In this document: positions 1-42,275 of the stretch, one piece after another | Layout of the letters: every line of letters begins with the position of its first letter | Position numbering within the stretch: the first letter of the stretch is position 1 | Virus record (IMG/VR): IMGVR_UViG_3300021182_000043 | Coordinates: 1 to 42,275 of that record | Strand: one strand, 5' to 3' | Length of the DNA stretch: 42,275 nt | Origin: a virus | Notes under the pieces: model-generated | Told to the model about the DNA's origin: nothing | The model's input: the letters and a program-made list of their open reading frames with translations, nothing else | Database searches by the model: none | Program-made: the position numbers and the translations under genes

Positions 1-55
1 GATGCCGCGCTGAAAAACCTTCTTGATGCCATTGACTCGGAGAAGCCATGAGCGA
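1..55. repeat. Terminal direct repeat, copy 1 (identical to 42221..42275); the contig closes into a circle
   Basis: Bases 1-55 (gatgccgcgctgaaaaacc...gccatgagcga) recur exactly at 42221-42275. The ORF starting at 42032 reads across the junction, and its stop corresponds to window positions 48-50. Confidence 0.95.
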
Positions 56-368
56 AACCCTGATTGACCGGCTAGTCCAGAAGTTCCTGACCTGCCCTCT
101 CCCGCAGAGTGTGAAGGCTGACCCTTGCGCCTGCAACCCTCACCACCCGCATCGCACCGGCACCAACCTCCTGACAGCCTCAGAGGCGAAGGAAGTGCTC
201 ACGCAAGTCCTGGGCTGCCTAACGGTCGAAGAAGACGACTCCACCCGCCATCTCGAAACGATTCTCGGGCTCCAGGGTGGGCTGCGCGAGGTCTATGCCC
301 TAGCTGGCGAAGACCCCCAACTTTCCAAAATCATCAACGACACGCTGGAACGATACCCGTTTCCGTGA
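48..368 (+). CDS. hypothetical protein (106 aa)
   Basis: ATG at 48 overlaps the stop of the upstream ORF (ATGA) and follows GGAGAAG. Third codon positions are GC-rich. No motif recognised. Confidence 0.6.
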   Translation: MSETLIDRLVQKFLTCPLPQSVKADPCACNPHHPHRTGTNLLTASEAKEVLTQVLGCLTVEEDDSTRHLETILGLQGGLREVYALAGEDPQLSKIINDTLERYPFP

Positions 369-394
369 ATGTCCAAGATCCTCCAGAGGTCCAC

Positions 395-820
395 ATGAGC
401 CCTGTTCAATGGCGATACTTCCCGAACCCCTACCGCGTGTTCTGTGGGCGCTGGTGGTGTCACTTCTTCGACCTCCAGGCCCTCTGGTATGACCTTCGGG
501 ATGCGGTCCAGAGGGCTAAGCGTGGCTGGGCGAACGGTGACATTTTCGACCTGATGAGCTACCACGCTGGCGTGACCCTGGGATTGCTCAAACATTTCAA
601 GGCTCACCATCACGGCTACATGGATGGGATGACCCCCGAGGAATATGAAGCCAAGCTGGACCTCGCCGTGGATGCCTGGGAAGCGAAGAACGCTCTGCTG
701 ACCGATGCGAATTGGGACGCGGAGAACCAGAGCTACGAAGAATGGTCCGCGCCCTTGATCGAGCGGTGGGAGAAGGGGCACCCCGCATTCCTCGAAGTCT
801 ACGATTCCCTTTGGAACTGA
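395..820 (+). CDS. hypothetical protein (141 aa; alternative GTG start at 365)
   Basis: Track ORF 125..820, trimmed to the first start after the upstream stop at 366-368. Trp/His-rich. No family recognised. Confidence 0.55.
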   Translation: MSPVQWRYFPNPYRVFCGRWWCHFFDLQALWYDLRDAVQRAKRGWANGDIFDLMSYHAGVTLGLLKHFKAHHHGYMDGMTPEEYEAKLDLAVDAWEAKNALLTDANWDAENQSYEEWSAPLIERWEKGHPAFLEVYDSLWN

Positions 821-845
821 ATGCTTTTGTCCATCTGGAGGCACC

Positions 846-1178
846 ATGAACCACTATGAATCTTGCGGCGTGTGCCACTCGCATCCCTGTGTCTGCGAGA
901 TTGGAAACCTTGGTGTTGCCCTCTGCTATGCGACCAGGGAGAAGCCCAGGCCCCGCATAGATGATCTGCACCATCGAAGCCCAGTCCAAGAGATCACGGT
1001 CGAACTGCCCTGCAAGGTGGAGCATCAAACCGAGGTCTACAAGAACGGCACCGTCCTCCACTGTCTCCGGTTGGCGACCACTGGAGGCACCTACTTCGGC
1101 GCGACCTTTGACGAAGCCCTCAGCAATTTGAGGAAGGCTTACGCGCCGGTCTACGACCTACTCACCAAGAAGCTGTAA
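846..1178 (+). CDS. hypothetical protein with a Cys/His-rich N terminus (110 aa)
   Basis: GGAGG lies 5 nt upstream of the ATG. N-terminal CGVCHSHPCVC motif. Confidence 0.6.
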   Translation: MNHYESCGVCHSHPCVCEIGNLGVALCYATREKPRPRIDDLHHRSPVQEITVELPCKVEHQTEVYKNGTVLHCLRLATTGGTYFGATFDEALSNLRKAYAPVYDLLTKKL

Positions 1179-1193
1179 CTGTCCAGGAGTCCT

Positions 1194-1322
1194 ATGCACA
1201 CCTTCACAACGATGGAAGTCCTGGCGGTTGTATCGCTCTCATTCTTCGGGGGCGTCCTGCTCACGGCGGGGTTCTGTGCCTTGATCTTGAAAGCAGCCAA
1301 CAACTTCAACCCGTTCCGCTAA
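1194..1322 (+). CDS. small single-pass membrane protein (42 aa, below the ORF-track cutoff)
   Basis: Hand translation gives MHTFTTMEVLAVVSLSFFGGVLLTAGFCALILKAANNFNPFR. AGGAG lies 7 nt upstream. It fills an otherwise empty gap. Confidence 0.45.
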   Translation: MHTFTTMEVLAVVSLSFFGGVLLTAGFCALILKAANNFNPFR

Positions 1323-1347
1323 CGAATGTCCAGATGCAGGAGGCATT

Positions 1348-1509
1348 GTGAGCCGAAAAACGCTGCCATATCGGGTCGATGACACTTGCCCGAAGTGCCA
1401 TCGCAAGCTCTACCAATGTTGGATTGTCGGCGGGAAGAAGCCACCACGCCTTGCGCCCGATCTCTGGTGTGCCTACTGCGAACTGAACATCCAGAAGGAA
1501 CCGCAATGA
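1348..1509 (+). CDS. small zinc-ribbon protein (53 aa, GTG start, below the ORF-track cutoff)
   Basis: AGGAGG lies 5 nt upstream of GTG 1348. Hand translation gives VSRKTLPYRVDDTCPKCHRKLYQCW...LWCAYCELNIQKEPQ, with CxxC...CxxC. Its stop overlaps the next start (ATGA at 1506). Confidence 0.5.
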   Translation: MSRKTLPYRVDDTCPKCHRKLYQCWIVGGKKPPRLAPDLWCAYCELNIQKEPQ

Positions 1510-1760
1510 GCGAACCCGAAAACAATCTCATCATCAAACTCCAATTCGCTGAGTCTGTGATCCGCGACCAGGACGCGATGCTAGCGAAGCAACGCGAAGC
1601 CATCGAGAAAACGATCCCCGTCCTGGACGAAGCGATGGACCTGCTTTCCTGGCTCAAGCATGACGCCTACCAAGTCATCAAGGGCGACTACAACGGGAAG
1701 ATCCCGTGTTGCCAGCATGACGGGGAAACCATCCTCGAATTACTCCGATCCTTCAACTGA
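1506..1760 (+). CDS. hypothetical protein (84 aa)
   Basis: Track ORF 1386..1760, trimmed to ATG 1506 (MSEPENN...), which is coupled to the upstream zinc-ribbon ORF. Confidence 0.6.
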   Translation: MSEPENNLIIKLQFAESVIRDQDAMLAKQREAIEKTIPVLDEAMDLLSWLKHDAYQVIKGDYNGKIPCCQHDGETILELLRSFN

Positions 1761-1794
1761 TCTTGACCAGGATTGCCTGGACTGAAAGGAGCCT

Positions 1795-2244
1795 ATGAAG
1801 TTAAGCGAAAAGCTACAGCGCGACCACGAATGCGGAGACTTCGGGAAAGCCCTCGCGGGCTATTCCGAGGAGGCGGCCGCACTTGAACGCAAGATTGAAG
1901 GCCTGGAGATTGGATCCAAGGCCATTCTCGATGCTCATTGGGGTTATGCCCACAATAAGCTCAGGGATGGCTCCGGAAAGTGCGATCCAACCTGCGTGCT
2001 TTGTGAGCGGGACCACCTCCGAAAGCTGCTAGAGGAGCAGAATCCCGCCACCGTTCTGATCTGCAAAATAGACCGCACCGAAATGAAGCCGGGCGAGGTT
2101 CTGCTGATCCAGGCCCCCGAGAGCTGGAGCCCAGATCAGGTCAGGAACGTGGTGGCCTACCTCCACCCGAGGCTCATAGAGCAGCGCGGGATCGACTTTG
2201 TGGTTCTGCCGGGGGTGGTTAAAGGGGTGATAGCAAAGCCGTAA
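1795..2244 (+). CDS. hypothetical protein (149 aa)
   Basis: AAGGAG Shine-Dalgarno upstream. Clean ORF. No family recognised. Confidence 0.65.
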   Translation: MKLSEKLQRDHECGDFGKALAGYSEEAAALERKIEGLEIGSKAILDAHWGYAHNKLRDGSGKCDPTCVLCERDHLRKLLEEQNPATVLICKIDRTEMKPGEVLLIQAPESWSPDQVRNVVAYLHPRLIEQRGIDFVVLPGVVKGVIAKP

Positions 2245-2302
2245 GGAAATACGCTATCAACTGTATAGGTCCATATTGTAAAATTAAGTCAGCACCGAGC
2301 CC
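2245..2302 (+). promoter_or_regulatory. AT-richer gap upstream of the lipoprotein gene; possible promoter (TAAAAT-like -10)
   Basis: ggaaatacgctatcaactgtataggtccatattgtaaaattaagtcag is visibly AT-rich compared with its flanks. No convincing -35 element. Confidence 0.25.
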
Positions 2303-2317
2303 ATGAAAGGAGCCGAC

Positions 2318-3157
2318 ATGCGAACCCTTCTCCTAACCCTCTTTGCAGGCCTCATCTTCGCCTGCAGTGGTGGTTCTCACCACACTACTCCGACGCCTCC
2401 GACGCCTCCGCCCGTCAAGACCGTGGCCCCGATCCCCGCTGGGATCTACACGGCCAAGCCGCGAACAACTGGAGCTGCCGAGGTCGCCTATGTGGCAACG
2501 CCCATCAGCGACGTCCCGCAGACTATGATCGTGGACCAGTTCGGCCAGAGCCTCCTGGCGCTGCCCGGCTGGAATCTAGTCAGGGCGAATATCAATGCCG
2601 ACAACACGGGCACCCTGCAGCTCGGGCTCACTCCCATTCTGACGGATGTGAACGGGACCATCAGCCCTGTGACCTCCCTTGTGGGCACCCTGGTAGGCTC
2701 CGAAATGTCCGGCACCATCAACGGGACTCTCACCTTCGACTTGACCCTCACCTCTATCGAATCTACTCCAATCGACTGGCCGGCCAAGGCCGGGAAATGG
2801 ACCAGCACGGCCTGCAATATCAATCAGGTCTTGGTAGTTACCCTTCCGTCATCCCTCTCCATTCAGGGCACTATGCTGACCATCCAGGCCTATTCGAACG
2901 CCACCGATGCAGCTGCCGGAACCAACACGCTGGGATATTACCAGGGCACCCTTGGGTGGAATAGCTCCGGGAATGAATCCCTGAACTGCCTGAGCATCGG
3001 ATTCGACTGGTATCCTGCCGGAGTCCAGCAGGGGACCGTCACCTATGGCCTCGCCTACTTCGACGCCAGCGGGCGCTTCGTCATGCTCACCAGCAACCCC
3101 ACCGGCAACGTGACCGCCCGAGACAGCCAGCTCAGCGCCATCTTCACCAAGCAGTAG
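2318..3157 (+). CDS. secreted lipoprotein (279 aa) with a Pro/Thr linker and a Thr/Gly/Ser/Asn-rich beta-type body
   Basis: AAGGAG lies 6 nt upstream of ATG 2318. The N terminus MRTLLLTLFAGLIFAC-SGG is a signal peptide plus lipobox-like LIFAC, followed by TTPTPPTPPP. Confidence 0.7.
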   Translation: MRTLLLTLFAGLIFACSGGSHHTTPTPPTPPPVKTVAPIPAGIYTAKPRTTGAAEVAYVATPISDVPQTMIVDQFGQSLLALPGWNLVRANINADNTGTLQLGLTPILTDVNGTISPVTSLVGTLVGSEMSGTINGTLTFDLTLTSIESTPIDWPAKAGKWTSTACNINQVLVVTLPSSLSIQGTMLTIQAYSNATDAAAGTNTLGYYQGTLGWNSSGNESLNCLSIGFDWYPAGVQQGTVTYGLAYFDASGRFVMLTSNPTGNVTARDSQLSAIFTKQ

Positions 3158-3190
3158 CCACCCACCATCCCCCACGAAAAGGAGCCACCC

Positions 3191-3628
3191 ATGGCATATG
3201 TAACTGTGCCCGTCCTCAATGCTTACGAGCGCGACCAAGTTCTAGGCAGCATCACCATCGAGGATTCTGCCCTCACCGATCCAGACCTGATCCTGTGCGT
3301 GGCCGGGAGGGTTCTGGAACACACTCCACACGGGCCTTCGAGAATCCAGGTCTGTGAGTTCGGGCTGATCCCCGTCCAGCAGCACAACACCTTCCGGCAG
3401 ATGGAGGAGATTGGCCGCGACACCGCCGAGAATCTGACCGCCATGACCCTGGAGCGCGATTCACTGAAGCAGGATGTGGCCGTGCTGCGTTATGCCCAAA
3501 GGCGGGCATACCGCTCCGAGAAGCGGCTGGCAGATATCAGGTCCATCCACAGGGTCATGGAGCTCGCCAAGGAGCTTGGGGACGAGTGGGACTTCCGCGA
3601 CCTCTTGGCCTCCGCCCTCACGGAATAG
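3191..3628 (+). CDS. hypothetical protein (145 aa)
   Basis: AAGGAG Shine-Dalgarno upstream. The C-terminal half looks helical. No family recognised. Confidence 0.65.
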   Translation: MAYVTVPVLNAYERDQVLGSITIEDSALTDPDLILCVAGRVLEHTPHGPSRIQVCEFGLIPVQQHNTFRQMEEIGRDTAENLTAMTLERDSLKQDVAVLRYAQRRAYRSEKRLADIRSIHRVMELAKELGDEWDFRDLLASALTE

Positions 3629-3664
3629 TCCGGAGCCGAGTTCTGGCCAAAAAGTGAACTGCTC

Positions 3665-3685
3665 GGCCCCTTCGGGGGCCGTTTT
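3665..3685 (+). terminator. Rho-independent terminator candidate at the end of the accessory early block
   Basis: GGCCCC-ttcg-GGGGCC followed by GTTTTGATG, in the 87-nt gap after 3628. A second small hairpin, GCCCC-gaaa-GGGGC, lies at 3697-3710. Confidence 0.6.
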
Positions 3686-3715
3686 GATGTATTCTGGCCC
3701 CGAAAGGGGCACCAA

Positions 3716-4378
3716 ATGGCCAAAAGAGAGCAGGCAGCGGGACTCATCAAAAGCAGGATCACCGGCCACGGGGATGTGGAGGTCAAGGATCTGCTGGCGA
3801 ACCCCCTCAACTTCCGCAGGCACCCAGGCAAGCAGATGGATGCCCTGCGCGGGAGCATGAAGGAGCTGGGCTGGTTGAAAACCATCCTGATTAACAAGAC
3901 CACCGGCCACATCCTGGACGGGCACGCCCGGGTGGAAGAGGCGATGCGGCAGGGCCTGAAGACCATCCCGGCCACCATCGTGGAGCTGACGGAAGCCGAG
4001 GAGCGGCTGGCCCTGGCGGTCCTGGACCCGATCACCGAAATGGCGAACCACGATGACACCATCCTGAAAGACCTGCTCTCCCAGGTGGAGACCGAGGACG
4101 CGGGGCTCCTGGCCCTACTGGATTCCCTGGACCCGACCGAGACCGACCCTGCCGAGCACTGGCAGGACATGCCTGAGTTCAACCAGGAGGATGAGCGATC
4201 ATTCCGGAAGCTGATTGTCCACTTCGAGAACGCCGAGGACGCAGCTGCTTTCTTCCGGCTGGTGGGCCAGGAGGTCACGGACGCCACGAAAACCATCTGG
4301 TTCCCTGCCCACGAGCGGAACAAGCTGAAGGATCTGGAATATGCGCGGGAGGGAGCGGAAGGCGGCCCGCATGAATAA
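3716..4378 (+). CDS. ParB-like nuclease domain protein (220 aa)
   Basis: N-terminal ParB/Srx-type motifs: LLANPLNFRRHP...ILINKTTGHILDGHARVEEA...IPATIVELTEAE. The C-terminal half resembles the linker seen ahead of methylase domains in phage ParB-methylase fusions. Confidence 0.8.
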   Translation: MAKREQAAGLIKSRITGHGDVEVKDLLANPLNFRRHPGKQMDALRGSMKELGWLKTILINKTTGHILDGHARVEEAMRQGLKTIPATIVELTEAEERLALAVLDPITEMANHDDTILKDLLSQVETEDAGLLALLDSLDPTETDPAEHWQDMPEFNQEDERSFRKLIVHFENAEDAAAFFRLVGQEVTDATKTIWFPAHERNKLKDLEYAREGAEGGPHE

Positions 4379-5189
4379 GCCCGACAGCTTTCTGAAGGCC
4401 ACTAAGCTCGATCATTTTGAATGGCTGCTTAAGGAGGTCTCTGGCTACCTGAGCATCGATCCAGAGCTGGCCGTGAGGACGGTCAAGGATCAGATCCAGG
4501 CCGTGGCCAAGGGGGAAGACCCCCAGCCGTGGAACAAGGTGGCCGAGCTTGAGCGGCGCTGGTATGCCTCGGTCCTGGCCGGCCAGCCCGATTATTCGGT
4601 CTATTCCGATTCCTATTACATTTGCGACATCTGGGCCTGCTGGTCGCTCTATTCCTGCTCCAGCGTGAAAGCAATAGCGAAGGCCTCCACCATGGGCTCG
4701 AAGTCCGTAATGGACCGGTTAGGCCCTGCCACGACCATCCTGGACCTGGGCTGCGGATTAGGGTTCACCACGGCCGCACTTCTGGAACTTTTCCCTGAGG
4801 CCCGGGTGATTGGAACCAACCTCAAGGAGTCATTCCAATATGACTTCTGCTCCGATCTGGCCGAGGATAGGGGCTTCGAGGTGCGGGAGCAGGTGCTAGA
4901 CGTCAAGAGGGTGGATCTGGTCTTCGCCTCTGAGTATTTTGAGCACTTCCAGAACAGCCTGGAGCATGTCTGGGAGGTCATGACGAGCTGCCGCCCACGG
5001 ATGCTGGTGGTGGCAAACGGCTACAACGGGCATGCCATCGGACACTTTCACCGCTACAGCTACCACGGGAGGGACTTCACCGCCAAAGACACCAGCCTGA
5101 ACTTCGGAAAGATGCTGAGACACCTGGGCTATCAGAAGCAGAAAACCACCATTTGGAACAATAGGCCTGCGATATGGATACGAGAGTAG
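4371..5189 (+). CDS. class I SAM-dependent methyltransferase (272 aa) with an N-terminal domain of about 130 aa of unknown function
   Basis: Motif I is ILDLGCGLGFTTAALL, followed by VIGTNL and DLVFASEYFEHF. No DPPY/NPPY or C5-type PCQ/ENV DNA-methylase motifs were seen. Start ATG 4371 overlaps the ParB gene end. Confidence 0.8.
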   Translation: MNKPDSFLKATKLDHFEWLLKEVSGYLSIDPELAVRTVKDQIQAVAKGEDPQPWNKVAELERRWYASVLAGQPDYSVYSDSYYICDIWACWSLYSCSSVKAIAKASTMGSKSVMDRLGPATTILDLGCGLGFTTAALLELFPEARVIGTNLKESFQYDFCSDLAEDRGFEVREQVLDVKRVDLVFASEYFEHFQNSLEHVWEVMTSCRPRMLVVANGYNGHAIGHFHRYSYHGRDFTAKDTSLNFGKMLRHLGYQKQKTTIWNNRPAIWIRE

Positions 5190-6109
5190 ATTCCGGTTAT
5201 CCCCAATTCCCCTTGTATATTCCCAGCAAGGGAAGGCATAAGGTCATGATGACCAGCAAGGCGCTCACCCGTATGGGTGTCCACCACTACGTCATCGTGG
5301 AGCCCCAGCAGGTAGAGGACTACGAGGAGGCGGTCCGCGTCATGGGCCTGAAGGCCACCATCCTCCCCCTACCCATGAGCTACAAGGAGAGCTACGAGCT
5401 GTGCGATGACCTCGGGCTCTTGAAGTCCACCGGCCCCGGCCCAGCCCGAAACTTCGCATGGGATCACGCCTTGGGCAACGGCTTCGCATGGCATTGGGTC
5501 ATGGACGACAACATCCGGGAGTTTAACCGCCTGAACAACAACATCCGGATCCGCGTGACCGCCCCGGCCTTCTGGAAGGTGATGGAGGACTTCTGCCTTC
5601 GCTATGAAAACATCGCCATGGCAGGGCCGAACTACACGATGTTCGCCCCGAACCGCCTCAAAGTCCCCCCATTCGTGTGCAACACCCGCATCTATTCATG
5701 CAACCTGATCCGGAATGATGTCCCCTTCCGCTGGCGGGGCCGCTACAACGAGGACACGATCCTTAGCCTGGACATGCTCAAGGCCGGATGGTGCACCGTC
5801 CAGTTCAATGTCTTTCTCCAGCTCAAGCTGCCCACCCAGACCCTCAAGGGGGGGAACACCGCCGAGTTCTACCACGCCGAGGGGACCGTCCAGCCCGGTC
5901 AGAAGTATGCAGACACGGGGACGGTAGCCAAATCCCAGATGCTCGTGAACGTCCACCCCGATGTGGCCCGCATCCTATGGAGATTCCACCGCTACCACCA
6001 CTATGTCAATTACCACCCCTTCAAGCGGAACCGGCTGAAGCTGAAGCCCGAGGTGGTGCTGGAAGGCAAGACCAACAACTTCGGCATGACCTTGGTGAAG
6101 AAGGGGTGA
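5174..6109 (+). CDS. GT-A-fold glycosyltransferase-like protein (311 aa)
   Basis: LYIPSKGR matches the first beta-strand/nucleotide-binding motif of GT-A enzymes. WHWVMDDN is a DxD-type motif. No transmembrane segment. Assigned from motifs only. Confidence 0.5.
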   Translation: MDTRVDSGYPQFPLYIPSKGRHKVMMTSKALTRMGVHHYVIVEPQQVEDYEEAVRVMGLKATILPLPMSYKESYELCDDLGLLKSTGPGPARNFAWDHALGNGFAWHWVMDDNIREFNRLNNNIRIRVTAPAFWKVMEDFCLRYENIAMAGPNYTMFAPNRLKVPPFVCNTRIYSCNLIRNDVPFRWRGRYNEDTILSLDMLKAGWCTVQFNVFLQLKLPTQTLKGGNTAEFYHAEGTVQPGQKYADTGTVAKSQMLVNVHPDVARILWRFHRYHHYVNYHPFKRNRLKLKPEVVLEGKTNNFGMTLVKKG

Positions 6110-6111
6110 GC

Positions 6112-6291
6112 ATGAAGAACCACCGCGACAGGGCGACCAGTGAGGCCAGAGCCATGAGAGCGAAAGGGGCAAGCCTCCAGGCAATTATCGCCGTGTGCCC
6201 GGTCAGGCTCGGGGACCTCATAGTAATTTGCAAGGCTGAGGGGGAGAGAGCCATCCAGCGCACCCTCAGATTGACCGCAAGGGGGATTTGA
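6112..6291 (+). CDS. small HTH-like protein (59 aa)
   Basis: ATG 6112 lies just after the upstream stop. RAKGASLQAIIAV resembles the HTH segment of the next gene (RKTGASLQQVADT). Confidence 0.45.
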   Translation: MKNHRDRATSEARAMRAKGASLQAIIAVCPVRLGDLIVICKAEGERAIQRTLRLTARGI

Positions 6292-6292
6292 C

Positions 6293-6706
6293 ATGGGAAC
6301 CACGAAAAAGGGACGGATCAAGAACCTGGAGCAGATGAACAAGGCCCTGGACCTCCGCAAGACAGGGGCATCGCTCCAGCAGGTCGCGGACACCATGGGC
6401 CTCAAGAGCCGCCAGCGGGCGCACCAGTTCATCAGTATGGCTCTCAAGGAGTTACAGGAAACCTGCATGGTCAGCGCCGAGGAAATGCGGACCATGCAGG
6501 CCGAGAGGCTGGACGCCCTGCAGCTCAAACTCTGGGGTCAGCGGGCCAGCCCGCGAGTGGCTGACACCCTCTTGCGGATCGAGCAGCGCCGGGCCGCCCT
6601 CTTTGGCCTCGATGCACCCACCAAGATCGCGGAGACCGACAGCCTAGGGAATGACCTGCCCGCGGAGGCACGGCACGCGCTTCACCAGAAGCTCCTCGGT
6701 GGCTGA
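6293..6706 (+). CDS. terS: terminase small subunit (137 aa)
   Basis: N-terminal HTH (LRKTGASLQQVADTMGL) and a helical oligomerisation-like middle region. It sits immediately upstream of, and overlaps, the large terminase gene. Confidence 0.7.
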   Translation: MGTTKKGRIKNLEQMNKALDLRKTGASLQQVADTMGLKSRQRAHQFISMALKELQETCMVSAEEMRTMQAERLDALQLKLWGQRASPRVADTLLRIEQRRAALFGLDAPTKIAETDSLGNDLPAEARHALHQKLLGG

Positions 6707-8132
6707 ATCATCCCTTGCGGACGAGTTCCGCCTGCTGCCGGTAGAGGTCAGACAAGCAAGGCTGGCAGACCTCACAGATGAGGAATCTTCCAGCCTGCTT
6801 TTCGATTGGGATTGGTGGGCCCGCCCCAGCCAGAAGCTCCCAGGGCTCATCAACCCACGGACCGCAGACGGGGATTGGATCATCTGGATGCCGCTGGCAG
6901 GCCGGGGCTGGGGGAAAACCAGGGTCGGGGCCGAGACCGTCAGATTCTGGGTCCGGCAGGGGTTCAACCGGGTCAACCTGATAGGGGCCACCGCTGACGA
7001 TGCCCGCGACATCATGATTGAGGGGGAGTCCGGCATCCTGGCCTGCTGTCCGAAGGCCGAGCGCCCAATCTATGTCCCCTCGAAGCGGCGCCTGGAGTGG
7101 CCCAACGGTTCTAAGTCCTTGATTTTCACGGCAGATGAGCCAGAGCGCCTGCGAGGCAAGCAGCACGCAAAGCTCTGGGGTGATGAGCTGGCGGCGTGGC
7201 GGTATCCAGAAGCCTGGGATCAGGCCAGCCTAGGCCTACGCCTCGGGAAGCGCCCGCAGGCCGTAATCACGACGACACCGCGCCCTACGAAGCTGGTCAA
7301 GGAGATTGTCGCCGACCCCAACACCATCCTTACCAAGGGGAGCACCTACGACAACCGCGCCAACCTCGCCCCCACCTTCATCGGGAAGATCATCACCAAA
7401 TACGAGGGCACGCGCCTGGGCCGCCAGGAGCTGAATGCCGAAATCCTGGAAGACAACCCAGGAGCCCTCTGGAACCATGCCGAGATAGATTCCACCAGGA
7501 TCAAGCTGGAAGATTGCCCCACAGACCTGCTCCGCATCGTGGTGGGCGTGGATCCCGCCGTGACCAGCAACGAGGATTCTGACCTCACCGGCATCGTGGT
7601 GGCCGGCCGAGACCACCAGAGCCCGCCCCACTTCTATGTCATGGACGATCTAAGCCTAATCGCCAAGCCTATGGGCTGGGCCACCGCCTCTGTGCATGCC
7701 TACCTGAAGCACAAGGCAGACCGAATTGTGGCGGAGACCAACAACGGCGGGGATCTAGTTGAGGCCATGGTTCGGGGCGTGACCATCGAGGGGAAGCCGG
7801 AAGGCCTGAACGTCAGCTACTCCAAGGTGACCGCCACCAGGGGGAAGCAGGTCCGCGCCGAGCCCATCAGCGCCCTCTATGAGCAGGGCCGGGTCCACCA
7901 TGTCGGCACCTTCGTGAAGCTGGAAGACGAAATGTGCGATTGGGACCCCGTGACCGCCTCAAAGTCCCCGGACCGGATGGATGCCCTGGTATGGGCCCTG
8001 ACCGAGCTGAGCTCTGACGGTGACGGGATGGGCCTGTTCCTCTGGATGCAGCAGGAGGCGGAAGCACAAAAGGCCCTGGAAGAAAAGGCGAAACGGGGTG
8101 GTAGTATGTTGCCCGGAAGGGAGCACCGATGA
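6651..8132 (+). CDS. terL: terminase large subunit (493 aa from ATG 6651; alternative GTG 6699 overlaps the terS stop)
   Basis: DWDWWARPSQKLP...WMPLAGRGWGKTRVGAE (Walker A), plus a C-terminal nuclease-like half (VGVDPA...DLTGIVVAG...DRMDALVWAL). It resembles the Terminase_6 / GTA-type family. Confidence 0.9.
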   Translation: MTCPRRHGTRFTRSSSVAESSLADEFRLLPVEVRQARLADLTDEESSSLLFDWDWWARPSQKLPGLINPRTADGDWIIWMPLAGRGWGKTRVGAETVRFWVRQGFNRVNLIGATADDARDIMIEGESGILACCPKAERPIYVPSKRRLEWPNGSKSLIFTADEPERLRGKQHAKLWGDELAAWRYPEAWDQASLGLRLGKRPQAVITTTPRPTKLVKEIVADPNTILTKGSTYDNRANLAPTFIGKIITKYEGTRLGRQELNAEILEDNPGALWNHAEIDSTRIKLEDCPTDLLRIVVGVDPAVTSNEDSDLTGIVVAGRDHQSPPHFYVMDDLSLIAKPMGWATASVHAYLKHKADRIVAETNNGGDLVEAMVRGVTIEGKPEGLNVSYSKVTATRGKQVRAEPISALYEQGRVHHVGTFVKLEDEMCDWDPVTASKSPDRMDALVWALTELSSDGDGMGLFLWMQQEAEAQKALEEKAKRGGSMLPGREHR

Positions 8133-8419
8133 CCACCTACCTCTACCCCCCCCCTGGTTCTACCGAAGTCCATTTTCTTGGTGTGGTTTACCGCCCGAAT
8201 GCAGATGGCTGCCTTGCGGTGCCGGACAGCGTGGCCGCCAACATGATCGGCCTCGCGGGCTGCACGCGCCCAAAGTCCGTCCCCATCGTGACCTCGGCGA
8301 AGCGTCCCACCATCGGCATCACCCCTGGGCTTGAGTATTTCGATTCCACGCTGGGCAAGCCGATCTGGAGGAACGCCGCCAATACTCAGTGGGTTGACGC
8401 GACCGGCACCACTGTTTAA
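8129..8419 (+). CDS. hypothetical protein (96 aa)
   Basis: ATGA coupling to terL. C-terminal LEYFDSTLGKPIWRNAANTQWVDATG. Function unknown. Confidence 0.6.
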   Translation: MTTYLYPPPGSTEVHFLGVVYRPNADGCLAVPDSVAANMIGLAGCTRPKSVPIVTSAKRPTIGITPGLEYFDSTLGKPIWRNAANTQWVDATGTTV

Positions 8420-8429
8420 GGAGCAGGCC

Positions 8430-10751
8430 ATGGCGAAACCGAAGCCTGAGGGCGAAGAGTTGCTTGGCAGGACGCCCAACACGCCGGATGGAGGCGTGGA
8501 CTTCAAGCCTGGGATCATCGAGCGCGTGGCTGCAGGAATCCGCTACATCAGGACTGGTGAAGCCGCGCCGTGGTTCGGCCCCAACGATCCCCTACCGCCT
8601 TCCGCGCCTGACAGCGTGAAGGGCCGCCCGTGGGACTTCCCGATGGGGGTCAACCTCCAATACACCCCCCGCGTGGACCAGGGCGATACCACGGTGGACT
8701 TCGCCACGCTGCGGCGGGTGTCTGACCCCGTGCAGGGCGGGCTGGACCAGCTCCGCCTCGCCATCGAGACCCGCAAGGATCAGATGGAAGGCCAGCGGTG
8801 GTGCTTCAAGGGCATGGACGGGAAAGATGGTGGGCCCCGCGCCCGTGTCATTGAGGCTGCGTTCCGCAGGCCTGATGTGGTGCACACCTACCGCCAATGG
8901 GCCCGCCCTATCTGGGATGACCTGCTCGTGATCGACGCCCCCGCCATCTACCTCCGCCCCATCGGTGGGAAAGATGGCCAGAAGTTCATCCCCGAGCAGG
9001 TGGATGGGGCCTCCATCAAAATCCTGATCGACCAGAATGGCCGCACTCCCCTCCCACCTGATGCAGCATTCCAGCAGGTCATCAAGGGCCTGCCCGCCGT
9101 GAACTACACGCTGGATGAGCTTCAGTATTCCCCCAGGAATCTCCGCAGCTACAGGTTCTACGGCATGAGCCCGGTGGAGCAGGTGTTGGGCATCGCCAAC
9201 ATCGCCCTGAAGCGGCAGCTCCACCTGCTGGCCTATTACACCTCTGGGACCGTGCCGGACGCCATCGTGACCCCACCGGTGGGGTGGAATCCAGACCAGA
9301 TCAAGCAGGCCCAGCAGTGGATGGACCAGCTCACAGCTCCAGGTGCCCGCCACAAGGTGCGCATCATCCCCGGCGGAGAGTTCACCCAGCTCCGCGACCC
9401 CAAACTCAAGGATGAAATGGATGACTGGCTGGCCAGGATCATCTGCTATGCCTTCAGCCTTCCCCCTGGTGCGCTGGTCAAGGACATGACCAAAGCCGCA
9501 GCCGGGACCAACGTCCAGACCTCACATGAGGAGGGCCTGGAGCCCTTCAAGCTGTGGTGGAAGGATGTGATGGATGATCTGGTCTTGCGGTGCTTTGGGG
9601 TGGATGATATCGAGTTCGCCTACGAAGAAGAGGAAATCACCGATGCTAATGTGAAAATGACCATCTGGACCGGCTATAAGAATGCTGGCGTGGTCACGGT
9701 GGATGAAGTGCGGGACCGGGCTCTCGGCCTGGAGCCCATGACGGATGAGCAGAAGGCCAGCGTTGCGCCTCCTGTGCCTTTGGTGGCCCCTGGGGGGGAG
9801 CCCGGCAGCGCCGGACCGAAGCCAGGAACCACCCAGGGGGAGGTGGATGGGTCGGCCTCCCCACTTCCCCCTGTCCCTAAAGCAGCTGCGCGGCAGGCTC
9901 ACGCAGGTGGGCTTCAAAAAAAAAAGACCAAGATACTCGCCCGCATTGACCACGACCGGCCAGCGGTAAAGAAGGCCGAGAAGGCGATCACCAAGCTATT
10001 CAGGGCCCGCTTCGCCAAGCAGCGTGCGGCCCTGGTAGCTGCCGTTAAGGCTGAGGCCCAGAAGCTCCTAAAGATGGACCAGGGAGAGCTGCTGGACCTC
10101 TGGGATTCGCTCTCGGAAGAGGGGAAGGACAAGCTCCGCAAGTCCGTGACCACGCAGCTCAAGGGGACCGCCAAGGATGGGGCCAGCCAGGGGCTCACTC
10201 AGGTCATGGACTTCGCTGGGCCGACCGAGGGCGATCTGGACGCCATGCTCTCCCAGGCCAACGAGAGGGCCGTGGCCTATGCCGAGGACAGAGGGGCCGA
10301 GCTGGTGGGCATGAAGTGGGACCACGACAGCGGGGCCTACATCGAGAACCCCAATCCAGAGTGGGCCATCGACAACACCACCAGGGACAAGATCCGCGAT
10401 CTGGTGGCCATGGCGGAGGACAAGGGCTGGTCCAATGCAGAGCTGGCTGATGCCATCCAGGCAGATACCGCCTTCAGCGACGAGAGGGCGGAAATGATCG
10501 CCCGCACAGAGACCGCCTTCGCGGACATACAGGGCAATCTGGCTGGTTGGGAGGCCTCTGGGGTAGTCGAGTCCAAAGAGTGGTCTGTCAGCCAGGACGA
10601 GGTGTGCGACGAGTGCCTAGCCTTGGATGGGAAGGTCATCGGGCTGGATGAGGACTTCCCGGATGGCGACCCCCCGCTGCACCCGAACTGCCGGTGTGAT
10701 CTTCTCCCTGGCGTCATTTCCCAAGAACAAATTGACGCTGAAACCGCCTAA
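8430..10751 (+). CDS. portal protein fused to a MuF / SPP1 gp7-like minor head protein domain (773 aa)
   Basis: AAGGAG lies upstream of ATG 8430. The N-terminal ~495 aa sit in the canonical portal position after terL. A Pro/Gly linker follows. The C terminus carries MuF-type motifs: ERAEMIARTETAFA...SVSQDEVCDECLALDGKV...PPLHPNCRCDLLP. Confidence 0.85.
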   Translation: MAKPKPEGEELLGRTPNTPDGGVDFKPGIIERVAAGIRYIRTGEAAPWFGPNDPLPPSAPDSVKGRPWDFPMGVNLQYTPRVDQGDTTVDFATLRRVSDPVQGGLDQLRLAIETRKDQMEGQRWCFKGMDGKDGGPRARVIEAAFRRPDVVHTYRQWARPIWDDLLVIDAPAIYLRPIGGKDGQKFIPEQVDGASIKILIDQNGRTPLPPDAAFQQVIKGLPAVNYTLDELQYSPRNLRSYRFYGMSPVEQVLGIANIALKRQLHLLAYYTSGTVPDAIVTPPVGWNPDQIKQAQQWMDQLTAPGARHKVRIIPGGEFTQLRDPKLKDEMDDWLARIICYAFSLPPGALVKDMTKAAAGTNVQTSHEEGLEPFKLWWKDVMDDLVLRCFGVDDIEFAYEEEEITDANVKMTIWTGYKNAGVVTVDEVRDRALGLEPMTDEQKASVAPPVPLVAPGGEPGSAGPKPGTTQGEVDGSASPLPPVPKAAARQAHAGGLQKKKTKILARIDHDRPAVKKAEKAITKLFRARFAKQRAALVAAVKAEAQKLLKMDQGELLDLWDSLSEEGKDKLRKSVTTQLKGTAKDGASQGLTQVMDFAGPTEGDLDAMLSQANERAVAYAEDRGAELVGMKWDHDSGAYIENPNPEWAIDNTTRDKIRDLVAMAEDKGWSNAELADAIQADTAFSDERAEMIARTETAFADIQGNLAGWEASGVVESKEWSVSQDEVCDECLALDGKVIGLDEDFPDGDPPLHPNCRCDLLPGVISQEQIDAETA
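9916..9925 (+). repeat. A10 homopolymer in the portal/MuF linker
   Basis: gcttcAAAAAAAAAAgacc reads as CAA AAA AAA AAG in frame. The -1 frame stops at 9947-9949 and the +1 frame at 9967-9969. Confidence 0.95.
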
Positions 10752-10771
10752 CACCACTCCATGGAGGGTCT

Positions 10772-10981
10772 ATGTTCATTGGCGACGATGGAACCTGCGC
10801 CTATCACGGCTGCGATCAGCGCGGCCACTCGGTCTGCCATGAAGTTTACCAGCAACAGGCGGCCATCGCCGCGACCATCAACACCATGCTGGCTGACGTA
10901 GGGAACACCATCCTGCCGACCTATTCCACCCAGCTCAAGGCTCTGCTGGCCGAAAACTTCCCAACTTCAACCACAACCTGA
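10772..10981 (+). CDS. hypothetical protein (69 aa)
   Basis: GGAGGG Shine-Dalgarno upstream. Cys/His-rich N terminus (CAYHGCDQRGHSVCH). Confidence 0.5.
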   Translation: MFIGDDGTCAYHGCDQRGHSVCHEVYQQQAAIAATINTMLADVGNTILPTYSTQLKALLAENFPTSTTT

Positions 10982-11028
10982 CCGTTCTGGACATGGCGGG
11001 GCAGATGAGCACAGACTACAAAGTAAAA

Positions 11029-11064
11029 AGCACCGGAGCCCCTTGTGGCCGGTGCTATCATTTT
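11029..11064 (+). terminator. intra-operon stem-loop with a T tract (attenuating terminator candidate)
   Basis: AGCACCGG-12 nt-CCGGTGCT followed by ATCATTTTG, in the gap before the protease gene. Confidence 0.45.
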
Positions 11065-11087
11065 GCCGTAGTCCAGGGGGGTTAACG

Positions 11088-12377
11088 ATGGCGAAGCGAG
11101 TTCGGCTGTTCGGGGCGATCCAAAAGGTGGATGTCCAGGATGACGGGAGCCTGATCGTATCTGGTGTTGCCTCCAGTGAAACCGTGGATGGTGAGGGCGA
11201 GGTCGTGAAGGCCGATGCCATGCGGGGGGCCATCCCTGCCTATATGAAGAAGTCCGGCGCTGTCCGTGAAATGCACCAGCCTATCGCCGCTGGGGCCGCC
11301 ATCGCCATCCGTGTGGATGATGACGGTGTGACCCACTTCGAATGTCTGGTGAAGGACACCGGGAGCATCGGCAAGATCACCTGCGATCCCCCCGTCCTCA
11401 AGGGCTTCAGCATCGGCGGAAAGGTCACGGAGCGCGACCCCCTGAACAAGAAGATCATCACCGGCCTGAGCCTCGTGGAAATCAGTCTGGTGGATGTCCC
11501 CTGCAACCCTGATGCCGTGTTCGCCATGGCAAAGTTCGACACCCCGGAGGATGAAGTGGACGAGCCCGAAAGCACTGAGACCACCCAGAAGGGAATGGCC
11601 CATGTGGCAGACCTCGCATGGCTCCTGAAACAGATCCAGTGGTTGACCGCCGATCAGATCCAGGAGGCGGCCCGCGAAGGTGATTCCAGCCCCGTGCCCT
11701 CCAAGATCAAGGCTTGGCTGGCTGCTGGTGGCGTGCTCCTGGCGGAAATGACTGCCGAGGAGGTGGCCGAGCTGGTCACCGCCCTGCCGGATGCAGCGCC
11801 CGAGGCTGTTGGTGCTGATGTGGTGAACTACGCAGCTGGCACCGATGGCGTGGAAAAGAAGGGTGCGAAGTTCAGCCAGTCCAGCAAAGACGCCCTGGAC
11901 ACCGCCCACAAGGGTGCGATGGATGCCCACAAGCAGATGGGTTCCTGCCTGAAGGCCCTGGGTGCTGTGTGGGCCGAGGGTGGAGAGAACGGGAACACCC
12001 AAGCCAGCGGCGGGAACAATGACGCGCAGGGTGCCGGTGCCGGTTCTGACGACACCAGCGGGAAGGCCCAGCTCTCAGAGGCGATCACCAAGGCCGCGAG
12101 TCTGACCGACGAGCTGGCAAAGGTCACGACCGAAAAAGAGTCGCTGCAGAAAGCGCTGGACAGCATCAGCGCCGACTTCAAGACCACAAAGGATGCCCTG
12201 GCGAAAGCTGAGGCTGATCTGAAGGTGAAGGGGGCGAAGCAGGCTGTCCCCATCGAGAAGGGAAAGGAATCCACCGCCCTGGGCGCTGCCGACGAGCCCA
12301 AACCAAGCACGGACCCTCTGGACATCATGAAATCTGTCCAGGGCCAGCCCGTGAATCTCATTTTCAACCCCCGTTAG
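11088..12377 (+). CDS. prohead protease (XkdF / S78-like) fused to a scaffold-like coiled-coil C terminus (429 aa)
   Basis: The N terminus MAKRVRLFGAIQKVDVQDDGSLIVSGVASSETVDGEGEVV...REMH...GFSIGG is typical of XkdF-like prohead proteases. The C-terminal half is Ala/Lys/Glu-rich and helical. It sits between the portal and the capsid genes. Confidence 0.75.
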   Translation: MAKRVRLFGAIQKVDVQDDGSLIVSGVASSETVDGEGEVVKADAMRGAIPAYMKKSGAVREMHQPIAAGAAIAIRVDDDGVTHFECLVKDTGSIGKITCDPPVLKGFSIGGKVTERDPLNKKIITGLSLVEISLVDVPCNPDAVFAMAKFDTPEDEVDEPESTETTQKGMAHVADLAWLLKQIQWLTADQIQEAAREGDSSPVPSKIKAWLAAGGVLLAEMTAEEVAELVTALPDAAPEAVGADVVNYAAGTDGVEKKGAKFSQSSKDALDTAHKGAMDAHKQMGSCLKALGAVWAEGGENGNTQASGGNNDAQGAGAGSDDTSGKAQLSEAITKAASLTDELAKVTTEKESLQKALDSISADFKTTKDALAKAEADLKVKGAKQAVPIEKGKESTALGAADEPKPSTDPLDIMKSVQGQPVNLIFNPR

Positions 12378-12405
12378 TCCGGGGCAACCCAAGGAGGCTC
12401 TACAG

Positions 12406-13887
12406 ATGAGCGACCTCACCAAAACCATGGACGCCATGCGGGAGGCCCAGGCCAACGGCTCGGAAGCACTCGCCAAAGCGTTCACCCAGGGCACCGGTCT
12501 CGTTGCCTACGACCTCCAGGCCCCGGCCCTGGCCCTCTATCCCTTCCTCGCTGCGCTCACCATGCTGCGCAACGAAATTCCCCGTGTCGGCGGCGGCGGG
12601 GATACGGCGACCCGCTGGAAGGCCATCACTGGCATCAACACCACGAACGTCCACCCGGGCGTGTCGGAAGGTAATCGCGGTGCGCTCATCAGCACCACCG
12701 TGGCCAACTACCTCGCTGCATATGCCGGGTTCGGCCTGGAAGACACCGTGAGCTTCGAGGCGGATTACGCTGCCCAGGGGTTCGATGATGTCAAGGCCCG
12801 CAGCCGCCTCGGCCTGCTCCGGTCCCTGATGCTGGCGGAAGAGGCCCAGCTCCTGGGTGGCAACGCCAGCCTGTCCTTGGGCACCACGCCCACCCCGACC
12901 CTGGCCGCCGCTGCCGGTTCCTGGACCCTGCCCACGCTTACCTACGGCGTGATCTGCGTGGCCCTCTCCGCCCAGGGCTTCAGCCGCACCAGCCTCGCCA
13001 ACGGCGTCCCTGGCCAGCTCTCGAAGTCCAACGTGGACGGTTCCACCGACACCATCAACGGTGGAGCTGCCCAGAAGTCCGCTGAAGCCACCCAGGCCAT
13101 CACCCTTGGTCAGGCGCTCCAGTGCACCGTCACCCCGGTAGAAGGCGCGGTAGGTTACGCGTGGTTCATCGGTGCCGCTGGTGCTGAAAAGCTGGAGTTC
13201 ATCACCACCATCAACAGCCTGCAGGTCACGGCTCCCCTGAATGGCACCAGGCAGGCAGCTTCCGCCCTGACTGCCGCTGACTACTCGAAGGACACCGTTT
13301 ACAACGTAGACGGTCTGCTCACCTTCGCCAAGTCGGCCAACAACAGCATCGTCAGCGCCCTCGCTACCGGTGTCGTTGGCACCGGCACCACGCTGACCTC
13401 GGACGGTGCGGGCGGTGTGGCGGAAATCAACAACCTGCTGCAGACCATGTTTGATACCTACCGGCTCGGGCCTGATGAGCTGCTGGTCTCCAGCGGTGGC
13501 ATTCGCCTCATCAACAAGCTCTGCATCGGCAACGGTGGCGCCCCCTTATTCCGCTTCGTCATGGATGACAAGGGTGGAGTGTCCGGCCTCGCGGCTGGCG
13601 CGACCATCGGCAGCTACCTGAACCCCATCACCAACCAGCTCATCCGTGTCCGGGTCCACCCGAACATGCCCGCTGGCACGATCCTCGGCTATGCCAAGGA
13701 AATTCCCTACCCCCTCAACGGTGTCGGGAACGTGATGCAGGTCAAGACCCGCCGGGAATACTACAGCATCGACTGGCCGGTAGGCATCCAGGGGCGGAAA
13801 TTCCCCTTCGGTGTTTACTGCGATGAGGTGCTGCAGCACTACGCCCCCTTCGCCATGATGAAGCTCTACAACGTCGCCGGGGCCTAG
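12406..13887 (+). CDS. major capsid protein (493 aa)
   Basis: AGGAGG Shine-Dalgarno upstream. It directly follows the protease-scaffold gene. High GC3 and a long ORF. Large for a capsid protein, so an inserted domain is possible. Confidence 0.8.
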   Translation: MSDLTKTMDAMREAQANGSEALAKAFTQGTGLVAYDLQAPALALYPFLAALTMLRNEIPRVGGGGDTATRWKAITGINTTNVHPGVSEGNRGALISTTVANYLAAYAGFGLEDTVSFEADYAAQGFDDVKARSRLGLLRSLMLAEEAQLLGGNASLSLGTTPTPTLAAAAGSWTLPTLTYGVICVALSAQGFSRTSLANGVPGQLSKSNVDGSTDTINGGAAQKSAEATQAITLGQALQCTVTPVEGAVGYAWFIGAAGAEKLEFITTINSLQVTAPLNGTRQAASALTAADYSKDTVYNVDGLLTFAKSANNSIVSALATGVVGTGTTLTSDGAGGVAEINNLLQTMFDTYRLGPDELLVSSGGIRLINKLCIGNGGAPLFRFVMDDKGGVSGLAAGATIGSYLNPITNQLIRVRVHPNMPAGTILGYAKEIPYPLNGVGNVMQVKTRREYYSIDWPVGIQGRKFPFGVYCDEVLQHYAPFAMMKLYNVAGA

Positions 13888-13908
13888 GCTCTGGTGTGGT
13901 TCAACCAA

Positions 13909-13934
13909 GGGGCGGGTGGGAAGCTGCCCGCCCC
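13909..13934 (+). terminator. GC-rich stem-loop right after the capsid gene (partial terminator or mRNA stabiliser candidate)
   Basis: GGGGCGGG-10 nt-CCCGCCCC, starting 22 nt after the capsid stop. No clear U tract. Confidence 0.4.
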
Positions 13935-13953
13935 TACTTCTGAAAGGCCGACC

Positions 13954-14457
13954 ATGAAGATCAAGCTCTACCGCAAGGACACGTCCGGGTGCAGCGTCGA
14001 AGGGGTGAACTACGAGCCCGATGGTGATGGTGCTTTCCTGGTATCTCCTGAGCATGTCCCCCAGCTCGTGGAAATGGGCTTCACCAGTGAGAACCCTCTC
14101 CCGCCCGAGAACCCCCGCAAGTCCAACCCTGCCCTAATGACCACCGAGGCCCTGCAGGATGAGGCCGCTGAGCTCGAGATTCCCAACTTCGGGACGCTGG
14201 AGCGTGGCCCGCTCGTGGGCGCTGTTGCCAAGGCCCGCAAAGCCAAGATCGCCGCCGAGGTCGCCGCTGCTGATGCTGCTGAGGCTGACCGCCTCAAAGC
14301 AGTTGACGCCGAGTCGGGGCTGGTCCAGGACGCGCCGAAAGCCCCTGGGGCCTCTGAGCTTCCCAACCTCCAGTCAGACCAGCCTGAGGGCGGTTCTACG
14401 CCTGTCCTCGCCTCGGCCGGCCAGGACGGAGCTGACGCTCTTAAGACCGAGGTGTAG
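13954..14457 (+). CDS. hypothetical head-module protein (167 aa) with a possible HeH/Rho_N-like helix pair
   Basis: Track ORF trimmed to ATG 13954. The segment TTEALQDEAAELEIPNFGTLERGPLVGAVAKARKA resembles HeH/Rho N-terminal motifs. Ala-rich C terminus. Confidence 0.55.
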   Translation: MKIKLYRKDTSGCSVEGVNYEPDGDGAFLVSPEHVPQLVEMGFTSENPLPPENPRKSNPALMTTEALQDEAAELEIPNFGTLERGPLVGAVAKARKAKIAAEVAAADAAEADRLKAVDAESGLVQDAPKAPGASELPNLQSDQPEGGSTPVLASAGQDGADALKTEV

Positions 14458-14459
14458 CC

Positions 14460-14996
14460 ATGGCTGCTGGTGATCTGACCGTTCTGACGAACGTGAAGGA
14501 CTACTTGGACCTTACCGAGACCACGAAGGACACTCTTCTGGCCCGGCTGATCACCGCTGCCTCCACCTGGATCAAGTCCTGGACAAACCGGGACTTTACC
14601 TCTCAGAGCTACACCCAGACGCTGGACGGGAATGACGCCGCCGGGATCATGCTGGACCAGTATCCAGTCACGGCGGTGTCAGCCATTTCGGTCGATGGTG
14701 CCGCCGTGGACCTGTCCACCGTGGCATGGGATGGTGCTCTCCTCATGCTGACGGATGGCAGTACCTTCGACCTCGGGACCAGGAACGTGGTGGTCACCTA
14801 CACGGCAGGATTCCCCGCCGTGCCCGCCGACATCGAGCAGGCATGCATCGAAATCGTGGCATGGCGCTACACCGAGCGGCAGCGCATCCAGCAGAGCAGC
14901 AAGAGCATGGGTGGTGAGGTGGTGAGCTTCCAGACCGCCGAGGCCCCGAAGTCCACCATGGTCCTGCTCTCCCAATACAAGCGGGTGTGCCCATGA
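14460..14996 (+). CDS. head-tail connector (gp6-like adaptor) protein (178 aa)
   Basis: The N terminus LTVLTNVKDYLDLTETTKDTLLARLITAASTWIKSWTNRDF is typical of gp6-like head-tail connectors. Position after the capsid fits. Confidence 0.7.
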   Translation: MAAGDLTVLTNVKDYLDLTETTKDTLLARLITAASTWIKSWTNRDFTSQSYTQTLDGNDAAGIMLDQYPVTAVSAISVDGAAVDLSTVAWDGALLMLTDGSTFDLGTRNVVVTYTAGFPAVPADIEQACIEIVAWRYTERQRIQQSSKSMGGEVVSFQTAEAPKSTMVLLSQYKRVCP

Positions 14997-15478
14997 TCGA
15001 CCTCACGGCCCAGGTAACCGGAGCTGAGGCGGTGGTCGCCCATCTTGGGCAGGCCACCACCAGCTTCAGTGATCGTGTGCCCAAGACCGTGGAGGCCCTG
15101 GGCATTGAGCTTCAGCGCCGGGTCCGTGAGTTCTACCTACTTGGCCCCAGGCCAGATCACCTTGCCCGCGTGACCGGCAGGCTGTCGCGGTCCATCAACC
15201 AGAGCCTCACTGAGCCCGAGAAGTGGACCTACAAATCCACGGTGGGAACCAACGTGGGCTACGGTGCCTATTGGGAGCGCGGGTTCGATCAAAAGTTCGG
15301 CGCTGGTGCTCGTGGAGGGCCCAGAACACTCCTGACAGAGCGGGCGCGGGCCAAGTATTTCGCTGCCCGCCCGCCTGGAACCCGCTGGCAGCAGCGCCCC
15401 TTTCTTGTCCCGGCTCTTGAGGACTTGAAGGGGAGCATCCGAGAGCGGCTGGTGGCCGCCATCACTGGAAAGGGGTAG
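14987..15478 (+). CDS. HK97 gp10-like head-tail joining protein (163 aa)
   Basis: Position and N-terminal pattern (IDLTAQVTGAEAVVAHLGQA...VPKTVEALGIELQRRVRE) fit this family. Confidence 0.6.
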   Translation: MPMIDLTAQVTGAEAVVAHLGQATTSFSDRVPKTVEALGIELQRRVREFYLLGPRPDHLARVTGRLSRSINQSLTEPEKWTYKSTVGTNVGYGAYWERGFDQKFGAGARGGPRTLLTERARAKYFAARPPGTRWQQRPFLVPALEDLKGSIRERLVAAITGKG

Positions 15479-15481
15479 ATC

Positions 15482-15961
15482 ATGGCCCTGGACCGAGAAC
15501 CCATCTACACGGCCATCTTCGCCCGCTGCCAGGGTGTCGCGGGGCTCAACACCTGCAGCCGGACCTGGAGGCATTTTGACGATGTGCCCGCTGCCCAGCA
15601 GCCCGCCTTGTTCCTGACGATTGGAAACGAGGTTTGTAAGCCGCAGCGCGGGATGCCGCCTGAATGGACCCTGAGCCCCACCCTGCACCTCTACGTGCGG
15701 AACGATGCCACCCCCAGCATCGCCCCAGGCATCCAGCTCCATGCTTTTCTCAAGCTGATCGAGGCCATTTTCGAGCGCACGGCAGGGGAGGCGTCCTTGG
15801 CGAATGGCCCCTTTTCTGACTCCGGGGCCGACAGCTACGGGACCACCCTAGGCGGTCTGGTAAACCACTGCTGGATCAAGGGCCAGATCATCACCGATGA
15901 GGGGCTGCTACAGAAGCAGGCCCTGGCTATCATTCCATTGGAAGTCCTCACAACCTCATAG
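15482..15961 (+). CDS. tail completion / terminator-like protein (159 aa)
   Basis: Assigned from position only, between the head-tail joining genes and the tail tube. Confidence 0.45.
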   Translation: MALDREPIYTAIFARCQGVAGLNTCSRTWRHFDDVPAAQQPALFLTIGNEVCKPQRGMPPEWTLSPTLHLYVRNDATPSIAPGIQLHAFLKLIEAIFERTAGEASLANGPFSDSGADSYGTTLGGLVNHCWIKGQIITDEGLLQKQALAIIPLEVLTTS

Positions 15962-15969
15962 GAGCGCCC

Positions 15970-16248
15970 ATGACCCCCAGCATCGACCAGGACAAGCCCA
16001 CCACGCCATCCCAGGACCAGACCGTAGGGGTTACGCCCTCGGCATCCCCCTCGCCTGTCCTGGAGCCCATTCCGCACGTTCCTGTCCACCTCCCTGCCAG
16101 CTTCACCATGGAGCACCTGGAGGACTTCTTCATGGATCTTCGACGCAACCTGGGCCCTCGGATCGAGTCCCAGCATTTCAATGTTCTTAACGAGGTGGTG
16201 GAGGGCTTCAAGGCTCGGATCGCCGCCCTCTTCCAGAAGGAGGCCTAA
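15970..16248 (+). CDS. hypothetical protein (92 aa)
   Basis: AGGAG Shine-Dalgarno upstream. Pro/Ser/Thr-rich N-terminal half. Confidence 0.5.
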   Translation: MTPSIDQDKPTTPSQDQTVGVTPSASPSPVLEPIPHVPVHLPASFTMEHLEDFFMDLRRNLGPRIESQHFNVLNEVVEGFKARIAALFQKEA

Positions 16249-16250
16249 CC

Positions 16251-16982
16251 ATGGCGCACTACAACTTCGGCGTGGGGCAGGTGTTCTATACCCCCCCAGG
16301 CGCAAACCAGACCCCCGTGCAGGTAGGCACCCTGAAGGATGTCAGTCTCGACATCAGCCGGGATGTCAAGGAGCTGATCGGGGCCAATGCCTTCCCGGAG
16401 GATGTCGCTCTGGGCAAGGGGAAGATCAGCGGCAAGGCGAAGTCGGGCCGCATCTTCGGCTCGATGCTGAACGCCCTGATCGCCGGTTCCACCATCGCCA
16501 CCGGCCAGAAGGGCGCAGCCAACAACGAGACTTGGACCATCCCTACCACCCCGTTCCAGGTGACTGTCGCCCAGAGCGCAACGTGGTCCGAGGATGGCGG
16601 AGTCTATGACTACACCGCTGCCAAGTGGCTCTCCCGTGTGGCCTCCGCTCCCGCGACCGGGCAGTATTCGGTCGCAGCTGGCGTCTATACCTTCGCGGCG
16701 GCTGATGTGGCCCACATCGTGGGCATCTACTACAGCTACACCATCGTGACCGGCACCACTGTTTCCCTGGCCAATCCCCTTATGGGCGCGGCCACGATCT
16801 ACACCCTGAACGTCTTCAACACCTACCGGACCAAGCAGAAGGGCTACAAGCTCTGGGCTGTCTGCTTCCCCAAGGTGAGCTGGGACGACAAGCAGGACGA
16901 TTACACTGAGTTCGACCTGGAGTTCCAGGGGTTCGCGGACATGACCACCAACAAGGTGATCGACCTGTTCCAGGCCGAGTAG
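16251..16982 (+). CDS. major tail (tube) protein (243 aa)
   Basis: AGGAGG Shine-Dalgarno upstream. It sits immediately upstream of the chaperone/tape-measure pair. Beta-rich sequence. Confidence 0.65.
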   Translation: MAHYNFGVGQVFYTPPGANQTPVQVGTLKDVSLDISRDVKELIGANAFPEDVALGKGKISGKAKSGRIFGSMLNALIAGSTIATGQKGAANNETWTIPTTPFQVTVAQSATWSEDGGVYDYTAAKWLSRVASAPATGQYSVAAGVYTFAAADVAHIVGIYYSYTIVTGTTVSLANPLMGAATIYTLNVFNTYRTKQKGYKLWAVCFPKVSWDDKQDDYTEFDLEFQGFADMTTNKVIDLFQAE

Positions 16983-17018
16983 CCTTCAACCACAACCACC
17001 GCCAAGGAGGCCGACGCC

Positions 17019-17399
17019 ATGGAAAAGCACACCGCAAAGATTGGGGGGAAGGATTACAACCTTCCCCCCTGGAACGCAGGACAATTCCGCCGTTTGGTGG
17101 ACCCCATCCTGGAAGAGACCAAGGAGATTCTGGACCGGCTCGAAACCATCAAGGAGGGTGCCGAACCTGATGGGCAGACCATGCTGGCCTTGACCATCAG
17201 CAAGCGGCAGATTGATGTGAAGCACACCGAGCTGGTTCTGGAAGCTCTGAAGAACGAATATCCGCACATGAGCATGGTGGAGCTGGAAACGCTGACCCCA
17301 ACCCGCATCACCCAGCTTTTCAACGAAATCCTGCTCATCACCACCTCCGGGACGAATGAACCGGGGGAAGTGAAGCCCCCCAGGAAGCAAAAACCCTAA
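17019..17399 (+). CDS. tail assembly chaperone (G-like, 126 aa)
   Basis: Position directly before the tape measure. Acidic, helical protein. The -1 frame is open across its 3' end. Confidence 0.7.
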   Translation: MEKHTAKIGGKDYNLPPWNAGQFRRLVDPILEETKEILDRLETIKEGAEPDGQTMLALTISKRQIDVKHTELVLEALKNEYPHMSMVELETLTPTRITQLFNEILLITTSGTNEPGEVKPPRKQKP

Positions 17400-17620
17400 G
17401 CTGGGGGGCCATCTGGGGGCTCTTGATCACCGGCACCGGCTGGACACTTCGAGAGCTAGAATCGACACCCTGGCCGGACTGTCTGGAGCTGATGAGCTAC
17501 TGGAAACACCACCCACCAGTTCACGTTTTGGTCAGGGGGTTCTTCGAGATTGAAGATGACGAGCCCGGAAACATTCCTACCGAGGATGAGCTGGAAGCCG
17601 GGATTCGAGATTTTCAATGA
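17360..17620 (+). other. -1 frame extension of the chaperone (G-T type programmed frameshift product)
   Basis: The -1 frame relative to 17019..17399 is open from 17360 (after TGA 17357-17359) to the stop at 17618-17620. The 37-nt overlap holds the runs ccGGGGGaa (17363-17367), CCCCCC (17376-17381) and AAAAA (17389-17393). Confidence 0.55.
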
Positions 17621-17628
17621 GGTGAACC

Positions 17629-19929
17629 ATGGCAGACAACCCAGAGCCCATTGAAGTAAGCATTATCGCCAAGATCCAGGGCCTGCTCGATGGACTCGGG
17701 CAGGCCACTTCTGGCGTCAAGCACAGCACCGAGGAAATGCAGGGTGCTTTCAAGGGGCTGGGCGCGACCATCGAGAACCTCAAGACCCCCTTCATCGCCA
17801 TCACGGCGCTGCTGGCCGGTGGTGCGCTTTTCAAGGAGGCCATCAATGGGACGGTGGAGTGGGCCCTGGAGGCGAACAAGCTCTCGAAGGTGCTGAACAC
17901 CAGCGTGCAGGATGCTTCCACTTGGGCCGTGGCCCTGCATACGCTCGGGATTCCTGCCGACTCTCTGGCGGGGATCATCGCCCGCCTACAGACCCGTGTG
18001 ACCGCAAGCTCCGATGCCTTCAAAAAGTGGGGGGTAGAGACCAAGAACGCCGAGGGCGGGGCGCTGCCGATGGCCGAGGTCATCCAGGGCATGGCTACCA
18101 AATACCAGGGGCTGAACACTGACCAGGAAAAAAATGCGATGCTGCAGGAGCTGGCTGGACGAGGCTGGATCAACATGCTGCCGGTCATGCGCCTCACCAC
18201 CGAGCGCATGGAAGAGGCCCGGAAAGAAGCCGCTGAGCTTCATCTAGTTGTGGGCCCTGAAGGTGTCGCCAAGACCAGGGAATACCAAGAATCCATGCGG
18301 AAGCTGGGGCTGATCGCTCAGTCTCTCCAGATCCAGATTGGCGATGCCCTGCTGCCCTCTCTCACGCAGCTAGGGAAGTGGTTTGGCGAGGTTGGGCCTG
18401 GGCTGGCGATGGTCCTGAGCAACGCCATCAAGGGGATCGTGACAGCCTTCTTCACCCTGAAGTTCATCATCGAAATGACCGTTGCATGGATCACCGACTT
18501 TTTCGAGAAGGCGGTAAACGGATTCAAGACCGTGGGCGCGGTCATCGCAGCTGCTGTCAAGGGTGATTGGGAAGGCGTGAAGAGGGCCGCGATAGCTGGG
18601 GCCGAGGAGCATGAGCGCATCCAGCAGGAATCTGTAGCCATCACCAAAGACCTCTGGGAGACCCTCGGCGAAGACCTGGACAAGATTTGGAGCAACCAGG
18701 GCCCAGGCGCTGGGAAGCCGGTGGCCGATGCCCCGCCTCCTCCCGCCGCTGACAAGTCCCGCGTGGCCGAATGGCAGGCCGAGCTGGACAAGCAGAAGGC
18801 GATGCTGGCCCAGAATGAGGGCGACCTATCCCAGATGGCTGAGGCTGCAGAGCGTGACTTCTGGGCGAAGAAGCTGGCCCAGGCGAAAAAGGGGTCTGAT
18901 GAGTGGGTGGTGGTGCGCCTGAAGATGGCCGCGCTAGGTATTTCCATCGACAAAACCGAGAAGGATGAAATCGAGAAGATCCGCCAGGAGCTGGCTGATG
19001 ATGAGAAAAAGCGCGTGACAGAAGGCCTTGCGATGGCCAAGATTCGGGCCACCCAGAAGATCAACAATGCACGCGCTGAGCTTGCTTCCGAGAAGGAAAC
19101 CGCCGACAACCTCCTGGCTATGGGCCAGATCACCGCCGCTAAGCGGCTGGCGATGGATGTGGACTTCCGAAAGAAGGAGCTGGCGCTGGAAATTCAGGCG
19201 CTGACCGAGGAGCAGGGCCAAGAGGGGATGACCCTGGTGAAGTGGCAGGAACTTCAGGCCAAGAAGGTGGCCGCCAGCCAGAAGGCCGCCAACGACATCC
19301 AGAAGACCAACGATGCGATGCTCCAGGAGCAGCGGAACCGTTTCAATCAGTGGTTCGAAATGCTCACCAGCGGCTTCCAGAATGCTATCAGCGGGCTCGT
19401 GAAGGGGACGATGACATGGGGTCAGGCCCTCAAGAGCGTGCTGTCCAGCGCGCTGGATGGGGTGATCAACTTTTTCGTCCAGTGGGGCCTGAAAGAAGCG
19501 GAGACTTATCTGGCGGGCCTACTGCTCAAGAAAACCACCAACACGGCGGAGGTGCTCGGGTCCGCAAGCCTCTACGCCGTGAACGCCATGGCATCGGTCG
19601 CGGCCATCCCTGTGGTGGGCTGGTCCATGGCCCCTGGTGTAGGTGCTGCAGCTTTCGCAGAGGGGATGTCCTTTATGCCCAGTGCCGCTGGTGGATGGGA
19701 CAGCGTGCCCCGCGATACCTACGCCAAGATCCATGAGAAGGAAATGGTCCTGAGCGCCCCTATCTCGGAAGGCCTGCGGAACATCATCAGCACAGGCGGG
19801 GCCGGGGCGGTAGGGGATGTGCACGCCCACTTCCATGGGGTTGTGGATGCCAAGACTTTCTTCCAGAAGAATCAGGCAAGCATCGTGCGGACTCTCAGCG
19901 ATGCCGTTAAAAAGCGGAGGCACGGGTGA
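17629..19929 (+). CDS. tail tape measure protein (766 aa)
   Basis: Long helical Ala/Lys/Glu-rich protein with hydrophobic Gly/Ala segments near the C terminus. Canonical position. Confidence 0.9.
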   Translation: MADNPEPIEVSIIAKIQGLLDGLGQATSGVKHSTEEMQGAFKGLGATIENLKTPFIAITALLAGGALFKEAINGTVEWALEANKLSKVLNTSVQDASTWAVALHTLGIPADSLAGIIARLQTRVTASSDAFKKWGVETKNAEGGALPMAEVIQGMATKYQGLNTDQEKNAMLQELAGRGWINMLPVMRLTTERMEEARKEAAELHLVVGPEGVAKTREYQESMRKLGLIAQSLQIQIGDALLPSLTQLGKWFGEVGPGLAMVLSNAIKGIVTAFFTLKFIIEMTVAWITDFFEKAVNGFKTVGAVIAAAVKGDWEGVKRAAIAGAEEHERIQQESVAITKDLWETLGEDLDKIWSNQGPGAGKPVADAPPPPAADKSRVAEWQAELDKQKAMLAQNEGDLSQMAEAAERDFWAKKLAQAKKGSDEWVVVRLKMAALGISIDKTEKDEIEKIRQELADDEKKRVTEGLAMAKIRATQKINNARAELASEKETADNLLAMGQITAAKRLAMDVDFRKKELALEIQALTEEQGQEGMTLVKWQELQAKKVAASQKAANDIQKTNDAMLQEQRNRFNQWFEMLTSGFQNAISGLVKGTMTWGQALKSVLSSALDGVINFFVQWGLKEAETYLAGLLLKKTTNTAEVLGSASLYAVNAMASVAAIPVVGWSMAPGVGAAAFAEGMSFMPSAAGGWDSVPRDTYAKIHEKEMVLSAPISEGLRNIISTGGAGAVGDVHAHFHGVVDAKTFFQKNQASIVRTLSDAVKKRRHG

Positions 19930-20582
19930 GCACTCAGGTATTTCCCAGCACGCTCAAGGGTTTTGACATCAAAATCCTTCGGACCCCTGTCTATGCAACC
20001 ATGATCCAGGCCGCTGCCAGCGGGAAGGAATTGCGGGCATCCCTCCAGTCTTACCCCCGCTACAGATTCACCCTTCAGCTCAATTTTGCACGGCAGGCTG
20101 GCTACAGCACGAACACGCCATTTGACGAAGCCGGGACGATCACCCGGTTTTTCATGGCGCATATGGCCTGCTGGGATTCCTTTCTTCTGACCGACCCCTA
20201 CGGGTCCACTGTGACCGCCCAGCCTTTCGGGGTAGGAAATGCATCCACCGTGGCCTTCCAGCTCCAGAGGTGTGAGCCTGGGAACTGGTCCGGCCCTGCA
20301 TCCAACTACTGGCCGGCCACTGGAAGCGGATTCGAGCCCATCTTCGAAATGAACGGTGCGCCATCCATCTACGTCAACGGTGTGCTGAAGACGGTGGGCA
20401 CGGACTACACCATCAGCAACGGGCTGGTGACGTTCACGGTGGCCCCCGGGAATGGGCTTGTCCTGACCTGGACTGGCAGCTACTACAGGCGCTGCAGATT
20501 CGATGTGGATGAGCTTGAAATGGAACGGCTCTGCGGAGGGGCCTGGGCAGGCAATGCCATCAAATTGTTCAGCACAAAGTGA
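19926..20582 (+). CDS. distal tail protein, DUF2460 / TIGR02217-like (RcGTA g12-like), 218 aa, GTG start
   Basis: The N terminus STQVFPSTLKGFDIKILRTPVYATMIQAAASGKELRASLQSYPRYRFTLQ matches my memory of this family. GTGA coupling to the tape measure gene. Confidence 0.7.
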   Translation: MSTQVFPSTLKGFDIKILRTPVYATMIQAAASGKELRASLQSYPRYRFTLQLNFARQAGYSTNTPFDEAGTITRFFMAHMACWDSFLLTDPYGSTVTAQPFGVGNASTVAFQLQRCEPGNWSGPASNYWPATGSGFEPIFEMNGAPSIYVNGVLKTVGTDYTISNGLVTFTVAPGNGLVLTWTGSYYRRCRFDVDELEMERLCGGAWAGNAIKLFSTK

Positions 20583-20592
20583 GGACTTGAAG

Positions 20593-21459
20593 ATGAAATA
20601 TGCCAGCGGACCACTGATCGCCTATCTCAACTCTGGATCTGTTTTCCAGATGGCCCTGCTCTACACTATCACCCTGCTGGGCGGCGGGATTTACCGCTGG
20701 ACCTCCGCTGACATGGCGATCGTGTGCGGTGGTTTCACTTTCACCCCTTCCGTTGACCAGGGGGGGCAACCCCTGATCTACAGGGGGCCGGTCCGGATGG
20801 TGCGCGGCCTCGAGGTAGATACCCTGGACATCACCCTCTACACCGGGGACACCGCCCAGCTCCTGGGACAGAACCTCACGCTGGCCGCCCACAATGGGGC
20901 CTTTGATGGGGCGCGGGTCAAGGTAGAGCGATTGTTCATGCCCACCTGGGGGGATTCCAGCCTGGGCACGCTGGTGGAATTTGAGGGGGCTGTCGCGGGG
21001 GTGGACCCTGCTACGCAGCAGGTAGTCCTGCATGTCATGTCCGACCTCGAAAGGCTGCAGCTCCAGATGCCGCATGTGCTTTTCATGCCATCCTGCGCAA
21101 ATTCATTCGGGGATGCCGCCTGTGGGATCAACCTCGCTACCCTGACCGCCACCGGCACAGCGGGGGCCGCCACGGGCGCTGGGCAGGTCACAAACGTCAC
21201 GGGGCATGTGGATGGCTACTACAACCTCGGGGTGATTGCGATGACTTCTGGGGCCGCTGCAGGCTCACGACGGTCCGTTCGCTCTTACCTTTCGAGTGTG
21301 GTGGTCCCGGCGGTCCCCTTCCCCATCGCCCCAGCCTCCGGGGACGGGTTCAGCATTTACCCTGGGTGTCTGCGGACCCAGGCTGCCTGCGCGGCCAATT
21401 CCAACTCCAACCGCTTCCGGGGCTGTCCCTACGTGCCCATGCCGGAGACCACCCGATGA
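20593..21459 (+). CDS. tail hub protein, DUF2163 / BR0599 (TIGR02218)-like (RcGTA g13-like), 288 aa
   Basis: MKYASGPLIAYLNSG...YRWTSADMAIV at the N terminus, and CAANSNSNRFRGCPYVP at the C terminus. Confidence 0.7.
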   Translation: MKYASGPLIAYLNSGSVFQMALLYTITLLGGGIYRWTSADMAIVCGGFTFTPSVDQGGQPLIYRGPVRMVRGLEVDTLDITLYTGDTAQLLGQNLTLAAHNGAFDGARVKVERLFMPTWGDSSLGTLVEFEGAVAGVDPATQQVVLHVMSDLERLQLQMPHVLFMPSCANSFGDAACGINLATLTATGTAGAATGAGQVTNVTGHVDGYYNLGVIAMTSGAAAGSRRSVRSYLSSVVVPAVPFPIAPASGDGFSIYPGCLRTQAACAANSNSNRFRGCPYVPMPETTR

Positions 21460-21905
21460 ACACCGAGACCGAGAAGGCACAGAGGGCCTCCGTGGTGGCT
21501 GAGGCCCTTTCTTGGGTCGGGACGCCCTACCACCACCACGCACGGATCAAGGGGGCAGGGGTAGATTGCGGGATGGTCCTGGCGGAGATTTTCGAGCGGG
21601 CGGGCGTGATGCCTGCCGTGGACCCAGGAGACTACCCGGCAGACTGGATGTGCCATAGGAGCGAGGAGAGGTTCCTGGGCATCGTGGAGACCTATGCCCA
21701 CAAGATCGAAGGCCTGCCCAAGCCTGGAGACATCGCACTGTTCCAGTGGGGCAGGTGCATCAGCCACGGGGCCATCGTGATCGAGTGGCCCCAAATCCTC
21801 CACGCCTACAAAATAGCTGGCGGTGTGGTGCTTGATGATGCAGAACAGAACAAGGACTTGGAGCCCAGGCTGGCAGGGTTCTGGAGTCCGTGGGGGGAGA
21901 GCTGA
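21456..21905 (+). CDS. NlpC/P60-family cell wall peptidase (RcGTA g14-like), 149 aa
   Basis: WVGTPYHHHARIKGAGVDCGMV holds the catalytic Cys context. GRCISHGAIVIE holds the His. ATGA coupling to the upstream gene. Confidence 0.8.
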   Translation: MNTETEKAQRASVVAEALSWVGTPYHHHARIKGAGVDCGMVLAEIFERAGVMPAVDPGDYPADWMCHRSEERFLGIVETYAHKIEGLPKPGDIALFQWGRCISHGAIVIEWPQILHAYKIAGGVVLDDAEQNKDLEPRLAGFWSPWGES

Positions 21906-23968
21906 TGGGCGGTCTATTCGGAGGCGGGAAAACCACCAGCACCACGGACCAGATGCTGGCCAACATCCAACTACAAACCAGCAGCTACGGTGGATGCCTG
22001 CCCATCATCTACGGCACCACAAGGGTAGCTTCCAATCTGATTGATTATGATGACTTCACCTCGATTCCCCACACCACCAGCCAGCAGGTTGGGAAGGGCG
22101 GCGGCGGATCTACCCAGACCAGCACCACCTACACCTACACGGCGGGGGTCATCATGGCCCTCTGTGAGGGTCCGATAGCAGGGATAAATCAGGTCTGGAG
22201 GGATAAGGACATCGGGAGCCTCGCAGGATTCGGGTTCACGCTCCTTACCGGCACCCGCCCGCAGAGTCCCTGGGCCACTTGGACCTCAAAGCACCCCGCG
22301 AAGGCCCTGGGCTATTCCGGCATGGCCCTGGTCTGCCAAGCGGCCATTGACCTCGGGACTTCAGGAACCATGAAAAATCACAGCTTTGAGGTGACTGGAT
22401 TCCTGGGGACAGAGCAGGACCCGGCAGCACTCTCGGCCTATGATGCCAAGCCCGCCTCTGTGGTCGTGGACTTTCTCACCAACGTCTATTACGGGGCGAC
22501 CTGGAGCGCAGGGAAGATCAGCGATCTTGTCACCGGAGCCGCCAGCTATGCCACCTACTGCACCGCCTGCGGCTTCGCCATCAGCCCACTTTTCGATGCC
22601 CAGAAGCCTGCAGCAGAGCACATCCAGGACATCATGGATGCCACTAATGCCGAGGCGATTTGGACCGCAGGTGCCACGGGGATGACCCTGAAGGTGGTTC
22701 CCTATGGGGACACCCCTATCACGGCGAATGGGACTACCTACACCCCAAACACCACGCCCCTCTATGATCTGACCTATGACGATTTTCTGGGCGTGGTTGG
22801 CAAGGACGGGAAGCCCACGGGGAACGATGCCATCACGGTGAACCGCAGCAGCACTCAGGATGTCAAGAATACCATCCCCATTGAATATTGGGACAGGCTA
22901 AATGCCTACAACGTGAACGTGCTTCAGGACCCGGATGCGGCCGATGTCTCGATCAACGGGGCAAAGGTGGACGGGGCCATTTCCATGCACATGATCACCA
23001 GGGCCGCCCACGCCCTGCAGATCAGCAGGATTAAGGCACAGCGCAACGTCTATGTGAGGAACACCTACACCTTCCAGATCGGGTGGAAATACCTACTGCT
23101 GGAGCCCATGGACCTCGTGACCCTCACCGACCCGAAGCTGGGGCTGGACCACAAAATAGTCCGCATCGTGAGCATCGACATCCCTGAGGAGACAAGTGAA
23201 GAAGACGGGCTCACCATCGTGGCCGAGGAGTGGCCCTTCGGGACCGGCTCCGCCACGCTCTACACCACCCAGAACAGCGGCGGGACCGTCCCCAATGTGA
23301 ACGTGGCCCCTGGAAATGCCGTGGCCCCCGTGATCTTCGAACCGCCTGCATACATGGCCGCCTCGAAGGGGCCGGAAATCTGGCTAGGCACCAGCGGCAC
23401 GCCGAATCTTTGGGGCGGCTGTGAGGTGTGGGTCAGCTCTGATGGCGGATCCAGCTACAAGATGGTGGGCAGCATCAGCCTCCCGGCGCGGTTCGGAGTC
23501 ACCACGGCCATCCTCCCCTCCGGGTCCGATCCTGACACCACCAATACCCTCGCCGTGGACCTGACCTCCAGCTACGGAACCTTGAACGGGACCGATGTGA
23601 ACGGGCGGGATGCCTTTGCTACCGCCTGTCTCGTGGAAAATGAAATCGTTTCCTTCCAGACCCCCACCCTAACGGCAGCGAATAAATACAACCTTACCAG
23701 CCTGCGGCGTGGGGCCTACGGGTCCAGCATCGGGAGCCATGCCCTCGGTGTGAAGTTCATGCGGCTGGATGATGCGGTCTTCAAGATGCCCTATGATAAG
23801 AGCCTGCAGGGGAAAACCCTCTATATCAAACTGGTGAGCTTCAATGCATGGGGTGGCGGGAAACAGGACATCAGCACCCTCACCCCCTACACCTTCGTTC
23901 CTGCAGGGGTATCCTATCCACAGCCGACATCAGTAACCCTCCAGATTGGAACTACACCATTCATCTAA
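21905..23968 (+). CDS. host-specificity / central tail tip protein (gpJ-like, RcGTA g15-like), 687 aa
   Basis: The N terminus MGGLFGGGKTTSTTDQ...LPIIYGTTRV is typical of gpJ-like proteins. Size and position fit. Confidence 0.8.
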   Translation: MGGLFGGGKTTSTTDQMLANIQLQTSSYGGCLPIIYGTTRVASNLIDYDDFTSIPHTTSQQVGKGGGGSTQTSTTYTYTAGVIMALCEGPIAGINQVWRDKDIGSLAGFGFTLLTGTRPQSPWATWTSKHPAKALGYSGMALVCQAAIDLGTSGTMKNHSFEVTGFLGTEQDPAALSAYDAKPASVVVDFLTNVYYGATWSAGKISDLVTGAASYATYCTACGFAISPLFDAQKPAAEHIQDIMDATNAEAIWTAGATGMTLKVVPYGDTPITANGTTYTPNTTPLYDLTYDDFLGVVGKDGKPTGNDAITVNRSSTQDVKNTIPIEYWDRLNAYNVNVLQDPDAADVSINGAKVDGAISMHMITRAAHALQISRIKAQRNVYVRNTYTFQIGWKYLLLEPMDLVTLTDPKLGLDHKIVRIVSIDIPEETSEEDGLTIVAEEWPFGTGSATLYTTQNSGGTVPNVNVAPGNAVAPVIFEPPAYMAASKGPEIWLGTSGTPNLWGGCEVWVSSDGGSSYKMVGSISLPARFGVTTAILPSGSDPDTTNTLAVDLTSSYGTLNGTDVNGRDAFATACLVENEIVSFQTPTLTAANKYNLTSLRRGAYGSSIGSHALGVKFMRLDDAVFKMPYDKSLQGKTLYIKLVSFNAWGGGKQDISTLTPYTFVPAGVSYPQPTSVTLQIGTTPFI

Positions 23969-23978
23969 AGGCCACCCC

Positions 23979-24260
23979 ATGCGAATGATCGACACAGGTG
24001 ACGGGCTGGACGATAACGGAGGGAGCCCCCAGAGCCTGAAAAAGAATTACCTCTATGCCACCTGGGTCTGGCCAGCCAACTTTCCAGCTCCATCTGCCTT
24101 TGAGGTTGTTTTCTGCACCGGCACGGACCCTACGGTGACCAACAACTATCTGGTGCCAATTCAAGAGGCTCTTCCGACAGACCGAGGCCTTCAGATCGCC
24201 CTGCCCATCAAAACCACCATCACCGGGGTCAATGCTTTTGTGAGAGCTGTATATGCCTAA
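23979..24260 (+). CDS. hypothetical tail-associated protein (93 aa)
   Basis: Track ORF trimmed to ATG 23979, after the upstream stop at 23966-23968. Confidence 0.5.
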   Translation: MRMIDTGDGLDDNGGSPQSLKKNYLYATWVWPANFPAPSAFEVVFCTGTDPTVTNNYLVPIQEALPTDRGLQIALPIKTTITGVNAFVRAVYA

Positions 24261-26679
24261 CGGACCATGGACAGGGACATCATCTGGAGGATCAACTGGT
24301 GCGCCCTCGGGCACCCCTCTGGCCCCGAGTGCTGTAGTGGCCCAGCAGAACTCCGCGTCCTACATGACCAATCTTAACAAGATCAATCTCATAAATGACT
24401 GGAACCAGGAGGCCAACACCAAGACCGCCCTTGACGCCGCAGCGAGCGCAGCCGGGGTGAGTTCCACAGCCTATGACAACGCGGTGCTGAACCTGTCTAC
24501 CCAGTTGATCGTTGCTGGCGCTCCTTCGAACTGGGCTTCTATCTGGCCTGATGGGACGACCAGTGGTCCATGGACGAATGTGATGATGAGCCTTGCGGCT
24601 CTGTGGGCGACCATCGCGACGGCTCGGGCGAACCTAGTGAATGGTATTAAGGCGGCGGGTGATGCAGCGACATACTCGACGGCGATCTCGGCGGCAGCCA
24701 CCGATGCGACAACCAAGGCCCTCGCCTCAACCCTTGCCTCTCAGCTTCATCAAGTCGCCTGGGCCTCCTCCGCACTCCCTGGGCTCCCGAATGGGTCCTA
24801 CCCGGCGGGATATCTCGCCCAGACCACGGACAATCGGAAGTTCCAGGTCAACTCAGGCGGAACGGCGTGGGGCGAGATCCTTCAGGGGGCTGTCGGGATC
24901 TTCGGTCAACTCGTCGCGGCCCAGCTTACCGTCGCCAACTTCGACAATCTGATTCCAAACCCTGGAGGTCAAATTACATCTCCGCCAGTGGGAAGTTGGG
25001 AGGCCTCCGCCCTAATCAACTGGGGGGCACTCTACCCAGCCATTATCGGAACAGTTCTAACCCCTACAGGTTATGGCCGTGTAATCGACGGAAACACCTA
25101 TGCCCGAATCCAACAAATCACATGTAACCCGGGCGATGTGTTCTACGCTCAATGCCAATGCGCAAATTTAGCAACAGGAGCCGGAAGTCGCCTTCTCGGC
25201 CTTAGCTTCTTTAATGCCGCAGGGGGTAGCGTTGGCGACTATTATTCGACTCAACCCGTAAGCACATATTCATTTACGAGCCCACAAACCCTCTCTATCA
25301 GGCAAGCCGCGCCCGCTGGGTCCGCCTATGTGATGCCCTTCATTCAATCGATAGGATGGGCAGGTTCAAGCGCGGCGATGTTTAACAACTTCTATATGCG
25401 CCGATGTATGGACGCCTCGGTCGTTGTCGATGGATGCTTAACGGCCCAGCAAGCCAACGTCAACATGGTGATGACGTCCAACTTCGCCACGGATGCAGGG
25501 AACACATCCGCGAACCTAACCGGAACTTCCACCATTCCCAGCGGCAATCCCACGGCTGGATTCTGGGCCGGAGTAGGGACAAATAACCCGATCCTTGTAG
25601 GCCCTGGCGGCATGCTTGTGGGCATCCCGATCTATGGGGGCAGCTACACCAGCCTAGCGGTGGATGCCGCGGGTGTCATGGCCTACAGCGCAATCAGGAC
25701 CAATTATTCAGCCTCTAGTCCGCCCCAATATTCACGCTTCTGGTACGGCGGAAATGTTGATCAATCCACCATCGGAGGGGCTCCGAGTATAAACAGGCTC
25801 ACCGTCACGCCCACCGTTTATGACACTTCCAACCATATCGTCTGGATGGATTTGGCCATCGCCCCTTCTGCTAAAAGCGACAATCTCGACGCGATGCAAT
25901 ATGCCACTATCCAGTTCTACAGGCAGAGCGCAGCTGGAACCACGGGCACGCTTACCTCTGTCGGGCCACTCTTCAAGGTTCCCCTTGCAGATCGGCTCTA
26001 CAAGACACCAGGAACAGATGGAGATGCCGGGAATGTCTCCACCATTACAGCTTCAGCGGCGCACAGTGGTTTCAATGGTGGCGTTCCGGCCTGCATCGTC
26101 ACCCTCTATAACTCCTTTGGGCCTTCGGCGGGAGCCTGTTTCTATGCGGCATCTGGATGGTCGGCAGGAACATCACTCACCAACAATGGCGCTTCCTTCC
26201 CGTCCGGGTTGACTGGAGGAGGGAGCGGAGGTGGCGGGGGTGGTGGGGGCGGCCTAGGGTGTGTCCCAGCTGGCACGCCTATCCTCATGGCCAACGGACT
26301 GTCTATCCCCGTCGAGTGGATAACTGAAGGTATGGAGGTCGCCACTTACGACGACCTCACCCTGGAACCTGTCAGTGCGAAGGTGGCCAAGGTCTACCGC
26401 TACGAAAAACGCGACCTTTGGCGCATCACCACGAGCATGGGCTCGCTGGTGTGCAGCCATGACCACCGGATCTTCAACGGGACCAACTGGCCTCCTGTAC
26501 GGCAGTTCAAGGCGGGAGACCGCACCCTATGGCACAAGGACGGCAGGCTCGAAAGTGTCGAGGTCCTGTCCTGCGAACCAACCGGAGATTCGAAAGACGT
26601 CTACCACATGACGCTGACTCACGGTCACGTCTATATCGCGGGTTGGATCGCAGCCCACAACATGTATAAACCACCCTAG
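24253..26679 (+). CDS. tail fibre protein (808 aa): Ala-rich N-terminal shaft, jelly-roll/CBM-like middle, poly-Gly linker, C-terminal Hint domain
   Basis: It sits after the host-specificity gene. The Ala/Ser/Thr-rich helical N terminus resembles fibre shafts. The C-terminal 139 aa carry intein/Hint blocks (see the sub-feature). Confidence 0.8.
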   Translation: MPNGPWTGTSSGGSTGAPSGTPLAPSAVVAQQNSASYMTNLNKINLINDWNQEANTKTALDAAASAAGVSSTAYDNAVLNLSTQLIVAGAPSNWASIWPDGTTSGPWTNVMMSLAALWATIATARANLVNGIKAAGDAATYSTAISAAATDATTKALASTLASQLHQVAWASSALPGLPNGSYPAGYLAQTTDNRKFQVNSGGTAWGEILQGAVGIFGQLVAAQLTVANFDNLIPNPGGQITSPPVGSWEASALINWGALYPAIIGTVLTPTGYGRVIDGNTYARIQQITCNPGDVFYAQCQCANLATGAGSRLLGLSFFNAAGGSVGDYYSTQPVSTYSFTSPQTLSIRQAAPAGSAYVMPFIQSIGWAGSSAAMFNNFYMRRCMDASVVVDGCLTAQQANVNMVMTSNFATDAGNTSANLTGTSTIPSGNPTAGFWAGVGTNNPILVGPGGMLVGIPIYGGSYTSLAVDAAGVMAYSAIRTNYSASSPPQYSRFWYGGNVDQSTIGGAPSINRLTVTPTVYDTSNHIVWMDLAIAPSAKSDNLDAMQYATIQFYRQSAAGTTGTLTSVGPLFKVPLADRLYKTPGTDGDAGNVSTITASAAHSGFNGGVPACIVTLYNSFGPSAGACFYAASGWSAGTSLTNNGASFPSGLTGGGSGGGGGGGGGLGCVPAGTPILMANGLSIPVEWITEGMEVATYDDLTLEPVSAKVAKVYRYEKRDLWRITTSMGSLVCSHDHRIFNGTNWPPVRQFKAGDRTLWHKDGRLESVEVLSCEPTGDSKDVYHMTLTHGHVYIAGWIAAHNMYKPP
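26260..26661 (+). other. Hint (intein/Hedgehog-type) autoprocessing domain, residues 670-803 of the fibre
   Basis: Block A is C-VPAGTPILMANG, starting at Cys670. Block B is LVCSHDHRIF (S-x-x-H). The terminal blocks are DVYHMTLTHGHVYIAGWIAAHN, ending in His-Asn. The +1 residue is Met, and only MYKPP follows. Confidence 0.8.
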
Positions 26680-26685
26680 GAGGCC

Positions 26686-27117
26686 ATGATGTCTACCGTC
26701 ACACCCGCCACCCGCATCAGCGAACCCGTGTACCAGTCTTTCCAGTGGTACCGCCGTACCAACGTCCAGAATGGAGCCCTGCTCCCAAGCTTCACCATGG
26801 TCCTGGCTTCACAGAATCTGGACGTCTTGGGAGACGCCAACGGCAATCCAGTTCAGATTCTCAACCTCGGAACCGTAGGATGGAATGAGAACCTGGAGGG
26901 TGATGCCCAGATTGCCACCCTCTTTGGCGAGGAGGTCACGCGGGCAGACGGGACCAAGCTCACAGTGAATGCCCTGCTGGACTCCATCCTCATGGCCCGT
27001 GCGACCGCTCAGGCCGCAGCTCAGATCACATCGGCTCAGGCGGCCCAGGCCTTATCGGCGGCCCAGGCTGCGTTAATGGCCAAGCTCCCCCAGCCTCCAA
27101 TCCCTGTGATGGATTGA
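26686..27117 (+). CDS. hypothetical protein (143 aa), possibly fibre-associated
   Basis: AGGAGG Shine-Dalgarno upstream. Ala/Gln-rich helical C terminus. Confidence 0.6.
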   Translation: MMSTVTPATRISEPVYQSFQWYRRTNVQNGALLPSFTMVLASQNLDVLGDANGNPVQILNLGTVGWNENLEGDAQIATLFGEEVTRADGTKLTVNALLDSILMARATAQAAAQITSAQAAQALSAAQAALMAKLPQPPIPVMD

Positions 27118-27159
27118 GCCTTCCAAAAACTGAGGACCACCAGGACCCAAGGAGAACCA

Positions 27160-27522
27160 ATGAACCCTCAGATTGTTGCACTCCAGACTCGCGCACTTGA
27201 ATGGCTGATCACCGGGCTGATTGCGGTTCTAATCGGTGTTCTTTTCTGGGGGTTCAAGGCCTTTCTTGCCGACCGGCGAGAGCGAGAGAGGAACAAGGAC
27301 AAAGACCAGAAGGAGCGCGACGAGAAGCTGGAAAAGCGCGACAAGGAACTGCAAATCTGCATCGACAACCTGAAGGAATCCATCTGGGGCCTGCGCGAGC
27401 TTTTCGTGCTGCGGAAGGATTACGACAGAGACATGGCCATCTTCAAAAGCCGCCGAGGTGTTCGATGCCCAAAGCCGGACTGTCCTTGGGACCCACCTGA
27501 TGAAGATTTGAGGCGCACATGA
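27160..27522 (+). CDS. single-pass membrane protein with a highly charged coiled coil (120 aa); holin or i-spanin-like lysis protein
   Basis: Transmembrane segment WLITGLIAVLIGVLFWGF, then RRERERNKDKDQKERDEKLEKRDKEL, and a CPKPDCPWDPP tail. ATGA coupling to the endolysin gene. Confidence 0.6.
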   Translation: MNPQIVALQTRALEWLITGLIAVLIGVLFWGFKAFLADRRERERNKDKDQKERDEKLEKRDKELQICIDNLKESIWGLRELFVLRKDYDRDMAIFKSRRGVRCPKPDCPWDPPDEDLRRT

Positions 27523-27983
27523 ACCTTTCCCCGCGAGTCACCCTTGAGCAGATGATTTTCAGCCAGACCGCTCTCCGCAAGGGGATAGACAACACTCCCA
27601 ATGCTGGGGAGATTGCCTATCTCACGATGCTGGCCCAGACCATCATGGAGCCGATGATGGATCTGCTGGGAGTGCCCATCCACATCGACAGCGGCTTCCG
27701 CAGCGTGGCATTGAACTTCTTGGTAGGTGGGTCAGGTTCCAAACCTGGACAGAAGCCCAGCGCACACCTGGATGGCCGCGCCGTGGACTTCATCCCCCAA
27801 GGTTTAGAGCTCATCAAGGCCTTCGACATGATCCGAGCCTCGGGCCTTCCCTTCGATCAGGTCATCATCGAGTGCAATGCCTGGATCCATGTAGGAATCT
27901 CAAGGACGGGCCTAGTGGCCCGCCATGAAGCTCTGAAGGCCTCTGGTGGCCCTGGCGCCTGGACCTATGAGGAGGTGAAATGA
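27519..27983 (+). CDS. peptidase M15 (M15A/M15_3-type) endolysin (154 aa)
   Basis: IHIDSGFRS...SAHLDGRAVDF...WIHVGIS matches the Zn-ligand pattern H..D...H of M15 cell-wall peptidases. Confidence 0.85.
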   Translation: MNLSPRVTLEQMIFSQTALRKGIDNTPNAGEIAYLTMLAQTIMEPMMDLLGVPIHIDSGFRSVALNFLVGGSGSKPGQKPSAHLDGRAVDFIPQGLELIKAFDMIRASGLPFDQVIIECNAWIHVGISRTGLVARHEALKASGGPGAWTYEEVK

Positions 27984-28306
27984 AGGACCTGAAAAGCTTC
28001 CGTCTGACCCTCCAGGAGTCTCTGGAGGACGATTCCACAGGGAAGGGATCCGAGTCCCGCGTCAACCACATGATCGGGACTTTGGGGCTGGTCATCGCAT
28101 TATTCGCAGCCCTCGCCATCCACTGTTTCACCCAGAAAGACCTCACCACCGTCATCACCACCATCGCCGTGATACTTGGGGGTTCAGGCGCTGGCCCCTA
28201 TGCCGCCAAGCGCGTGATGGAGGCCTTCAAAAACAAGGACAACACCCCTCCGGCAGATCCCTCTGGCGGTGCAGGCGGGGGTGATGAGAAGGGAAGTTGC
28301 ACATGA
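27980..28306 (+). CDS. two-pass membrane protein (108 aa), holin candidate
   Basis: Transmembrane segments MIGTLGLVIALFAALAIHCF and VITTIAVILGGSGAGPYAA, with a charged/Gly-rich tail. ATGA coupling to the endolysin. Confidence 0.55.
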   Translation: MKDLKSFRLTLQESLEDDSTGKGSESRVNHMIGTLGLVIALFAALAIHCFTQKDLTTVITTIAVILGGSGAGPYAAKRVMEAFKNKDNTPPADPSGGAGGGDEKGSCT

Positions 28307-28995
28307 GCGAACTGGAACAGATCAGCAACGCCAAGAAAGGAGCCATCTTCACGGTGGCTCTCATCCTCTTTGGATTTTCGGCTGGCATGGGCCTGGGGTG
28401 GAAGCTCTGGAAGCCCAAGCCCCCCATCCAGGAGACCGCCGCCCCTGCCGTGCGCAACTCGGACGGTTCCCTCACGGTCGCCCGCACCCCTGAAACCGTT
28501 GCCCAGGCTCAGCAGGTTTTCCAGACCCCCGTGTTGCCCAAGGGTGCAAAGGTGGAACGGAAGATTGAGGTGACGGTCCAGCCCACCCAGGCCACCCAGG
28601 TTCCAGCACTACCCCAAGAAGGCCCCGCCATGAGCCAAAACAAGGCCGCCACGCCTCCCGAGGTCAAGCTGGGCTCTCCCATAAGGGTGGACCTCACGCT
28701 CGTCCTAATGCCTGACCAGACGCAGCGGGTGATCGCTTCCAGTCCTGACGGGACCGTGGTTGGTGGGATCGACATTCCACTGGTTCCCGATGCCCCGCCC
28801 CCGAAGCAGCTCAAGTCTGCCGCCGGGATGGAATTGTCGCTGAACCCATGGGGCAATACCAAGTCCCTCGTGGCCCAGCACGATTGGGCCTTTATGCGGT
28901 TCGGTGCGAGGGTGGGCGTGGCCACCATGACGTTTCCCGCTGGCGGGATGCAGCGCGGGATAGATGCTGGTGTGAGCCTGTTGATCAAATTCTAG
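28303..28995 (+). CDS. N-terminally membrane-anchored protein (230 aa) with a Pro-rich linker and a beta-rich C terminus ending in Phe
   Basis: ATG 28303 overlaps the upstream stop (ATGA). Transmembrane segment GAIFTVALILFGFSAGMGLGW. Ends ...AFMRFGARVGVATMTF...IDAGVSLLIKF. Confidence 0.55.
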   Translation: MSELEQISNAKKGAIFTVALILFGFSAGMGLGWKLWKPKPPIQETAAPAVRNSDGSLTVARTPETVAQAQQVFQTPVLPKGAKVERKIEVTVQPTQATQVPALPQEGPAMSQNKAATPPEVKLGSPIRVDLTLVLMPDQTQRVIASSPDGTVVGGIDIPLVPDAPPPKQLKSAAGMELSLNPWGNTKSLVAQHDWAFMRFGARVGVATMTFPAGGMQRGIDAGVSLLIKF

Positions 28996-29004
28996 GAGGA
29001 GCCA

Positions 29005-29370
29005 ATGAGCGAAGCGATCACCTGTCCCCGCCGGATGTCCGAAGCTGGGCCCTGGGAATATACCGAGGGCCTGGACTCCTGGACTGCAGACAACACCTGC
29101 TCATTCTGTGGAAGCACGAACCCGCAGCTGGTCCTGGAAGGGATCAAAACAGGGAAGGCCCAGCTTGGGCCTACGGACAAGAACTACAAGGTCTACGTGG
29201 AAGGCCTCGGTCGGTTCCGGAAGTGCTATTTCCAGCACTTCAGCAAGGAACAGCGCGCCGAGTTCATAGACCTGCTCAATTCCAAAACCGCCAAGATCAG
29301 GCCTCCTGGCTACTTCTACGTGCTTCCGTTTTTTCTTACCGTTGAAAGACGCCGACCCCCTCTTGCATAG
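29005..29370 (+). CDS. hypothetical protein (121 aa)
   Basis: AGGAGG Shine-Dalgarno upstream. It is the last gene before the late terminator. Confidence 0.55.
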   Translation: MSEAITCPRRMSEAGPWEYTEGLDSWTADNTCSFCGSTNPQLVLEGIKTGKAQLGPTDKNYKVYVEGLGRFRKCYFQHFSKEQRAEFIDLLNSKTAKIRPPGYFYVLPFFLTVERRRPPLA

Positions 29371-29429
29371 GGGTAGCTGGGAGGTGATACTGCTTCCTGC
29401 AAGCTCCTTCGTGGGGAGGTGAGCGTGGG

Positions 29430-29462
29430 CACCCAGGCTGTAATGGTCTGGGTGTTTTCGTC
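29430..29462 (+). terminator. Rho-independent terminator ending the late operon
   Basis: CACCCAG-11 nt-CTGGGTG followed by TTTTCGTC, in the largest intergenic gap (29371-29584). Confidence 0.6.
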
Positions 29463-29522
29463 TCTGCTGGTTTATTTTTCTTTTGGCCTGAATAGCGTTA
29501 TCACTCCGCTCATTTTTCTCTC

Positions 29523-29550
29523 TGGACCAAAGAATGATTTTCTCTAAGCT
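29523..29550 (+). promoter_or_regulatory. candidate sigma70-like early promoter
   Basis: TGGACC, a 16-nt spacer, then TAAGCT, in an AT-richer stretch 35 nt upstream of the HTH gene. The host consensus is unknown. Confidence 0.3.
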
Positions 29551-29554
29551 AGAG

Positions 29555-29570
29555 GTGGGGCCATCCCCAC
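29555..29570. promoter_or_regulatory. inverted repeat (operator candidate) between the putative -10 and the Shine-Dalgarno of the HTH gene
   Basis: GTGGGG-ccat-CCCCAC. Confidence 0.3.
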
Positions 29571-29584
29571 ATGGAGGTTAGAGC

Positions 29585-29788
29585 ATGAAAAAGTTGAAAC
29601 CCATCACCCTGCCGGAGCTGGTGCGCTGCACCGACCCGCAGGAGCTGGTTGTGGCCACTGGCTGCAACCGCACCCTCCCTCAGAAGTGGGAGAAGGGCCA
29701 GCGCCCAGGCTGGCGGAATACTGAGAAGTTGGTGAAGTTCGCCGAAACCAAGGGCTATGCCCTGAAGATTCTTGGGAGCGCACAATGA
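29585..29788 (+). CDS. Cro/YdaS-like HTH DNA-binding protein (67 aa)
   Basis: GGAGG Shine-Dalgarno upstream. ELVRCTDPQELVVATGCNRTLPQKWEKGQ resembles small Cro-type HTH proteins. It is the first gene of the early block. Confidence 0.5.
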   Translation: MKKLKPITLPELVRCTDPQELVVATGCNRTLPQKWEKGQRPGWRNTEKLVKFAETKGYALKILGSAQ

Positions 29789-30732
29789 CGCGCCGCGCTG
29801 ACCTCCCCTCCCCCATCCAGGACTTGGCCCTCGAAGGCCTCACCCTCCAGGATGTCCAACCGGTGGCCTTCCCGGCCCCGCCCGATGCTGAGGCCCTGAT
29901 CGCGCTGGACCTGCCGGACGCCCAAGAAGTCCCGCCAGGGATCACCCTGGATGTCCCGCCCAGGCCCGAGGACATGGTGCACCGCATCCAGCCTGCCCTG
30001 CGCAACATGATCCCCGCCACCCTGGAGGCCATGGACCGCGACGGTGGCCCCACCCCCATGACTCTCCTCAGCATGGCCATGGACCAGGGGGCAGACCCTG
30101 ACCGCCTAGAGCGCCTGATGGCGATGCATGAACGGTGGGAGGAACGGAACGCCCTCAAGGCCTATAACCGGGCCTTTGCCCTGTTCAAATCCGAGGCCGT
30201 GCAGATTCTCCGCACCACCCTGAGAACGTCTGGGCCCATGGAGGGGACCCGCTATGCAGACCTCTTCGCCTGCGTGGATGCCGCTACCCCCGCACTTTCC
30301 AAATACGGTCTCAGCGCATCCTGGAAGATCACCAAGGATGAAAAAGACTGGCTGGAAGTCACCTGCCTACTCCGCCACGAGCTAGGGCACTTCGAGGTGG
30401 TGTCCATGGGCGGCCCACCTGATGTAGGCGGGGCCAAGAATGCGGTCCAGGCCCGCGCCAGCACCGTGGCCTACCTGGAGCGCTACACCTTCTTGGCCAT
30501 CACCGGCCTTGCCTCCAGGGATTCCGACAAAGACGGGGCAACCGTCCCCACTGGCACCGTGGCTGAGGATTGCATCTATCTGGCGAAGTCCCTCACCCTC
30601 GGGGATCTGCACGGCCGCTTCAAAGAGGTCTATCCCAAGGCCGCCAAGGACAAGGCCGCCCAGGCAGCTCTCATGAAGGCCAAGGATGACCGGAAGATGG
30701 AGCTGTCCCAGCCTTCAGGGGGTGGGAAATGA
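29785..30732 (+). CDS. erf: ERF-family single-strand annealing protein (315 aa) with a Pro-rich N-terminal extension
   Basis: The core RYADLFACVDAATPALSKYGLSASWKI...VQARASTVAYLERYTFLAITGL is typical of ERF recombinases. ATGA coupling to the upstream gene. Confidence 0.75.
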   Translation: MTRRADLPSPIQDLALEGLTLQDVQPVAFPAPPDAEALIALDLPDAQEVPPGITLDVPPRPEDMVHRIQPALRNMIPATLEAMDRDGGPTPMTLLSMAMDQGADPDRLERLMAMHERWEERNALKAYNRAFALFKSEAVQILRTTLRTSGPMEGTRYADLFACVDAATPALSKYGLSASWKITKDEKDWLEVTCLLRHELGHFEVVSMGGPPDVGGAKNAVQARASTVAYLERYTFLAITGLASRDSDKDGATVPTGTVAEDCIYLAKSLTLGDLHGRFKEVYPKAAKDKAAQAALMKAKDDRKMELSQPSGGGK

Positions 30733-31436
30733 AGATCACCATCTGCGAACAGGGCACACCCGAGTGGCATGCCGCCCGTGCAGGTAGGGTCACGGCTTCC
30801 CCGATCACCAACATACTTTCCAGTGGGAAGGGAGGGGGAGAGTCAGCGGGCCGCCGAAACTACAGAATCCAGATCCTGACCGAGATTCTGACGGGGCAGG
30901 CCACCGAGCCGGGCTATACCTCCAAGGAAATGGCCTGGGGCACCGAGCAAGAGCCCTACGCCCGAGCTGCCTACGAGGTGCAGACCGACACCATGGTTGA
31001 TCAGGTGGGATTCGTTCACCATCCCACCATCGAAAGGGCAGGGGCCTCGCCGGACGGGCTCATTGGTTGGGTCCGTGCCGACCTTCCCCCCGAGGGTTTG
31101 ACCGAGTTCAAATGCCCGCTCTCGGCCACGCATATCGCCTACATCATCGCTGACGAGGTTCCCAAGGATTACCAGCCTCAGATGCTTTGGCAGATGGCAT
31201 GCACCGGGGCCAAATGGGTGGACTTCGTGAGCTTCGATCCCAGGATGCCGGAAGGCCTCCAGTTGTTCGTCAAGCGGTTCTATCGTGATGAGGCCCGGAT
31301 CAAAGAAATGACCGAGGCCGTGCTGATCTTCTTGGCCGAGGTGGATGCGCTGCTGGCCAAGTTGGCCACCACCCGCGAGTTCCACATCCCTGTCGCCACT
31401 GGAGGTAGTCTCCCCTTTGAGGAGGTTCCCCTTTAG
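30729..31436 (+). CDS. YqaJ-like viral recombinase exonuclease (235 aa)
   Basis: GTPEWHAARAGRVTAS, WGTEQEPYARAAYE, and the PD-(D/E)xK elements ASPDGLI and LTEFKCP. Confidence 0.85.
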   Translation: MKITICEQGTPEWHAARAGRVTASPITNILSSGKGGGESAGRRNYRIQILTEILTGQATEPGYTSKEMAWGTEQEPYARAAYEVQTDTMVDQVGFVHHPTIERAGASPDGLIGWVRADLPPEGLTEFKCPLSATHIAYIIADEVPKDYQPQMLWQMACTGAKWVDFVSFDPRMPEGLQLFVKRFYRDEARIKEMTEAVLIFLAEVDALLAKLATTREFHIPVATGGSLPFEEVPL

Positions 31437-31520
31437 GCGCTGCAGGCCCTACACGACACCTTGACCCCATGGGCTGGGGAATCTAGCACACCCCGGCCCG
31501 TGCTTCTTGAAGGGGCAACC

Positions 31521-31739
31521 ATGGCCCACTACAAGCACAAGTTCAAACCTGGGCGGAGAATCCTGACCATCACCCGCTTTTCCCGCCTGATCCTGGCCGG
31601 CCAGTGGATCTACCACAACGGAAAGCCTATGCACCCCGGCTGGTGCCAGTCCTGGCGGCTGGGGTTCATCATCCACGAGCTGGCTATGTGCCGGTTCCGC
31701 GAGGCCATTCCCACAGGGACCCGGGATCAGATCCAATGA
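31521..31739 (+). CDS. hypothetical protein (72 aa; the track ORF extends to a TTG at 31461)
   Basis: ATG 31521 follows GAAGGGG. Its stop overlaps the rusA-like start. Confidence 0.5.
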   Translation: MAHYKHKFKPGRRILTITRFSRLILAGQWIYHNGKPMHPGWCQSWRLGFIIHELAMCRFREAIPTGTRDQIQ

Positions 31740-32233
31740 CCTGGACCCTCACCATCCCCGAAATCCCCCCCAGCGGAAACCTCATCAAGCGGATGCACTT
31801 TACCGTCTATGGGAAGCTGCTCCGCCAGTGGTTCTGGTTGGTCCGATCTGCTCCCGGCTTCATCGACATCCCCGAGGCCTCCGGGAAACGGAAGCTTACC
31901 ATCACCCTCTACGGGAAAAATACTCGAGACCGCGACAACCTCTATGCCAGCATGAAGCCCGTGATTGACGTTCTGAGGCCCAGCCTCCACCAGGAGGGCT
32001 ACTACAAGACCGGGGCCAGGGCTGGGGAATACTGGAGCCGCCACCGGATAGGGCACGGGCTCATTCAGGAGGATGACCCTGCCCACCTGGACCTCACCGT
32101 CCAACAGGCCCACCTTCGGGCCGGGCAGCGGCCCAGGCTGGTGATCGAGCTGGAGGATTGTTCCGCTGGACAGCCCGAAGGCTCACTCTACGCTGAGACC
32201 CTACCCCTCCCCCACCTGGAGACCACCCCATGA
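31736..32233 (+). CDS. rusA: RusA-like Holliday junction resolvase (165 aa)
   Basis: PPSGNLIKRMH...LTITLYGKNTRDRDNLYASMKPVIDVL...LIQEDDPAHL matches RusA catalytic Asp motifs. Confidence 0.8.
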   Translation: MTWTLTIPEIPPSGNLIKRMHFTVYGKLLRQWFWLVRSAPGFIDIPEASGKRKLTITLYGKNTRDRDNLYASMKPVIDVLRPSLHQEGYYKTGARAGEYWSRHRIGHGLIQEDDPAHLDLTVQQAHLRAGQRPRLVIELEDCSAGQPEGSLYAETLPLPHLETTP

Positions 32234-33057
32234 GCAGGCCTTGGTTCGCCTTTTATGCCGCCGACCTTCTGGTGGATGGGAAGATAGCCCTCCTCACGGA
32301 TGCCCAATTTAGAATGCTGATCCGCGTTTGGTGCCGGTGCTGCCTTGATGGAGGGGTCCCAAAAGATCCCAAGCTTTTCGCCAAGGTCATGAGGTGCAGG
32401 CTGAACGTAGCCGTATCGACCCTCCAATGGCTGGTGGTATGGCTATCAGAAGACCCCTCAAAACCAGGCCTATTGGTGTCTGAACGGATGCTAAAAGAGG
32501 AGGCCAAATATAATGCAAAGGTAGAAAAGCTACGAGTTAACGGGAAGAGTGGTGGCCGTCCACGAAAAGCAATTGCTTTTCCAGAAGATAAGCAAAAGGC
32601 CCCGCAACCACAACCACAACCACAAAGGGATAATGAGGGATCTAAAGATCCCTCTTGCCCAGAGCCCCCCAGGGGGGACTCCGTGCCGACCTCTCCAACG
32701 CTCTACGAAGTCCCCTGCTCTGGGACGGGGCCGAAAACTTGGCCGCTGACCCAGGCGAAGCTAGACGAATGGATGACCGCCTTCCCAGGCATCGATGTGA
32801 AAGCAGAGCTGCGGAAGGCGATCCAGTATCTGAAAGACAATCCCACCAAGCTCAAAACCCACCGAGGCTGTCCGGCCTATTTCGGACGCTGGCTCGGGCG
32901 GGCCCAGGACCGAAACCCGAAACCCCCCACGAATGGAGTCCAGAATGGCCACAGCCAATCCCAAAGACATGCCGGACGGGATGCTTCCCTCATACACCAA
33001 GTCACCCTGCTGCCCGAAGTGCGGGAGCCAGATCCCACAAGAAAGGCTGCTTGGTGA
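32230..33057 (+). CDS. DUF1376 (YdaU-like) replication initiation-associated protein (275 aa)
   Basis: The N terminus RPWFAFYAADLLVDGKIALLTDAQFRMLIRVWCRCCLDGGVPKDPKLFAKVM is typical of DUF1376. A PQPQPQPQ linker follows. Confidence 0.65.
   Translation: MSRPWFAFYAADLLVDGKIALLTDAQFRMLIRVWCRCCLDGGVPKDPKLFAKVMRCRLNVAVSTLQWLVVWLSEDPSKPGLLVSERMLKEEAKYNAKVEKLRVNGKSGGRPRKAIAFPEDKQKAPQPQPQPQRDNEGSKDPSCPEPPRGDSVPTSPTLYEVPCSGTGPKTWPLTQAKLDEWMTAFPGIDVKAELRKAIQYLKDNPTKLKTHRGCPAYFGRWLGRAQDRNPKPPTNGVQNGHSQSQRHAGRDASLIHQVTLLPEVREPDPTRKAAW
32564..32581. promoter_or_regulatory. 18-bp perfect palindrome in an AT-richer patch inside the initiator gene (origin candidate)
   Basis: GAAAAGCAATTGCTTTTC. The half-site GAAAAGC also occurs at 32524-32530. 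The surrounding ~110 nt are visibly AT-richer than their flanks. Confidence 0.35.
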
Positions 33058-33772
33058 AAGGCCCCTCTTCATCTGCTCCGTCTGCCTCCAGAGAGAGCAT
33101 GTGGCCCGCCAGATAGAGGACTTTCGCAAGATCGCGCCTGATTACATCCAGCGGTGCTGCCTCGTTGCGGGGATGGGCCCCCGCGAGGTCAGGTCCACGC
33201 TGGACAAGATCCCGATTGAAATTAGGGAGATGGTGCCAGCCGAGACCGTGAACCCAATTCTGGCCGGCCAGGATCCGCCCCATGGGTTCGGGCTCGGGGG
33301 AGAGGGGACCGGCGGGGGAAAAACCTCCGCACTGGCCGCGATCCTGAAGCAGAACCTCCTGACCTCCGAAACCCGCCGGGTGGAGGCGGGTGGGCAACCA
33401 GCCTTCAATGCCAGCACCCTCGGTCTCTGGTGGGTGAGCTGGCCCGCTCAGGTCACGCTGCTTAGGACCAGGGCCATCCAAGAGGGGTATGTGGAGCGCG
33501 TGATCGAGGAAATGACCGAGACCCGCATCCTGTTCCTGGATGATCTGGGCTCCGAGCGCATCAAGGGAAGCTATGTGGAGGACTTCGCGGCCTCGCAGCT
33601 CGACGTCATCATTGATGCCCGCTACCGCGAGGAAAAGCCTACCTTCTACACCACCAACCTGAATCTGGCGGGGCTGATCGAGTTCTATGGAGCTCGCATG
33701 GTCTCCAGGCTTTGTGGTGACAACCCGCTCTATGTGGTGGAAGGCCTGAAAGATCAGAGGTTCGGACGATGA
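32933..33772 (+). CDS. DnaC/IstB-like AAA+ helicase loader with an N-terminal zinc ribbon (279 aa; start uncertain between 32933 and 32981)
   Basis: CCPKCG...CSVC zinc ribbon. Walker A is GEGTGGGKTSAL. Walker B is ILFLDDLGSER. Confidence 0.75.
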   Translation: MESRMATANPKDMPDGMLPSYTKSPCCPKCGSQIPQERLLGERPLFICSVCLQREHVARQIEDFRKIAPDYIQRCCLVAGMGPREVRSTLDKIPIEIREMVPAETVNPILAGQDPPHGFGLGGEGTGGGKTSALAAILKQNLLTSETRRVEAGGQPAFNASTLGLWWVSWPAQVTLLRTRAIQEGYVERVIEEMTETRILFLDDLGSERIKGSYVEDFAASQLDVIIDARYREEKPTFYTTNLNLAGLIEFYGARMVSRLCGDNPLYVVEGLKDQRFGR

Positions 33773-33966
33773 TCCCAAAGGCCCAGATCATCCACCCTGT
33801 TGTGCCCAAGGGTTTTATTCCGCCGGTATATGGATGCCTCTTAGGTGGTGCGCCTATCCCTCCCCGCAATCAGCCTGGGTGTTCAACCAAGGCCCAGCCG
33901 CGCTGTAGCTACTGCTCTTGCATCCTTACCACGAACCGCTGTGAATCCTGTGGAGCCCCACGATGA
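33769..33966 (+). CDS. hypothetical Cys-rich protein (65 aa)
   Basis: ATGA coupling at both ends. C-terminal CSYCSC...CESC. Confidence 0.45.
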   Translation: MIPKAQIIHPVVPKGFIPPVYGCLLGGAPIPPRNQPGCSTKAQPRCSYCSCILTTNRCESCGAPR

Positions 33967-34247
33967 ACACGCGCGAAACCCTCAAGCCGCTTCCAGATGC
34001 CCACCTCTACGGCTGGTATCCGCCAAACTCTGGGGTAGAGGGGGACTTCCAGGTTCCCACTGACCTCGTGGAGCATTACCGGCAGTTCAGGCCCGATGGA
34101 TATTGGGGGCTGGTCTGCCCGAGCTGCAGGTGCGTTTTTCCCCCAGGCCTGAGCGATCTGATTTGGGACCAGTTCAGGGCCCACATCAAGGACTGGACCG
34201 ACAAGGGATGCTTTTTGAACCAGAAGGCCTCGGGAGGCTCCAAATGA
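33963..34247 (+). CDS. hypothetical protein (94 aa)
   Basis: ATGA coupling at both ends. CPSCRC motif. Confidence 0.55.
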   Translation: MNTRETLKPLPDAHLYGWYPPNSGVEGDFQVPTDLVEHYRQFRPDGYWGLVCPSCRCVFPPGLSDLIWDQFRAHIKDWTDKGCFLNQKASGGSK

Positions 34248-34528
34248 GCTGTAGAGCAGCTGCGGCGAAAGTGATCCAGGAAACCATAGACCGCGTGGGG
34301 TGCGAGGACGAGAAGGCCCTCCGCCGCGCGATCAGCAAGGCCTATCCCTTTGGAGAGCGCCGGATGTGGCCCTACAAGGTCTGGCTCTCCCAGGTGAAGC
34401 GCATGGTCCCGAAGGCCATGGACTGGCACCGGCTGGGGCCGGAGGGCCAGAAGACCGCCCTGGATGCCATGAAGCGCTTCATGCTGGCCGAGGAGGAGGC
34501 CCTACTTGGCCCCCTTTTCAGGAAATAG
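34244..34528 (+). CDS. hypothetical protein (94 aa)
   Basis: Track ORF 34103..34528, trimmed to ATG 34244, which overlaps the upstream stop. Confidence 0.55.
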   Translation: MSCRAAAAKVIQETIDRVGCEDEKALRRAISKAYPFGERRMWPYKVWLSQVKRMVPKAMDWHRLGPEGQKTALDAMKRFMLAEEEALLGPLFRK

Positions 34529-34541
34529 GACTCCGAAATCC

Positions 34542-34643
34542 TGTGACAAGTGTCACAAGGCCCCAAAAGTGAATTTTCTTACACAAAAAGCTAGACTGTA
34601 AGAAAGTTCACTCTAGCCTTGGTATTGGGAACCGCGTTCCCAA
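34542..34643. promoter_or_regulatory. cluster of three inverted repeats in the 131-nt intergenic gap (operator, promoter or RNA structure candidates)
   Basis: TGTGACA-ag-TGTCACA (34542-34557). GTGAATTTTCTTAC (34569-34582) pairs with GTAAGAAAGTTCAC (34598-34611), with 1 mismatch. TTGGGAAC-cgc-GTTCCCAA (34625-34643). Confidence 0.45.
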
Positions 34644-34659
34644 CCCCACGGAGCCACCC

Positions 34660-34938
34660 ATGACCGCGCCCGCCAGCACCTTCCCCTACACCGTGACCAC
34701 GATCACTGACATGGGGCACCGCATGAAGACCAACATCCCCTCCGCCAAGGAGCTGGTCAGGTTCTTGGACTGGAACCTTTCCAACCCCCACGTTCTGGCC
34801 ACCAAGGTGGTCAGGAACGACATCAAGCAGGCCGATGGGATCTGCCTCTGTGGAGAGCCCATCCCAGCAGGCCAGGAACAGTGCCAGGAGTGCAGGGACG
34901 GTTTCGCCTCTGCCGAACTTTCTCAAGGCGTTCAGTAG
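34660..34938 (+). CDS. hypothetical protein with a C-terminal zinc-ribbon-like motif (92 aa)
   Basis: Shine-Dalgarno ACGGAG upstream. CLCGEPIPAGQEQCQEC. Confidence 0.55.
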   Translation: MTAPASTFPYTVTTITDMGHRMKTNIPSAKELVRFLDWNLSNPHVLATKVVRNDIKQADGICLCGEPIPAGQEQCQECRDGFASAELSQGVQ

Positions 34939-34974
34939 TCCACCACCACCCCACCCCACCACAAGGAGCCTCCG

Positions 34975-35943
34975 ATGGCTGACAACCTTTACAACAACAC
35001 CATGGCCTACACGGGTGAAGTCCCCTGGCACCACAAGGGGACGCACTTCTCCGAGGAGTTCACCAGCGCCCAGGCCGTGGAAGCCGCAGGCCTTGGCTAC
35101 CTCGTCACCAAGGAGCCCATCTATCGCATGCTGGCCGGAGAGCCCGCGCAGGTAGAGGGCCGCTTCGTGACCATCAATAACGACAACCAGAAGGTGCTCG
35201 GGTTCGTGGGAGACCGCTACGAAGTCCTGCAGAACACAGACGCCTTCATCTTCTTCGATGAGCTGATGGCCGAGTCCGGCGCGAAGTTCCAGACTGCCGG
35301 AGCCCTCGGGGATGGCGAAAAGGTTTGGCTGATGGCTAAGCTCCCCCACACCTTCGAGCCCCTACTGGGCGACAAGATCGAGCAGTTCTGCCTGCTCACC
35401 ACCAGCCACGACGGAAGCTCCGGGGTGGATGTCCGCTTCACTCCCATCCGCGTGGTCTGCCAGAACACCCTGACCGCTGCCGTGCGGGGCACCAAGGAAA
35501 CCATCAGCATCAGGCACACCGCCTCGGTGAAGTCCCGCCTGGAACAGTCCGCGATGATCCTGAAGGAAATGAACCGCCACTTTACCGCCCTCGGGGAAAC
35601 CTTCAAGGAGCTGGCGCACTTCCGGGTGGATGATGAGTGGATCATGCGCTACGAGGAAAAGCTGTTCGGACCAGAGCCCAAGCAGGATGCGCACGGCATG
35701 ACCAAGAACCTCTGGGCAAGCCGGATGGCAGGCTACGAGACACGCCTTTCCACCGGCATGGGCATCGACATCCCGGGCGTGAAGGGGACCGCCTGGGGGG
35801 CCTACAACGCCGCCATCGAGTGGGCTGATTATCAGTTCCCGCTCCGCAAGGGGACCGACCGCACAGAATCCATCCTCTGGGGCTCCGCCAATGCCTTCAA
35901 GCAGGAGGCCCTGGACCACGCCATGGCGCTGGTGCCCAGGTGA
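34975..35943 (+). CDS. DUF932 (TIGR03299-like phage/plasmid) protein (322 aa)
   Basis: The N terminus NTMAYTGEVPWHHKGTHF...AQAVEAAGLGYLVTKEPIY...LGFVGDRYEVLQN is typical of DUF932. Confidence 0.8.
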   Translation: MADNLYNNTMAYTGEVPWHHKGTHFSEEFTSAQAVEAAGLGYLVTKEPIYRMLAGEPAQVEGRFVTINNDNQKVLGFVGDRYEVLQNTDAFIFFDELMAESGAKFQTAGALGDGEKVWLMAKLPHTFEPLLGDKIEQFCLLTTSHDGSSGVDVRFTPIRVVCQNTLTAAVRGTKETISIRHTASVKSRLEQSAMILKEMNRHFTALGETFKELAHFRVDDEWIMRYEEKLFGPEPKQDAHGMTKNLWASRMAGYETRLSTGMGIDIPGVKGTAWGAYNAAIEWADYQFPLRKGTDRTESILWGSANAFKQEALDHAMALVPR

Positions 35944-36092
35944 ACGGCTCCCGCCTCTACATCCAGCCCGTGTCCGAACGGACACGGTGCTGGATCATTC
36001 TCTCGGTAATTTTCACCGGCATTGCCCTGGGGATTCTCCAGGGCCTGCCGGATGCCTTCCAGGCCGTCCTAGATGCCCTGGGCTCTCGTTAA
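35940..36092 (+). CDS. possible small membrane protein (50 aa, GTG start, below the ORF-track cutoff)
   Basis: GTG 35940 overlaps the DUF932 stop (GTGA). Hand translation includes CWIILSVIFTGIALGIL. GC3-rich. Confidence 0.35.
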   Translation: MNGSRLYIQPVSERTRCWIILSVIFTGIALGILQGLPDAFQAVLDALGSR

Positions 36093-36119
36093 TACCTCCC
36101 CCACTTCAAGGAGCCAACC

Positions 36120-36545
36120 ATGGGCGATAACCCCAACCCCAATCCCTCGCTGACTATCCCCAGGGACATCATCGAGCCCATCATCCAATCCCATGTAGCT
36201 GCCGCCATCACGGAAGCCCTGGGCCTTAAAAAGCAGCTCCTATCCGAGATTGCCACCCGCATCATCAATGAGTGCGTAGACAGCAACGGCAAACCATCCT
36301 CCTACAGCTACGACAAGGGCCGCCGCTGGATTGACTGGGCAACGCAGGATGCCTTCCGAAAAGCTATGCAGTCCGCCATTGAGGAGCAGGTGGAGCTGCA
36401 CAAGGAAACACTGAAGAAGGCGCTGGTGGCCGAGCTGAAGAAGGTGAACAGCCCCTTGGTCAAGGCCATGGTGGAAGGCATGGTGACAGGAGCCCTGACC
36501 ACTAACCTGTGCTACAACCTCACCATCAGCGAAAAGAAGGACTGA
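36120..36545 (+). CDS. hypothetical protein (141 aa)
   Basis: AAGGAG Shine-Dalgarno upstream. Helical. No family recognised. Confidence 0.6.
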   Translation: MGDNPNPNPSLTIPRDIIEPIIQSHVAAAITEALGLKKQLLSEIATRIINECVDSNGKPSSYSYDKGRRWIDWATQDAFRKAMQSAIEEQVELHKETLKKALVAELKKVNSPLVKAMVEGMVTGALTTNLCYNLTISEKKD

Positions 36546-36581
36546 CCACCCCACCCTACCCCACCTTTCAAGGAGAACCGC

Positions 36582-37685
36582 ATGACCGACACCGCAACCC
36601 CCAAGCCAGAGCCTCTTGAGGGGATCATCGTAGGGAGCCAGGATGGAACGCAGCTAGTGACCATCCAGACCCGCCCCGTGGTGGATATTTTCACCGCACC
36701 AGGGCTGGTTCCCGCGCTTCTGGCTGCTGTCCGCACCGAGGCCGCCCGAGACTTTACGCCCGATGTCACCACGGCCAAGGGCCGGGAGGCGATCAAGGCC
36801 CAGGCCTTCAAGGTGACCAAGACCAAGACCTATTTGGAAGACTTGGGCAAGAAAGAAGCTGCCCGCCTCAAGGCCCTGGTAAAACCATTGGACGATGGAC
36901 GCAAGGCCCTGTGGGACGGGCTGGAGAGGATCCAGGCCGAGACCCGCAAACCCCTTACCGAGTGGGAGATGATCCGCGAGACCTGGAAGCAGACCCTGGG
37001 CCGCATCCAGAACCTGCCCACCATGATGTTCCGCGCCACCGCTGCCCAGCTTGAGGAGAAAATCGCTGAGCTGAGGCCGCTGGCGGTGGATTCCGAGCGG
37101 TGGGAGGAAATGGCATCCGAGGCCAGCGGGATCAAGACCGCCACCCTGGCCACCCTGGAGGGGATGCTGGAGAAAGCAAAGCAGGCCGAGGAGGACGCCC
37201 GAGAGCTTCAGAGGCTCAAGGATGCCGAGGTCAAGCGCAAGCAGGAGGAGAACGACGAGCGCTTACGGAAAGAAGGTGAGCAACGCGCCCTGCTTGCCCA
37301 GCAGCAGGCCCAGGCCCCCCAGGTGGTAGTTCCCATCCCCCAGACCCTCCAACCAGCAGAACAGGCCTCTGCCAGCAGCGGAGAGCCCGCCAAGGGCCCC
37401 TGGTTCCCTGCCGCCATGCTTCCGCCTGGGCCCATCCAGGTGATCGAGGCCACGCCGCTGACCTTCCCCCAGGCTGATTCTCTCCGCCGAGGGGAGCCGG
37501 TGTCCTATTCCCAGGAGGCCTCTGCCGTAGAACACCGCCGGGGGTTCAACCGCGAGGCCTTGGCCGACCTGCAGGCCGCCATCATCGCGCCTGCCAGTGG
37601 AGTCCAGAACTCAGAGGACGCAGCCAAGGCCATCCTGACCGCCATCGTGACCGGCAAAGTCCGCCACATCGCCATCACCTACTGA
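36582..37685 (+). CDS. hypothetical coiled-coil protein (367 aa), possibly DUF1351-like
   Basis: AAGGAG Shine-Dalgarno upstream. KTYLEDLGKKEAARLKALVKPLDDGRKALWDGLERIQAETRKPLTEWE loosely resembles DUF1351 phage proteins. The family assignment has low certainty. Confidence 0.6.
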   Translation: MTDTATPKPEPLEGIIVGSQDGTQLVTIQTRPVVDIFTAPGLVPALLAAVRTEAARDFTPDVTTAKGREAIKAQAFKVTKTKTYLEDLGKKEAARLKALVKPLDDGRKALWDGLERIQAETRKPLTEWEMIRETWKQTLGRIQNLPTMMFRATAAQLEEKIAELRPLAVDSERWEEMASEASGIKTATLATLEGMLEKAKQAEEDARELQRLKDAEVKRKQEENDERLRKEGEQRALLAQQQAQAPQVVVPIPQTLQPAEQASASSGEPAKGPWFPAAMLPPGPIQVIEATPLTFPQADSLRRGEPVSYSQEASAVEHRRGFNREALADLQAAIIAPASGVQNSEDAAKAILTAIVTGKVRHIAITY

Positions 37686-37722
37686 TCCGCCCTCTCAACC
37701 CCCACCCCACTGAAAGGAATCC

Positions 37723-38166
37723 ATGAGCCTCGCACTTACCTCCATCCCCGTCCGGACCTTCACGTTCAAGAGGGAAATCAAACGCCGCGCCATCATTTCC
37801 CTTGAGGGGATCCTGGGCCGCATCCCCGCCGGGGTGAGATTCACCACGCCCGATGTCCACACCCTCATGGTGGCCGAGGGGTCATACCTGGAGCCCGAAA
37901 GCCTCGCCAACCTGCTGATCGAGGTGTCCCGCACCCACGCAGGCCTGGGCCGCACCGAGGCCAAGCCTCCCATCTACGAGTTCAACCAAGCCGCCTACCT
38001 GGAGCCCGCGCCTATCAGGAGCTGCAAGCCTGAGGCCATGCCTCCCGCCTATGGTTCGCTTTTCACAGATGACGAGCAGCACCAGGGGCCGGTAGCTCTC
38101 CGCCTCCGCCGGATGGAGGCCATGCTTGAAGCTCTGTGCAAGGGCCTCGGGGTGGAGATGCCGTGA
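37723..38166 (+). CDS. hypothetical protein (147 aa)
   Basis: AAAGGA Shine-Dalgarno upstream. Clean ORF. Confidence 0.6.
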   Translation: MSLALTSIPVRTFTFKREIKRRAIISLEGILGRIPAGVRFTTPDVHTLMVAEGSYLEPESLANLLIEVSRTHAGLGRTEAKPPIYEFNQAAYLEPAPIRSCKPEAMPPAYGSLFTDDEQHQGPVALRLRRMEAMLEALCKGLGVEMP

Positions 38167-38363
38167 TGGGCCGAGAGTTCACCTTCGCAGAGCTGTTCTG
38201 CCTCGCGCTCTGCTTCACAGTTCTGGTGCTGGGTGCCTACGAGCTGGCGCGGTTCGCCGCGCTGTCTTTGATCGCCACGGCCCGCCGCATCGCCTCCTGG
38301 TGGCGGGACCGCCAGATTCCCAAAGGCTGGCAACCCCGCAAGGCAAAGCGGAGGCCACGATGA
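38166..38363 (+). CDS. small membrane protein (65 aa)
   Basis: ATG overlaps the upstream stop (TGATG). Transmembrane segment FAELFCLALCFTVLVLGAY. Basic tail. Confidence 0.5.
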   Translation: MGREFTFAELFCLALCFTVLVLGAYELARFAALSLIATARRIASWWRDRQIPKGWQPRKAKRRPR

Positions 38364-38650
38364 AGACCGTCATCAACCACCGATTCAACCGCCTGGACAT
38401 GGCCCCCCATGTGGAGCACCTGGGAAATGGCCTGCGGAACCAGAGCCCGCGCTGCCAATTCAATGAGGCCTTCGCGGATTGCCTGCTCCATGACGCCCGC
38501 CTCGCCCACGAGCTGGTGGATGCGCTCAAGACCATTACGACCGCACTGGAGGATCACCCGGACGCGCTGCGTGGGAACAGCAAAGTCCACTTCGCCTGGA
38601 TCACGGCCAGGGGTGCCGTGGCCAACGCCGAGAAAACGGAGACCGCATGA
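38360..38650 (+). CDS. hypothetical protein (96 aa)
   Basis: ATGA coupling at both ends. Confidence 0.55.
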   Translation: MKTVINHRFNRLDMAPHVEHLGNGLRNQSPRCQFNEAFADCLLHDARLAHELVDALKTITTALEDHPDALRGNSKVHFAWITARGAVANAEKTETA

Positions 38651-38859
38651 GCACAGTTGGCCTTGAGCAATTCCAGTGGGAGCGCCTGATGGAAGTTCTG
38701 TGGACCATCGCGGAGAACACCAAGCCCCTGCCGGACATCATCCAGGAGGCCCCTAAGCCTGAGCCTGGGATCCTGGGCCGCCTGATGGACGCCAACCAGA
38801 CTATCGAGGGTGCCTGCATGAACCGTTCCGAAATCCGGAAGCTACTGGAGCCGAAATGA
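38647..38859 (+). CDS. hypothetical protein (70 aa)
   Basis: ATGA coupling at both ends. Confidence 0.5.
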   Translation: MSTVGLEQFQWERLMEVLWTIAENTKPLPDIIQEAPKPEPGILGRLMDANQTIEGACMNRSEIRKLLEPK

Positions 38860-39155
38860 GCAACCCAGATCGGTTCTACACCTGCACGGTCTGCGGGGCC
38901 ACCGGGACAGCAAAGCTCATCTGTCCCGACCCGCAGGCCATCAGGCCACCCCAGGCCCTGCCTCCGGGCGTAATCCAGCCGCCAAACCTCATCACCCAGG
39001 CCCAGGCTGTCCGCATCACGGGAAAGTCCGCAGCCCATGTGAACGCGCTGGCGGCCCAGGGCGGGGCTCTCCAGTTCGAGCTGTGGCATGGGACGAAGAT
39101 GATCCCCATGTGGCGGGTGATGCTCTACCTGAAAGACCATCCGGTGAAACCATGA
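38856..39155 (+). CDS. hypothetical protein with CxxC and an HTH-like segment (99 aa)
   Basis: YTCTVCGATG, then ITQAQAVRITGKSAAHVNALAAQG. Confidence 0.55.
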   Translation: MSNPDRFYTCTVCGATGTAKLICPDPQAIRPPQALPPGVIQPPNLITQAQAVRITGKSAAHVNALAAQGGALQFELWHGTKMIPMWRVMLYLKDHPVKP

Positions 39156-39343
39156 GCGCCCGAGGAGTCGCGGTCTTGAACCTTGACCCCCTGGTGCAGC
39201 TCCTAGGCTACGTCCCCGTGAGCGACACCATCTGCCTGGATGCCGTGGCCAGGGCCCGAAGGGTCACCACCAACACCATCCTGCGGGAAGCTATTCGCGA
39301 GTGGATCGCCAACCACCCCAACGAGATTCAGGAGGCCTCGTGA
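39152..39343 (+). CDS. hypothetical protein (63 aa), possible ribbon-helix-helix C terminus
   Basis: ATGA coupling. RRVTTNTILREAIREWIANH resembles RHH/CopG helices. Confidence 0.45.
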   Translation: MSARGVAVLNLDPLVQLLGYVPVSDTICLDAVARARRVTTNTILREAIREWIANHPNEIQEAS

Positions 39344-39564
39344 GCCTGTTCCGCAAGCAAGCACCCCAGCGCACCCAGCTCTGCCACCTCCTGGCCGGCC
39401 AGGTCCAGCCTTTTGGGGACAGGCATTTCCCCCCTCTCGGATTCCAGGCTGATGCCGCCGTGAGAATTGGCCTCCTGGTGGATGCCTTCTACGGTAGTTC
39501 CAGGGTGGTCTTCAACGTGAACGACACGACCCCAGCAGAGCTGGGGATGGAGGAACCGAAATGA
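39340..39564 (+). CDS. hypothetical protein (74 aa, GTG start)
   Basis: GTGA overlap with the upstream stop. ATGA coupling downstream. Confidence 0.45.
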   Translation: MSLFRKQAPQRTQLCHLLAGQVQPFGDRHFPPLGFQADAAVRIGLLVDAFYGSSRVVFNVNDTTPAELGMEEPK

Positions 39565-39785
39565 CGCCAGAAGACGAACTGCTCTCCACCTTCGCCACTC
39601 CCCTTGAGGCCTACGAAAAGACACAGGCCAAATTCCGCCACGTCATGGGCCTGGAGTTCTGGACCCCCCGGAAGTCCCTCCTGGAAGGCCTATCCTTTCC
39701 GTGGGCAACCAGCCGGGGGAAGCTCGAGACTTTCTGGGCCCACCCCGGCGGGGAAGTAGGGGTCAGACTGAAGGTGCGCCGATGA
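39561..39785 (+). CDS. hypothetical protein (74 aa)
   Basis: ATGA coupling at both ends. Confidence 0.5.
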   Translation: MTPEDELLSTFATPLEAYEKTQAKFRHVMGLEFWTPRKSLLEGLSFPWATSRGKLETFWAHPGGEVGVRLKVRR

Positions 39786-40054
39786 TCTGCCGAGTCCATA
39801 AATGCCAGGGGATCGCCATTGTGGACCTCTGCGGGAAGCACGAGGAGGACCGCGAAGATGGCATCCCACTCACGATGAATGTGGGCCGCCCTAAGCAGAC
39901 CGCCCACCTTCGCCCTGTCCACGCCCCCAGCCTGCGGCCCCCTCGCTGTGCTGCCAGAACCAAGAAGGGGACGGAACGATGCCTCAATGAAGTGGTCCAA
40001 GGCTTCGAGTTCTGCGGAGTTCACCTAGCGATCCATCGGAGGCACCATGCCTGA
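39782..40054 (+). CDS. hypothetical Cys-rich (zinc-binding-like) protein (90 aa)
   Basis: CRVHKCQG...CGKHEED and CAARTKKGTERC...CGVH, which look like two repeats of a Cys/His module. Confidence 0.5.
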   Translation: MICRVHKCQGIAIVDLCGKHEEDREDGIPLTMNVGRPKQTAHLRPVHAPSLRPPRCAARTKKGTERCLNEVVQGFEFCGVHLAIHRRHHA

Positions 40055-40439
40055 AACCCTCTGCATTGCCGAACTTCAGGATGGAAGGCGGGCCCTGGCC
40101 TACATTGACAGAGAACACCAGACCGCCCAGCTCGTCCTGGTTCTACGGCCCGATGACCTGATCCCCAAGTCCATGCGGGTGCAGGCCCCGCCGCCGCAGT
40201 TCAAGATGGTGCCCGTCCCCGTGGTGGACATCGAGACCGGCCGCATCGTGGGGTGGGTCCATGACTTCCAGGAGCTGCCCATCCCGCCCCGTCTGCCCGA
40301 GCCCAGAATCACGGTGGATGATCTGCTGAACCGAGGAGCCCAGATCGCCCCTAGCGAGAATCTGAGCCCAGAGGATCAAATCCTGCGGGACATCAACCAC
40401 CTGCGTGACGATGACTCGGAAGCGCCTGCTATTCCATAA
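40047..40439 (+). CDS. hypothetical protein (130 aa)
   Basis: GGAGG Shine-Dalgarno upstream. 8-nt overlap with the upstream gene. Confidence 0.55.
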   Translation: MPETLCIAELQDGRRALAYIDREHQTAQLVLVLRPDDLIPKSMRVQAPPPQFKMVPVPVVDIETGRIVGWVHDFQELPIPPRLPEPRITVDDLLNRGAQIAPSENLSPEDQILRDINHLRDDDSEAPAIP

Positions 40440-40493
40440 CCAGTTTTCACCCACGCTGGGACCGTGCGCCCAGCTTACATGGAGGCCGACACC

Positions 40494-40988
40494 ATGGCCG
40501 AAACACCCGAGAATCCCATCCCTCCGCCGGAGCCCGCCAAGGCCCCGAGCGGCCCCGCCAACCTCAAAGCCTTGTCCAAGGCCCTGCTGGACCATGTGGC
40601 CAGCATCGCCAACGAAATCAAGGCTCTCCCTGAGTCGAAAAAGCCTGTTGAAGCTCTCCAGAACTTCACAAGGCTCTTCGACAAGCACGCCCTCCGGTGT
40701 GCCAGGGAAGCGGCCATCCTGGCTGATGCCGAAAAGCCGAGTCAGGTAAACCCGCTGATCCAGGTCACGGCCCTGAACGTGGCCAGCCAACTCAAAGGCC
40801 TCGCCCGTGACATCGAGCAGGGAGCTGCAGCTCCCAAGTCCTGGGAGGATCTGGGCAAGGCCCTGGCAGAAGTCGCCAAGCTGGCCAAGGCTGTCCAGGA
40901 GGTCATCAGTCAGACCGGAGTGGCCGCCACCGTGGCCATCCCCGGCACTCCGCTGGCAGACGCTGAAGGTAAACCCCTCGTCTCCTAA
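40494..40988 (+). CDS. hypothetical helical protein (164 aa; the track ORF starts at 40464)
   Basis: GGAGG lies 8 nt upstream of ATG 40494. Confidence 0.55.
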   Translation: MAETPENPIPPPEPAKAPSGPANLKALSKALLDHVASIANEIKALPESKKPVEALQNFTRLFDKHALRCAREAAILADAEKPSQVNPLIQVTALNVASQLKGLARDIEQGAAAPKSWEDLGKALAEVAKLAKAVQEVISQTGVAATVAIPGTPLADAEGKPLVS

Positions 40989-41113
40989 CCCCCTTTCGGG
41001 CGCTGGGCCGCGTGAGCATCCAGACAGAGGAACAGCAGTAGTGGCATCCCATTTCTGGCTACCGCCCACCCTTTCCCACCCCATCGCCGGATGATCCGGC
41101 ACAGGAGCACCAC

Positions 41114-41623
41114 ATGAAGAAAATCACCAAGCCCGCTGCCCGCCCCCGCGCCACCCTGGCCCAGGTAAAGCAGCTGCAAGACCACAACAGCGACCTGATG
41201 GCCCTGCTGAGCGATAAGGGAGACCAGATCGCCTCGCTCCGCAATCTCATTGAAGTGCAGGCCGGGAAGCTCCAGAAGGCCGAGACCTTCATGGAGACCC
41301 TGCAGGCCGACCAACAGAAGGGCCTCGCGCGGGCCGGAGTCAAGAGCGCCGTGGATACCTACAAGGAGGCCCAGGCCGCAGAGAAAGTAGCCGAGGAGGC
41401 CCTGAACAAAGCCAAGGAGGCCCACACCATCGCGCTGGAAAAACTCAAGGAGGCCAAGCGCATCATGACCGGCGAGTTCTGGGACACCGTAAACCCGCCC
41501 CAAATGGTCACCGTCCGCAAGGATCAGGTGAAGGGAAATGAGAGAATCAACTACGGGTGTGACTTCGACCTCGCAAGCGGGTTCCCCTTCCCCTACCCCT
41601 CCATTGGCCGCATGAAGTTCTAA
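41114..41623 (+). CDS. hypothetical coiled-coil protein (169 aa)
   Basis: AGGAG Shine-Dalgarno upstream. Confidence 0.6.
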   Translation: MKKITKPAARPRATLAQVKQLQDHNSDLMALLSDKGDQIASLRNLIEVQAGKLQKAETFMETLQADQQKGLARAGVKSAVDTYKEAQAAEKVAEEALNKAKEAHTIALEKLKEAKRIMTGEFWDTVNPPQMVTVRKDQVKGNERINYGCDFDLASGFPFPYPSIGRMKF

Positions 41624-41624
41624 C

Positions 41625-42035
41625 ATGCTCCGGAAAACATCCCTCCGCCCCCGCCGCCTCACCCCGAGGCGGAAGGGGGAGCCCGCCCCGCGCATCAAGC
41701 CGGGGCGGGAGGAGGACCCGGAACACCTCGCCTGGATCCGCCGCCGCCCGTGCTGGGCCTGCATGATAGACCACCGGATGCAGGAGTTTAGGACCGAGCC
41801 ACACCACCCGCGCACAGGAGGCAGGAATGGTCCAGGGACAGGCCAGCGGGCCCCAGACAGGGATGCCATCCCTCTCTGTGGGATAGGACACCATCGGGGA
41901 GTGGCCCCAGGCTACATCAGCATCCACAAGAATCCGGATGAGTTCCGTGCCCGCTACGGCACTGAGGCTGAAATCAAAGAAAAGGTCTTGCAGGCCCTTG
42001 AATCCGATGCTACAGAGTCCGCAGGTCCCCCATGA
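41625..42035 (+). CDS. HNH/DUF968-like Cys/His-rich putative nuclease (136 aa)
   Basis: HLAWIRRRPCWAC...TEPHHPR...DRDAIPLCGIGHH resembles DUF968/HNH-type motifs. The family call is tentative. Confidence 0.45.
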   Translation: MLRKTSLRPRRLTPRRKGEPAPRIKPGREEDPEHLAWIRRRPCWACMIDHRMQEFRTEPHHPRTGGRNGPGTGQRAPDRDAIPLCGIGHHRGVAPGYISIHKNPDEFRARYGTEAEIKEKVLQALESDATESAGPP

Positions 42036-42271
42036 TCTACCACCTAACATTCAACCAGGCCGCGGCCTCGCGCCGATCCTGTCCATCTGGAGGAACCATG
42101 CCAGCCCCCGAAATTATCAAACTCGCCCGGCGTCTCCAATCCGTTGCTTACCAGCACGGCGGGGTCGATCAGGAGGACCGCTGGAGCGACAAGAAATATA
42201 GAGACGCCGCTGACGCCTCCGATGCCGCGCTGAAAAACCTTCTTGATGCCATTGACTCGGAGAAGCCATGA
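42032..42271 (+). CDS. hypothetical protein (79 aa; alternative start ATG 42098 with a strong GGAGG)
   Basis: ATGA coupling at 42032. Its last 51 nt lie in the terminal repeat, so its 3' end is also seen at window positions 1-50. Confidence 0.5.
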   Translation: MIYHLTFNQAAASRRSCPSGGTMPAPEIIKLARRLQSVAYQHGGVDQEDRWSDKKYRDAADASDAALKNLLDAIDSEKP

Positions 42272-42275
42272 GCGA
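42221..42275. repeat. Terminal direct repeat, copy 2 (identical to 1..55)
   Basis: Exact 55-nt identity with the window start. Confidence 0.95.

What the first reader, a model, noticed from the sequence alone, without database searches (positions are those of the whole stretch)
9900..9969. A10 tract exactly at the portal/MuF domain junction, with both alternative frames closing within about 15 codons
**What the sequence shows.** The 773-aa ORF fuses a portal-sized N-terminal part (about 495 aa) to a MuF / SPP1 gp7-like minor head domain.
- In the Pro/Gly/Ala linker between them lies a run of ten A (9916-9925), read as CAA AAA AAA AAG.
- With A at roughly one fifth of bases, such a run is expected far less than once in 42 kb. 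This is a rough composition argument, not a computed statistic.
- The -1 frame stops at 9947-9949 (...KKKDQDTRPH*).
- The +1 frame stops at 9967-9969 (...KKRPRYSPALTTTGQR*).

**Established background.** Runs of nine or more A/T cause transcriptional slippage that is used for gene expression, for example in Thermus thermophilus dnaX, Shigella mxiE and IS elements.

**Inference.** Slippage or ribosomal frameshifting here would yield a portal-only protein of about 505-515 aa alongside the full portal-MuF fusion. That would set a fixed ratio of the two products from one gene. It is an unusual way to dose a minor head protein onto the dodecameric portal.
Basis: partly seen in the sequence, partly recalled or inferred. 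Interest (0 to 1): 0.7.

Follow-up and report, generated by a model that had tools for sequence, protein, structure and literature searches.

The report
Conserved slippery site splitting portal and MuF
The run of ten A's between the portal and MuF halves of this phage gene is a conserved slippery site that very probably lets one gene make both a plain portal protein and a portal-MuF fusion, and the same junction carries such a signal in dozens of related phage lineages.

Summary
A10 lies at 9916-9925, read CAA AAA AAA AAG in a 773-aa portal-MuF ORF. It is the only A/T run of 8 or more in the window (about 0.01 expected).

- 28 of 94 relative clusters (34-84% aa identity) keep an A9/A10 run at this spot, against codon usage and with randomised flanks.
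- In 8 lineages the same run separates a portal-only ORF from a MuF frame at -1. In 7 of these MuF has no start codon before its conserved motif.
- 42 of 74 fused clusters carry an in-phase -1 heptamer (A_AAA_AAR, G_GGA_AAR) where about 3 are expected. In 26 of 42 the -1 product ends in Tyr (background 0.8%).
- Heptamer-only lineages have a strong downstream hairpin. A9/A10 lineages, including the window, do not (p = 6e-8). This repeats the E. coli versus Thermus dnaX alternation.

Best reading: a programmed recoding site, here mainly RNA-polymerase slippage, giving short portal plus portal-MuF.

There is no transcript or protein evidence. "Both frames close soon" is not distinctive. I found no published description.

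The parts
8430..10751 (+). Portal-MuF fusion ORF (773 aa from the ATG; a TTG at 8331 is also open). This is the long isoform in the genome-encoded frame.
   Evidence: The identical 773-aa protein is on record from two sources, JGI and Logan.
8430..9761 (+). Portal part. The Pfam PF04860 hit covers aa 234-430 (nt 9129-9719). Stand-alone portal homologues of 470-510 aa align over the whole stretch.
9762..9914 (+). Pro/Gly/Ala-rich linker (about aa 445-495). It ends in the basic patch that precedes the run.
9916..9925 (+). A10 tract, the proposed slippage site. It is read cAA AAA AAA AAg.
   Evidence: Conserved as A9/A10 in 28 of 94 relative clusters. No run of 11 or more was seen.
9917..9926 (+). 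Two overlapping in-phase -1 slippery heptamers: A_AAA_AAA (9917-9923) and A_AAA_AAG (9920-9926, the E. coli dnaX heptamer).
9926..9949 (+). Tail of the short isoform after a -1 shift or one extra A: ...KKK-DQDTRPH, stop TGA 9947-9949. The stop lies inside the ATT GAC codons of the conserved I-D.
   Evidence: Relatives end here or later, mostly in Tyr, and some in His as in the window.
9925..9969 (+). Tail of the short isoform after loss of one A: ...KK-RPRYSPALTTTGQR, stop TAA 9967-9969. It contains P-R-Y (AGA TAC uses the rare frame-0 codon ATA).
   Evidence: In this frame PRY/RY is kept in L001, L002, L003, L242 and L081, where it is encoded by AGA, AGG, CGA or CGC + TAY.
9942..9968 (+). Conserved N-terminal motif of the MuF part (R-I-D-H-D-R-P-A-V; family consensus x-L-x-P-I-D/N-R-D/E-R-P-A-V).
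9927..9974 (+). Region where a -1 frameshift-stimulating hairpin would be expected. None is present: MFE -7.8 kcal/mol for 9930-9974, 88th percentile of windows in the same ORF.
10386..10703 (+). MuF / SPP1 gp7 domain (PF04233, aa 653-758).

Best explanation
**What it is.** The A10 tract is a programmed recoding site at the boundary between the portal and MuF halves of the gene.
- The genome-encoded frame gives the 773-aa portal-MuF fusion.
- A fraction of expression events shift frame on the run and terminate 7-16 codons later.
- That gives a portal-only protein of about 506-515 aa, so the phage makes two portal isoforms from one gene.

**Mechanism in this window.** The shift is most likely made mainly by RNA polymerase. 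The polymerase slips on the run and produces A9, A11 and similar transcripts. -1 ribosomal frameshifting on the in-phase A_AAA_AAG is a possible second contributor.

**Family context.** The same junction carries a recoding signal in many relatives.
- Most use a 7-nt -1 heptamer plus a downstream hairpin.
- A subset, including this window, has extended the heptamer to A9/A10 and has no hairpin.
- In some run-bearing relatives the default frame is the short portal, and the shift makes the fusion.

**Shown:** conservation, frame topologies, heptamer enrichment, the hairpin dichotomy and the Tyr-ended short products.

**Inferred:** that shifting actually happens, its efficiency, which polymerase or ribosome step dominates, and that its purpose is to limit how many of the 12 portal subunits carry a MuF domain.
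For: **1. The run is rare and is conserved at nucleotide level.**
- 0.008-0.013 such runs are expected in the window.
- A9/A10 sits at the homologous spot in 52 of 174 relative loci, which is 28 of 94 clusters at 70% portal identity. Identity to the window goes down to about 34%, and GC is mostly 55-67%.
- Run lengths: 7 (13 loci), 8 (1), 9 (20), 10 (32), 11 or more (0).
- Across the 28 clusters the nine A columns are 100% conserved. Flanking columns show only 30-50% for the commonest base.

**2. The run goes against codon usage.**
- Outside the run, these genes use AAA for 201 of 806 Lys codons and CAA for 157 of 742 Gln codons.
- For the window, the chance of CAA AAA AAA given Q-K-K is about 0.005.

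**3. In some relatives the shift is required.** 8 clusters have the run between a portal-only ORF and a MuF frame: L081/L082, L115, L121, L158, L208, L215, L221, L224.
- In all 8 the MuF frame is at -1. Among split loci without a run, 4 are at -1 and 8 at +1 (Fisher p = 0.004).
- In 7 of 8 there is no ATG/GTG/TTG in the MuF frame before its conserved PIDR motif.
- The MuF frame stays open for 253-421 codons.
- L081 is 66% identical to the window protein.

**4. Family-wide signal.**
- 42 of 74 fused clusters have a strict in-phase X_XXY_YYZ heptamer in the junction.
- About 3.1 occurrences are expected from the rest of the same ORFs.

**5. The short product is constrained.**
- The -1 product ends in Tyr in 26 of 42 clusters and in His in 5 more. 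The position-weighted background is 0.8% (binomial p about 2e-44, not corrected for phylogeny).
- The short ORF ends ...RY in 5 of the 8 split-with-run lineages.
- Stand-alone portals end ...RYP.

**6. Hairpin dichotomy.**
- Heptamer-only clusters: median structure percentile 0.03, 17 of 23 below 0.1, mean MFE -18.4 kcal/mol.
- A9/A10 clusters: median 0.60, 1 of 28 below 0.1, mean MFE -9.3 kcal/mol (Mann-Whitney p = 6e-8).
- The window is at 0.88.
- The two states are interleaved on the portal tree.

**7. Both shift directions appear to be used in run lineages.**
- The frame one base downstream of MuF ('M+1') cannot be reached by a -1 shift from a fused gene.
- Its product ends in Tyr in 9 of 28 run clusters and 0 of 24 no-run loci (p = 0.002).

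**8. Precedent.** Thermus dnaX uses an A9 run and RNA-polymerase slippage. E. coli dnaX uses A_AAA_AAG plus a hairpin. Selection against A/T runs in coding regions becomes evident at about nine nucleotides in a large proportion of bacterial genomes (PMC1088944).
Against: - There is no transcript, read-level or protein evidence for this window or for any relative.
- In the window both shifted products lack the terminal Tyr. The -1 product ends ...RPH. The other has P-R-Y followed by 10 more residues, which may be a relic of a split ancestor.
- 32 of 74 fused clusters have no strict slippery heptamer at the junction. Cultured Brevundimonas phages are among them. A second isoform is therefore not obligatory for a portal-MuF fusion, or it is made another way.
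- The family has a protein-level Lys/Arg-rich patch at this spot, which makes A-rich codons easier to evolve.
- The statistics treat clusters below 70% identity as independent. They are not corrected for phylogeny.
- The hairpins of the heptamer class share no common register, so no covariation support could be obtained.
- A10 also contains the most shift-prone bacterial -1 heptamer, and iterated AAA codons cause ribosome sliding (PMC4363877). The polymerase-versus-ribosome split is therefore not settled.
Confidence: 0.6

Rival explanations
1. The site is used, but by the ribosome. -1 programmed frameshifting occurs on the in-phase A_AAA_AAG / A_AAA_AAA, possibly with ribosome sliding on the iterated AAA codons. 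The long run replaces the hairpin as the efficiency booster. The short product is ...KKKDQDTRPH.
For: - In-phase heptamers are the family-wide signal, including G_GGA_AAR, which cannot be a polymerase slippage site.
- All 8 split-with-run lineages need exactly a -1 shift to make the fusion.
- The window's -1 frame stops at the same TGA (in ATT GAC) as many relatives.
- Iterated AAA codons promote ribosome sliding in E. coli (PMC4363877).
Against: - The hairpin is lost specifically in run lineages.
- Run length is held at 9-10, near the nine-nucleotide length at which selection against A/T runs becomes evident in many bacterial genomes, rather than 7.
- Tyr-ended products in the frame one base downstream of MuF occur only in run lineages. 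A -1 shift from a fused gene cannot reach that frame.
- Insertion of one A by the polymerase explains the direction seen in the split lineages equally well.
Confidence: 0.25
2. There is no recoding. The run is a side effect of a conserved Lys-rich patch (K-K-K) in the linker, kept by descent, and only the 773-aa fusion matters. Any release of a portal-only form would be by the prohead protease.
For: - A K/R-rich patch is present in fusions without a run.
- Many fusions have no slippery site.
- The window's shifted products lack the terminal Tyr.
Against: - AAA and CAA/GAA are minority codons in these genes.
- Flanking sequence is randomised while the run is invariant.
- Eight out-of-frame lineages have an intact MuF frame, and 7 of them have no start codon before the conserved motif.
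- Heptamer enrichment is more than 13-fold and the shifted products end in Tyr.
- The hairpin/run dichotomy would have no reason to exist.
Confidence: 0.07
3. The run is a DNA-level contingency locus. Replication slippage switches the phage population between fused and split genotypes, and selection acts on that heterogeneity rather than on RNA or protein-level shifting.
For: - Both fused and split states occur among fairly close relatives (window vs L081).
- Within cluster L006, A10 and A9 variants coexist.
- Homopolymers of this length are hypermutable (PMC1088944).
Against: - In cluster L006 the A9 variants carry a compensating change a few bases downstream (AAGACCCTG vs AGGGCACTA), so they stay in frame. 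The frame is therefore under selection within a lineage.
- Run length is confined to 9-10, with none at 11 or more.
- Split lineages would lack MuF altogether without RNA or protein-level shifting.
- This reading does not explain the heptamer + hairpin relatives.
Confidence: 0.05
4. A sequencing or assembly error in a homopolymer has falsely fused (or, in relatives, falsely split) two genes.
For: Homopolymers are error-prone. The window is a metagenome contig.
Against: - The same fused protein is on record from two sources.
- In-frame A9/A10 fusions recur in tens of independent assemblies, including isolate genomes (Trinickia mobilis L172, Limnobacter litoralis L170).
- The split ORFs end in the conserved ...RY.
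- No A11 fused version was seen that could be the 'true' form of the A10 split loci.
Confidence: 0.02

Closest known systems
dnaX of Thermus thermophilus (A9, RNA-polymerase slippage) and of E. coli (A_AAA_AAG + stem-loop, -1 ribosomal frameshift)
   Same: - One gene yields a full-length product and a C-terminally truncated one at a domain boundary.
- Homologous genes use either a 7-nt heptamer with a downstream hairpin or a run of 9 or more A's without one (PMC1088944).
- The portal-MuF family shows the same alternation.
- The window has the same A_AAA_AAG heptamer as E. coli dnaX.
   Different: - The gene is different: a phage portal and minor head protein, not a replicase subunit.
- Here both arrangements exist, shift-makes-short and shift-makes-long.
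- The short product has its own conserved C-terminal Tyr.
- Nothing has been shown experimentally.
Tail assembly chaperone G/GT frameshift of lambda-like phages (G_GGA_AAG); T7 gene 10A/10B
   Same: - Conserved -1 frameshift in a phage structural-gene cluster that sets the ratio of a short and a long protein.
- G_GGA_AAG/A is used at the portal-MuF junction in several relatives (L042, L036, L180, L024, L025).
- The split-with-run relatives have the same logic: abundant short form, rarer fusion.
   Different: - Different genes and a different position in the head module.
- In the window the long form is the default product.
Portal-MuF fusion genes of actinobacteriophages (Microbacterium clusters EA/EB; Arthrobacter phage Sonali)
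   Same: Portal and MuF-like minor capsid functions are fused in one gene. They are described as unusual fusions (PMC7302621; annotation).
   Different: - No recoding is described for them.
- They are only distantly related to the window (28% identity or less over the portal part).
- I did not examine their junctions.
SPP1 gp6 (portal) / gp7 (MuF family) pair
   Same: MuF-family protein that associates with the portal and is present in few copies per head (my recollection of the SPP1 literature, not checked here). This gives a rationale for limiting the number of MuF domains per portal.
   Different: Separate genes in SPP1, with no slippery junction known to me.
Paramyxovirus P/V mRNA editing; Shigella mxiE; IS-element A-runs
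   Same: - Polymerase stuttering on a homopolymer gives access to alternative frames.
- The default frame differs between related viruses, as between the window and L081-type relatives.
- mxiE and IS elements use slippage to fuse two ORFs (PMC1088944).
   Different: Different polymerases or gene classes. The resemblance is in mechanism only.

Membership tests
Programmed transcriptional slippage site (Thermus dnaX / mxiE / IS-element type) | Homopolymeric A or T run of about 9 or more in the sense strand inside a coding region | tested here: met
   A10 at 9916-9925
Programmed transcriptional slippage site (Thermus dnaX / mxiE / IS-element type) | Run conserved among homologues at nucleotide level, beyond what the protein sequence requires | tested here: met
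   - 28 of 94 clusters carry A9/A10.
- Flanks are randomised.
- AAA and CAA are minority codons in these genes.
Programmed transcriptional slippage site (Thermus dnaX / mxiE / IS-element type) | ORF organisation that uses the shift: a downstream ORF in another frame without its own start, or defined truncated products | tested here: met
   - Met in 8 relative lineages.
- In the window itself the downstream part is in frame, and the shift would truncate the protein.
Programmed transcriptional slippage site (Thermus dnaX / mxiE / IS-element type) | Transcripts heterogeneous in run length | not testable with these tools
   No RNA or read-level data are available.
-1 programmed ribosomal frameshift site (E. 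coli dnaX / lambda G-GT type) | In-phase X_XXY_YYZ slippery heptamer | tested here: met
   A_AAA_AAA at 9917-9923 and A_AAA_AAG at 9920-9926, both in the ORF frame
-1 programmed ribosomal frameshift site (E. coli dnaX / lambda G-GT type) | Stimulatory stem-loop or pseudoknot a few nucleotides downstream | tested here: not met
   - Window: MFE -7.8 kcal/mol, 88th percentile of its own ORF.
- By contrast, 17 of 23 heptamer-only relatives have a strong hairpin.
- Pseudoknots were not searched for.
-1 programmed ribosomal frameshift site (E. coli dnaX / lambda G-GT type) | Upstream Shine-Dalgarno-like stimulator about 10 nt before the heptamer | tested here: inconclusive
   AGGTGG at 9905-9910 ends 9 nt before A_AAA_AAG. 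The upstream flank is not conserved among run-bearing relatives.
-1 programmed ribosomal frameshift site (E. coli dnaX / lambda G-GT type) | Conserved product of the -1 frame | tested here: inconclusive
   The window's -1 product ends ...RPH. 26 of 42 relatives end in Tyr and 5 in His/HP.
HK97-type phage portal protein (Pfam PF04860) | Profile match above the curated cut-off | tested here: met
   47.2 bits against a cut-off of 39.1, aa 234-430. Homologous to stand-alone portals of 470-510 aa.
MuF / SPP1 gp7 head morphogenesis protein (Pfam PF04233) | Profile match above the curated cut-off | tested here: met
   64 bits against a cut-off of 29.6, aa 653-758
Phase-variable (contingency) homopolymer | Run-length polymorphism among near-identical genomes that switches the reading frame | tested here: inconclusive
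   - Cluster L006 has A9 and A10 variants, but both are in frame through a nearby compensating change.
- Frame differs only between more distant lineages.
- No population data are available.

The most novel reading that the evidence does not exclude
The portal/MuF boundary is an old, family-wide recoding locus in a large group of HK97-type phages and prophages of Proteobacteria and other phyla.
- Virions are built from two portal isoforms: a plain portal with a conserved C-terminal Tyr, and a portal-MuF fusion.
- Lineages have repeatedly switched between hairpin-stimulated -1 ribosomal frameshifting and hairpin-less poly-A polymerase slippage.
- They have also switched between three gene layouts: fused; split with MuF at -1; split with MuF at +1.
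- It would be a second natural system, after dnaX, where the two recoding mechanisms substitute for each other. It would also be the first recoding event described for a portal gene.
Probability: 0.7. Interest if true: 0.8.

Novelty: new member of a known kind. Interest (0 to 1): 0.75.

Why it matters
**If confirmed**
- Portal rings in this large phage group are mixed oligomers. Only some of the 12 subunits carry the internal MuF domain.
- The mix is set by a slippery sequence rather than by separate genes or proteolysis.
- This gives a concrete, testable answer to how a low-copy internal head protein is delivered to the portal vertex.

**Consequences for annotation**
- 'Portal' plus 'truncated MuF' gene pairs with an A-run between them are really one recoded gene.
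- Many single 'portal-MuF' genes encode two products.

**For the recoding field**
- It adds a widespread new case with built-in natural controls. Heptamer + hairpin and A9/A10 without hairpin occur at one homologous site, and both frame topologies exist.
- It adds an unexplained conserved C-terminal Tyr on the short isoform.

**Experimental handles**
- Prophages in cultured hosts: Trinickia mobilis DHG64, Limnobacter litoralis NBRC 105857.
- Neisseria prophages of the G_GGA_AAG + hairpin type.

Tried and rejected
- **Close cultured relatives.** Megablast of 6000-14000 against 50,697 phage records found nothing. The best cultured relatives are Brevundimonas phages Strzyga and Polewnik (36% aa identity). 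They are fused and have no slippery site at the junction, so they are no help for this site.
- **'Both frames close within about 15 codons' as evidence.** Rejected. In the frame one base downstream of MuF, stops are equally close in relatives without a run (p = 0.13). Only the -1 frame differs weakly (p = 0.018, uncorrected).
- **Consensus structure or covariation for the hairpins.** RNAalifold on 15 aligned heptamer-class sequences gave no common structure. The hairpins are lineage-specific in register, so I make no covariation claim. I rely only on per-sequence MFE percentiles.
- **Conserved upstream SD-like element in run lineages.** Not found.
- **A7 at 18128-18134 as a second recoding site in the window.** It reads GAA AAA AAT inside the 766-aa ORF 17629-19929 and shows no sign of use.
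- **C9 at 8146-8154.** About one such run is expected at 31.5% C (my arithmetic), so it is not remarkable.
- **Literature.** Six full-text searches and reading of five papers found no description of frameshifting or slippage between portal and MuF. 'Portal' does not occur in the held part of the 2016 recoding review, nor in the GeneTack survey. One further search failed on syntax.
Full report
**1.

Positions 9916-9925 are ten A's, read CTT CAA AAA AAA AAG ACC (L Q K K K T) in the ORF 8430-10751.

The ORF product is 773 aa. It carries a portal domain (PF04860, aa 234-430, 47.2 bits against a cut-off of 39.1) and a MuF/SPP1 gp7 domain (PF04233, aa 653-758, 64 bits against 29.6). The run encodes aa 496-499 at the end of a Pro/Gly/Ala linker.

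It is the only A or T run of 8 or more in the 42,275-bp window. The expected number of A10+ runs is 0.008-0.013.

- One more A, or a -1 shift, gives ...QKKKDQDTRPH with a stop at 9947-9949.
- One fewer A gives ...QKKRPRYSPALTTTGQR with a stop at 9967-9969.

**2. Relatives**

No cultured phage is close. The best are Brevundimonas phages at 36% aa identity, annotated with a single 'putative portal protein'.

A search of predicted proteins found 515 relatives at E <= 1e-10. Most are portal-MuF fusions of 700-800 aa. There are also portal-only proteins of 470-510 aa that end where the window's linker ends.

A K-K-K at aa 475-510 recurs in most relatives down to about 43% identity.

I fetched DNA for 240 loci from viral contigs and bacterial genomes and MAGs, plus a few named contigs. 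By tblastn, 174 loci have a portal part followed by a MuF part. They fall into 94 clusters at 70% portal identity.

**3. The run is conserved as nucleotides**

An A9 or A10 run sits at the homologous place in 52 loci, or 28 clusters. Identity to the window runs from 84% down to about 34%, mostly in contigs of 55-67% GC.

Run lengths at the junction are 7 (13 loci), 8 (1), 9 (20) and 10 (32). None is longer.

Across the 28 clusters the nine A columns are invariant. Every flanking column shows only 30-50% for its commonest base.

The codon phase of the run differs between lineages (cAA AAA AAA AAg; ggt AAA AAA AAA; ctA AAA AAA AAt).

Outside the run these genes prefer AAG (605) over AAA (201) and CAG (585) over CAA (157). 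For the window, CAA AAA AAA has a probability of about 0.005 given Q-K-K.

There is also a protein-level Lys/Arg-rich patch at this position in fusions without a run (...EK[VL]AK[AS]KK-x-L-x-P-I-D/N-R-D/E-R...). So the Lys residues are partly explained by the protein. The A-only spelling and the fixed length are not.

**4. Relatives in which the shift is required**

In eight clusters the same A9/A10 run lies between a portal-only ORF and a MuF reading frame displaced by -1. These are L081/L082, L115, L121, L158, L208, L215, L221 and L224.

- L081 is 66% identical to the window protein. Its zero frame reads GAA AAA AAA AAG CCC AGC CTG CGC TAC TGA (...EKKKPSLRY stop).
- With one extra A or a -1 shift it reads ...EKKKAQPALLKPKPLNRDRQA... 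into a full MuF domain.
- In 7 of the 8 clusters the MuF frame has no ATG, GTG or TTG between its upstream stop and the conserved P-I-D-R motif. It then stays open for 253-421 codons.
- All eight are displaced by -1. Split loci without a run are 8 at +1 and 4 at -1 (Fisher p = 0.004).

An intact, conserved, start-less MuF frame behind a slippery run is the classic signature of recoding.

The window has the opposite layout: fusion by default, truncation on shifting. It has the same run at the same place.

**5. The junction is a family-wide recoding site**

Among the 74 fused clusters, 42 have a strict in-phase X_XXY_YYZ heptamer in the junction:

| Heptamer | Clusters |
|---|---|
| A_AAA_AAA | 22 |
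| A_AAA_AAG | 11 |
| G_GGA_AAA | 4 |
| G_GGA_AAG | 3 |
| C_CCA_AAA | 1 |
| T_TTA_AAG | 1 |

The rest of the same ORFs contain 18 such heptamers in 45,956 codons, which predicts about 3.1 in the junction regions. G_GGA_AAG is the lambda G/GT site and cannot be a polymerase slippage site. The general mechanism in the family is therefore -1 ribosomal frameshifting.

The product of the -1 frame, 1-53 codons long, ends in Tyr in 26 of 42 clusters and in His or His-Pro in 5 more, the window among them. The position-weighted background in the same ORFs is 0.8% (binomial p about 2e-44, not corrected for phylogeny).

The short ORF of the split-with-run lineages ends ...RY in 5 of 8. Stand-alone portals end ...RYP or ...RY. 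The 35-codon -1 tails of the L006-L011 and L243 lineages end ...RRYP or ...QRYP, like the zero-frame portal tails of L035, L065 and L087.

The short isoform therefore has a conserved C-terminus, whichever frame encodes it. Its function is unknown.

**6. What distinguishes the A9/A10 lineages**

I folded the 45 nt starting 4 nt after the last in-phase heptamer. I ranked each MFE against all 45-nt windows of the same ORF.

| Class | n | Median percentile | Below 0.1 | Mean MFE (kcal/mol) |
|---|---|---|---|---|
| Heptamer only | 23 | 0.03 | 17 | -18.4 |
| A9/A10 run | 28 | 0.60 | 1 | -9.3 |

The difference is significant (Mann-Whitney p = 6e-8). The window scores -7.8 kcal/mol, at percentile 0.88. 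The two states are interleaved on a neighbour-joining tree of the portal parts, so switches happened several times.

This is the pattern known from dnaX. E. coli uses A_AAA_AAG plus a stem-loop and the ribosome shifts. Thermus thermophilus uses A9 and the RNA polymerase slips. Nine A/T is also the length at which selection against such runs in coding regions becomes evident in a large proportion of bacterial genomes (PMC1088944).

A second pointer concerns the frame one base downstream of the MuF frame. A -1 shift from a fused gene cannot reach it.
- Its product ends in Tyr in 9 of 28 run clusters and in 0 of 24 no-run loci (p = 0.002).
- In the window's own clade that frame keeps P-R-Y, with the Arg spelled AGA, AGG, CGA or CGC. 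The MuF-frame residues at the same bases vary (K-I, T-I, K-V, A-L).
- In the window, however, Tyr is followed by ten more residues. This may be a relic of a split ancestor.

**7. Verdict on mechanism**

I rate it about 0.85 likely that the run is a functional recoding site giving a short portal and a portal-MuF fusion.

Given that, I rate polymerase slippage as the main route in the window at roughly 0.6-0.7 and ribosomal -1 shifting or sliding at 0.3. The two can coexist, because A10 contains A_AAA_AAG and iterated AAA codons make ribosomes slide (PMC4363877).

The purpose, limiting the number of MuF domains per portal dodecamer, is inference. Relatives with opposite default frames would give different ratios unless slippage on A9/A10 is very efficient.

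**8. Weak points**

- There are no transcript, read or protein data.
- 32 of 74 fused clusters, including the cultured Brevundimonas phages, show no strict slippery heptamer.
- The window's shifted products lack the terminal Tyr.
- The statistics are not phylogeny-corrected.
- The hairpins share no common register, so no covariation test was possible.
- 'Both frames close soon' is not evidence. Stops in the frame one base downstream of MuF are as close in relatives without runs (p = 0.13).

**9. Comparison with what is known**

Portal-MuF fusions are known as unusual fusions in Microbacterium and Arthrobacter phages (PMC7302621). Recoding in phage structural genes is known for the tail assembly chaperone and for some capsid genes.

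I found no description of recoding between portal and MuF in six full-text searches. The word 'portal' does not occur in the held part of the 2016 recoding review or in the GeneTack survey.

I therefore file the finding as a new member of a known kind: programmed frameshifting or slippage in a gene pair where it has not been reported.

Noticed in passing
L035 4370-4476; L065 2155-2261; L083 3880-3937; L087 2776-2891: A third layout without an A-run.
- The portal ORF ends ...RYP (L083 ends differently) and overlaps the MuF frame, displaced +1, by 107-170 nt.
- All four loci share CGGAGGTNNCTTC: GGAGG, 3 nt, then CTT_C. This is the geometry of the prfB +1 frameshift site.
- The conserved MuF motif starts right after it.
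- It could equally be a Shine-Dalgarno sequence for an overlapping MuF start. L065 has a GTG 10 nt downstream. L035 has no start there.
   Followed up: partly
L192, L166, L120, L030, L039, L211, L162, L025, L042 junctions (45 nt after the heptamer): Very stable hairpins (-19 to -28 kcal/mol) start about 4-8 nt after A_AAA_AAR / G_GGA_AAR heptamers. They are built from the codons of the conserved P-I-D-R motif and a complementary stretch about 20 nt further on. The register differs between lineages.
   Followed up: partly
short portal isoforms and stand-alone portals (P0086, P0087, P0093, P0100, P0101, P0108, P0114; many loci): The C-terminus is almost always Tyr or Tyr-Pro, often preceded by Arg, whichever reading frame encodes it. 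I know of no function for this.
   Followed up: partly
L006-L011 cluster, e.g. L006 4481-4500 vs L008 4478-4498: A10 and A9 variants occur within one cluster (portal identity at least 70%). The A9 variants carry a compensating change just downstream (AAAAAAAAAAGACCCTG vs AAAAAAAAAGGGCACTA), so both stay in frame (QKKKTLA vs QKKRALA).
   Followed up: no
P0003 / L003 2206-2552, L004 4455-4801: The closest viral-contig relative (84% identity) has an insertion of about 110 aa in the linker just upstream of the A10 run (881-aa protein). The run itself is unchanged.
   Followed up: no
P0011, P0022, P0033 (fusions) and P0098, P0107, P0120 (portal-only), C-termini: A shared C-terminal peptide of the form ...F-x-R-D-x-x-G-R-I-x-G-A... 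ends both some portal-only proteins and some longer fusions. This suggests a movable C-terminal module.
   Followed up: no
P0046, P0048 (PF18812), P0053 (PF14890), P0006, P0013 (about 1000-1076 aa): Some portal-MuF proteins carry extra C-terminal domains beyond MuF. An example is the prophage protein of Azospira oryzae PS.
   Followed up: no
window 8146-8154: C9 run (CCC CCC CCC, Pro-Pro-Pro) near the start of the 96-aa ORF 8129-8419, between terminase and portal. About one such run is expected at this C content (my arithmetic), so it is probably not meaningful.
   Followed up: partly
window 18128-18134: A7 inside the 766-aa ORF 17629-19929, read GAA AAA AAT. It is the second-longest A run in the window and shows no sign of a recoding role.
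   Followed up: partly

Follow-up and report, generated by a model that had tools for sequence, protein, structure and literature searches.

The window analysed here is the whole of a 42,275-nucleotide stretch of DNA (positions 1 to 42,275 of IMG/VR record IMGVR_UViG_3300021182_000043) from an uncultured phage. Its features of interest centre on a tail-fibre gene and are given below in order of position, with parts of the fibre protein placed within its gene.

21890-23968, + strand: gene for a tip-attachment (gpJ / RcGTA g15-like) protein, immediately upstream of the fibre (Pfam, phrog)
23946-24260, + strand: ORF of 104 aa, with an 8-nt overlap with the fibre start
24253-26679, + strand: tail-fibre gene from the ORF list, 808 aa, with an ATG start and coordinates that include the stop codon
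24331-24630, + strand: conserved N-terminal anchor region of the fibre, ~aa 27-126 (QQNSASYMTN..AGAPSNWA..WPDGTTSGPW), boundaries approximate
25420-26211, + strand: distal tip domain, aa 390-653, including a predicted beta-sandwich at ~aa 517-651 (alignment and AF2)
26212-26259, + strand: Gly-rich linker TGGGSGGGGGGGGGLG, aa 654-669, with the scissile -1 residue predicted to be Gly669
26260-26661, + strand: Hint (intein/BIL-like) domain, Cys670 to Asn803, 134 aa (profile, AF2 and Foldseek)
26260-26262, + strand: codon TGT of Cys670, the block-A nucleophile, which aligns to position 1 of TIGR01445 intein_Nterm
26455-26466, + strand: block B, S735-H-D-H738 (DNA AGC CAT GAC CAC), the equivalent of T-x-x-H
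26656-26661, + strand: block G, His802-Asn803 (DNA CAC AAC), aligned with the HN that ends the RadA intein
26662-26676, + strand: C-terminal tail MYKPP, including Lys806, with Met804 as the +1 residue
26686-27117, + strand: downstream gene of 143 aa with its own ribosome-binding site (ORF list and DNA reading)

The fibre gene is invariably located directly 3' of a gene for a gpJ/Rcc01698-like tip protein, and the upstream product in the window matches Pfam Phage-tail_3 (1e-21), Rcc01698_C (2e-14) and phrog_1101 (4e-120). Given that the homologues P0003 and P0004 likewise begin with MPN(S/G)PW, we favour the start that yields 808 residues over the 780-residue JGI gene call (P0001). The N-terminal anchor is common to 31 of 31 fibre homologues irrespective of their C termini, and the middle and C-terminal modules are swappable among these proteins. 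The domain encoded by the 104-aa ORF is fused in-frame to the fibre N terminus in P0005, P0006, P0015 and the Myxococcus fibre. Towards the other end of the protein, the distal tip domain was modelled with a pLDDT of 74-93 (residues 128-262 of a two-domain AF2 model), and a profile search with this domain matched five proteins.

The fibre stop codon (TAG, 26677-26679) is genuine, since an AGGAGG ribosome-binding site and then the start codon (ATG) of the next gene come after it. A stop occurs 3-15 residues past the His-Asn pair in every homologue, and this conservation, together with the separate ribosome-binding site of the next gene, led us to reject read-through into the downstream gene as a source of a real C-extein. 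The downstream gene is kept in close relatives only, and for this reason we also rejected it as a general partner of the fibre's terminal domain.

An earlier note on this DNA had placed a complete Hint domain behind a poly-glycine run at the C terminus of the fibre. The ORF translation and the DNA confirm the residues it cited, namely the glycine run at 654-669, Cys670, S735-x-x-H738, and His802-Asn803 followed by MYKPP. Position 26212 opens the T654 codon, with which the glycine-rich run begins, and Cys1 of the domain (residue 670) stands directly behind SFPSGLTGGGSGGGGGGGGGLG. Block B aligns to the CTHNH of Prp8 inteins. The block-F Asp of inteins is replaced by His (VYHM) in the fibre, at a position that is variable across the family, which is a point against the autoprocessing proposed below. 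Alignments of 14 and of 31 sequences both show Cys1, the block-B His and the terminal His-Asn without variation, and in the larger one the block-B His-Arg is invariant too. Because these residues do not vary among family members that are only 19-56% identical, the catalytic set appears to be under selection.

Single-sequence scans of Pfam, NCBIfam and PHROGs yielded intein matches that were below the cut-off or absent (in Pfam and NCBIfam, 21.8 versus 35.8 bits and 21.5 versus 24.5 bits), and the case for a Hint domain is therefore built on a 14-sequence family profile and on the fold. The family profile matches solved Hint domains with E-values ranging from 1e-13 to 1e-8, including the UmbC pre-toxin HINT 8w20 (1e-13), Tetrahymena BIL2 (3e-12), the DnaX mini-intein (6e-12) and the C. 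thermocellum BIL (9e-11). The AF2 model of the domain has a pLDDT of 87.7 and a pTM of 0.82. Foldseek gave an E of 7e-10, which together with the 1e-13 of the profile puts the signal well outside chance; it returned 64 PDB matches at E<=1e-3, and all those among the matches listed are inteins, BILs or Hedgehog proteins. The top matches have TM scores of 0.74-0.82, as exemplified by the DnaB mini-intein (0.82, rmsd 1.6), Hedgehog HhC (0.79), BIL2 (0.78) and CthBIL (0.74). With this fold, the profile matches, the Cys nucleophile and the block-B His in place, the fibre domain is a member of the Hint superfamily, and thus the profile and structure check proposed in the earlier note bears out its central claim. 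Neither AF2 model gives the glycine linker an ordered structure. A protein homologue search with the Hint domain alone as query gave no matches despite the existence of relatives, which likely reflects a limitation of the word index.

The same arrangement is far from confined to this fibre. A survey of related phages, also proposed in the earlier note, revealed that the glycine-Hint-lysine architecture recurs on many tail-tip proteins. The cassette comprises a poly-glycine run, the Cys, a Hint domain of 117-143 aa, the His-Asn pair and a tail of 3-15 aa, and it ends many tail-tip proteins of metagenomic phages, among which are fibres, gpJ-like proteins and one gpI-like protein. When 31 proteins with the cassette were compared with PHROG and Pfam, central tail fibre J (2e-238) was among the families matched, along with host-specificity, tail-fibre and minor-tail families, and four of the 31 weakly match PF07591. 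Small non-fibre proteins such as P0101 and P0162 also carry the cassette, and a scan of genome contigs recovered only two loci.

Flank statistics were taken over 65 terminal cassettes. The ten positions that precede the Cys (-10 to -1) hold a median of seven glycines, and position -1 is Gly in 40 cassettes. On the other side of the domain, the +1 residue is mostly hydrophobic, Lys or Ala, and is Cys, Ser or Thr in only two cassettes. A Lys is present within positions +1 to +3 in 58 of the 65, Arg without Lys occurs in none, and at least 90% of residues at position +2 are Lys in the 31-sequence alignment. Tails that lack Lys are found in P0025 (VQPVC) and P0026 (AVPVC). The five-residue tail described earlier was correctly read, but it is not the meaningless stub it was taken for, since the Lys-containing tail is a conserved signature. 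Judged by sequence, the cassette is one recurrent module, and the fibre Hint is one copy of it.

Although abundant in metagenomic phages, the cassette is absent from 50,697 GenBank phage records as searched by tblastn with the fibre and three Hint variants, wherein the matches were confined to true inteins, carried by terminases and other enzymes. No Hint domain on a tail fibre was described in the literature searched, which agrees with the earlier note on this point. This absence from the records and literature searched implies that the cassette has so far received no experimental attention.

Type-A BILs are reportedly located in variable regions of secreted or surface proteins, as Amitai is said to have described in 2003. 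The fibre domain shares with these elements (2LWY) the Hint fold, Cys1, a terminal His-Asn, a non-nucleophilic +1 residue and residence in a hypervariable surface protein, and its flanks fit type-A BILs because the +1 nucleophile is missing. We therefore liken the domain to type-A BILs on its residues and flanks, which suggest this assignment where the profile does not, as its E-values are about equal for BILs and mini-inteins and so do not split the two groups. There are also differences. The phage domain is carried by tail-tip proteins and lies virtually at their C terminus, where just 3-15 residues remain; a glycine run invariably comes before it, and a conserved Lys after it.

The earlier note did not expect protein splicing, given a Met at +1. 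This view is too strong, because related elements ligate their flanks by other means. According to one review, type-A BILs that lack a +1 nucleophile undergo cleavage at either end and can also join their flanks by aminolysis, with cleavage products dominating, and a C-terminal His-Asn, as in inteins, is among their features (PMC4031507). A second report describes how BIL2 splices onto a Lys side chain to yield an isopeptide between the Lys epsilon-amine and a C-terminus (PMC8616854). The fibre domain resembles BIL2 (6TMM/6Y75) in its Gly/Cys N-terminal junction, its HN/Met C-terminal junction and its lack of a +1 nucleophile, and the Lys that reportedly resolves the BIL2 thioester has a parallel, by sequence, in the conserved Lys of the phage members. 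However, BIL2 is eukaryotic and is flanked by two ubiquitin-like domains, whereas the phage domain lies between a fibre tip domain and a five-residue peptide.

Other members of the superfamily match less well. Mini-inteins (DnaB, RecA, DnaX and gp41-1) are similar in size, in blocks A, B, F and G and in fold, but the fibre has Met at +1, where Cys, Ser or Thr is almost never found in its family, and has neither a conserved essential-enzyme site nor a real C-extein. We thus do not regard the domain as a canonical intein, given Met804, the five residues that follow the domain and its glycine-linked position on a hypervariable fibre. Hedgehog/Hog proteins (1AT0) also have a C-terminal Hint and a Gly/Cys scissile bond, and Hedgehog passes its thioester to a nucleophile other than water. 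The terminal His-Asn conserved in the phage family is not a Hog feature, and the fibre lacks a sterol-recognition region, with MYKPP alone past the Hint, and therefore a Hedgehog identity was rejected. PT-HINT domains (PF07591) sit immediately before a C-terminal toxin domain, which they are predicted to release (PMC3482391). The best profile match, UmbC of Streptomyces (8W20), is of this type, and its Hint is likewise bacterial and found within a surface protein that is long, filamentous and polymorphic. In contrast, only MYKPP follows the Hint of the fibre, and we rejected a PT-HINT identity on finding no PF07591 match for the fibre, no toxin domain, and a stop five codons past Asn803.

From these characteristics, the last 139 residues of the fibre are probably a mini-Hint domain of the type-A-like BIL sort with intact catalytic residues plus a five-residue tail, and autoprocessing probably removes the Hint from the fibre. 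The flexible glycine run would tether the domain to the distal tip domain of the fibre, and this floppy connection is more fitting for a detachable module than for an integral part of the tip. After folding, Cys670 would attack the carbonyl of Gly669 in an N-S acyl shift assisted by His738, which would generate a thioester at Gly669. Asn803 would then cyclise with the assistance of His802 to cut off MYKPP, and the thioester could be resolved by water or by an amine of the released tail. The mature fibre would thus carry either a floppy poly-glycine end with a free carboxylate or poly-glycine joined to MYKPP, and the Hint would be gone either way. We infer activity from conservation, and the chemistry, its dominant outcome and what the phage gains are to be read as predictions.

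Some relatives of the fibre provide natural examples of the predicted end state. Three related fibre lineages have no Hint and end 4-7 residues past the glycine run (GGG-KVLDPII, G13-IRVN and G11-RGYYTP), while retaining the same tip domain. No Hint is present nearby in any frame at these loci. A fibre that ends just past the glycine run is thus a viable state. P0010 was set aside in this comparison as its poly-glycine end lies 30 nt from the contig end.

Self-removal alone gives no account of a benefit to the phage. Moreover, an invariant Asn and a tail Lys are not needed for Hedgehog-like self-cutting, and therefore simple hydrolysis leaves part of the signature unexplained. One alternative is a conjugation device built into the tail tip, wherein a lysine amine captures the Gly669 thioester to form an isopeptide without an energy source, much like the ubiquitin-like conjugation by Tetrahymena BIL2 that is independent of E1, E2 and E3. 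Candidate acceptors would be Lys806 (giving a branched 'lysine splice'), lysines on a neighbouring fibre chain or a different virion protein, and host-surface amines. Few solved structures are closer to the fibre domain than BIL2, and the profile alignment places the Gly/Cys and HN/M junctions of the two proteins in analogous positions. BIL2 is reported to form a Lys isopeptide and to conjugate its N-terminal flank to several substrates (PMC8616854). By this analogy, the transfer of the thioester to a nucleophile, on which the earlier note had speculated, has a real precedent. The preference for Lys to the exclusion of Arg in the tails would fit a residue needed for its chemistry better than one needed for its charge, and on its long glycine arm the thioester could come within range of a partner. 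Nevertheless, we consider such a device unlikely. Tip alignments reveal no invariant Lys that could be an acceptor within the fibre, no conserved downstream partner gene was found, and the tails of P0025 and P0026 have no Lys to offer. Other uses for the Lys are conceivable, such as Asn cyclisation, solubility or strand pairing, and a thioester would not be expected to last on the virion until a host is met unless an amide-thioester equilibrium were held latent.

The domain might alternatively be a selfish or neutral passenger, in the form of a mini-intein that has degenerated, with loss of its homing endonuclease and +1 nucleophile, and that needs only to clear itself from near the fibre end and brings the phage no benefit. 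Its mini-intein size and intein-like blocks are consistent with this origin, as are the presence/absence polymorphism among related fibres and the resemblance between the KVLDPII tail of the Hint-less P0011 and the VKILDPD cassette tail of P0076, which is expected of an empty site. Inteins usually sit at conserved sites of essential enzymes, unlike the hypervariable end of a fibre. A C-terminal Hint behind a glycine run could be lost without harm by nonsense mutation or deletion, yet it is present in seven of nine loci retrieved with a tip-only pattern. The module, complete with its Gly and Lys flanks, is also found repeatedly on unrelated tail-tip proteins, and its catalytic residues have withstood the divergence noted above, such that we judge a passenger to be quite improbable.

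S74-type intramolecular chaperones of endosialidases and the T5 L-shaped fibre are C-terminal modules that pack directly against the fibre end. The fibre Hint could by analogy be a self-cleaving assembly aid that helps three chains find their register, or masks the tip up to the time of assembly, and then cuts itself off. Its position and predicted fate on a phage receptor-binding protein match those of the known chaperones, and the cassette is largely a feature of oligomeric tail-tip proteins. However, S74 modules have a Ser-Lys dyad and an unrelated fold, whereas the fibre would employ a Cys thioester and Asn cyclisation. No Peptidase_S74 match was found in Pfam at E<=1, and the fold is that of a Hint, which excludes an S74 identity. 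An analogous chaperone role is also very doubtful: the disordered glycine tether of 10-15 residues decouples the Hint from the tip fold, the Hint is monomeric in the matched solved structures, the same tip domain occurs in Hint-less relatives, and P0101 and P0162 are not fibres. Finally, inactive Hint-like domains do exist in certain other proteins, but retention of this one on the virion as a non-catalytic structural or binding module is scarcely credible, as the residues for both cleavage reactions are strictly conserved amid high divergence and the flexible tether argues against such a role.

A self-removing domain of the type-A BIL sort at this location would be of some consequence. Receptor-binding proteins set the host range of phages, and their C termini house folding aids and receptor contacts. 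A Hint/BIL at the end of a fibre would constitute a second, chemically distinct class of self-processing beside the S74 chaperones. The glycine-Hint-lysine cap may cut itself off, or it may covalently couple the fibre tip elsewhere. If the thioester goes to an amine rather than to water, then a virion protein would carry out covalent ligation. Should conjugation prove true, tail assembly or irreversible adsorption would involve covalent chemistry, and the cassette would be a natural, compact generator of C-terminal Gly-thioesters for use in protein engineering. A possible experimental system is offered by the cultured strain Myxococcus eversor AB053B, which has two cassette-bearing tail genes and a tail-like locus in the 50.5-67.5 kb region of NZ_JAAIXY010000024; at one Myxococcus locus, a gpI-like protein and a fibre both bear the cassette.

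The C terminus of the fibre is arranged as the earlier note had read it, with the reading frame and the DNA positions bearing out the Gly run, Cys670, the S735-H-D-H738 block, His802-Asn803 and the MYKPP tail:

24253..26679, plus strand: fibre gene, 808 aa (from the ORF list)
26455-26466, plus strand: S735-H-D-H738 block (from the window DNA)

The run SFPSGLTGGGSGGGGGGGGGLG directly precedes Cys670, the stretch from Cys670 to His802-Asn803 comprises 134 residues, and MYKPP is followed by TAG. We judged this stop to be genuine because an AGGAGG element and the start codon (ATG) of the following gene lie within 9 nt 3' of it, and because all homologues end 3-15 residues past His-Asn. The 808-aa start was preferred over the 780-aa database gene call (P0001), given that the homologues P0003 and P0004 share its MPN(S/G)PW N terminus. 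No second Hint was found when the window's six-frame translation was searched with the family profile.

Single-sequence scans are only suggestive of a Hint identity. Pfam Intein_splicing reached 21.8 bits (cut-off 35.8) and TIGR01445 intein_Nterm 21.5 bits (cut-off 24.5), with position 1 of the latter model falling on Cys670, and Vint and Hint_2 matched weakly; phmmer against the PDB aligned the fibre with the RadA intein (E 3e-4), His-Asn end to His-Asn end. Decisive for the assignment is a profile built on the C termini of 14 family members (alignment A2), whose best match in the PDB is the HINT domain of the UmbC pre-toxin (8w20, E 1e-13), a Streptomyces umbrella toxin (PMC11062931), followed by Tetrahymena BIL2 (3e-12), the DnaX mini-intein (6e-12), the bacterial intein-like (BIL) domain of C. 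thermocellum (9e-11) and, ranking below it, the DnaB and RecA mini-inteins. The AF2 model computed on A2 (pLDDT 87.7, pTM 0.82) leaves the Gly run and the final three residues disordered, and Foldseek matches it to the Ssp DnaB mini-intein (TM 0.82/0.87, rmsd 1.6 Å), BIL2 (TM 0.78), CthBIL (0.74) and Hedgehog HhC (0.79). The Hint fold first proposed from the bare sequence is thus upheld by both profile search and structure prediction.

When 1.84 billion representative proteins were searched exhaustively with a profile, 28,550 proved Hint-like at E ≤ 1e-3, a set equivalent to the entire superfamily, and 82 remained at E ≤ 1e-30. Taking the best 150 matches of that search together with the homologues already in hand, we counted 65 terminal Hint domains (at most 15 residues after His-Asn), a tally of related sequences at the level of 50%-identity representatives and so not of independent events. 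In their upstream flanks the median number of Gly across positions -10 to -1 is 7, and residue -1 is Gly in 40 of the 65. The +1 residue is most often M (15), V (13) or I (12), then K (7), A (7) or L (4), and is C, S or T in only two; Lys occurs within +1 to +3 in 58, and Arg without Lys in none. The Gly run and Lys travel with the Hint, because internal Hints of the cassette subfamily carry Lys at +1 (146 of 243) and are joined in tandem arrays via HN-K-G(1-5)-C. Such proteins (P0037, P0038, P0044, P0049, P0050, P0054, P0057, P0152 and P0083) contain 2-9 tandem Hints, and P0083 has a TadE-like N terminus.

When 31 terminal-cassette proteins are aligned (A5), Cys1, one Gly, the His-Arg of block B, one Val and His-Asn are invariant, and Lys occupies +2 in at least 90% of the sequences. 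Towards the N terminus these proteins match central tail fibre J (phrog_31, 2e-238) and tail/host-specificity families, as well as tail-fibre/minor-tail PHROGs, Phage-tail_3, FNIII-A_GpJ, PA14 and He_PIG. One Myxococcus eversor contig holds two cassettes within a single lambda-like tail-tip cluster, on a gpI-like protein (...GGQGPVGGG-C...SHN-TKNEDPERPHDEAP) and on a fibre (...GGGGGGSDGGGY-C...SHN-AKPRE), and further cassette-ended fibres are present in IMG/VR. The survey of related phages that the earlier note had advised therefore finds the architecture recurring, and by these sequence matches a wide range of phage tail-tip proteins carry the cassette.

L008 3243-4319 (Myxococcus eversor AB053B, NZ_JAAIXY010000024): gpI-like cassette protein with a Gly-rich run, Cys, Hint, SHN and TK end

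Judged by eye only, the N terminus of this protein resembles lambda tail-assembly protein I; its gene immediately precedes a gpJ-like gene and the Hint-ended fibre, in a cultured bacterium. Four short non-fibre proteins (206-256 aa) also carry the terminal poly-Gly/Hint/Lys cassette; two of them, P0126 and P0114, resemble pieces of tip domains, and the N-terminal parts of P0101 and P0162 are unrelated.

The fibre cassette is absent from 50,697 GenBank phage records searched by tblastn with the fibre and three Hint variants, all matches being genuine inteins of terminases and other enzymes. Matches in BFVD are mostly inteins, a few being named 'Hint domain containing protein [uncultured Caudovirales phage]'. 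The novelty lies in where the domain sits and in its constant layout: phage tail-tip proteins that end in a poly-Gly/Hint/Lys cassette. In keeping with the initial impression that no Hint had been reported in a fibre role, this arrangement appears undescribed.

Comparison of the homologues indicates that the fibre is modular and that the Hint belongs to one kind of fibre C terminus. The N-terminal anchor is common to 31 of 31 homologues, and the middles and ends vary. In the window fibre, P0002-9, P0013, P0015 and P0017, a tip domain (RFWYGGN..DNLDAMQYA..DRLY..LYN.FGPSA) is followed by a Gly-rich run, Cys, Hint, [AS]HN, a hydrophobic residue and Lys. P0025 and P0026 have another distal module and a shorter Hint (117 aa) ending HN-VQPVC or HN-AVPVC; the remaining homologues have unrelated ends without a Hint. 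The P0025/P0026 tails contain no Lys, and their very last residue is Cys. Three lineages possess the same tip domain as the window fibre and stop 4-7 residues past the Gly run; a search of the surrounding 3-6 kb in all frames finds no Hint.

L010 8001-10106: P0025/P0026 fibre with the second Hint type
L013 9100-9201: Hint-less end ...GGG-KVLDPII (P0011/P0012)
L019: Hint-less end ...G13-IRVN
L020: Hint-less end ...G11-RGYYTP

These last three serve as natural controls for a fibre without a Hint, and establish that such fibres are viable. The tip of L020 closely resembles the one in P0015/L021, which does carry a Hint, and a tip-only search pattern finds the Hint in seven of nine loci (five of seven without near-duplicates). 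KVLDPII resembles VKILDPD, the cassette tail of P0076, a likeness that is suggestive only, being a single case. In the window, the genes for head, tail and lysis have a third-position GC of 0.72-0.82, a value that falls to 0.51-0.69 in the fibre body (lowest at about 24850-25100) and is back at 0.73 in the Hint; the fibre middle and tip modules look compositionally foreign, and the Hint resident.

The data establish the fold, the intact and conserved catalytic residues that the two junctions require, the disorder of the tether, the lack of a +1 nucleophile and the conserved Lys; statements on function throughout are drawn from sequence, models and precedent. Canonical inteins are defined by a +1 nucleophile and a real C-extein, both missing here, PT-HINT proteins by a toxin domain after the Hint, and Hog domains by a sterol-recognition region, neither of which the fibre has; S74 chaperones differ in fold. 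The three features of type-A BILs that were compared, a terminal His-Asn, the lack of a nucleophile at +1 and a place in a variable region of a surface protein, are all present, and the fibre Hint probably works like a type-A BIL. As a review describes, these have His-Asn and no +1 nucleophile, cleave at both ends, and can ligate their flanks when Asn cyclisation frees an amine that attacks the thioester at the N-terminal junction (PMC4031507). By this precedent, Cys670 and His738 would generate a thioester at Gly669, Asn803 cyclisation would free MYKPP, and the Hint would be lost, leaving a fibre whose C terminus is either poly-Gly-COOH or poly-Gly with the tail attached. We consider self-removal of the Hint in general reasonably probable, hydrolysis and ligation being unranked; the invariant Asn and the rule of Lys, not Arg, argue for selection for more than simple hydrolysis.

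Conjugation directed to a Lys, in cis or in trans, would account for the Lys signature of the cassette tails, and it has a precedent in Tetrahymena BIL2, which is reported to resolve the thioester into an isopeptide by means of a Lys side chain and to be able to load its N-flank onto several substrates (PMC8616854). However, the tip domain offers no conserved acceptor, there is no conserved partner gene, and the P0025/P0026 tails do without Lys, so that we regard this outcome as unlikely. The scattered presence of the Hint among fibres would also fit a selfish, degenerate intein, but the domain is kept where its loss would be harmless and recurs on unrelated tail proteins, which makes this explanation doubtful. 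An S74-like folding aid is quite improbable given the floppy tether and the Hint-less relatives, and a retained, non-catalytic Hint is scarcely credible when precisely the catalytic residues are conserved.

The contig is probably a circularly assembled, complete phage genome, since bases 1-55 are repeated exactly at 42221-42275 as a 55-bp terminal direct repeat. It encodes a terminase, a portal-MuF fusion, a protease, a capsid protein and a tape measure; the 806-aa portal ORF (8331-10751) appears to be such a fusion because its last ~120 residues (about 680-800) match MuF-like head-morphogenesis and minor-head-protein families. The tail tip is RcGTA-like (phrog_2913, a phrog_778 tail-assembly protein, a minor tail protein, then Phage-tail_3 with Rcc01698_C). 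Directly after it come the fibre gene, a 143-aa gene, a small membrane-like ORF and the endolysin, an order also seen around fibre homologues. The closest cultured relatives, Brevundimonas phages Polewnik and Strzyga (capsid 45%, tip protein 37%), have no detectable homologue of the fibre.

23946-24260: 104-aa ORF, ending 8 nt inside the fibre gene

Within GTCTATGCCTAA, the TAA stop of this ORF overlaps the fibre ATG region, and the junction is one of gene fission or fusion, or of translational coupling, at the attachment end of the fibre. The domain encoded by the 104-aa ORF is separate from the fibre in P0003, P0004 and P0007; P0005, P0006, P0015 and the Myxococcus fibre carry it as an in-frame N-terminal fusion.
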